From an uncultured archaeon (lineage in GTDB: Archaea > Asgardarchaeota > Heimdallarchaeia > Heimdallarchaeales > Heimdallarchaeaceae), in the NCBI GenBank assembly GCA_964534625.1, contig CAZHRF010000030.1, positions 1 through 40,845 of the forward strand: DNA of 40,845 nt, written 5' to 3'. The notes under the pieces were generated by a model. The model did not search any database, was not told where the DNA came from, and saw only the letters and a program-made list of their open reading frames with translations. Every line of letters starts with the position of its first letter. Position 1 is the first letter of the stretch. Of this stretch, positions 1 to 40,845 are shown piece after piece. The translations under genes were made by a program, and so were the position numbers.

Positions 1-33
1 GTTACGTACCCAGTTGTACCCAAAAGAACTCAT
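1..33. repeat. Probable transposon/IS terminal inverted repeat at the window start
   Basis: GTACCCAAAAGAACTCAT (16-33) is the exact reverse complement of 40782-40799; the TACCCA sub-repeat at 7-12 is also mirrored at 40803-40808. Confidence 0.65.
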
Positions 34-119
34 AGTACTAACTATATACGTACCTCTAATCGACTAGCTTTCAATGTATTAACATTTTCAAGAGGCGTTT
101 CCGCTAATGGAAAGAGAGT

Positions 120-605
120 TTATTTTACAAATGTTTTTGAAAATGCCCATCTTGTTTTTACATAATTTAATAATTCGTAATATAAAGCATTATCAGAGGT
201 AGAGATTAATTCAAGATTATTATTCCGTGGTATATAAGTCACAACTATATAGTAATGATTCCCTTTATACTCAATTTCCACTAATGCAGTTATTCCCTCA
301 ATAATTTTGAGATCCCCCAAAATTTTCTGAATATAATGAAAGCTCTCTATTATTTCCAATAGATCACGATCTACTATCATTTGCAGAATTATCATCCCAT
401 CTTTATACTGGCCTACAGTAGATGCATCTATGAATACTTCCGCAAGTTCTTTTTTCTTCCTTTCTGGTATAAGATCTAATTCTATCTGTATAGTATGTAC
501 GTTCCCCAAGTGATTAATACGTTGTAATTGGGTAGCCAAATAGAATAAAGCGCCTTGAGATTCGCTCAACATAACACCTAAGTCAATAGTATTGTTTAGT
601 AACAT
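120..605 (-). CDS. Hypothetical protein
   Basis: 161 aa ORF in AT-rich DNA, divergent from the HTH gene; no motif recognised. Confidence 0.6.
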   Translation of the reverse strand: MLLNNTIDLGVMLSESQGALFYLATQLQRINHLGNVHTIQIELDLIPERKKKELAEVFIDASTVGQYKDGMIILQMIVDRDLLEIIESFHYIQKILGDLKIIEGITALVEIEYKGNHYYIVVTYIPRNNNLELISTSDNALYYELLNYVKTRWAFSKTFVK

Positions 606-748
606 ATTAGTTTTTCCGTTTTGATTATTATACTGAAAGTAAAAATAGTCCTTTGGCGGTTAAATGTCATTTATTACTTATTGCGGACAAATTTACGAGA
701 TGGCTTATATATGAACTTGTGAATCGTAATATGAAAAGGGGATATGAT

Positions 749-967
749 ATGTCAAAAAATGAACTTCCACTCTCAGGAAAAAAATTATTAGAAGTTTTAG
801 ATGAAAATGGACCTTTAACCCAAAAAGAATTGATTAAAGCATCAGACATACCAGCAAGAACAGCTAGATATGCTTTACGTAGATTGATTGAATTGGAGTT
901 AATAGCTAAAAGATGCAATCTTACAGATGCACGTTCTTTTTTCTATTTCAAGTTAGATGAAAACTAA
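749..967 (+). CDS. Small winged-HTH (MarR/ArsR-like) transcriptional regulator
   Basis: LPLSGKKLLEVLDENGPLTQKELIKASDIPARTARYALRRLIELELI is a typical archaeal wHTH; AGGGGA precedes ATG 749 (alternative start 731). Confidence 0.8.
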   Translation: MSKNELPLSGKKLLEVLDENGPLTQKELIKASDIPARTARYALRRLIELELIAKRCNLTDARSFFYFKLDEN

Positions 968-1004
968 CTTCTTTTTTTCTATTTCAAGTTAGATGAAAAC
1001 TAAC
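934..1004 (+). repeat. Tandem 35/36 bp duplication of the HTH gene 3' end
   Basis: TTC(T6)CTATTTCAAGTTAGATGAAAACTAAC at 934-968 is repeated with T7 at 969-1004. Confidence 0.9.
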
Positions 1005-1054
1005 TTCTTTTTGTAATAGATAGATTTATTTTGAATACAATCTATTATTCATAC

Positions 1055-1957
1055 ATGAATGATATTATCGATATAGCAATAATTGGAGCTGATATTGCGG
1101 GTTTAACAGCTTCAATTGCAGCTTATTTTTATAATCCAGACTTAAAAATAGAAATATTTGGTCATCCATATAATTCCACACTATCTAAAAAAGGCATTAT
1201 TGAAAATGTACCTGGTTCCCAATTTGAAGGAGTAAGGAAAATAGAAGAGGTTCTTAAACAATTAGAACAGTATGAAATCCCTGTTTTTCGGGAGGATATA
1301 CACAGTATAGACAAAATTAAAGAAGGATTTAAGTTAAATTTAGAAAATAAGATAAAAATTTCAAAAACGATAATTCTTGCTCTTGATTTATCTGAACAAA
1401 AATACACAATTGACGGTGAAGAGAAACTTGAATATAAAGGTGTATCTCATTGTGCAATCTGCGATGGAGCTCTTTATCGCGGTAAAAAAGTGGTTATAAT
1501 TGGGAATGACAATCATGCAGCAAAAGGAGCTTTATTCTTAAAGCAATATTGTAGAAAAGTCACCATTCTAGCAAAGGAAGAGTTAAAATGTGATAAATTA
1601 TATAATAAACGCATACAAGAATCACAAAATATTACTCTTGTTACTGGTGCTGATGTGCAAGCGATAGTAGGACAAATGAAAGTTGAAGAGATTAGATATA
1701 CTGTAAATGAAGAAGAAAAAACAATGAGAACTGATGGCGTATTCATTGAATTAAAAAAATACCCCGATTTAAGCCTATTGGATCCCCTTGGAATTAAATT
1801 TGATGATGAAGGATATATTGTCACAAATCACAAGAATCAATCTTCTATTGAAGGTATGTTTGTTGCTGGTGTCTTAAATAAAAGAGAGGATTATATTGTC
1901 ATTTTAGCTGGAGATGGTTATGTCGCAGGTTTTAATGCTGCTAAATACTTAGATTAA
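1055..1957 (+). CDS. trxB: Thioredoxin reductase-like oxidoreductase with degenerate cofactor motifs
   Basis: GVSHCAICDG redox motif, IENVPG, GYIVTN; the Rossmann motifs are altered (GADIAG, GNDNHA). Confidence 0.8.
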   Translation: MNDIIDIAIIGADIAGLTASIAAYFYNPDLKIEIFGHPYNSTLSKKGIIENVPGSQFEGVRKIEEVLKQLEQYEIPVFREDIHSIDKIKEGFKLNLENKIKISKTIILALDLSEQKYTIDGEEKLEYKGVSHCAICDGALYRGKKVVIIGNDNHAAKGALFLKQYCRKVTILAKEELKCDKLYNKRIQESQNITLVTGADVQAIVGQMKVEEIRYTVNEEEKTMRTDGVFIELKKYPDLSLLDPLGIKFDDEGYIVTNHKNQSSIEGMFVAGVLNKREDYIVILAGDGYVAGFNAAKYLD

Positions 1958-2009
1958 TGTCGTTTACTCCCAACATAAGGCTTAAAGCCTTTTATTCTTT
2001 TCTTTTTTT

Positions 2010-2663
2010 ATGAAATTTGCGTTTATTTTTGCACATCCTGATGATGAAAGTCTAAGTTCTGGGGGAACAATTGCAAAATATACATCCCAAGGTCATGAAG
2101 TAGCTACTGTCTGTTTGTCTTCCAGTCCAATAAGAAAAAGGGAATATTTTAACGCCACAAACATACTCGGTGTAAATGAACAAATTATTTATGATTTTAA
2201 TAAAGTAGAAAACAATGAGAGGCAGGTTAAAGAAAAACTGATAGAGTGTATTTTGTCTTTTAGACCCCAGATTATTGTGACACACCTTGAAAATGACTAT
2301 CATATTGATCATAGACTAACAAATGTCCTTGTAAAAGAAGCTATCGAATGGGCAGCCCATGAAACTCAACATAAAAATGCTCACCGCATAAATAAATTAT
2401 ATACAACTGAAACTACAATTTTAATTCCCAATCCCATGCTTATTGTAGATATTACCAACACATATCAGACTAAAGAAAAAGCTATTAAGTGCTATAAATC
2501 TCAACTTTACAAAGGAGGGCAAGATTTTTACATTCAGTTTCATAAATATAGAACGAAAATGAGAGGAACTCAGGGTTCCGTGCAATATGCTGAAGCATTT
2601 CAAGAAATACCTATTAAAAAAACATCACCTTTTTATAAACAAAAGAGTATAGAATTGTATTAA
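2010..2663 (+). CDS. PIG-L/LmbE family deacetylase, candidate BshB1-like GlcNAc-malate deacetylase
   Basis: AHPDDE, RKRE, HIDH, AIKCYKSQ and C-terminal YAEAF motifs; bshA and bshC are in the same window. Confidence 0.8.
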   Translation: MKFAFIFAHPDDESLSSGGTIAKYTSQGHEVATVCLSSSPIRKREYFNATNILGVNEQIIYDFNKVENNERQVKEKLIECILSFRPQIIVTHLENDYHIDHRLTNVLVKEAIEWAAHETQHKNAHRINKLYTTETTILIPNPMLIVDITNTYQTKEKAIKCYKSQLYKGGQDFYIQFHKYRTKMRGTQGSVQYAEAFQEIPIKKTSPFYKQKSIELY

Positions 2664-2688
2664 TGTTATATATGATAGTATGAAGCGA

Positions 2689-2785
2689 TGGCGAGCCTGC
2701 CAGGATTTGAACCTGGGACCTACTGCTTTCCACCAGTTTTGGCTATCCGCAGGCAGTTGTACTATCCAGACTATACTACAGGCTC
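2689..2785 (-). tRNA. tRNA-Arg(GCG) with 19-nt intron at 37/38 (2728-2746), encoded CCA
   Basis: Acceptor stem GAGCCTG/CAGGCTC, T-arm CCAGG-TTCAAAT-CCTGG, anticodon stem ACTGC/GCAGT; the intron forms a BHB (CUGC pairs with GUGG). Confidence 0.93.
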
Positions 2786-2886
2786 ATTTAATAAGTTCTA
2801 TGAAATGATAGTTCTTAGTAATCAGTTGAGATACCTTTTACTCCTCTTTATATTTTTCGATTTCAGCATTATTTTTCCTTTTTTAC

Positions 2887-3280
2887 TAGCCTATCTTCTT
2901 GAAAGCCCTGTCCTTGAGGGCGGGGATGAAAAGAAGAAAAACAATACAAGTTTAAGCATACAACCAGTTTGTAAGTATGACGTCTTTGTGTACGTGTTTT
3001 GGTGCCATCTCGAAAACCAAGAGTTATACGAGACAAAGAGAAAAAGATGGATGTAGAAGATAGGGTTACACATTAAACAACGATAATTGGTATACGTATC
3101 TAGCTAAGTAAGGGTATTGAGGACTTCCGATGTAGAGTCGGTACGTTGTGTATACTAGAACCATGTACTGTCGGGACGACAGTAACTATAGACGACGCTT
3201 GTGAACAAGAGGTAAGCCCTCATTTTGAGGCAACTTTGTTGAAGCAAGAAACCATCTGCCTTTAGGTATTGGTAGTTCAT
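2887..3280 (+). mobile_element. Non-autonomous internally deleted IS200/IS605 derivative retaining left end, omega-RNA-like region and right end
   Basis: Left end is nearly identical to 32993-33065 (TCTTCTTGAAA..GTCCTTGAGGGCGGGGATGAAAAGAAG); 20 bp internal identity 3005-3024 = 33567-33586; right end CAAGAAAC..GGTAGTTCAT as at 34365-34399. Confidence 0.85.
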
Positions 3281-3298
3281 CGACACAATCATGAACAG

Positions 3299-3307
3299 CT
3301 TTAAATT
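3299..3307 (+). promoter_or_regulatory. Probable TATA box of the RNase P RNA gene
   Basis: CTTTAAATT about 25-30 nt upstream of the predicted 5' end at 3330. Confidence 0.5.
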
Positions 3308-3329
3308 TCTTCTTTCATATCATTTTCTT

Positions 3330-3656
3330 GACGAAGCGAAAGTGCAACTACGGTCTTTTGACTGAGGAACTTCCTGACTCCGTTAATGCGATGTGGGTAC
3401 AAACCCACCATGTGAGAATATGGCTCTTGAAGCAGAAACGACACGTCCTATATTCAGATGACTATGATTCGATGAAAAGAATGGTGACATCTCTTGAGTT
3501 AATTTGATGAGGAGGATATAGGGAACGATGAAACGGTCAATCATCGCGGAGCAAGCTTAAATAGGGTCTTTTGACCGGGTTAAGCGCATAGGTGAATGTT
3601 GCAGGGAAGGTCCTTGACGGCTTCCTAACAGAATCAGGGGTACTCTTCGCATCGTC
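3330..3656 (+). ncRNA. rnpB: Archaeal RNase P RNA
   Basis: P1 GACGAAGCGAA/TTCGCATCGTC; GAGGAACTTCCTGA pairs with AACAGAATCAGGGGTA (P4 with bulged U); conserved GCAGAAAC, GATGAAACGG and GGAGCAAG; followed by a T-tract. Confidence 0.92.
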
Positions 3657-3666
3657 TTTTTTATTT
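3657..3666 (+). terminator. Oligo-T terminator after rnpB
   Basis: TTTTTTATTT immediately 3' of P1. Confidence 0.55.
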
Positions 3667-3816
3667 GGGTTATTCTTTCGTTTAATTAAGATAATATAAT
3701 ATAAATAATTGTTACTGATTTTCCAAATTTCTTTTTTCGTGTTTCAAATTCATCAATTTCATTAAAACCAGCATATTTATTAAAAATAGTTATATTAATA
3801 TATATACGAAACAAAA

Positions 3817-5574
3817 ATGGCTATAAAAAAATGGTTCGCGATGTATATTACAAAATCCCACTCTAGACAGTTTTTAATCTTTACATTTATAGTCATCACA
3901 AGTTTTCTTATTGTAACTTTTAGTATGACTTCCACTCAAACTGTTGGATATGAAGATGCGATTAGTCCCTTTTTTACTGAACAAAATGATGTGATTTTTG
4001 AGTTAAGTACTAATTCTTCTGATATTACTAGAGGAGAGGATGACTTGTTTCTTTTCTTTCGCTTTTCATATGAAAACGGATCATTTATTCATAATGCTAC
4101 AATAGAATACAATATTACTGATCCTATAGATGAAAGAGTTTATAACAGTTCTATGGCAGTTGAAACAGCAGATAATTTTCCTGTTAAAATTAATTGGATT
4201 AATTTTGTTGGATATCCAGAAGGAAACTATACAGTCTCAGCAAAAGCCAACAGCACAATGACACAAGCATACTTTGCTAATACATCATTTAGCTTATTCA
4301 TTTTACCATCCGGTCGTTTAAGGATGTATTTTCCAGACCATGAAACAAAACCAGTTATTTTAGACCGTAATGAAGAAAATAGCGTTGAATATCGTTTAAC
4401 GAATTATGGCGGATCTACAGTAACAAATGTAACAATTCTCCCAACTGTTGAAAAAAAGGGAACTGAAGGCTATGTGCAAATCATCATACCCCAACTTAAT
4501 ATATCATTAAAAGCAGGTAGTACTTTTATTGGTGAGATTAAACTTAAAAGTGAAACTTCCTTATATCAAAAACGAACATTTTTCCTATCGTATGCAAATA
4601 TAGATGATCCTGGGTTTAATGTATTAATTCAGAGTGATCCGTTGCAATTGATTTGTCAGCCAAGACTCAATATCTCCAGAGATATAAACTTTCCTCAGAA
4701 TATCACGATGGACGATATATATAGTGTCAATTTCAATATGGTTAATAATGAAGGTACAACTTTACGTATTACTTTCAATACAATAAGTAACCACATAAAT
4801 TTTACAGATTTTCATATTACGGGTGAATCTAGACCGGTTTCAATGGGATATAATCAGATAACATTGGAAGGAAAACCCATTCAAACAGGTGAAAATGTTC
4901 CAATCATAATTGAGATAAATATACAATGGAGGACAGTTGAAGGCAACTTTTGGTATTATCCTATATTCGATATTGTTAATACTGAGTTAGAAATTTTACC
5001 AATAGAAGAAACATTCAATATGTATAGTGATAACTTAATTGTTATTTTATTAATGTCTACGATGGTGTTTGGAATGGCTTACTTCTCTCGTGACATAATA
5101 GAAGCTATAACTAAGCAGAAAGATGGACAAGAAAAAACAATTATTGAGGAAACATATCCTCTTGATACAGTAGTTTTAGATGGTAGTAATATTGCATGGG
5201 AAGAAAAAGACAACAGTAACAAACCAAAGATTACAAATATTGAATTAATGATAAACAAACTGAGTAAGGCAAATTTTAAGAAAATCATTACAGTTGCGGA
5301 TGCTGCATTGAGATATCAGATTGATGATAGAAAGAGAATTGATCAACTAGTAAAAGAAGGAGCCATAAAAATGCTCCCTGCTAGAGTTGATGGGGATAAG
5401 TTTATTTTAAGAATAGCAGAAGAAGAAAATGCAATGATTGTGAGCAATGATTTATTTAAAGAATTTAGAGAGATAGCCCCGTGGATAGGAGAGAGAAGAA
5501 TACCATATACAATTTTAGATGAAGATGTGTATTTGCATCCAACTTCAGCTTCAACTGGATACGAAGAAGAATAA
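3817..5574 (+). CDS. Single-pass membrane protein: signal/anchor, Ig-like ectodomain, TM helix, C-terminal Zc3h12a/NYN-like PIN ribonuclease
   Basis: N-terminal hydrophobic helix; beta-rich region with about a dozen N-x-S/T sequons; TM LIVILLMSTMVFGMAYF; VVLDGSNIA...DGDKFILRIAEEENAMIVSNDLFKEF. Confidence 0.85.
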   Translation: MAIKKWFAMYITKSHSRQFLIFTFIVITSFLIVTFSMTSTQTVGYEDAISPFFTEQNDVIFELSTNSSDITRGEDDLFLFFRFSYENGSFIHNATIEYNITDPIDERVYNSSMAVETADNFPVKINWINFVGYPEGNYTVSAKANSTMTQAYFANTSFSLFILPSGRLRMYFPDHETKPVILDRNEENSVEYRLTNYGGSTVTNVTILPTVEKKGTEGYVQIIIPQLNISLKAGSTFIGEIKLKSETSLYQKRTFFLSYANIDDPGFNVLIQSDPLQLICQPRLNISRDINFPQNITMDDIYSVNFNMVNNEGTTLRITFNTISNHINFTDFHITGESRPVSMGYNQITLEGKPIQTGENVPIIIEINIQWRTVEGNFWYYPIFDIVNTELEILPIEETFNMYSDNLIVILLMSTMVFGMAYFSRDIIEAITKQKDGQEKTIIEETYPLDTVVLDGSNIAWEEKDNSNKPKITNIELMINKLSKANFKKIITVADAALRYQIDDRKRIDQLVKEGAIKMLPARVDGDKFILRIAEEENAMIVSNDLFKEFREIAPWIGERRIPYTILDEDVYLHPTSASTGYEEE

Positions 5575-5683
5575 CTTGTTAAATACAAATATTAAAAAAC
5601 ATTCTTTATTATCACTCATTTGAACAGTACCTTTGTCTATGATGTGATGGTTTATAAGAGATTAAGATATGAAATTATAAAAG

Positions 5684-6391
5684 GTGATACAAGTGATACA
5701 AGAAAATAATTTCCATGGAAGTATTAATTACACCAATACAAATGTAATTGAACATCTTCCAGAAGATTACTTCTATAAGAATGAATATGATTACTTGACT
5801 TTACCTGAAGTACAATTATTGCTTTTATTATCTGATACAAAAAAAGTTTATTCATTTTCAGGATTAAAAAAAAGTGCTGAGCTACACCAACATCGATTAA
5901 ACAAATCGATAAAAAGGCTAAAAGAACGAGATTTACTTAAAAAAAGAAAAGATGGAGACTATGAATTAACAGAAGATGGGAGTGTATATACTCATAATTT
6001 AATTAATACTTTGATAAAAAATGAAGCATTAAAATTATCACCTTCATCAGTAAAATCGACATATATTCGTTATACTCTACTTCCACCATTATCAAAAGAG
6101 AAAGTCGCTTCATTGTTTGAAAAAAGATGGTTTGGTAATTTTCGATATTTATATAAGAAAGAATCAGAAGAAAGGATCACTATCTGCTGGGAAAACGAAA
6201 GTAATGATCAACTCATTGCTCATATTGAAGAAAATGGTGAGATAATAGCAGAGTACAAAAGTAAAAAACCAGAAAACAACATAATGTTTCATCTTACAAA
6301 TTGGATGAAAAGAGAATTAGAAACTAGATATAAGGTAAAGATGGAACGACAAAAGAGAAAGAAATATAACGATCGAGAAGTATATAACTAG
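5684..6391 (+). CDS. Winged-HTH domain protein with unknown C-terminal domain
   Basis: YSFSGLKKSAELHQHRLNKSIKRLKERDLLKKRKDGDYELTEDG is a wHTH signature; the start is uncertain. Confidence 0.7.
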   Translation: MIQVIQENNFHGSINYTNTNVIEHLPEDYFYKNEYDYLTLPEVQLLLLLSDTKKVYSFSGLKKSAELHQHRLNKSIKRLKERDLLKKRKDGDYELTEDGSVYTHNLINTLIKNEALKLSPSSVKSTYIRYTLLPPLSKEKVASLFEKRWFGNFRYLYKKESEERITICWENESNDQLIAHIEENGEIIAEYKSKKPENNIMFHLTNWMKRELETRYKVKMERQKRKKYNDREVYN

Positions 6392-6489
6392 CTTTTATAT
6401 TTAAACTGCTTTTTTTTAGATAAAGTAACATCCAGTTGAATTTATTAATGTTATCTAATTTTATTGAATGAATTACCATATAAGAATTT

Positions 6490-6535
6490 ATGAACTACTC
6501 CAATCTAAAGGAGTGGTTTTTCTGGCTAGACATAG
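6490..6535 (-). mobile_element. 46 bp minimal IS200/IS605 element or footprint (left-end start, one hairpin, right end)
   Basis: Minus strand reads TTTTAC|CTATGTCTAGCCAGAAAAACCACTCCTTTAGATTGGAGTAGTTCAT; it has the same GTAGTTCAT end and TTTTAY flank as the two larger elements. Confidence 0.6.
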
Positions 6536-6634
6536 GTAAAAACTTAGTCATTATATATGAAAAGCTTTAATGTTACTTAGATAAGTTAAAATTTAGCTTA
6601 CAGTAAATAATAGTAAGTAAATGAGGTAAAAATA

Positions 6635-7297
6635 ATGAATGGTTTCAATCAAGCAGGAGCACCAAATACTTATTCTGATCCCAAGAAAGGTACTACTACT
6701 GTAGCGCTCAAATTCGACAAAGGCGTAGTAGTTGCGACCGATCGAAGGGCATCAATGGGTACTTTTGTTGCTTCTAAACATGCAAAAAAATTGCATAAGA
6801 TAAACGATAAAACTGTCGCTACAATTGCCGGATTAGTTGCTGACGCACAATATTTAGTTAATTTAGTCAGAGCTAATATCAATCTGTATGAGTTAAATAG
6901 GGGATACCACCCTTCAACTAAGATGATTGGCAATTTGTTAGCATCAATAATGTACGAACAATTCCGAGCATATTTCCCATACTTCACACATATGTTAATT
7001 TGTGGTTTAGATAAAGAAGGACCACACGCGTTTTTTATTGAATCTGCGGGTTCAATAAGTGATGAAGATTATGTGTCAACGGGATCTGGGTCTCTATTAG
7101 CATATGGCGTAATGGAAGCTCTATGGGAACCAGATATGGTAGAAGATGATGCCATTAATTTAGTAATCAAAGCCATTTCATCTTCAATTAAAAGAGACAC
7201 AGCAACCGGTAATGGTATAGATCTTTGTGTTGTTACCGAAGATGGAACAAAATTCTTGGAAGAATCCGAGATTAAGGAACGTGGAGGTGCAATCTAA
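6635..7297 (+). CDS. psmB: Proteasome beta subunit
   Basis: Propeptide ending KG|TTTV, DRRASMG, Lys33-equivalent, STGSGS, RDTATG. Confidence 0.96.
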   Translation: MNGFNQAGAPNTYSDPKKGTTTVALKFDKGVVVATDRRASMGTFVASKHAKKLHKINDKTVATIAGLVADAQYLVNLVRANINLYELNRGYHPSTKMIGNLLASIMYEQFRAYFPYFTHMLICGLDKEGPHAFFIESAGSISDEDYVSTGSGSLLAYGVMEALWEPDMVEDDAINLVIKAISSSIKRDTATGNGIDLCVVTEDGTKFLEESEIKERGGAI

Positions 7298-7298
7298 A

Positions 7299-7952
7299 AT
7301 GTTAGGACCACAATCAATGGGATATGATAGAGCAACAACAGTATACAGTCCTGAAGGTAGAATAATTCAAACAGAATACGCAAGAGAAAGTGTTCGAAGG
7401 GGAAGTATAGCAATAGGGATCAAAAGTAATAACGGAATAGTACTAGGTGGTCTACAAAGAGTTGTAGACCTTAATGAACCTGATGAGAAGGTACATAAGA
7501 TAGACGAAACAATATATGCTACCTTTGCTGGAGTAGCAGCTGATGGACGAATACTAATACAAAGAGCGAGACTAGAATCCCAGATATTTAGGCTAACCTA
7601 TCAAACTAGTATAGATGTAAAAGGATTAGCTATAAAGATCGGTGATTATTGTCAATTATTCACCCAACAAGGAGGACTAAGACCTTTTGGTGTAGGAATA
7701 TTGTTTGGTGGGGTAGATACCAATGGACCACAACTCCAGTATATTGACCCTGGCGGAGGAGTTGTTAATTGTAAAGCAAAAGCAATTGGAGAAGGGGATA
7801 GCAAGGCCATTGAACTAATAAAAGACAAATACAACGATGAGTTAACTATTAAAGAAATGAAAGAACTCATTAAAGAAGTTATCAAGAAAGTTGCTGGCGA
7901 AGAAGATATAGAAGACGTAAATATTGCTCTACAGGCAATCCCTGTAGAGTAA
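7299..7952 (+). CDS. psmA: Proteasome alpha subunit
   Basis: GYDRATTVYSPEGRIIQTEYA, RPFGVGILFGG, KAIGEG; ATG lies 1 nt after the psmB stop. Confidence 0.95.
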   Translation: MLGPQSMGYDRATTVYSPEGRIIQTEYARESVRRGSIAIGIKSNNGIVLGGLQRVVDLNEPDEKVHKIDETIYATFAGVAADGRILIQRARLESQIFRLTYQTSIDVKGLAIKIGDYCQLFTQQGGLRPFGVGILFGGVDTNGPQLQYIDPGGGVVNCKAKAIGEGDSKAIELIKDKYNDELTIKEMKELIKEVIKKVAGEEDIEDVNIALQAIPVE

Positions 7953-8058
7953 ACCCCTCTTCTTTAATTTTTAATAAATATTCTAAAACTAAAGTCATCT
8001 ATTATTTCTATTTACTAAGAAAGACAGCTTTTTTTATTAATTTCTTTTTTCTTATTTG

Positions 8059-9081
8059 ATGAAAGTTTATACCTCATCTGGGATATACATTAAAAACGAT
8101 AAGCTATCAATTGCTTGTGATATTACGCGTTCTAAAAAGGTTCCTTTATTATTCATAAGCCATGCCCATAGTGATCATATTGCTCGACATATATTAAGTC
8201 CTGAAATCATTTGTTCTCCCATTACAGCTGCTCTTCTTCAATGTTTATCTACAGTTTCTCCCGAAACCACGTTCTATGAAAAAATAGAATTACCTAATGA
8301 CATACATCTTACACAAGCCCCAGCTGGTCATATTATTGGGAGTACAGCGTTAAAAATTCTAACACCAACCACAAAACTCATCTATACAGGTGATGTCTCT
8401 ATCAGAAAAAAAGGTTATATTGAACCTTTCTCTCCAGAAAAATGCGATACATTAATTTTGGATACAACATTTGGATCTCCCCAATATATTTTCCCTCCTT
8501 TAGAAAATGAATTAAAGATGGCGAGAGAGCAAATAAAAAAAGATTTAGAGGATGGTACTCCTGTTGTCTTAATGGGTTATGCACTAGGAAAATCTCAAAT
8601 TTTATATCACCACTATGCTGATTTATCAGATATATGCATATTGCAAGGATCCAATTATAAAATAAATTCTGTTCTTTGCAAGTGTGAAAACTCTTGCTTT
8701 ATTGATGGTATATCATATCAAGAAGCTAAAGAAAAAAAAATATTGGAAAAAAACAAAAATTGGATTTTCTTTGGCCCCTTAAAATCTGGTCGTAACCAAC
8801 TCTATGCGAAATTAAAACGAAATTATGGTGCAAAATTATATGCGTTTAGCGGTTGGGCTCGGAATAGTGGGTATAAATATAGAATGGCTGTGGATCATAG
8901 CTACATTATCTCTGATCATGCTGATTATAATGAACTATTGGATATCTGTTTTAGCTCCTCTCCTGAAAAAATATATACCATCTATGGTGCAAAAGAAGAA
9001 TTCGCAGGTATTTTGTGTAGAAAAGGATTTAATGCCACACCTTTAAGTAAACAGAAAACATTAGACACTTTTTTCAATTAA
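8059..9081 (+). CDS. MBL-fold beta-CASP nuclease (DNA ligase-associated/SNM1-like exonuclease type)
   Basis: SHAHSDH, AGHIIGS, YTGD, LDTTFG, YALGKSQ, FSGW, ISDHAD. Confidence 0.88.
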   Translation: MKVYTSSGIYIKNDKLSIACDITRSKKVPLLFISHAHSDHIARHILSPEIICSPITAALLQCLSTVSPETTFYEKIELPNDIHLTQAPAGHIIGSTALKILTPTTKLIYTGDVSIRKKGYIEPFSPEKCDTLILDTTFGSPQYIFPPLENELKMAREQIKKDLEDGTPVVLMGYALGKSQILYHHYADLSDICILQGSNYKINSVLCKCENSCFIDGISYQEAKEKKILEKNKNWIFFGPLKSGRNQLYAKLKRNYGAKLYAFSGWARNSGYKYRMAVDHSYIISDHADYNELLDICFSSSPEKIYTIYGAKEEFAGILCRKGFNATPLSKQKTLDTFFN

Positions 9082-9430
9082 CAATTAAGAAAGTATCTAC
9101 TGACTTCTTCTTATCCAAAATTTCTTGCTCATAGACTACTTCAATGGGTATGTTTCTATATGCCAAAAAATCTTTAGCATTTTCACTTATTGAACTACAT
9201 ATTAGAATTAGTTTCTTTAGATCTAATATTTCTAGAACTTGTTCAAGCTGAATGATTTTATTAGTAGGAAGAGTTCGTTTCCATATTAAGGACATAAAAC
9301 CAACTTGTTTATCCTCAACAAGTAAATTGAGATTATAGTTTTTTCTACCTAATCGAAATATTACATCTTCTCTAACCGAAATGTTTCGTTCATCTAACTC
9401 TTTTTTTATGATATTTTCGACCCTTGACAT
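9074..9430 (-). CDS. Small protein, probable inactive restriction-endonuclease-like (Mrr_cat/Rpb5-jaw-like) fold
   Basis: Alpha/beta pattern ending LILICSSISENAKDF..IPIEVV; lacks PD-(D/E)xK acidic residues. Confidence 0.5.
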   Translation of the reverse strand: MSRVENIIKKELDERNISVREDVIFRLGRKNYNLNLLVEDKQVGFMSLIWKRTLPTNKIIQLEQVLEILDLKKLILICSSISENAKDFLAYRNIPIEVVYEQEILDKKKSVDTFLIVN

Positions 9431-9559
9431 TTTCTTTTCAGTCAAAAAAGGTTTAATACCTTAAAAGACCAGATACTATGTATATATTTTCCTCAACGTA
9501 TCCAGAGCTATATAGTATCGACAAAAAAAGCCAGATATAATTCAAAGAGAGAAAATGGA

Positions 9560-12004
9560 TCAAGGATTAATATATTTCATTTCTTTTCTATTACTCCAGT
9601 AAATTGCGAACTTATCCATAAATGAAAGATGCTTTTTTAATATGAACTTGGGTATGTCGGCATATACTTCAATATAATCCACTTTATCTCTTTTTACCGT
9701 TTGTTCTTCTTCATCTTTTAGATATAGAATATGTTTATCGGAATAATTCAACAGCTCACAGTTTAAACCAACTTCCAATTCTTCTTTTGTATATATTATT
9801 ACAGATCTATTTTTCAAAAGTTCAAGTAATGAATTTTGTTGTTCTTTTCTTTTTTTATTTATCCTTAGAAAAACAGGTGAAAGTTCAGTTATTAGTTCAG
9901 ATAGTTTGAATGTTTCAGTTTTTTGCACAGAATCATTAAGAGTAAATTTCTGAATTTTAAAGGTGGTATTCTTAAGATCTTTACCCAATTCAATTTTATT
10001 AATTCTTACTGCTTTATCTATTCCATCATCATGAAAGAATACGTCTTTGCCTTCAAGATTCTTGAAATAGTTTAACTGTTTCCCTGTATAATATTCTTTG
10101 AATGTATCCTCTTTATCAGTATACTGAAAGGTGAATATAGGGGTTTTATTTTTTTCACTTTTTTCCCACCCTATCAATTTTCCTACTTGACCATTTTTTA
10201 GAATATATTTGTCTCCTAACTCACAAATATTCAAATTATAATCATTTAGAGGTAATTGGTCTATTTTTCCGTTGTTATCCAATATCAATACGAGAGGTTT
10301 ACATATTATATTTCCAATTTCTAATCCTTCAACTCTTCCTTCATATACAGTTTCAAATGTCTTATCATACGCTATAACATTCTTCCCTATGTATTCTTCG
10401 TAAAGTTCATCTATTTTTACTAATCCCAGAAATTTCTTTATACCTGTTTCACCATAATTTTCTGTATATCTATCTGAAATCATGTCACAAAATTTATCTC
10501 TTTTTTTTGTAAGTTTCTGTATTTGTTTATTTCGTATGAAATCAGGCAATATTAACCAATAGGGCAATAATGCACTCTTTACTGGTGAAATGTCCTCATC
10601 TATCATGGATATTATTCTAAACGTTGTTCTAGGGTGTGACATAAAAACATTCGAAAACATAGCCCATCTATTTGGTTTATACAATTGTTGATACAGACTA
10701 ATTGCAGCTTCACCCTGAAATCTCATTTTTTCTTGTTCAGAAAACTCTTTTCCAGTCAATAATTGAACATTCATCCCAAAATCTCCAGCTATTCCTTGAT
10801 AAAAACCTTCTAGCTTGTATAGAGCTTGTGCTAATGCATCACCATATCCTGCTTTTTTTGTTTGCAAATCAGCATCACCTTCTAAAATCCTTACAAAGAT
10901 TAATAGAAAGGCGATAATACCATAATTGATTAAGAAGTAACTAAGAAATGATACGGATAAATCCTTATAAGCTGCATAATCAAGCGTCGTGGCCGGAAGG
11001 AGGAGTGCTTTTTTTATAATCATTTCTAATGAAGCAATTATTTGTAACCAAATAATATGTCCTCGTGAGTTATGGGCTAGCTCATGTCCAACAATTCCTC
11101 GAATGTCAGCATCTGTAAAATCATTCAAGTCATTACAAATGAATGCCACTCTTTGATCAAAAAAAGGTCCAAACGCCATCGCATTTAAGATGGGAGCTTT
11201 TACATAGCCTACTTTAACTTTAGTTTTTATACCTAGTTGATTTCTAACTTCATCTACAATATTAAGAATTCTTTCATCCTCAACGGGTTTAATACCCAAT
11301 AAGGCATTAAGCAACCAACCGGATATGAAATAAATGAAAAAGGACAAAAGGATTAAAACCTCATATGTTCCAATTGTCGCAAATATTACTCTTTCCCTTA
11401 TTATATTTCCCTCGGGTAAGCTTAGATAATTCCAAGCTAGGTTAGTAAACTCTTCAAACATAGATGAAGCAGAATACAATACAGCATAAACCAAAGCAAA
11501 TAGAGTTAAGTACAATATTTGTGGAGACATTAATCTACTAACTAAAACGAATTTTTTACCAAAAAATATTATGGCTAAAATTATGAAAACATAAAACATG
11601 AGATTATATGCCCAACCCGTAAAACGTTCTTCATTAAACACTTTTGCTAATATCGTACCTACAAGAAAAACAAAGTAGGTTATAAGTGACGTAATCATCA
11701 ATTCCCGCCAAACAGGGGATTCTCTTAATTCGTATGTTTCATATGCTGCCAAAACAAACATCACTATTGCTATTCCCATTAACCAATCTTGTAATAAAAC
11801 TAATACTAATCCAAACGTTAGACCGATTAAAGATAAAACAATGTTTTCAGTTGCTGTACCATGCTTGATCTTTGTTATAACTTCGGATATTAATAGAATT
11901 AAACCAATTGCTGCAATTATCAAACCCACTGAAATAGTAGCATAATTTTTTGCAAACTCAATTATAGTTGATAGAAATTCGACAATAGACATGTTATCAA
12001 ACAA
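9560..12004 (-). CDS. M48 (HtpX/Ste24-like) membrane zinc protease with long C-terminal beta-rich extension
   Basis: Multiple TMs, LNAMAFG, GHELAH, EGDAD, ALYKL, SHP..TFRI. Confidence 0.85.
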   Translation of the reverse strand: MFDNMSIVEFLSTIIEFAKNYATISVGLIIAAIGLILLISEVITKIKHGTATENIVLSLIGLTFGLVLVLLQDWLMGIAIVMFVLAAYETYELRESPVWRELMITSLITYFVFLVGTILAKVFNEERFTGWAYNLMFYVFIILAIIFFGKKFVLVSRLMSPQILYLTLFALVYAVLYSASSMFEEFTNLAWNYLSLPEGNIIRERVIFATIGTYEVLILLSFFIYFISGWLLNALLGIKPVEDERILNIVDEVRNQLGIKTKVKVGYVKAPILNAMAFGPFFDQRVAFICNDLNDFTDADIRGIVGHELAHNSRGHIIWLQIIASLEMIIKKALLLPATTLDYAAYKDLSVSFLSYFLINYGIIAFLLIFVRILEGDADLQTKKAGYGDALAQALYKLEGFYQGIAGDFGMNVQLLTGKEFSEQEKMRFQGEAAISLYQQLYKPNRWAMFSNVFMSHPRTTFRIISMIDEDISPVKSALLPYWLILPDFIRNKQIQKLTKKRDKFCDMISDRYTENYGETGIKKFLGLVKIDELYEEYIGKNVIAYDKTFETVYEGRVEGLEIGNIICKPLVLILDNNGKIDQLPLNDYNLNICELGDKYILKNGQVGKLIGWEKSEKNKTPIFTFQYTDKEDTFKEYYTGKQLNYFKNLEGKDVFFHDDGIDKAVRINKIELGKDLKNTTFKIQKFTLNDSVQKTETFKLSELITELSPVFLRINKKRKEQQNSLLELLKNRSVIIYTKEELEVGLNCELLNYSDKHILYLKDEEEQTVKRDKVDYIEVYADIPKFILKKHLSFMDKFAIYWSNRKEMKYINP

Positions 12005-12140
12005 GAAATAAATGACCTATTTTTTAATGTTTCATTGTGTCCGTAAATTTGATTTTATTTTAATGTAAAAAGTGACTAAAAATATCACTAAAAGAGATTA
12101 TAACTAGATTAATTCATTGCATACACGAAAAAACACGCAG

Positions 12141-13124
12141 TTAAGGAAAACCAAAAAGTTCAGCTGATACTATATCAAGTTTTTCTTCTCCATAGTCTTT
12201 AATCATTGTTCCAAAGAATATAAATCTATTCAAAGCAACTGAAAATAAACCAAAAACTACTGAAAAAACAGACCAGAATTTGTTTAAATAACACATTAAA
12301 ATCAAGCTAAAACTTCCAATGAGTAGGAGAATAAAACTAGAATAGATCAATGGTTTATACTTACTTAATACATTAAGTAGATCTCGAGTCTCTGGTGATT
12401 CTATACTAAAATAACGCATTTTAAAAAAATACAATGGAATAATAAGAAAACTAGCTATAAATATGCTAAAATTTAGTGAAAGTATGGATAAACCAGATAA
12501 GTTTTCATTCGACAATAATGCCATTAAACCATCATATATCATACCACCCCCAACATAAGCTAAAAATAGGGTTTCTCCAATATTCACTTTGGAATTCCAA
12601 GCAGGAATAATAGCATGGTAGCCTGTTCTAGCAAAAATTATTGTTGAATGAATTGAGAGTAGTAAAGCTAAAAGACCAAAAATGGCAGTGAAGACATCAC
12701 CTATTGTTTTAATTGATGGAAACAATACAGGAAATATTTCGGAATTCCCAACTATAGATAAGTTTTCACCCCATAATAATGGATGTTGCTTATTTTTTAA
12801 CCAACCAAAACTTGAAAAAAGTAACTGAAATAAATGGAAAAGAGAAAATGAAACCATAGATTTTTCAAAATAAAAACTATCAAGGTAATTAAACTTTAAT
12901 TTTTTATAAATAATTATATCACTAAAAACAGTACATAATCCCAATAATAAGTTAAGCAATATGATCCATAGGTTAATCTTACCAAATATTGTGAACCATA
13001 AATATGTAATTAAGAAACCACCCGCAAGGAAATACCGACCAATGGATGAAACATTTAAAGGAAAATTTTCTTTATATTTCTTCCATATTACTTTCCATTT
13101 TTTCAAATGAGTGGAATTTGACAT
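12141..13124 (-). CDS. Polytopic membrane protein, possibly DmsC/NrfD-like anchor
   Basis: About 8 TM segments; IIPAWNS and C-terminal NRFIFF resemble DmsC motifs. Confidence 0.45.
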   Translation of the reverse strand: MSNSTHLKKWKVIWKKYKENFPLNVSSIGRYFLAGGFLITYLWFTIFGKINLWIILLNLLLGLCTVFSDIIIYKKLKFNYLDSFYFEKSMVSFSLFHLFQLLFSSFGWLKNKQHPLLWGENLSIVGNSEIFPVLFPSIKTIGDVFTAIFGLLALLLSIHSTIIFARTGYHAIIPAWNSKVNIGETLFLAYVGGGMIYDGLMALLSNENLSGLSILSLNFSIFIASFLIIPLYFFKMRYFSIESPETRDLLNVLSKYKPLIYSSFILLLIGSFSLILMCYLNKFWSVFSVVFGLFSVALNRFIFFGTMIKDYGEEKLDIVSAELFGFP

Positions 13125-13379
13125 AATGGTTTACATCCTACAAGCATGGGTTAGGAGCTTAATTAATTTTCATAGATAAAACACCTATAAACCTTACTTT
13201 TTGGTTAAAATACATATACAACAGACATTCATAAGTCTTCCCATAAGCTATGAACATATAAACGACATGTGAGAATACATTCTCGCTTTTTGTCCATCAA
13301 CAAGGGAGAAAGATTATAAACAAATAATTTATGAAACACAAAAGATAAGAAATTGAAATAGAAAAGTAGAGTGAAAGAA

Positions 13380-14084
13380 ATGTCTGATGTAAAAATTGAT
13401 ATTGATGTTTTACTAAAAGAGGCAAACGCCAATTATTCCACAAAGAGATATAGAGATGCTGCTAGAACATTCGAGCATCTAATAACATTAGCCATAAAAA
13501 ACAATGATCCTGAAGAAGCAATTTATTATGGGTACCGAGCTACGGATTGTTGGAGAAAAGCAGGAAAAGAAATACAAAGAATCAATAGTTTCAAGCATTT
13601 AGGGATCTTAGCTTTAAAATTCTCTTCTAAACTTGCTGAAGATTATAGTAATAAAACCAAAGATCTCAGAGAAAAAGCTAATGTAATATCTATAGCTGGT
13701 GAATGTGCAGCATTAAGAGAGAAGGACAAATCAAACGCTTTGTTTGAAGAAAGTATAAAAATCTATAATAAACTTATTAAATCAGCCAAAGATGAAAAAA
13801 CAAAAAAATCATTGCTTGAAGAACAACTTCGAGTTGTCAATCTGATGGGAAATGAGAATGATATCAAAAAATATTCAACACAAATAGTTGAATTGTATAT
13901 CACCATCGCAGATAGAGAATCTAAAAAAGGTGATCCATCCTCCTTACAAGAAGCCCTAAGAGATTATGAAGATGCACTATCTATCTGTGAAGATATTCAA
14001 TTAAAAGAGAAGATTTCAAAATTAAAGAACAAAATAGAAACAATCAGGGAAGAATTAGGTAATTATGACCCATTTGCAACATAA
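13380..14084 (+). CDS. TPR-like helical repeat protein
   Basis: All-helical with repeats such as YRDAARTFEH, PEEAIYYGYRA, LQEALRDYEDAL. Confidence 0.65.
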   Translation: MSDVKIDIDVLLKEANANYSTKRYRDAARTFEHLITLAIKNNDPEEAIYYGYRATDCWRKAGKEIQRINSFKHLGILALKFSSKLAEDYSNKTKDLREKANVISIAGECAALREKDKSNALFEESIKIYNKLIKSAKDEKTKKSLLEEQLRVVNLMGNENDIKKYSTQIVELYITIADRESKKGDPSSLQEALRDYEDALSICEDIQLKEKISKLKNKIETIREELGNYDPFAT

Positions 14085-14131
14085 AAAGCAAAATCATAAA
14101 AATTAAATAGAAAAGGTAAATGGGAACATAG

Positions 14132-14222
14132 GGTCTTGTAGCTCAGATGGATAGAGCGTTTGCCTCCTAAATTCCCTGGAGATAGCAAATGGTCGGGCGT
14201 TCAAATCGCCCCAAGACCGCCA
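14132..14222 (+). tRNA. tRNA-Arg(CCT) with 14-nt intron at 37/38 (14170-14183), encoded CCA
   Basis: GGTCTTG/CAAGACC acceptor stem, TTTGC/GCAAA anticodon stem, GGGCG-TTCAAAT-CGCCC; BHB helix CUCC/GGAG. Confidence 0.94.
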
Positions 14223-14249
14223 TTTCTTTGATAAAGGGAGAAAAAAACC

Positions 14250-14783
14250 ATGAAATGTAATAAAAAACTTTTACCTATTTATGTATGTAATTTCCACACA
14301 TGTAATCCAAAACTATGTACTGCGGTAAGAATGATAAAATTCAACAAAGCATATAAAATACCAATTCATCAAATTAGACAAAACCATATTATTTTAACTC
14401 CTTTTTCAAAGATAGCACTTTCTCCTTCTGATAAACAAAAAGTACAACAATATGGACTAGTTGGAGTGGATTGTTCATGGAACGATATTCAAGGAGGAAA
14501 AGAAGCACTCAACAAAGGGATTGGCAGGGCTTTACCTTATTTGGTTGCAGCTAATCCAAATAATTATGGAAAACCAACAAAATTGAGTACAGTAGAAGCG
14601 ATAGCGGCTGCAGTATATATTTTAGGATATGAAGAACAAGCTGAAAATATCCTAAGTATTTTTAAGTGGGGTAAAGAATTTTTAAAAATAAATAGAAGAT
14701 ATTTGGATAAGTATAAACGGGCAAAAAATAGTACTGAAGTAGTAAAAATTCAAAATATCTTCCTCAGTAAGTTATCCGATTAG
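14250..14783 (+). CDS. tsr3: SSU rRNA aminocarboxypropyltransferase Tsr3
   Basis: CNPKLCT, LSPSD, VDCSW, RALPYLVAANPNNYGKPTKLSTVEA, FKWGKEF. Confidence 0.95.
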   Translation: MKCNKKLLPIYVCNFHTCNPKLCTAVRMIKFNKAYKIPIHQIRQNHIILTPFSKIALSPSDKQKVQQYGLVGVDCSWNDIQGGKEALNKGIGRALPYLVAANPNNYGKPTKLSTVEAIAAAVYILGYEEQAENILSIFKWGKEFLKINRRYLDKYKRAKNSTEVVKIQNIFLSKLSD

Positions 14784-14843
14784 TTGAGATTTTAATATAT
14801 CAAAACGTATTTTAATATATAGGCTTAGAAACTCCAGATATCA

Positions 14844-15968
14844 ATGAAAGTAGGTATATGTTGTTTTCCTAAAGTTGGCGGAAGTGGAATTGCCGCCTCA
14901 CAGTTAGCTTTGGGGCTTGCACAGAAAGGTCACAAAGTCAATGTTATTAGCTATGACACACCCTTTTTATTAAAAACCACACGTCATCCAAATATTACGC
15001 TAACACTTGTCGATATACTGTCTTATCCACTTTTTAAGGACATAGGTGCTCCCTATACGATCCTTTGCGCATCTAAAATGATTAATACGATTAAAGAAGA
15101 AGGATTAGACATCATTAATGTACATTATTCAATACCTACTGCGGTATCTGCTTATTTAGCCAAATCTTTCTGTGATATCCCAATTGCTATCACACCACAT
15201 GGTTCTGATATACACATACTTGGTATTGATCCTGCCTATAATCCTGTTATTTCTGAGGTTCTAAAACATGCTGACGGAGTCTCAACTGTTTCCAATTATA
15301 TGAAGCGAGAAATAGAAGAAAAGTTTACAAATGAAATACCAATTAGAGTTATTTATAACGCTATTGACACAGAGCGTTTTAAAAGAACCGATTTTAAAAT
15401 TTGTGATTTTAGGATGACACAAGAAAAGTATTTACTGCATGTATCAAACTTCCGACCCGTTAAGAATGGGCCATTTATCGTCGAATGTTTTGCTGAAGTT
15501 TTAAAAGAATATCCTAATACAGGCTTAATAATGATAGGTGAAGGGCCAGAGAGAAAGAAATGCGCGGAACTAGCGCGAGAACTAGATATTCAAGACAATG
15601 TCCTTTTCCAAGGAGTTCGTATTGTTCTTTCGCCTATTTACACTTGTAGCTCAGCACTATTATCTGCTAGTTCTAATGAAAGTTTTGGTTTAACTCTGGC
15701 TGAAGCAATGGCTTGTGAAACCCCAGTAATCGCACCAAACGTAGGGGGGATTCCCGAAGTTGTAGATCATGGAAAATCAGGTTTCATATATGAACCGAAT
15801 AATAAAGAACAATTCATCAAGTATATATGCCAAATACTAGAAGATAGTCAATTAGAAAAAAGACTCGGAAGAAACGGTAGGCAACGGGTAAAAAAGCATT
15901 TTAATTTAGATAAAATAACTGATCAATATTTAGACTGGTTCCAAGAAACAATAAATAGGAGTAAATAA
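14844..15968 (+). CDS. bshA: N-acetyl-alpha-D-glucosaminyl L-malate synthase (GT4)
   Basis: KVGICCFPKVGGSG, YPLF, VHYSIP, HGSDI, HVSNFRPVK, ESFGL..AEAMAC closely follow BshA; adjacent to bshC. Confidence 0.87.
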   Translation: MKVGICCFPKVGGSGIAASQLALGLAQKGHKVNVISYDTPFLLKTTRHPNITLTLVDILSYPLFKDIGAPYTILCASKMINTIKEEGLDIINVHYSIPTAVSAYLAKSFCDIPIAITPHGSDIHILGIDPAYNPVISEVLKHADGVSTVSNYMKREIEEKFTNEIPIRVIYNAIDTERFKRTDFKICDFRMTQEKYLLHVSNFRPVKNGPFIVECFAEVLKEYPNTGLIMIGEGPERKKCAELARELDIQDNVLFQGVRIVLSPIYTCSSALLSASSNESFGLTLAEAMACETPVIAPNVGGIPEVVDHGKSGFIYEPNNKEQFIKYICQILEDSQLEKRLGRNGRQRVKKHFNLDKITDQYLDWFQETINRSK

Positions 15969-15976
15969 GTATGAAA

Positions 15977-17608
15977 CTACAAACGAATATTAAGATAACT
16001 CATTCCACCGATAGGTAAATTCTCTGAATAAGCCCGGTAATACTCCTCCAAGAACGAATATAATCCAGTTACACTCGCCATTACAAGCCATGACCAACTC
16101 ACTTCTTGCTTGTTATGATTTTCATCATACATACCAAATTGCCAAGACTTATATCTGGCGAGTTTGCTTATAGGATCACACTCTGTTTCTTTCAGTTTTT
16201 GAATAGTGTTTGATATTTGGGTCATTATTTCTTTTGAACTTTCTAATAAACCTTCTTTATCTTGTTTTCTCTTCGCTTTTCCTATCTTCCCTAGAGATCT
16301 AAAGAAAGATCCATTAAACAACGATAGATTACCAATTTCTTTGGATTTCGCTAAATCTTCTATCCACGGAGAATTATAAAAAAGGCGTGTATATTTTACA
16401 TGTATCGGGGTGTTTATCCCAATTTTTCTAATTGCGGGGAGAACTTGTGCATAATAATTTATTTCACCGGGACCAGATACCCTTATTTTGACCGGAATAA
16501 TTGAATTAACTATAGCTTGATTGGAATCCAGACGGGGAGATATCGAATTTCCAATATCATTTAGGTCTATATTATCCAAGTCGTAATCAAAAATATACTT
16601 TTCTTTACAAATGGAACATTTGCCACTCAGAGTGATATTTTCACCATTTTTTCTATAAGAGAGAGATAAGCGATTTTTATCATTCTTACACTCATAAAAG
16701 AAAGGAACAAAATCTGTCTTTTTCTTTCTTGTAGTAGGAGCCAATTCCATTTTTAATATTTTTTCTGTTGCATTATTAAACTCGTCAATATATGTATCAC
16801 GTTTAATTAAAAAGGGTTTATAGCCATCTACCATTAGTTGTCTCAGTTCGGGATGGGACGAAGGAAAGAAAACAATCCCCCAGTCGTTAATAATATTCGC
16901 TTGAACACCATAAATAAGAGTCACCCATTCTCCTAGATCTTTTGAGTTGCGATATGTTTCTCTAAGGAAAGTTAACAAATGCATGACTTTTTCATTAAAC
17001 AATTTTTGATTATTACTATTACCTATTGATGATCTGAATTCATTGAAGATGTTTTTCATTACAGAAAGTTGACTCTCAAGCCAATCAAATTGATCAGTTT
17101 CAATTACAACAGAAGACAAACCATCTTCATACTTTTCGAGTTTTATTGGTTTATTGATTGCTGATTGATAATTTGGTAGATGAATTGTCGAAATTTCAGG
17201 TTGTATGCTATCATGTGCACTTACAAAAAAAAAGGGTATAAGATTATGAACATTTGAACGTTTAGTACTTATATCAGCTAATTTGTATGCACATGCTATT
17301 TTATTATAAATAAGACCCACACCACCAAAAATCGTAGATTGTTGACCAGCCATTACAACTCCATTTTCTAAAGATTCAATGTTTTTTTGGACTTTTGGAG
17401 TTAGAATACCTAGTCTCTGATGATATTCCTTCAATATTTTTTTTGCTTTAGATAGTTTGGAATGGTTAATGGTGGACGGTGGTAGGGACATTGCCATATC
17501 TATAGCATCACCATATGTTTTCGGGATATACTTATAAAAATATTCAAGATTGGGAAAAGGTTCATCATGCCAAACATAAGACTCGTAAAGTTCACCTATT
17601 TTGTTCAT
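15977..17608 (-). CDS. bshC: Bacillithiol biosynthesis cysteine-adding enzyme
   Basis: VMAGQQ..FGG..YNK, FFVSAHD..EI, PFFYE and SGPGEINYYAQ match BshC motifs; 543 aa. Confidence 0.82.
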   Translation of the reverse strand: MNKIGELYESYVWHDEPFPNLEYFYKYIPKTYGDAIDMAMSLPPSTINHSKLSKAKKILKEYHQRLGILTPKVQKNIESLENGVVMAGQQSTIFGGVGLIYNKIACAYKLADISTKRSNVHNLIPFFFVSAHDSIQPEISTIHLPNYQSAINKPIKLEKYEDGLSSVVIETDQFDWLESQLSVMKNIFNEFRSSIGNSNNQKLFNEKVMHLLTFLRETYRNSKDLGEWVTLIYGVQANIINDWGIVFFPSSHPELRQLMVDGYKPFLIKRDTYIDEFNNATEKILKMELAPTTRKKKTDFVPFFYECKNDKNRLSLSYRKNGENITLSGKCSICKEKYIFDYDLDNIDLNDIGNSISPRLDSNQAIVNSIIPVKIRVSGPGEINYYAQVLPAIRKIGINTPIHVKYTRLFYNSPWIEDLAKSKEIGNLSLFNGSFFRSLGKIGKAKRKQDKEGLLESSKEIMTQISNTIQKLKETECDPISKLARYKSWQFGMYDENHNKQEVSWSWLVMASVTGLYSFLEEYYRAYSENLPIGGMSYLNIRL

Positions 17609-17812
17609 AAGACTAATTGGACATTATGTTCTTAATTTTTATCGTATTTCAATAATAAAGTCTAATGAATAAATCGATAAATTTCAACAACAATTCATTT
17701 AAACTTTTTGAATAATTTAAATCCGAAGTTGCAAAAAAGTTTTAAAGGAGCATTCAATTATCACAACAAGAAAAACTAAGATACTGATTAATAAATATAT
17801 GGTGAATAAAAG

Positions 17813-17971
17813 ATGAGTCGTCAAAAATGCCCAAAATGTGGAAGCTTAAATGTAAAAGAAGTCGATGATAAGAGCAAAGTAGTTGCTTACTTCAATCACA
17901 AACCCATTTATCGTCAAAAATTAGTCTGCAGGGAATGCACACATGAATGGTTCCCAGAAGAAAAAGAATAA
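17813..17971 (+). CDS. Small Zn-ribbon protein (52 aa, absent from the ORF track)
   Basis: MSRQKCPKCGSLNV...LVCRECTHEWF; SD GGTGA at 17801; BRE/TATA-like AAAAAAGTTTTAAA at 17733-17746. Confidence 0.85.
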   Translation: MSRQKCPKCGSLNVKEVDDKSKVVAYFNHKPIYRQKLVCRECTHEWFPEEKE

Positions 17972-18095
17972 ATTCGTTAACCATTCTTAGAAGTTATTTG
18001 AATTTTCTTAGATAATGGATTCTTTTTATTTTTTTTATTAATATTCTTCTGTTTTTATTTTTTTGTATTTAATCGTACTATCCCGCAGTTGGAGT

Positions 18096-18818
18096 TTATA
18101 TCCCTTTTTTTAATCTGTTTATCAAAAAACAATGAATGTTTAATTCTTCCATCTTTTTGCATGTTGTTTCCAAATCATAAGCAAGCCTTACTATTTCAAA
18201 ACTGAACTTTTTATTGAACTCATCAATTTCCATCATCATAAAAGAGGCTTTTGGATTTCTATCTCTTGGTTGACCAACAGATCCTGGATTAAACAAGTGT
18301 TTATTATTATTAGTTATGTGTAAAGGTTTATGTGTATGTCCTAAAAATAAAAAATCAACATCAGCAAAATCATTAGTAATTTGAAAGAACATATTATAAG
18401 ACCAAGAAGGTAAATCAGGACTTACATAATCTCGCAACGGTTTTCTAGGCGATCCATGTACATACATTCCTGTTCCTTCTGTTATAAAAATAGGGGATAT
18501 GGAAAATAGGGGATAAGTTCCCAGTAATTCGATATAATCCTTTGATAACTGTTCTTTTGTCCACAATAATCTTAATTTAGGTAAGGGATTGAAATAGGTA
18601 AAATTGTTTTTATACAGAGCATAATCATGATTACCTACGACTTTGATATGAGCTATGTCTTCAACAAGATCAATACATCCTTTTGGATCAGGTCCATATC
18701 CAACAACATCCCCTAAAAACACAATAAGATCAGGTGACTGATCCTTAATATAATCAACTACTACAGTTAGGGCTTCTATATTTGCATGGACATCAGAGAA
18801 TATTGCTAAAGTCGTCAT
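18096..18818 (-). CDS. Calcineurin-like metallophosphoesterase
   Basis: SDVHAN, GDVVGYG, GNHD, HGSP, GHTH, NPGSVGQPRD; AGGTGA SD precedes ATG 18818. Confidence 0.93.
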   Translation of the reverse strand: MTTLAIFSDVHANIEALTVVVDYIKDQSPDLIVFLGDVVGYGPDPKGCIDLVEDIAHIKVVGNHDYALYKNNFTYFNPLPKLRLLWTKEQLSKDYIELLGTYPLFSISPIFITEGTGMYVHGSPRKPLRDYVSPDLPSWSYNMFFQITNDFADVDFLFLGHTHKPLHITNNNKHLFNPGSVGQPRDRNPKASFMMMEIDEFNKKFSFEIVRLAYDLETTCKKMEELNIHCFLINRLKKGI

Positions 18819-19027
18819 ATTATGAATCACCTAGTTTGGTGTTATATGAATTGTATACTTATCAAACAATGAATTACCACATATATAGTTTTTGAACGAA
18901 TGTTAATGTTTTTTATGTTACCATAAATGATACTTTTAGATGTTCATATAAACTTTAAAAATTAGAATTACTACACTTTTTGAACTAAAAATAAAGTTAA
19001 AAAAGAAGAAAAGAGAGATTTAGAGAA

Positions 19028-21010
19028 TTATTTCTTTTTCTTTTTTAGAAGGTTCATTCCACCTACTATTGCTACACCGATTGAAATCACAAAAACAATT
19101 ACAATTTCCGGTTGTAGTGTAGGAGGATCAGCACGTGGAGGGGTAACATATATTTGAATAACTTCAGTTGAATTGTATCCATAACCTCTCTTGTGCATTC
19201 TTATTTCTAGTTCAAGATAACCTGAATCTTTTGGTTCAATATCTGTTGTAAAGTTTTGACCATCTATAGCTGTCATATTTTTTTCTTGTCGATATTGTTT
19301 TAATCTCAAGATATATACAGTAACATTCACATTATTTAAAATGGTATTATTGTCAGTCGTAACAGATATATTGACTGTAATTGATTCTCCATAATTGATA
19401 TTCATTTGTCCAATTTCAAAGTCTGCATGCTGTATTCCAAATTGTGTATCCATTAACCATAATAGTTCTCTTAACAATAATTCTTTGTTATTTGCATAAC
19501 CGAAATAACTTTCATTGTACATATCAGCTGAACCACAAACAATCAATTTACCTCCCCTCTGTAATTCAAGTCCTGCTTGTAATATAGCACTACCATTTAA
19601 ATTCAAATCAATGGATGAATTATATATTCCGATTGGATCATAGTTAATGAAATATTCTCCTGTAGTATTGATAATTGGATAAAGATCCGCATCTTGTACT
19701 TGTATAGTGTTCAAACCAGTTGTTGTGTTGAATCGTAGAGAAGTTCCTATATAAAAGATCTCTTCAAGAGTTTTATTTATTAGAGATAAATCTTTGGACA
19801 GATAGGATAAACTAGTATCAATTTCATCTACCTTTATACTCAAACTCGCATTAACAGAAGTATCATTAAGATAAAGGGGACTAGTATAGGCTTCCATTTG
19901 GAAATGCCCTAAGATATCATTAATGCGATTATTCCTTCTTGTTGCGTCAGCTAGAAGTAAAACTTTTCCTCCTTGAGCTATATAACTTCTTAAAGCTTCT
20001 ACACTATCAGCATCTATTTGATCAAATGAACCAACCAGCATCAGAGCGGTATACTCATTAAGAGTTGCTTTGTCAACTTTAAAAGTTGACGCATAACGCT
20101 TTGTAATGTCCAAACCATATGATTCAAGGTAATTATTAATTGGCATAAACCCATCTGCAACTGTATTTTTTGAACGAGAATAGTACGTTAAGATACTGAC
20201 ATTCTCAACATTATCAACAAGTGTATATGTGCTATGCAATGTCTCTAATCGGATATATTCCCAATCAGAAAAAGCTTCTTCTTTACTTGAATTATAAATT
20301 GCAGTATCATTTTCATAGTATATCAATGAGAAAGGTATTGTATCACTTTGTGTAAGTGCTATGTCATGACCATCTTTATCCCCTGAATTTAATTCTTTAA
20401 TAAACTCAAAAGACACATCATATTTAAAGAATATATCGTCATATTCACTGTACAATACACCATATGTGTTATTAGTTCCTCCAACATCAGTATCTAATAC
20501 TAATGAATCATTATCGCTTCCTTCTATGAAACCATCTTGAGTTCCATTGTATCTATAATTAACTAAAAGTACATCGTCAGGAAATGTTTCTGAACCTACT
20601 TTTTTATCAAAATTACGATCAAATACTATCGCATACCACGTATGAGTTTGGTTATTATATGCTTCCCCTTGTGGAATCGTTTCATTTATTGGAACAAATA
20701 CGTCAGAATTATAGTCAATACCCATGAATAAATGGGTATAATTACTAGTAACTCTAATTGTAAAGGTTCTACCTCCAGCCTCTAGTTCATATTGTGTTGC
20801 GTTGATCCATTCTGTTTCATTTATTATACCATCAATAGTTGGTACGGTCTCATTGAAAGTTACTACATTATTCTGATGAGGTGATAACAGATTATCTGTA
20901 ATATTTTCAGTTTCAGCAGAAACCATTTTATAATTCATAGTTCCTGAAATTAGGAAAATTACTAGAAATAATGAAGTTGTTATTAATTTGATGATTGTAC
21001 GCTTATGCAA
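19028..21010 (-). CDS. Type I membrane glycoprotein: DOMON/CBM9-like N-domain plus GIFT/Wbp1(OST48)-like domain, Ig-like domain, C-terminal TM and poly-Lys tail
   Basis: Signal peptide, PTIDGIINETEW, YIAQGGKVLLLAD, GKLIVCGSADMYNESYF, NKELLLRELLWL, HKRGY, TM then KKKKK. Confidence 0.7.
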   Translation of the reverse strand: MHKRTIIKLITTSLFLVIFLISGTMNYKMVSAETENITDNLLSPHQNNVVTFNETVPTIDGIINETEWINATQYELEAGGRTFTIRVTSNYTHLFMGIDYNSDVFVPINETIPQGEAYNNQTHTWYAIVFDRNFDKKVGSETFPDDVLLVNYRYNGTQDGFIEGSDNDSLVLDTDVGGTNNTYGVLYSEYDDIFFKYDVSFEFIKELNSGDKDGHDIALTQSDTIPFSLIYYENDTAIYNSSKEEAFSDWEYIRLETLHSTYTLVDNVENVSILTYYSRSKNTVADGFMPINNYLESYGLDITKRYASTFKVDKATLNEYTALMLVGSFDQIDADSVEALRSYIAQGGKVLLLADATRRNNRINDILGHFQMEAYTSPLYLNDTSVNASLSIKVDEIDTSLSYLSKDLSLINKTLEEIFYIGTSLRFNTTTGLNTIQVQDADLYPIINTTGEYFINYDPIGIYNSSIDLNLNGSAILQAGLELQRGGKLIVCGSADMYNESYFGYANNKELLLRELLWLMDTQFGIQHADFEIGQMNINYGESITVNISVTTDNNTILNNVNVTVYILRLKQYRQEKNMTAIDGQNFTTDIEPKDSGYLELEIRMHKRGYGYNSTEVIQIYVTPPRADPPTLQPEIVIVFVISIGVAIVGGMNLLKKKKK

Positions 21011-21495
21011 TTTGGTCTATACTCCATTGTTGTTTTTCAATCCTCTAACCAATTTTGTGTTTTTAAAGTTTATTTTTCAAAATGTTTATGTTTACATAAT
21101 CATTAAAGCCTTTATAAAAGGTTAGAGTTATTCATATAGCGGTTAAAACGAAGTAATTTAAAGATTTGGCTTTAAAAGAGAAAAAACATAATAACAAAAC
21201 AAGACATTTTTTCAGCAGAACAAAAATAGATAAAGAATAGGGGGAATATCATACACTACAACATAAAAACAGTTATGCCATTAAAAACGTCTCATTTTTG
21301 CTCTTTACGCTATTATCCTTTATTTTTCTTTGAATAAGTATCAGCTAAAGCACAATAGACAATGTTTTTTTACTAGGACAACCAAGACAAATATAACAAA
21401 ATAACAAAAGTTTAATTTAGTAGGAAAATAAAAGTAATGCAGAAGTTCGTCTACTGCATTAGTGAAGACTGGGTAATAGACTATGGTGACTATGA

Positions 21496-22722
21496 ATGAG
21501 AACTAATATTAAAGATAAACTGATAAAAGAAGAATTCAAAGAGGAAGAGAACATCAGAGAACTTCCAATTAATGCGCTCCTAGATATATCTGAGTCGGAG
21601 CATAAAGTATTACTTGAAGCTGGTGTTAATCAAATTTCAGATCTGGCGGATAATTGGAATAAATATTATGAAAAATTAGTCAAAAAAATACCTAGGGAGA
21701 GAGTAAACAGTTGGATAGCTGCAAGTCGTCTTCTATTAGTTGAAGATGAAGATCGGATAGCTATGGGGGCAAAAATTATTTTAGCTGGTATAGATAATGC
21801 GGGGAAAACATCATTATCTATTGCACTACAACATAGAGGTGCATTATCATTATTATTTCAAAAATTATACGCATTAACACCAACAAGAGGACTATTAAGA
21901 AGAAAAATTGAAGTTTTCGGCTTAGATGCACACATTCATGAACTTGGAGGACAGAAAATTTATAGAGAGGATTATCTACAAAATCCCGAACAATATTTTG
22001 TTGGAACAGACATCATAATTTACGTGGTAGATGTACAAGCTCCCGATAGATATGAAGAAAGTTTTGAATACTTAAAACAAATCATACAAGTAACGAAATC
22101 GTTACACTTGTCGATTCCTTGGAAATTATTCTTCCATAAAAGTGATCCAGAGTTTATACCTGATAAAAAAGCAGTAGAAATATTTGAATCAATGGTTAAT
22201 TATATGACAAATCACTTACCACATTTCCAACCCTCAAGGGATATTTTTAGAACAAGTGTAAAAATTAGATCAACAGTTTTAGGTGCTTTTTCCCATATAT
22301 TCAGAGATATAGCCTTAATACAAGATTCAATTGATCAAGCTTCAAAACAAGTAGCAAATAAACTTAAAGCAGATTATTTTGGGTTATATGATTTCAGGAG
22401 TAATGTGTGTTTTGCTCAATATGTTGAAAAAGAAGAGTTAGAAGAATTATCCCATAATGCTTACTATGAAGCTATTGAAACAATTGCCAATATGAGAGAA
22501 CCTTTCTTACGAATAAGAAGATTTACTTTAGATAATAATGAAAATGAGATATTTATTCTTAGGGATGTGAATTTTGGAGAAGAGCGATATATATGTTGTA
22601 TCTTGACACCTCATGAAGAGACAGCAAGACAACTCGATAAGGATGAAATTGAAGAAATCATCAATCAACATTTAGCAGAATGGATCGAATTTAGGCGTTA
22701 TGCAAAATTCCCAATAGATTAA
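21496..22722 (+). CDS. Small GTPase (Rag/Arf-like) with N-terminal HhH-like and C-terminal roadblock/longin-like domains
   Basis: GIDNAGKT, TPT, ELGGQ, YVVD, FHKSD, RTSV. Confidence 0.85.
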   Translation: MRTNIKDKLIKEEFKEEENIRELPINALLDISESEHKVLLEAGVNQISDLADNWNKYYEKLVKKIPRERVNSWIAASRLLLVEDEDRIAMGAKIILAGIDNAGKTSLSIALQHRGALSLLFQKLYALTPTRGLLRRKIEVFGLDAHIHELGGQKIYREDYLQNPEQYFVGTDIIIYVVDVQAPDRYEESFEYLKQIIQVTKSLHLSIPWKLFFHKSDPEFIPDKKAVEIFESMVNYMTNHLPHFQPSRDIFRTSVKIRSTVLGAFSHIFRDIALIQDSIDQASKQVANKLKADYFGLYDFRSNVCFAQYVEKEELEELSHNAYYEAIETIANMREPFLRIRRFTLDNNENEIFILRDVNFGEERYICCILTPHEETARQLDKDEIEEIINQHLAEWIEFRRYAKFPID

Positions 22723-22742
22723 AAAATTTCTCATTCTCTATT

Positions 22743-23216
22743 TTAAACTGCATTATTTTTTTGTTTGTGTTTTCTTACTAAGGAAAAACCACATCTTGCA
22801 CACTTCAATACATAATTTTCTGTTGTGCTTCGTGCCCATTCCAAAGCATATTGACAGTTGGGGCATAATATGTCCTCATCTGTTAACTGGGATACTCTTT
22901 CTTTTTCTTCTTTTTCTTTAATATCTTGATTAACAATTTCAGATGAAGTTGTAAGATGATAACCTTCAGCGTATCTTGAAATTATAACCACATCCCCTTG
23001 TTGCAAAGGATGATCCTTAAACCATGTTTCTAAACCCGTGATATATCCCTCTTCTGTAAGATGGCCTCCGTATGTTTCCCCATATGAATCAACAAAAAAT
23101 AAGACATGAGTATTAGGAAACATGTCTCGATCCTCGGGGGGTATATAGATAGATTTATTGGATATTTCCCATGGCTCTAAATTTCTTGTCATAAAACCCA
23201 CATGCAAGTTGTTCAC
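22743..23216 (-). CDS. B3/EcoRII-N-like pseudobarrel fused to a C-terminal Zn ribbon
   Basis: SIYIP..DRDMFP...ITGLETWFKDHPLQQGDVVII; CPNC...CARC. Confidence 0.55.
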   Translation of the reverse strand: MNNLHVGFMTRNLEPWEISNKSIYIPPEDRDMFPNTHVLFFVDSYGETYGGHLTEEGYITGLETWFKDHPLQQGDVVIISRYAEGYHLTTSSEIVNQDIKEKEEKERVSQLTDEDILCPNCQYALEWARSTTENYVLKCARCGFSLVRKHKQKNNAV

Positions 23217-23291
23217 CCAAGATTATACCAAACAACTAAACAACAAAAAACAGCTATATAAATACTCTCCATTTATTACCAATAGACGAAT

Positions 23292-23381
23292 TGGAGCCTC
23301 AAGGGGGAATTGAACCCCCGACCGCTTGATTTCTCGGAGTACCTTACGAGTCAAGCGCTCTACCTACTGAGCTATTGAGGC
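23292..23381 (-). tRNA. tRNA-Thr(CGT) with 14-nt intron at 37/38 (23331-23344), encoded CCA
   Basis: GCCTCAA/TTGAGGC acceptor stem, CTTGA/TCAAG anticodon stem, GGGGG-TTCAATT-CCCCC; BHB helix CUCG/CGAG. Confidence 0.94.
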
Positions 23382-23609
23382 ATTTTTCTTAGATTTTAAA
23401 AAAAAATTCTACTTTATAGAGTTTGTGATAATTATTTACAAATTAAGATGGACAACAATACTTTACATCAAATAGAAATGTAATACAAACAAGAATTTAC
23501 CACAGCCTAGAACAGAAAGGTGAATTCCTACCTATTCGTAATACCCATATATTATGTCGAGTATTACCACCCATTTTGTTATTTCCCCAATGAATATGAA
23601 TTGAACACA

Positions 23610-24221
23610 ATGATACATAATCTGTGGATTTCTAAGAAAACGGGTGAATGTTTGTTAAACAGGAGATATGGTGAGATCAAACAAGAAGAAAATCTCATTA
23701 CTAGTTTTCTGAGTGCTATAGAAATCTTTGCTTTGAATGTTGATACTGGATGTCAAAAACTTGAAACAGATTCATATAAGTTTCTTTTTGCTAGCGATGA
23801 ATTAGTCGTTAGTGTCATCTGTATCGATAAGAAGCATGATGAACAAGCTATTCGGAAAGACCTTATTAAAATACAAAAAGAATTTCTTACTCGTTTCCAG
23901 AAGACCATTGAAGACTGGGATGGAAATGTACATCGTTATAAGATACTTCGCAACTATATAGACGATATCTTACAGAAACACATGTCACATATTAATTTAT
24001 CACAAACAAAATTAGAGTTGAATCATATGATAGTTAAAGAACGTCCAAATATGAAATTAAGTCCTCAGCAATCTAAACTCATATCACTACTGAAATATAA
24101 GGGAACAGCCACACTTGGTGATATAGTTAAGTATATGCGATTAAATCAAGATGATGCAGAAATAGCAGCTAAAGACCTAATTCATCAAAATATTATCCGG
24201 ACTTATATAAGTCCCCAATAA
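23610..24221 (+). CDS. Longin-like domain fused to a C-terminal winged-HTH
   Basis: MIHNLWISKKTGECLLNRRY...LITSFLSAI..F...IQKEFLTRF is a longin pattern; LSPQQSKLISLLKYKGTATLGDIV..M....DDAEIAAKDLIHQNII is a wHTH pattern. Confidence 0.7.
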   Translation: MIHNLWISKKTGECLLNRRYGEIKQEENLITSFLSAIEIFALNVDTGCQKLETDSYKFLFASDELVVSVICIDKKHDEQAIRKDLIKIQKEFLTRFQKTIEDWDGNVHRYKILRNYIDDILQKHMSHINLSQTKLELNHMIVKERPNMKLSPQQSKLISLLKYKGTATLGDIVKYMRLNQDDAEIAAKDLIHQNIIRTYISPQ

Positions 24222-24233
24222 CCTCATAATTTT

Positions 24234-24458
24234 TTATTTTTTATACCAACTGGGTTCATTGAGCTCCCCTAGGCTTTTATTGAATTCTTGCACCAGTTTT
24301 TTAGCTTGTGTTGTTGTATCAACTATCACTTCATATTGAGTCATAACAGGTATCCTTTTACTACAATAAGGACATTTTTTTGTTTTCTGAGTAGATTTAC
24401 AGTATGTGAAACGACCACAATTTAGATTGTTACATCTTATAACGGCATATTTTTTCAT
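24234..24458 (-). CDS. DUF1922-like Zn-ribbon protein
   Basis: YAVIRC...CGRFTY......KKCPYC...AKKLV. Confidence 0.75.
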   Translation of the reverse strand: MKKYAVIRCNNLNCGRFTYCKSTQKTKKCPYCSKRIPVMTQYEVIVDTTTQAKKLVQEFNKSLGELNEPSWYKK

Positions 24459-24465
24459 ATGCTTT

Positions 24466-24879
24466 TTAATCTCCAATTATTGTTACTGTGACACGCCGAG
24501 TTCTGGGTCTCACATCTAAGCAAACAAATACAGGTTGTTGCCATGTACCTAATTGTAAAGTACCATTAGAAATTGTGAAAGTGATACTAGGGCCGATTAG
24601 TGATGCTCTTAGATGTGAATGAGCATTAGAATCAATTTCATCATGTCTATATCCTGCTCCTTTAGGAACAAGTTTTTCTAAAATATCTTTAAAATCATTT
24701 AAAACTCGTGGTTCATATTCTATTGCAGTTAACGCACCTGTTGATCCCACGACATTACCAGAAAAAAGACCATTTTTAATAGTAGATTTTTTTACAATGC
24801 TATTAAATTCTCTAGTTAAATCTATTATATCAATTTCTCCTTTAGTCTTAAACCTTACATCTTCTACATACACTTGCAT
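24466..24879 (-). CDS. YjbQ/UPF0047 family protein
   Basis: GSTGAL..IEYEP, YRHD...NAHSHLRASLIG, LGTWQ. Confidence 0.93.
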   Translation of the reverse strand: MQVYVEDVRFKTKGEIDIIDLTREFNSIVKKSTIKNGLFSGNVVGSTGALTAIEYEPRVLNDFKDILEKLVPKGAGYRHDEIDSNAHSHLRASLIGPSITFTISNGTLQLGTWQQPVFVCLDVRPRTRRVTVTIIGD

Positions 24880-24978
24880 CTACTTTCTCCTCGTAGTAAA
24901 TTTATACCTTTTTTCATTTATAAATATTGGTTAAACAAAACAACAACATTTTTTTTGTAGTAAAATAACAGTTGTCTA

Positions 24979-27246
24979 ATGTTGTTTCCTAAAGAATCTA
25001 CTGACCTAGTAAAGAATTCACCTTTTAAGCAATTTGTATTAATGGAATTAGAAAGAGAACGATTATATCATTTCTACTCAAGCATCGATGAATTTCAAGA
25101 AATAAATAAAAATTGGAAAGAATTTTCTAATTTTTGTGCATATTCCCTTTATAATGTATCTAATTTAGCTAGCATGTTGTATCAACGTTATTTGGATGAG
25201 TTCATTAGAGATGAAGAAAAGATTTCAGATGATCACGATAGAAAAGAACACTTGATTAACCAGATTGAAAATTTACAAGAATTTCAAATGGAAACAGCTA
25301 TTCTTATGACCATTTATGCAAATGTGGTAAATAAAGGAATTTTTAGTTCAACAAAGTCCAAAGATTATTCACCCTACTATATGGAAGGATATCGGATTCT
25401 AAATCGAATTTCATCTACTTATTTTGATTCTTCCCATCCACAAGCGAATACTATCGAAGATATAATGTTAGCATTTTCCTTTCTTAATCAGAAAAGACAT
25501 CTTCTTCAGATAATAGAGCAAGCACCTGAAAGTGAAAAAGGAAAAAAATTTTATCTCGAAAATGGCTTTTTTGAACTTAATTTGGCTGAATTCGACGGAA
25601 TCTTTAAATCTCGTTTATTATTGCAGTTAAGTGAAGAATGGTGGTGGAATGATCCTATTGCCTTGCATTTTGTATTTGATCGACAAGAATATCACTTTCA
25701 AGAAGCAATAAAACACTTTGTTAAGGTACCTGAGGACCCAGAAAGAAATGCTGTTCAGATCCAAGAGAGATTTCTCCCAGTAAATAAAACATGGAAAAAC
25801 AGCGCACTTGTAGGACACTATTATAGACTAGGATTAGAAGCTACAAAACAAGAAAATTATTCGGCATCTAGAGAATATTTCAATTTAATTTTAGGATTAA
25901 TCGATGAAATGAAAGAAAACCTCAAAGATATTCCTGAATCAAAGATTAAATTCTTTACATTTATCCAAGATACAATAAAAAACAAAACAACATACCAAAC
26001 GCTGAAAGAATTATCAAATATTACGATTAAAGCTAGAGATCTAATTGAAAAATATACTTTAGAACCACCAATTGATGAAATTAATAAACTTATTTCAGAA
26101 ATAGAGACAGAAGTAAATAATCCCCAACTCCTCACAGGAATAAACTATGTTAGTTCATTACCATTTATTTACAAAAATTTCATCAGAGATATGCAAATTG
26201 GTATACTATCAGATAAGAACAAAAAAGAGACATTAAAGGAGGCTTTAGACAACTTCAATAAATTAGCAGAAAGATTAAAATTTGCACTTAATGACATAGT
26301 ACAAGAGATAGAAGGGATTGAAAATAATCCTAAGAATTTTTCTGAAGAAAGATACAAGAACTTGATTAATGATATAAAAAAGATCAAACTGACTACGTTT
26401 TATATTCCTAGTTGTGACAATAAAGTAGACTTAATTCAAGAAATAGAAAGCATTCAATATTTAGCAGAAGCATCATATATCTATTACACAACAAAACAAC
26501 AAGAAATAAATGAAATACTTTTACTAATCTATCATTCTAAATCACACTATTTTTCAACAAAGGCTTTAGAAGCAGCGCAAAAAAGCACAATGACTATTAT
26601 CCCAAGAAAACTTCTTAATAAAAGATACAGTCAAACTTTCATCGATGGGCAACAAAGTGAGTTAAGATTATTTGAATTAGCCAGACAGTTCTTATTTTTA
26701 AATTCTGTAATTGACTGGCTTGCAAAAGCGTACACGCTATCACTTTCTTCTAAAGAATTCAAAGATTTAAATTACAAAGACTTACTGAACAATTGTTTTT
26801 CACAATTTGAATTGTTCGAAACAATAAACACACGTATTATTGAATCATGTAATGAGCTCATTAATCATAAAGAACTGTTTCATACCGATAATATTCAAAT
26901 AAATTGGAAAGCTATTGAAATGAAACGTATCCTTTCTGAAGTTTTAGAAGGGTTTCTAAACACAACCAAAGAAACCATTCTTGGTTATGGAGCTAGATCA
27001 AGTAAAGAACAATATAAGGCAACTTCTCATTTTGAGAGTTCTTATAAAATATTAACCAAAACAACCGAAATATTGAAACCCGTAGCACATATGGATTCGA
27101 ACATTACACAATTGTCAAATCAATTGTATGAATTTTCAATGTTAATTAAAGAATTGGAAAGAGGTACAAGAGAGCGAGATAAAATTCAAAATCTACCATT
27201 AAGTCAAATACTTGAACTGATGAAAAAGCTAGCATTTTTATCATAA
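24979..27246 (+). CDS. Large alpha-helical hypothetical protein
   Basis: 755 aa uninterrupted ORF with helical composition; no catalytic motif seen. Confidence 0.7.
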   Translation: MLFPKESTDLVKNSPFKQFVLMELERERLYHFYSSIDEFQEINKNWKEFSNFCAYSLYNVSNLASMLYQRYLDEFIRDEEKISDDHDRKEHLINQIENLQEFQMETAILMTIYANVVNKGIFSSTKSKDYSPYYMEGYRILNRISSTYFDSSHPQANTIEDIMLAFSFLNQKRHLLQIIEQAPESEKGKKFYLENGFFELNLAEFDGIFKSRLLLQLSEEWWWNDPIALHFVFDRQEYHFQEAIKHFVKVPEDPERNAVQIQERFLPVNKTWKNSALVGHYYRLGLEATKQENYSASREYFNLILGLIDEMKENLKDIPESKIKFFTFIQDTIKNKTTYQTLKELSNITIKARDLIEKYTLEPPIDEINKLISEIETEVNNPQLLTGINYVSSLPFIYKNFIRDMQIGILSDKNKKETLKEALDNFNKLAERLKFALNDIVQEIEGIENNPKNFSEERYKNLINDIKKIKLTTFYIPSCDNKVDLIQEIESIQYLAEASYIYYTTKQQEINEILLLIYHSKSHYFSTKALEAAQKSTMTIIPRKLLNKRYSQTFIDGQQSELRLFELARQFLFLNSVIDWLAKAYTLSLSSKEFKDLNYKDLLNNCFSQFELFETINTRIIESCNELINHKELFHTDNIQINWKAIEMKRILSEVLEGFLNTTKETILGYGARSSKEQYKATSHFESSYKILTKTTEILKPVAHMDSNITQLSNQLYEFSMLIKELERGTRERDKIQNLPLSQILELMKKLAFLS

Positions 27247-27489
27247 ATACCTCTAAAACATGAGCATATATTTTCTAGTACTGCCAAATTAAGAAATATT
27301 CAAGGATCCTATTCATTTAAACTGGATTTTAGCCCGTTCTATCCCGGAAATCATATAAATAAAGCACGATTTCGGAAGTATTATTTTCATAGAAACAAAT
27401 AATAGTTAATAGTTTTGATTTAAGTTTATCATCTGTACTTCGAAGAAAGAATACAAAACCTTTTTTATACTTAATGAAGAATTGCTTCT

Positions 27490-28344
27490 ATGCACCCCAA
27501 TACTCCTGAAGAAGAGTTATTAGAAAAACTATTCCAAATCCATGATTTGTTTAATAAAATCAGAGGAAAACCAGATCCTAAATTGGACCAATATTTTGTC
27601 ACTAAAGAAACTGCTCTTCATAGGAGTTTATTGGTAGATCCAGACGAGTATAATAATTCGTGGGTTGCTTTTCTAGGGGATATGGATCTCATTTCAGTTT
27701 TTGTTGGTTTACAGTCAAAACCTAAAGACTTAGTTGTACTTGATATTGATAAGAGGATACCAGAAATAATTTTTAATTTGAAGATGAAACATAAAGTTAG
27801 GGGAGCCAGATATGTTAATCATGATATTAGACTGCGAATGTTGGCTGTGCTAAGGAATCAGTATGATTACATTTTTATGGAACCTCCAATGACAGTTGAA
27901 GGATTAGAAGTATATTTGTCTAGAGCAATACAATGTGCTAAAAAAGATGGAAATGCAAAGATTTTACTTTCCTTTGATATCCAAGATAAACTGACAGAAA
28001 AGATTGACTCTATTTTTAATGCTATGAATGTTGAGATATTGACGCATAAAAAACAATTCAACAAATATGCATATGAAACCCCTCTAGGGAAAAAAACTTC
28101 GGATATGTATGTTTTAAGAGTTCTGCCAAGATCTAAAGAGACAATTAAAGAACACTATTTTGGACCACTATATTTTAGAGAATCAAAAATAGAACCAAAA
28201 CCTTATCGGTGTAAATGCGGAAAAAGTATTCAAATCGGTAAAGAAGGGAAATATGAATCTTTATCGGATTTAAAAGAAGTAGGATGTCCAGAATGTGGGC
28301 ACAAAGATATTTTTGTTTTTGACTCTGATATAAAAATAGAATGA
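27490..28344 (+). CDS. BpsA/DUF43-like (branched-chain polyamine synthase family) protein with C-terminal Zn ribbon
   Basis: LDQYFVT.ET...R, FLGDMDLIS, LDIDKRI, HDIR, YDYIFMEPP.T.EGL..YLSRAI; CKC...CPEC. Confidence 0.75.
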   Translation: MHPNTPEEELLEKLFQIHDLFNKIRGKPDPKLDQYFVTKETALHRSLLVDPDEYNNSWVAFLGDMDLISVFVGLQSKPKDLVVLDIDKRIPEIIFNLKMKHKVRGARYVNHDIRLRMLAVLRNQYDYIFMEPPMTVEGLEVYLSRAIQCAKKDGNAKILLSFDIQDKLTEKIDSIFNAMNVEILTHKKQFNKYAYETPLGKKTSDMYVLRVLPRSKETIKEHYFGPLYFRESKIEPKPYRCKCGKSIQIGKEGKYESLSDLKEVGCPECGHKDIFVFDSDIKIE

Positions 28345-28394
28345 AAAAAAGCAATATTTTTTATTAGGTTCTATTATTTATAATTGGTGACTTT

Positions 28395-28760
28395 GTGCAA
28401 AGCTCAAATCAAGATAGTGAAACTTTTTGTGCAAATTGTAATAATAAAATACTTATGAATAAAGAAATTCTTTTTCATGGGTGCCCTATCTGTGGTTCAC
28501 ATAAGTTTAAGAAAAAGAGGATAATGACAGAAGACGAACGAATAGAAGAAGAATTTAGTTTGTACATTAATGAAGAAATGACGAAAGAAGAAATTGAAAA
28601 AGAAATCGAATCTATCCGTCTTACTGCAGATGGTACATTTGAATTAGATATAGACCAACTCCTCAAAGAAACAAGCGAACGAAAACCAATTATTAGCATG
28701 GATAGAGATGGTACGTTCCACATAAAATTAGAAGAAAAAGAGGATAAAGAAGATGTATAG
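28395..28760 (+). CDS. DUF2072 Zn-ribbon protein (OapC/ArvC-like)
   Basis: CANC...GCPICGSHKF, ESIR...GTFELDIDQLL, II...DGTFHI. Confidence 0.85.
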   Translation: MQSSNQDSETFCANCNNKILMNKEILFHGCPICGSHKFKKKRIMTEDERIEEEFSLYINEEMTKEEIEKEIESIRLTADGTFELDIDQLLKETSERKPIISMDRDGTFHIKLEEKEDKEDV

Positions 28761-28825
28761 GAAGAAAATGTTACAGTTCAAAAGATTTTAAATAATATAT
28801 TTTAAACTCCACTCGAGGTATTAAA

Positions 28826-29464
28826 TTGGTTACTAAAGAACAAGAGATGAAGCAAGACAGAATAGTCACTGGTATCCGGGAAATTTTGAAGTTTAGAGAA
28901 TTTGATATTAAAGATGTAAAAGAAGATAAAGAAGTCATGGATATCGTAGCAGAGAAACAAACTGCTGATGGAGATACTGTTAAATTACTTACTAGATTTC
29001 CCAAAGTTGGTAGTTTAGGTGTTGCAGTTGTTAGAGAATTAGAGGCGTATAGAAAAGAAAATGATTTTGACCAAGCTATTCTTGTTGCAAGAAAAAAAGT
29101 AACCCATTACGCACGTAAAGAATCCATCAAATGTGGTGTGGAAATTCTTAGTGCAGCCAATCCTTTGTTCAACATTTTTGATCATGATCTAGTACCAAGA
29201 CATATTATATTAGAAAAAGATGAGGAAGAACAAGTATTAGAGAAATATCAAGTAAAAAAGTATCAGCTTCCAAAAATATTGGATTCAGATCCAGCTGTTA
29301 AAGCTATTCAAGCAAAAGCAGGAAATGTTCTCAGAATAGAAAGAAACCCAAAATTAATGGAAGAAGGAAATTATTACAGATTGGTCATTAAATCTCAATC
29401 AAGATTAAGATTAAAAAAGAAAAGAAAAAAGTCTAAATCTGAAGAAAAAGATGATGAAAATTGA
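28826..29464 (+). CDS. rpo5: RNA polymerase subunit Rpo5 with N-terminal Rpb5 jaw-like domain
   Basis: NIFDHDLVPRH, QLPKILDSDP, GNVLRIER, YYRLV; about 110 aa N-terminal extension and a Lys-rich tail. Confidence 0.93.
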   Translation: MVTKEQEMKQDRIVTGIREILKFREFDIKDVKEDKEVMDIVAEKQTADGDTVKLLTRFPKVGSLGVAVVRELEAYRKENDFDQAILVARKKVTHYARKESIKCGVEILSAANPLFNIFDHDLVPRHIILEKDEEEQVLEKYQVKKYQLPKILDSDPAVKAIQAKAGNVLRIERNPKLMEEGNYYRLVIKSQSRLRLKKKRKKSKSEEKDDEN

Positions 29465-29470
29465 TAGCCT

Positions 29471-30403
29471 ATGATTACTTTTCTATCTGGTGGTACAGGA
29501 ACACCGAAATTAATACAAGGGTTTAGATCGATAGTTGATGATAGTCAAATTGCCGTTATTGCAAATTCTGCAGACAATATTGAAATGTTTGGTCTTTACA
29601 TTACACCTGACATAGATACGATTTTATACTTATTTTCCGATATTCTCGACACCACCAAAATGTGGGGAATAAAAAATGAAACATTGGAAACACATACTTT
29701 TTTACAAAAACTTACCAAAACAGCATGGTTCATGTTAGGAGACAAAGATTTAGCCGTTCATATGATACGATCAAAATTATGGAGGAAAGGAGAGAGCCTC
29801 TCAACTATTACAGATTACCTTACCAAATTATTTTCGGTTTCAGCAAACATTATACCTTCAACAGACAATCATATAGAAACAAGAATTCAATTGAAAAATG
29901 GCAAGGATATACATTTCCAAGAGTTTTGGGTTAAACATAGAGGAAAAGTAGAAATAAAAGATATATATGTTAAAAATTTGAAAAAAGCAAAAATACCCCC
30001 ACGCATTGATAATATATTAAAAAAATCGGAAATTATAATCATCGGACCAAGCAATCCAATAACAAGTATAGGTCCCATGTTACAAATTAAAGAATTAAGA
30101 AGATTACTCAAAAAGAATAAACATAAAACAATAGCTATAAGTCCAATTATTGGTCATGCAGCAATAAGTGGTCCTGCAGCAGCATTGATGAATGCAAAAG
30201 GGATTGAAGCAACTGCATTAGGTACAGCTTCTTATTACAAAGAGTTTATTACAAAATTTTACATAGATACTAAAGATACAAAGAAAAAAAAACAGATTGA
30301 AAGAGAAACAGGATTAGAATTAGGAGTCCATGATATCATTTTTAATGCAAAGGAAAAAACAAAAAGTTTTGCAGAAATAATTTTGAAGGAGTATAGTAAG
30401 TAA
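29471..30403 (+). CDS. cofD: 2-phospho-L-lactate transferase
   Basis: LSGGTGTPKL, PDIDT, LGDKD, HFQEFWV, GPSNPITSIGP, SGPA. Confidence 0.95.
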   Translation: MITFLSGGTGTPKLIQGFRSIVDDSQIAVIANSADNIEMFGLYITPDIDTILYLFSDILDTTKMWGIKNETLETHTFLQKLTKTAWFMLGDKDLAVHMIRSKLWRKGESLSTITDYLTKLFSVSANIIPSTDNHIETRIQLKNGKDIHFQEFWVKHRGKVEIKDIYVKNLKKAKIPPRIDNILKKSEIIIIGPSNPITSIGPMLQIKELRRLLKKNKHKTIAISPIIGHAAISGPAAALMNAKGIEATALGTASYYKEFITKFYIDTKDTKKKKQIERETGLELGVHDIIFNAKEKTKSFAEIILKEYSK

Positions 30404-31188
30404 TGACGAAAAAAAGCCTTTTCACACCACCTATTGCACAAGCGGCAATTGGAGGATGGGCTAATGGAAAATTTTGTCAAGAGTTACTTAATATAAATTT
30501 GGGTATGGTAACATTAGGGGGATACGGTCTTTGTGAGAGAAATATTCAAGCTACGCAGAAGATTATTGAGCGAGGAAGAAAAGAGCTTATATTTCCTTAT
30601 GACCTTGATAAATTCAAATTTTGGACTGCAAAAAATCTTTCACTCAAAAAGAAACTAGTTACACAAAAAATCGCCATTAATGTACGAATTAACAACATTA
30701 CTGATAATACACTAACTAGAATAAAATCCATTAGTGCGTATGTTGATTTTTTCGAATTTAATGCGCATTGTAGGCAACCTGAAGTTCTTTCGATTAATGG
30801 GGGACAAACTTTTGTTGAAGATTTAGATAGACTCGATAGTATATTAGAAGAATTAAATCAGAAAGCAAATTTCAAACCATGGGGAATAAAAATTCGCGGA
30901 TTCAAAGTTTCAAATACTTTAAAATTAATCAAAATTTTAGAATCTAATAACATTATGTATTTGCATATTGATATGATGCTACCAGACGAGCCTAAAAGTG
31001 ATTTATCTATTCTTACCCAGTATACTAAACTAACAGATATACCTATAATTGCGAATAATTCTATCCGAACTGCTACTGATATCAAAGAAAGACTAAAAAA
31101 TGGTGCAACAGCAGTCTCTATGGCAAGACCATTTTTGAAAACAAACAACGAAAAGATTTGTAAATTAATAGAGATAATGGATGGATAA
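30403..31188 (+). CDS. MJ0144-like / Dus-like TIM-barrel protein
   Basis: LGGY, EFNAHCRQPE, KIR, LHID.M, IIANNSI, GATAVSMAR. Confidence 0.8.
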   Translation: MTKKSLFTPPIAQAAIGGWANGKFCQELLNINLGMVTLGGYGLCERNIQATQKIIERGRKELIFPYDLDKFKFWTAKNLSLKKKLVTQKIAINVRINNITDNTLTRIKSISAYVDFFEFNAHCRQPEVLSINGGQTFVEDLDRLDSILEELNQKANFKPWGIKIRGFKVSNTLKLIKILESNNIMYLHIDMMLPDEPKSDLSILTQYTKLTDIPIIANNSIRTATDIKERLKNGATAVSMARPFLKTNNEKICKLIEIMDG

Positions 31189-31190
31189 TA

Positions 31191-31808
31191 ATGACTCTAG
31201 GTATAATAATCCCTTTCAGAGGAACACAAAAGGACAAGAGCAGACTTAGAGAAAACATGGATGATCAATTGGTGAATGAGTTGCTTAAAGAGATGTTTAT
31301 CCATGTTTTGAATGAAGTTGTCAAAATTAAATTCGATAAAACCGTCTATATTCTAACAACGAAAAAACAATTGAATTTTTGTAAATATAAACATGAAATA
31401 ATAAATGATACAGGAGACAATTTAAACAAATCATTAATAGAAGCGATTAGACAAGTTAAAGAAGAAATAATTGTTATACTCATGGCAGATCTACCCCTAG
31501 TTACTAAAAAAGAAATCCTTGCCACAATCCAAAATCTTCAACACTATGATGTTGTTATTGCTCCCTCTAATGACAAAGGGACAAGTATCTTAGCATTTAA
31601 ACGAAGCATTGACTTTCCGTTCCTTTTTGGAAAGAATTCTTCTTTAAACTTTATGAAATACTTTAAAAAAACAGGACATAAAGTGAAAATGTTGAAATAC
31701 TCACAAAGATTTAGAGATATAGACACCTTTAAAGACATTCTTCACCTTCAGAATATTATGACACATTCTGATGAGTTTGCAGATACAATTCAAGGAAGAT
31801 GTGATTAA
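31191..31808 (+). CDS. cofC: 2-phospho-L-lactate/PEP guanylyltransferase
   Basis: IIIPF...KSRL, LNKSL, LMADLP, PSNDKGT, FG..S, DIDT..D. Confidence 0.88.
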   Translation: MTLGIIIPFRGTQKDKSRLRENMDDQLVNELLKEMFIHVLNEVVKIKFDKTVYILTTKKQLNFCKYKHEIINDTGDNLNKSLIEAIRQVKEEIIVILMADLPLVTKKEILATIQNLQHYDVVIAPSNDKGTSILAFKRSIDFPFLFGKNSSLNFMKYFKKTGHKVKMLKYSQRFRDIDTFKDILHLQNIMTHSDEFADTIQGRCD

Positions 31809-31809
31809 A

Positions 31810-32955
31810 TTGCAGGAAAAGATTGATAGAGTCAAAGAAGTTTTAAAAAAACATGAGATAGATGCATGGGTAATATTTTGTCATCACTCGCATGATATAC
31901 ATGCAAAATATCTTTTAGAGAAATGGTTGGCAAGTAGTACTATGATTATAGTTCCACAAATTGGAGAACCCAAAGTTATTACTTCACCTATGGAATCGAT
32001 GATGATTAATGATCAAGTATTTAGTGTCAATACCTATCAAAGCACAGAAGAGCTTGTGGGTTCAATTAAAAAATCATTAGCTGAATTTGAGAAAGGATCA
32101 AAAATTGCTCTAAATTTTGCTGATGAAGATGTCATGAAAAACTTAAATAGAGATATCCTCCCCTACGGTACTTTTAAAGAGTTAACTAGTTTTAACTCTG
32201 ATCTTACCTATGTTTCAGCCAAGGATGTCATATACGACATTAGGAGTGTTAAAACACAAGAGGAGATTAATAAACATAAAACAGCTGTAAGACTTGCTGA
32301 AGAGTTAATGCAAGACATTGTAGAACCAGCTATTAAACCAGGAAAAACTGAGAACGAGATAGCAGCTTTAATTGAGTATGAATGTAATAAAAGAGGAGGT
32401 GTGGCATTTGATCCTATTGTTGCTTCTGGAGCAAATGCAGCAGTACCTCATCATCATGCTAGCGAGAAGAAAATAGAAAAAAATAATGTCTTACTAATTG
32501 ATTATGGAGTTGCTTATAAATTCTCTAATAGTGATATAACTCATACTTATTGGATTGGACCAAATGATCCATCTGAAGATGTTTTAAGGGCATATGAAGC
32601 TGTTGACAAAGCTAAAACGGCAGCATTTAATAAAATAAAAGCTGGGGTCATAGCAGCAGATGTCGAAACAGCTGTAAGATCTGTTTTTGAAGAGTATGGG
32701 TATGATCATGAAAAACTATTTATGCACTCTACAGGTCATCCGCTAGGTATTGAAACTCACGATATAGGTGTAGGTATAAGAAGAGCCGCTTCAGATGGAA
32801 CGAGTCACCCACTAATTGAGAATTCAGTTATCACAGTCGAACCTGGGTTGTATTTCCCAGACAAATTTGGCATAAGACTTGAAGATGACATTGTAGTTAC
32901 AAATGACGGTATGATAAGGTTATCGCATACTCCATCTGAGATGAGAATATTATAA
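31810..32955 (+). CDS. pepQ: Xaa-Pro peptidase (M24B)
   Basis: RSVKT.EEI, VPHH, IDYG...SDIT.T, HSTGH.LGIETHD, TVEPGLY, GIRLEDD; the ORF is open from 31771 and TTG 31810 was chosen because it follows the cofC stop. Confidence 0.92.
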   Translation: MQEKIDRVKEVLKKHEIDAWVIFCHHSHDIHAKYLLEKWLASSTMIIVPQIGEPKVITSPMESMMINDQVFSVNTYQSTEELVGSIKKSLAEFEKGSKIALNFADEDVMKNLNRDILPYGTFKELTSFNSDLTYVSAKDVIYDIRSVKTQEEINKHKTAVRLAEELMQDIVEPAIKPGKTENEIAALIEYECNKRGGVAFDPIVASGANAAVPHHHASEKKIEKNNVLLIDYGVAYKFSNSDITHTYWIGPNDPSEDVLRAYEAVDKAKTAAFNKIKAGVIAADVETAVRSVFEEYGYDHEKLFMHSTGHPLGIETHDIGVGIRRAASDGTSHPLIENSVITVEPGLYFPDKFGIRLEDDIVVTNDGMIRLSHTPSEMRIL

Positions 32956-32986
32956 TTTGAATTTTTACTTTTTTGCGTTTTTTTAT

Positions 32987-34399
32987 TTGAACGTCTTCTT
33001 GAAAACCCCGTCCTTGAGGGCGGGGATGAAAAGAAGAAAAAACAATACACGTTTTAGCATACAAACATTTTTGAATAAAAAAAACTAAGAGAAGGATGAA
33101 ATGAAGGTCAACAGAGCATATAAGGTGAGAATATACCCAACAGAAGAACAAGAACAGATGCTCATAAAGACCTTCGGGTGTTGTAGGTTCCTCTGGAATA
33201 ACATGCTAGCGGAACGAAAAGAGATATACGAAAAACTAAAAGACAACAAAGAAGAACTGTACGAGTACACCTATAAAACAGAAAAGGAGTATAAACAAGC
33301 GTATACGTTCCTGAAAGACGTGGGGAGTAGGGCGTTACAAGAAGAACGAATACACCTAGAACGGGCATTCAAAGAGTTTTTCAAAGGAACACGGGGATAC
33401 CCCAAGTTTAAGTCCAAGAAACACCCTCGTCAAAGTTTTACGACCTACAATGTTAACAACAACGTAAAGATAGATTTTAAGAAAAAGAAGATTAAAGTAC
33501 CCAAAATTAAGCAATGGTTCAAGTATAGAGACAACAGAATCTTTACTGAACCGATTAAAATTAGTACCATCTCGAAAACCAAGAGTGGAAAGTATTATAT
33601 TTCACTCGTAATAGAAAAAGAAAACAATACACCAAAAAAAACAACAGTCAATAAACATAAAATTATAGCGGTAGATATGTCCGCGACACACTTTTTAGTG
33701 TCAAGAAAGTTCAAACTCACTAATCCACGTTTCTATAGGAAAGAAGAAAAGAAAATTAAACGATTACACCGGTTGGGTAGCACGGAAAAAGAAAGGGTCA
33801 AAAAATAGGACTAAAGCAAGAATAAGGTTAGCCAGAACGTATGAGACCATCAATAATAAACGGAAGGATTATCTACATAAACTCACTACCTGGTTAACCA
33901 CCACCTATGATGTCGTTATCATTGAAGACCTTAACCTTACAGGTATACAACAATTTAATGGTGGCATAAGTAAGTCCGTTACGTTGGATTTTTCGTGGGG
34001 AGAGTTTGTCCGTTTACTTGCGTATAAACTTGAAGAACGGGGAAAGTATCTTATAAAGGTAGACCGTTTCTTTCCTTCCAGTAAGCAGTGTTCAACGTGT
34101 GGATATATCCACAAACGCTTACGTTTATCTGACCGCACCTGGGTTTGTCCTTCTTGTTCTACTACCCATGATAGGGATACTAATGCTAGTTATAATTTGT
34201 TTGTTGAAGGTTGTCGCCTTCTTACTACTCATCATCATTGTACCGTAGGTACTACGGGAACGTACGCTTGTGGAGAAGTTGTCATTCCTCTGCGTTTTCT
34301 CTATTACCATTTGTTTGGTCATAGTATTCGCTATTCTTTTTCTTTTGAGGTTGCTTCTATGAAACAAGAAACTCCATCCTTGAGGGTGGGGTAGTTCAT
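32987..34399 (+). mobile_element. IS200/IS605 family element carrying tnpB only (IS1341-like)
   Basis: Left-end hairpin CCCCGTCCTTGAGGGCGGGG, right-end hairpin CTCCATCCTTGAGGGTGGGG followed by TAGTTCAT; no tnpA. Confidence 0.88.
33101..34394 (+). pseudogene. tnpB: TnpB RNA-guided endonuclease with a +1 frameshift near 33773
   Basis: RAYKVRIYPT, FGCCRFLWN, YPKFKSK, IAVD (RuvC-I); removing one base at about 33773 gives WVARKKKGSKNRTKAR...IIEDL...PSSKQCSTCG...CPSC..HDRDTNAS. Confidence 0.9.
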
Positions 34400-34504
34400 C
34401 GTTTCACTCAATTCTTTAAATAGGTCGTGTTTGTGCAAAAATAGAATTTATATAAGCAATTTATAAATGTATATCACAAACAAAGAAACTATGTTTACTT
34501 TGAG

Positions 34505-35593
34505 GTGCAAATTTTGTTTATAGCTGGCACATCTTTCAAAAATTGGATACGACTGTTATGGAAAAATAAATTTAAAGTCTCGAATAAGAATATTCTTACT
34601 GTAATTTTTATTTCAATAACCACACTTTTATTAGCACCCTTAAGACTGTATGAATACTTAAGATACAGAAAAAGGATTAGAAAAACTAAAATTGAAAAAC
34701 CACCAATTTTCATTGTTGGTCATTGGCGAAGTGGTACCACTCATCTTCATAATTTATTAACGCAAGATGAGAGATTAGGGTATCTTACATATGCAGAAGG
34801 AACTTTTCCATATATATTTCTATCAAGTTATAAATTTACCAAAAAGATTATGAAGAAAGCATTACCTTCAAAACGACCTTCAGATAATGTTAAACTAGAT
34901 CCAGATAAACCGATTGAACATGATTGGAGTATATCTAATTTATGCCTTCTCTCGCCGTATTCAGGCGTTTATTTCCCAAATACAGGCGAAATTTTTTATG
35001 AAAAATATGGAACATTCGAAAAAGCCAATAAAAGAGAAATAAGAAAGTGGAAAAAGACTTTCAAACATCTCTTAAAAAAATTAACTTTAAAGAAAAATGG
35101 CAAGCAACTTGTTTTAAAATCCCCGCCAGATACATTCAGAGTTAAATTGATTCACGAGCTATTTCCTAATGCAAAATTTATTCATATTTATAGAAACCCC
35201 TATCATGTGTTTTTCTCCACAAAGAAGCTTCACACAAAAAATACGGATCTATACATGCTTCAAGAACCCGAGAGAGATGTTGACAAATTCACCTATGAAA
35301 TGTATACTAAGATGTACAAAAAATTCTATGACGATATCGAAGAGATTCCTGGGGAGAATATTATAGAGATTAGTTATGAAGAACTAATACACAAACCCAT
35401 TGAATCTTTGGAAAGAATTTACTCTTCATTATCTTTACCAGATATCGAAAAGGCGAAAAAAGAGATCAAACAGTATTTAGACACCATAGCGGATTATCAA
35501 CCCTCCAAATATAATATTTCTAAAGAAAAGATGGAAGAAATTTATTCCCATTGGCATCAAACTATTAATAGATGGGAATATGAAAAACCTTGA
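34505..35593 (+). CDS. Sulfotransferase family protein
   Basis: PIFIVGHWRSGTTHLHNLL (PAPS-binding loop), LVLKSP, FIHIYRNP...S, YEEL. Confidence 0.92.
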   Translation: MQILFIAGTSFKNWIRLLWKNKFKVSNKNILTVIFISITTLLLAPLRLYEYLRYRKRIRKTKIEKPPIFIVGHWRSGTTHLHNLLTQDERLGYLTYAEGTFPYIFLSSYKFTKKIMKKALPSKRPSDNVKLDPDKPIEHDWSISNLCLLSPYSGVYFPNTGEIFYEKYGTFEKANKREIRKWKKTFKHLLKKLTLKKNGKQLVLKSPPDTFRVKLIHELFPNAKFIHIYRNPYHVFFSTKKLHTKNTDLYMLQEPERDVDKFTYEMYTKMYKKFYDDIEEIPGENIIEISYEELIHKPIESLERIYSSLSLPDIEKAKKEIKQYLDTIADYQPSKYNISKEKMEEIYSHWHQTINRWEYEKP

Positions 35594-35686
35594 AAATTTT
35601 GATTTTCCTTTCTCTAAGGTGTAATACCCAGATGTTATTACGGTGATATTCACCCTTTTTGTTTTATTCATTCTTTTTGTTTTAAG

Positions 35687-36310
35687 GTGAATAATTTGGC
35701 CACATGGAAATTATGGCTTCGAGATAGAGAAAAAAAAGTCAATTTAGGATTCTATGGTGAGGTTAATGCAGGTAAAACAACTCTTGCTAACCGTATAGGT
35801 AAAGATTGGGCAAATAAGGAGGTTGGTATTGTTAGTGAAATACCTCATGAAACCCGAGAAATACAAAAATTAGAAAGTGTGAAATTTGAAAGTGAAAAAA
35901 CACATTTGGATTTAACCCTTATCGATATGCCAGGGATTTGTACCACAGTTGACCCTAAGGTGTTCATGAAACACGGTTTAAGTGCTAAGGAAGCCATGAA
36001 ACGAGCGAAGGAGGCTACAAGAGGTATTGTGGAAGCCATTAAATATTTAGAAAATGTTGATGTTGCGTTAGTTGTAGTTGATGCTACAAAAACACCTTTT
36101 GATCAAGTAAATTTCACGATTCTAGGAAATTTGGAACATCAAAATAAAAGGTTCATAATTGTAGCCAATAAAATTGACTTACCAGGAGCAGATTCAGAAA
36201 AAGTATTAGATGCTTTTAGTGATTATCCGACAGTACCTATTAGTGCGCTCAATGGCGATGGTGTTGAGCAATTATATGAAAAGATTGCAGATTTATCAAA
36301 GAAGGTGTGA
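35687..36310 (+). CDS. Era-like small GTPase (OapA/ArvA)
   Basis: GEVNAGKTTLANRI, SEIPHETRE, DMPG, RAKEATRGIVEAIK, ANKID, ISAL; the start may be TTG 35696. Confidence 0.9.
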   Translation: MNNLATWKLWLRDREKKVNLGFYGEVNAGKTTLANRIGKDWANKEVGIVSEIPHETREIQKLESVKFESEKTHLDLTLIDMPGICTTVDPKVFMKHGLSAKEAMKRAKEATRGIVEAIKYLENVDVALVVVDATKTPFDQVNFTILGNLEHQNKRFIIVANKIDLPGADSEKVLDAFSDYPTVPISALNGDGVEQLYEKIADLSKKV

Positions 36311-36316
36311 TGTTAA

Positions 36317-36664
36317 ATGACATTCGAGATCAATTTTATTCCCAATACAGAAACGGAAGCATTAGAAATGGAAGAAAAGATCAACTATATTCTTGAAAGA
36401 GTAACAAAGAAGAAGATTTTAGTTCTTGAAAATGGTCTAACATCGCAAGAAGAGTTCAGTTTAATCAAGAATACAATGCAAAGAATTAATTATAAAGACT
36501 TTGTAGGAATTAAGCTTGAAACATTTAGTGGCGGGGAAACGGTTAAAAAGTCACTTTTTAGTTCAACAGCTAAAAAATCTATATTCACAATTATTGCCCC
36601 TGAACAAGCAGTAAATGTACTAAAAGATGATAAAGGTATTTTGTCATTAAAAATAGGTAGATAA
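36317..36664 (+). CDS. DUF2073 protein (OapB/ArvB-like)
   Basis: EKINYIL..V....ILVLENGLT.QEE..LI..TM..I....FVGI, TIIAP; directly downstream of oapA. Confidence 0.85.
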   Translation: MTFEINFIPNTETEALEMEEKINYILERVTKKKILVLENGLTSQEEFSLIKNTMQRINYKDFVGIKLETFSGGETVKKSLFSSTAKKSIFTIIAPEQAVNVLKDDKGILSLKIGR

Positions 36665-36666
36665 AA

Positions 36667-37161
36667 CTATTTCTCCACTATTTTTTCTATTTTTTCGAAG
36701 AGTTGTGATTTATTTACATCTGTATAAACTACTTCTACTAAGTCTTCACCATATAAATGTAACATATCTGTTAAAATTACTTCCATGATTTCAGCTTGTA
36801 CATTTTCAGCAACTTTTTCATCACTATAATTTCTTTGTTGTAATCGTTGTCTCAATTGCTGAATAGAGCACCTGAGGACGATACATTTTTTTAAGTACTT
36901 TTTATCTATAATTGCCACATGTCCATCAATAACTATAGGAAGACTTTTTTCATTATTAAGGATTAATGCATGTAATACTTGAGACAACTGCTTTTCAGCC
37001 ACAACATAACAATCTCTATCATTGTCATACTCTTCATATAATTGCTCTTCTTGTACAAGTTCTGTTGTATTAACTATAACATAACCCTTTTTTTTAAGAT
37101 ATAATGCAATAGTGGTTTTACCTGTACCAGGAGTACCAGTAAGTAATATTGCTTTTTTCAT
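36667..37161 (-). CDS. Adenylate kinase 6 / Fap7-like ATPase
   Basis: TGTPGTGKTT, VIDGH, VLRC, RL..R.YS..KV.ENVQAEI. Confidence 0.92.
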   Translation of the reverse strand: MKKAILLTGTPGTGKTTIALYLKKKGYVIVNTTELVQEEQLYEEYDNDRDCYVVAEKQLSQVLHALILNNEKSLPIVIDGHVAIIDKKYLKKCIVLRCSIQQLRQRLQQRNYSDEKVAENVQAEIMEVILTDMLHLYGEDLVEVVYTDVNKSQLFEKIEKIVEK

Positions 37162-37222
37162 GAGTTTCCAAGCCTGTTTTTGTGTTCATTAGATTTTAGA
37201 CTCTCAAAAGACAAAAATAGAT

Positions 37223-37933
37223 TTATTGAAGCATTTCTTCTTTTAGTTTCCTTTTTCCTTTTAATGCCTTTATTAATTCAATCTTCTTTGCTTCTCCTGA
37301 CTTTATTTTCCGTATATTATCTCCCTGTCTTGTAAGCATAATCAAGGCTATAATAAATAAGAGAATACCTATTTCCAGATTGTCCATTGGATTCCAAGGC
37401 ATTAACCAGGGGATAAATAAGCCTATTATTCCAACAAGTAGTGTTGTAACTATGTATGTTATAGAAGAATATCCAACAATAATTATACAAATTGGCCACA
37501 ACAAAATCCAAGCAGCAATTAAAATGGGATTCATATAGATCATTGTTCCCAAAACAACAGTAATACCTCTTCCTCCATGCGTTTTAAAATACAATGGCCA
37601 ATTATGCCCTAGAATTGCAGCAGCACCAGCTACTGTTAATAAAAAGCGCCCATCTGTAAGACCAATGAAGTTATTTTTTCCATATTCAATTAATATATGT
37701 GGAACTATAATAGCTGCAAGAGTTCTTAACATATCTAAAAATCCGGCTAAGAGGGCCCAAAACCATGATCCGGTAGCTCTATAGACATTTCTTCCACCTA
37801 CGTTTTTTGAACCTATTTCACGCAAATCTTTTCCTGTTCGCCATTTAGTAATAATCCAACTAAAAGGAATTGAACCCAACATATAAGCTATAACAAAGAC
37901 GAACACATAATCTACAAGGTAAGTATAAATCAT
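37223..37933 (-). CDS. plsY: Glycerol-3-phosphate acyltransferase PlsY-like membrane protein
   Basis: YMLGSIPF, DLREIGSKNVGGRNVYR, LGHNWPLY...GGRGI, R..NI.KI..G. Confidence 0.85.
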   Translation of the reverse strand: MIYTYLVDYVFVFVIAYMLGSIPFSWIITKWRTGKDLREIGSKNVGGRNVYRATGSWFWALLAGFLDMLRTLAAIIVPHILIEYGKNNFIGLTDGRFLLTVAGAAAILGHNWPLYFKTHGGRGITVVLGTMIYMNPILIAAWILLWPICIIIVGYSSITYIVTTLLVGIIGLFIPWLMPWNPMDNLEIGILLFIIALIMLTRQGDNIRKIKSGEAKKIELIKALKGKRKLKEEMLQ

Positions 37934-38019
37934 GTTTATAAAATAACCAGCTTTAATAAAAAGCTTCTCACCTTGAATGAACAATTAATTTTTATAGAGG
38001 ACTAGGATTAAACTATTTG

Positions 38020-39408
38020 ATGAAAACTACAATTTCCCCACATATCTTTCGTGCTTACGATATTAGAGGAGTATACAATAAAGATCTTACACCCGAAATC
38101 ATGCATAAAATTGGTCTTGCTGCGGGTACCTATATTAAAACAATAATTAATAAGGAAAATTTAACGGTTGGTAATGATATCCGACAGTCTAGCATTCCAT
38201 TAATCCATGCCTTTATCGCAGGCGTTGTTTCTACTGGAATTAATGTAATTACTGTGGGTACTTCAGCATTTGGTCAAGCATTATTTAAAGGATGGAAAAA
38301 TAAAACCGGCGCTTCTGTTTTTATAACAGCAAGTCATCTACCTCCAGAATGGAATGGAATTAAATTCTATCATACTGATGGAGTAGGTTTTAGTGAAGAA
38401 GAACTTATGAAGATTAGAGATATAGCAATAAAAGAAGAGTATTCACTTGTTGAGTGGAGCGAAATAGGAACGGTTACGCGAGAGGATCCTACTACAAATT
38501 ACATAAGTTTCTTTAAAGAAAAGTTCAATTATGATAATCCTATTAAAGTTGCTTTGGACTGTGGTGGAGGTAGTACAACCATGTCCGCACCAGAAGTATT
38601 TGATGCGTTGGGATTAGATGTAGAGTATATATATTGTGAACCCGACCCTAGTTTTTCAAAAAGACCCTCTGACACCAAACCTAAAAATTTAAACAAGGTA
38701 GTTGAAATAGTAAAAGAAAAACAATGTGATTTTGGTGTTGCATTTGATGGAGATGGAGACAGATCAGTAATCATTGATAATAAAGGGAGAATATTATCTG
38801 CGGATCAAACAGGGATTATCATTGGTACATATGGACTAAAAGAGAAAAAAGGGACAATAATTGTAAATGTTGAATGCTCAAAATCAGTACAAGAACAGCT
38901 TGAACCACTAGGATTTTCAATAAAACAAATTCCTGTTGGGCATACGTACTTAACTATTGAAGCAAAAATGGAAAAAGCACCTCTAGGAATAGAATCTAGT
39001 GGGCACCTTATTTTACCTGAATATTTCCTATTTGATGATGCACTAGTAATTCCTTTAAAAATAGCTGAAATACTAGATAAAACAGATAAGAATCTTAGTG
39101 ACATCGTTGATAAAATACCAACATATCCAGTACAAAAAGAAGAGATTGAGTGTACAGATCAAATTAAATTTGAAGTGGTAGATCACCTTAAAAGCAAATT
39201 TAGAGAAGAATATACAAAAATCAATACTATGGATGGTGTAAGAGTCGAATTAGATAAAGGATGGGTGTTAATTAGACCATCAAATACAAGTCCAATAATT
39301 AGGTTAACAGTAGAAGCAGATAACGAAGAGATACTAGGAAAACTGGCTCTAGAATTTAAAACAAAAACATTAAATGCAATAGAGAAACTCAAAGGTTTAC
39401 AAGGTTAA
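38020..39408 (+). CDS. Phosphomannomutase/phosphoglucomutase
   Basis: FRAYDIRG, ITASHLP, FDGDGDR, GIESSGH, LIRPSNTSP. Confidence 0.95.
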   Translation: MKTTISPHIFRAYDIRGVYNKDLTPEIMHKIGLAAGTYIKTIINKENLTVGNDIRQSSIPLIHAFIAGVVSTGINVITVGTSAFGQALFKGWKNKTGASVFITASHLPPEWNGIKFYHTDGVGFSEEELMKIRDIAIKEEYSLVEWSEIGTVTREDPTTNYISFFKEKFNYDNPIKVALDCGGGSTTMSAPEVFDALGLDVEYIYCEPDPSFSKRPSDTKPKNLNKVVEIVKEKQCDFGVAFDGDGDRSVIIDNKGRILSADQTGIIIGTYGLKEKKGTIIVNVECSKSVQEQLEPLGFSIKQIPVGHTYLTIEAKMEKAPLGIESSGHLILPEYFLFDDALVIPLKIAEILDKTDKNLSDIVDKIPTYPVQKEEIECTDQIKFEVVDHLKSKFREEYTKINTMDGVRVELDKGWVLIRPSNTSPIIRLTVEADNEEILGKLALEFKTKTLNAIEKLKGLQG

Positions 39409-39415
39409 AAAAAAC

Positions 39416-39850
39416 ATGAGAAAAAACGATATAATGGTTACTTCTTCTTTTTTTTGTAAGTATGCAATAAATTGTTTTGAATGTTGTAAAGAAACAGAAA
39501 TGATTGTAACAAATGAAGAAGTTGAAACAATAGTTAAAAAAGGATTCAAAAGAGAAGAGTTTATTCAAGAAGTTGATGGGTTCTTGGAACTAAGAAACTT
39601 CAAGGGTGCATGTGTGTTCCTAAGAGAAGGAAAATGTAGAATATATGATATAAGACCACAAGGATGTAAATTTTATCCTTTGATTTACGATGTTGAAAAT
39701 GAATGTGTAATAGTTGATAAAGACTGCCCACATCATAGAGATATAAGAATAAAAAAGCATAAAAAACTATTTGCAGAAATTAAAGAATATGTCAAAAAAC
39801 TATTGAAAGAGCAAGAAAATAGAAAAAAAAGAGAGAAAAAGGACAATTAA
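39416..39850 (+). CDS. YkgJ family (CxxCxxCC) cysteine-cluster protein
   Basis: C....NCFECC, CVFL, CRIYDIRPQGCKFYP, CP. Confidence 0.9.
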   Translation: MRKNDIMVTSSFFCKYAINCFECCKETEMIVTNEEVETIVKKGFKREEFIQEVDGFLELRNFKGACVFLREGKCRIYDIRPQGCKFYPLIYDVENECVIVDKDCPHHRDIRIKKHKKLFAEIKEYVKKLLKEQENRKKREKKDN

Positions 39851-39857
39851 TTTCCAA

Positions 39858-40787
39858 CTAAGTTTTATCGGATTTTTCTTTAAATCGACCTTGTAAATCT
39901 TTTAAGACATTTGGCAATGTTGTATATTCCATTTCATCTAAGGGTAATCTTCCCGGTTCAAATGGTCCATGACTTCTCATGTAATCTGTTATTTCTTGAG
40001 CACGCTCCCTCGTTCGATCGAAAGAAGGATCATCAAAAAGATCTATTGGTCCAACTAACATACCTTCTTTTAACTGAAATCCAAGAGAGACGCATCTAGG
40101 TGGGCCATCAAACCTACCATTTTGACTATAGTGCAGTGGTACAGGCATCAATGGGCCTCTATGACTTCCTCGCATCCATCCGCTAACCAAATGTGACAAT
40201 GCAAATGCCTCTAATATTTCACCTATTGCTGGGCACCCACTTTGACTTCTAACGATAGCAACTGGGTCGTCTTTCCCTATATATTTTCCCGCTATCTTTG
40301 CTAGCTTATCTGTTGAGATTGATGCGGCTATACCAAGTTTAGGATCCTTACTATATACATGTTTAATAACGTATTTTCCAGGAGCACCTATCAGAGCTAG
40401 CATATCGTATATTTCTTCCGGCATTGAAAAAGTAATAAATTTATCTTTATAAATGTCCATCACTTCAAATTTAAATCCTTCATGTAGTTTGGGATCTATA
40501 ACCAATCCTGCTGTGTTAAATGGATTTGCAAATGCTTGATATATCGGGTAATTAAATGCCCCTGGCTCTGTCTTGTCCATTGCAAACACTACAAAAGGTT
40601 CACTGGGGCTTTCTTCTATTTCCATTTCGGCCACTCCGGGACCCATTCCTTTAATATTACCACTAAAAGTGTCCTTCAACAGGTCCTGTCCTGCTCCGTA
40701 AAGACCAATTTCTCTTGCCATTTTGCTTAATTCCATGAAGATATCCCAAGCAAGTTCATGTACAACTTCACTATTTATCCCATGAGT
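39858..40787 (-). CDS. fbp: Fructose-1,6-bisphosphate aldolase/phosphatase, 5' part missing (interrupted at about 40787)
   Basis: GLYGAGQDLL, FSGNIKGMGPG, DKTEPGAFN, YIGKDDP, GWMRGSH, FDGPP; homology extends upstream of 40736 (THGINSEVVHELAWDIF) and then stops at the repeat. Confidence 0.92.
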   Translation of the reverse strand, partial: THGINSEVVHELAWDIFMELSKMAREIGLYGAGQDLLKDTFSGNIKGMGPGVAEMEIEESPSEPFVVFAMDKTEPGAFNYPIYQAFANPFNTAGLVIDPKLHEGFKFEVMDIYKDKFITFSMPEEIYDMLALIGAPGKYVIKHVYSKDPKLGIAASISTDKLAKIAGKYIGKDDPVAIVRSQSGCPAIGEILEAFALSHLVSGWMRGSHRGPLMPVPLHYSQNGRFDGPPRCVSLGFQLKEGMLVGPIDLFDDPSFDRTRERAQEITDYMRSHGPFEPGRLPLDEMEYTTLPNVLKDLQGRFKEKSDKT

Positions 40788-40845
40788 TCTTTTGGGTACT
40801 TTTGGGTAAGAGAGTGAGGGATTTAAATAGGAACAGACAGAAAGT
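40782..40845. mobile_element. Probable IS end inserted in fbp
   Basis: ATGAGTTCTTTTGGGTACTTTTGGGTA is an inverted match to 7-33 (24/27); it replaces the expected GDD..LIMTH segment; TATA-like TTTAAATA faces into the element. Confidence 0.65.

Follow-up and report, generated by a model that had tools for sequence, protein, structure and literature searches.

Genes for a predicted bacillithiol-type pathway in a Heimdallarchaeaceae archaeon

The locus and its three predicted enzymes

Bacillithiol is a sugar-cysteine antioxidant known from bacteria. [quoted passage not shown] The relevant features are these:

1031-1957, forward strand: TrxR-like flavoprotein (TIGR01292, 210 bits, below the cut-off of 343)
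2010-2663, forward strand: bshB-like PIG-L/LmbE zinc deacetylase, 217 aa, P0003 (PF02585; TIGR04001 is its best NCBIfam match)
3332-3654: archaeal RNase P RNA (RF00373, 161.7 bits)
14844-15968, forward strand: bshA, 374 aa (by profile score a TIGR03999 equivalog member)
15977-17608, reverse strand: bshC-like gene, 543 aa, P0002, putative cysteine-adding enzyme of an archaeal zinc-ribbon subfamily (PF10079, 4WBD fold)
18096-18830: metallophosphoesterase, upstream of the bshC-like gene

The bshA and bshC-like genes lie tail to tail with their stop codons 8 bp apart (15969-15976), and the PIG-L gene is found about 12 kb away, 52 bp behind the TrxR-like gene and in the same direction. The first-pass annotation had described this convergent pair, its diagnostic motifs and the PIG-L gene beside a TrxR-like neighbor, and the open reading frames, the gap and the motifs are all as it claimed. 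It had also placed the genes in an archaeon, which agrees with the other contents of the 40.8-kb contig: in addition to the RNase P RNA, it carries TSR3, the proteasome alpha and beta subunits, Rpb5/RpoH, OapB/OapC and a Gtr1/RagA-Arf GTPase. The bsh genes are native in composition (32-36% G+C; genome mean 32%), and the closest relatives of the contig are Heimdallarchaeaceae MAGs. The genome itself is a MAG that is 89.8% complete with an estimated contamination of 2.6%. The DNA of the window also occurs in microbial-mat metagenome runs, which may be its own source.

The bshA product scores 347.4 bits against TIGR03999 (curated cut-off 273.7 bits; E 8.8e-104), covering model positions 1-374 of 375, and has the PF13439 and PF00534 domains of the GT-B/GT4 architecture. 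The motif GICCFPKVGGSG occupies residues 4-15 and HVSNFRPVK residues 199-207. Its closest solved structures are the BshA enzymes of B. anthracis, B. subtilis and S. aureus (2JJM/3MBO, 5D00, 6D9T, 6N1X; 236-251 bits), while the first GT4 structure that is not a BshA reaches 66 bits, which places this glycosyltransferase within the BshA group, as the first-pass annotation had supposed. The functional residues of S. aureus BshA are H118, T120, N171, K209, E280-S-F-G283 and E288 (PMC10361700), and their counterparts here are H119, S121, N172, K207, E279-S-F-G282 and E287, with serine conservatively replacing threonine at S121; the equivalences come from motif positions and a B. anthracis BshA alignment rather than a direct S. 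aureus alignment, and cover the residue set of that study. Judged by these matches, the protein is a full equivalog member of TIGR03999, and it is predicted to convert UDP-GlcNAc and L-malate to GlcNAc-Mal.

The PIG-L protein P0003 matches PF02585 with 85.8 bits (E 4.6e-24), and of five PIG-L models BshB1 (TIGR04001) fits it best, with 102.8 bits as compared to 58.6 for BshB2 and 55 for MshB, although this score lies below the curated BshB1 equivalog cut-off of 182.5 bits. Three PIG-L genes are present in the genome, and P0003 is the top BshB1 match among them. Its sequence contains AHPDDE (residues 8-13), HIDH (98-101) and YAEAF (193-197), and residues H9, D12 and H101 align with the zinc ligands His12, Asp15 and His113 of BC1534. 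Its best solved relatives are BshB1 (6P2T, 58 bits) and BC1534 (2IXD, 55 bits), ahead of a diacetylchitobiose deacetylase (46 bits). [quoted passage not shown]

The third protein, P0002, would add cysteine onto the free amine of GlcN-Mal. It matches PF10079 with 88.9 bits (gathering threshold 27; E 5.6e-25) and is the sole match to either PF10079 or TIGR03998 in its genome; the TIGR03998 score of 85.3 bits covers model positions 16-434 of 529 only and lies below the curated equivalog cut-off for BshC of 265.8 bits. An AlphaFold2 model (pLDDT 92) finds B. subtilis BshC, 4WBD, as its best Foldseek match over the full length (E 3e-19, TM 0.69/0.69), ahead of class I LysRS, and no match of the MshC or CysRS type came up for P0002. 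The GQQ motif is at residues 88-90 and GPGEINYY at 379-386 (GPGE 379-382); in alignment A1, Q90, G379 and E382 are invariant and G381 nearly so (at least 90% of rows). The subfamily to which the protein belongs carries a zinc-ribbon-like cysteine insert that is missing from bacterial BshC, and in the window protein this motif is partly decayed, with three cysteines left (C307, C331 and C334); the complete ribbon has four, as in the f31-type BshC of locus L026. Several lineages have AHQ or GHQ in place of GQQ. Its named members are archaeal in every case, and a long branch with 100 SH-aLRT parts it from canonical BshC in the tree. The subfamily is small and distinct.

None of the three family matches is a product of chance. 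Profile scores bore out the first-pass assignments at the equivalog level for BshA, and fell short of that level for BshC and BshB1. The likeness to the bacterial system lies in the BshA equivalog, the His/Asp/His metal site of the BshB-like protein, and the 4WBD fold with the GQQ and GPGE motifs of the BshC-like protein. The differences are the Asgard host, a BshC-like protein only about 15% identical to 4WBD (the sole solved BshC) and bearing a Cys-rich insert, a BshB-like protein below its cut-off, and a layout in which the tail-to-tail pair is separated by 12 kb from a bshB-like gene that follows a TrxR-like gene.

Distribution and history in Asgard archaea

Of 400 genomes sampled from the phylum, 146 have a BshA above the cut-off, while the largest family in the sample, f20 with 135 genomes, has none. 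The distribution of BshA across families is that of the BshC-like protein: BshA and strong BshC-like matches occur, respectively, in 29 and 28 of the 30 genomes of family f1, in 16/16 and 16/16 for f2-f4, in 16/19 and 17/19 for f12, and in 78/89 and 77/89 for f31-33. The two genes are adjacent in all 33 of the Asgard loci examined that have both, and the tail-to-tail arrangement recurs in the eight closest public Heimdall MAGs. A PIG-L gene of the P0003 type directly adjoins bshA-bshC in seven loci from four other Asgard families (L022, L026, L027, L028, L033, L034 and L035; 33-46% identity to P0003), and within the Heimdallarchaeaceae it stays 11-25 kb from bshA.

The first-pass annotation had proposed phylogeny as a means of distinguishing ancient acquisition from recent transfer. 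Host families are recovered as clades in both the BshA and the BshC trees, and the clade of the window's own order is set apart from other Asgard lineages, with 95-100 SH-aLRT in the latter tree. Since each phylogeny mostly tracks the host family, the bsh cluster is old among Asgards and has been passed on mainly by vertical descent rather than acquired in a recent transfer, and it has a BshC subtype peculiar to it. The named bacteria in the BshA tree are two (Calditrichota and Aminicenantes), with no Firmicutes, and this tree does not place the root or decide between joint and separate archaeal clades.

A second form of the cluster is found in the same phylum. Heimdall family f7 and one further genome, G286, have a canonical bacterial-type bshC-bshB-bshA operon, with a BshA of the same family as that of the window. 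Their BshC differs from the window protein in scoring above the cut-off (375-389 bits), in having no zinc ribbon and in grouping with canonical representatives. This operon is probably a separate acquisition. The BshA in the f7 operon is similar in score to that of the window, so that one kind of BshA accompanies either type of BshC.

Reductases and other linked genes

The thiol product of such a pathway would presumably be kept reduced by a flavoprotein, and the genome offers two candidates. The first is a YpdA/Bdr homologue (G000:C15:1544-2509; TIGR04018, 355.7 bits, above the cut-off of 339.9) on a different, 60-kb contig of native G+C. It contains no cysteine, so that the Cys14 of Firmicutes Bdr is missing and the corresponding motif reads GAGPVGLA. 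This weakens but does not exclude the assignment, since C14 is not conserved in distant homologues outside the Firmicutes (PMC8113031). The homologue is patchy among relatives, with matches in 8 of 83 genomes.

The second candidate is the TrxR-like protein next to bshB, which has a CAIC motif (C141/C144) and degenerate NADPH motifs; in an alignment with S. aureus TrxR (4GCM), GGGDSA has become GNDNHA and HRRDE has become AKEE. The order of TrxR-like gene followed by PIG-L gene is kept in 4/4 other Heimdallarchaeaceae genomes checked. TrxR-like genes also adjoin bshC in family f4, although their products are only 25-29% identical to that of the window and match its C2 paralogue equally well. 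What these comparisons show is that TrxR-family genes repeatedly neighbor bsh genes; the TrxR-like protein may have a part in the pathway. The genome also has a DinB-family gene. In contrast to the bacterial system, searches of this 89.8% complete genome gave no match to the bacilliredoxins BrxA/B (PF06491) or BrxC/YtxJ (TIGR04019).

Interpretation and significance

Mycothiol is made along similar lines by MshA, MshB and MshC, a GT4 glycosyltransferase, a PIG-L deacetylase and a class I aaRS-like cysteine ligase. The route predicted from the window parallels this logic, but the window proteins score only 78 bits against the MshA model (cut-off 462) and 55 against that for MshB (cut-off 224). 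With BshA assigned to its family, the BshC-like and PIG-L proteins are its best and only plausible partners, on the grounds that P0002 folds like BshC, that both proteins keep their motifs and metal ligands, and that the three genes cluster in other Asgards. The three genes of the window probably form a functional pathway by which this microbial-mat archaeon makes bacillithiol, or a compound very close to it, in three steps. As a low-molecular-weight thiol, the product would have a buffering role and would scavenge electrophiles. The family of BshA, the fold of BshC, the metal ligands of BshB and the joint occurrence and clustering of the genes are shown by the comparisons above; the substrates, product and reductase are inferred. 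The first-pass annotation had suggested that the archaeon may use "bacillithiol or a variant" as its thiol; the BshA equivalog, the BshC fold and the clustering favor this proposal, the sub-threshold BshC and BshB scores detract from it, and those scores together with the distinct zinc-ribbon subfamily make "or a variant" the accurate wording.

A somewhat unlikely alternative, yet one to be taken seriously, is that the product is a different GlcN-based conjugate, with another hydroxy-acid aglycone, a modified cysteine (e.g. N-methylated) or another amino acid. There is a precedent for such derivatives in N-methyl-bacillithiol (PMC12719100), and the evidence that the BshC-like protein forms a separate archaeal subfamily, with its low score (85 vs 265.8 bits), its long branch, its zinc-ribbon-like insert and the drift of GQQ in several lineages, is consistent with altered chemistry. 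The BshB-like protein likewise scores 103 vs 182.5 bits and has only a small margin over archaeal diacetylchitobiose deacetylases (58 vs 46 bits). However, the enzyme that chooses the aglycone is BshA, which exceeds its strict equivalog cut-off and keeps its functional residues; GQQ and GPGE are both intact in the window protein; and a BshA of similar score serves the canonical operon of family f7.

It is considerably less probable that these genes have nothing to do with a thiol, with the GT4 and PIG-L proteins acting in envelope or glycan metabolism (chitobiose, GlcNAc) and the BshC-like protein being an unrelated ligase. Archaeal PIG-L enzymes do include diacetylchitobiose deacetylases, and two more PIG-L paralogues and six further GT4 matches are found elsewhere in the genome. 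Another Heimdall family (f5) has a distantly BshC-like paralogue that lacks BshA and adjoins an aminotransferase, which argues that the PF10079 fold alone is not proof of bacillithiol synthesis. Nevertheless, the BshA model is specific, its cut-off being exceeded among the control genomes in B. subtilis and D. radiodurans only, and distantly related Asgard families share both the presence of all three genes and their tight clustering, the same criterion by which bacterial bshC was first recognized (PMC5790435). The last reading, that a bacterial contig was wrongly binned or that the genes were transferred from bacteria very recently, is brought to mind by the mainly bacterial occurrence of bacillithiol and the estimated contamination of the MAG, but it has next to no probability and is ruled out computationally by the archaeal genes on the contig (the Asgard-type Rag/Arf GTPase included), the native G+C, the host-following trees, the archaeal BshC subtype and the presence of the bshA/bshC pair in the single-contig relatives G014 and G015.

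A bolder version of the bacillithiol-type pathway can also be drawn. No reconstitution of the BshC reaction has succeeded so far, even with the bacterial enzyme (PMC5790435), and Asgards could own an ancient form of the pathway, marked by the zinc-ribbon BshC subfamily and by recurrent linkage to CxxC TrxR-like flavoproteins without NADPH motifs. In this form, a cofactor or partner whose lack has blocked reconstitution of bacterial BshC in vitro could come from the metal-binding insert and the flavoprotein, or the product could be a new thiol variant that these archaeal relatives of eukaryotes use in oxygen-exposed mats. We regard this as speculative and doubtful.

The genomic prediction itself is already published and annotated, so that the novelty implied by the first-pass annotation was overstated. 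Rawat and Maupin-Furlow reported Asgard BshA and BshC homologues in 2020 and likewise predicted that Asgard archaea may make bacillithiol (PMC7278568), and NCBI has named BshA and BshC homologues of Candidatus Heimdallarchaeaceae that are 50-68% identical to the window proteins. The first-pass annotation was right that there is no record of the compound itself from any archaeon (PMC7278568). That review gave InterPro counts only, along with two archaeal YpdA homologues, and did not cover BshB, clustering or the BshC subtype, while a 2025 RefSeq survey reported the full set of three enzymes from no archaeon (PMC12719100), a statement that the three-gene Asgard clusters correct. The present analysis adds three details: bshC, bshA and bshB form a cluster that is conserved, the BshC is of a zinc-ribbon subtype so far seen in archaea alone, and a sister family has a second cluster of bacterial type. 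If Heimdall archaea do make bacillithiol, a thiol regarded as bacterial would become part of the redox equipment of the archaea most closely related to eukaryotes, and since such archaea live in oxygen gradients, e.g. in microbial mats, the finding would, if true, bear on their tolerance of oxidants.

The bsh genes and their archaeal setting

The contig carrying the bsh genes is archaeal, and the attribution of the host to the archaea in the first-pass annotation was upheld by the archaeal and Asgard genes of the same contig: an archaeal RNase P RNA, TSR3, the alpha and beta proteasome subunits, RpoH, OapB/OapC and a Gtr1/RagA-Arf GTPase. The reading frames, motifs and spacing described there were also all found in the window, with 8 bp between the stop codons of bshA and the BshC-like gene.

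Genes of the bsh region
1031-1957: TrxR-like gene, upstream of the PIG-L gene
2010-2663: PIG-L gene (bshB-like), 52 bp downstream of the TrxR-like gene
3332-3654, + strand: archaeal RNase P RNA, scoring 161.7 bits on RF00373 and located between the bshB-like gene and the NYN-domain RNase gene
3817-5574: NYN-domain RNase gene
14844-15968, + strand: bshA, 374 aa
15977-17608, - strand: BshC-like gene, 543 aa

The host genome spans 3.37 Mb in 120 contigs (completeness 89.8%, contamination 2.6%), and the G+C content of the bsh genes is native to it. The nearest BshC kin in named genomes belong to Candidatus Heimdallarchaeota MAGs (49-54% identity), close homologues carry the NCBI label Candidatus Heimdallarchaeaceae, and DNA of the window is present in microbial-mat metagenomes.

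Other features of the window
2692-2785, - strand: long tRNA gene, 94 nt, overlapping the mechanical ORF 2688-3056; no anticodon assigned by ARAGORN
14132-14219, + strand: long tRNA gene, 88 nt, found by Rfam and missed by ARAGORN
21496-22722, + strand: Gtr1/RagA plus Arf-family small GTPase, 408 aa, a eukaryote-signature protein
28395-28760 and 36317-36664, + strand: OapC and OapB homologues (origin-associated proteins), 8 kb apart
33101-33808 and 33984-34394, + strand: split IS605 OrfB/TnpB-like gene, one ORF carrying the HTH and another the TNB domain
37223-37984, - strand: PlsY-type glycerol-3-phosphate acyltransferase, a bacterial-type lipid enzyme on an archaeal contig

Both long tRNA genes probably contain introns, the split gene is probably a broken transposon-associated nuclease, and a replication origin may lie near the OapC and OapB homologues. 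Small GTPases of the Gtr1/RagA and Arf families are eukaryote-signature proteins typical of Asgard archaea.

The three biosynthetic enzymes

Judged by its sequence, the BshA of the window clearly belongs to its family, as had been proposed: it scores 347.4 bits against the TIGR03999 cut-off of 273.7, and among solved proteins it comes closest to BshA from B. anthracis, B. subtilis and S. aureus (236-251 bits; the next GT4 protein, 66 bits). It has the residues that are listed as functional for S. aureus BshA, with one Thr to Ser change.

The other two assignments fell short of their equivalog profiles. The BshB-like deacetylase scores 102.8 bits against the TIGR04001 cut-off of 182.5, and is the best BshB1 match among the three PIG-L genes of its genome; its closest solved kin are BshB1 (6P2T) and BC1534, with metal ligands H9, D12 and H101 aligned. 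The strongest support for the assignment is synteny: PIG-L orthologues (33-46% identity) directly adjoin bshA-bshC at seven loci from four other Asgard families, and within Heimdallarchaeaceae the gene lies 11-25 kb from bshA.

The BshC-like protein passes PF10079 and reaches 85.3 bits against the TIGR03998 cut-off of 265.8; it is divergent, matching the B. subtilis structure 4WBD at the sequence level with an E value of only 7.6e-5. An AlphaFold2 model built from 28 homologues (pLDDT 92, pTM 0.93) aligns with 4WBD along the entire chain (E 3e-19, TM 0.69), with class I LysRS second. GQQ and GPGE are kept across the alignment, and a Cys motif, YEC(x4C)...GKCPxC, is inserted in the beta-rich region (residues 303-343). 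When 1.84 billion representatives were searched exhaustively, 61 relatives reached E 1e-10 or better. The full-length proteins of this set carry the motif; the exception is P0031, the representative from Heimdallarchaeaceae, where it has been lost. The motif is missing from the canonical TGQQ/GPGE proteins among relatives at E 1e-9 to 1e-4, and its named bearers are all archaeal (Promethearchaeota, Ranarchaeia, 'Bathyarchaeota', Kariarchaeaceae and Heimdallarchaeaceae). The window protein retains C307, C331 and C334, and several Heimdallarchaeaceae relatives have fewer of the motif's cysteines. The ribbon would more likely be structural than catalytic, because the motif is decaying within Heimdallarchaeaceae.

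Accessory redox genes

In the TrxR-like protein encoded beside bshB, CAIC is intact and the two NADPH signature motifs are gone; in all four other Heimdallarchaeaceae genomes checked, the gene is likewise paired with the PIG-L gene. Other TrxR-like CxxC genes adjoin bshC in family f4 and at related loci, a recurrent adjacency at the level of the TrxR family. CofD and CofC homologues (F420 biosynthesis; 29471-31808, + strand) stand on either side of a TIM-barrel flavoprotein-like ORF, and F420 could, speculatively, be the donor for the TrxR-like protein.

On other contigs of the host genome, a DinB-family gene (contig C18) is a candidate thiol transferase, and a homologue of YpdA/Bdr exceeds the cut-off of TIGR04018.

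G000:C15:1544-2509 (locus L011, 1474-2487, - strand): YpdA/Bdr homologue

This protein contains no cysteine, reading GAGPVGLA instead of GGGPCGLS, and relatives have such a gene only patchily (8 of the 83 genomes in the class). Its gene neighbours an Hsp20 gene and an MsbA/CydDC-like ABC exporter. Neither BrxA, BrxB nor BrxC was found in the host genome, which is 89.8% complete.

Distribution, history and earlier predictions

Across 400 genomes of the phylum, BshA scores above the cut-off in 146, and strong BshC-like matches occur in the same families as BshA (f1-f4, f7, f12 and f31-33); there are none in the 135 genomes of the largest family, f20, or in f5. Family f5 has a distant BshC-like paralogue, probably unrelated to bacillithiol. 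Two of its genomes have this paralogue in tail-to-tail orientation to an aminotransferase gene of class I/II, near an ArgRS gene.

L063 5155-6846 (+) and L064 4787-6463 (-): f5 paralogue, about 560 aa, PF10079 40-45 bits
L024 4216-7564, L025 4709-8139 and L032: canonical bshC-bshB-bshA operon of family f7 and genome G286, BshC above cut-off (375-389 bits), lacking the zinc ribbon

In the BshC tree a long, fully supported branch separates the canonical sequences, those of f7 and G286 included, from the archaeal type, in which the clade of the host's own order and that of other Asgards both have support, and host families mostly form clades; the BshA tree has the same pattern. As between ancient and recent transfer, the bsh cluster is old within Asgards, because both trees recover most host families. 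The bacterial-type operon of f7 looks like a separate acquisition. Since f7 and G286 hold a canonical operon whose BshC has no such ribbon, Asgard archaea contain bsh clusters of two independent types.

Rawat and Maupin-Furlow (2020) listed 39 archaeal InterPro matches each for BshA and BshC, mostly Asgard (PMC7278568), counts that Gaballa et al. (2021) cited as evidence of wide occurrence among Bacteria and Archaea (PMC8113031), and NCBI already names close homologues BshA and BshC. A 2025 RefSeq survey did not find archaea with all three enzymes (PMC12719100); the likely reason is that it overlooked MAGs and the divergent BshC. The feature is real, ordinary in kind and predicted before; the modest refinements added here are a zinc-ribbon BshC subtype (known so far in archaea only), a conserved three-gene cluster and a second, bacterial-type cluster.
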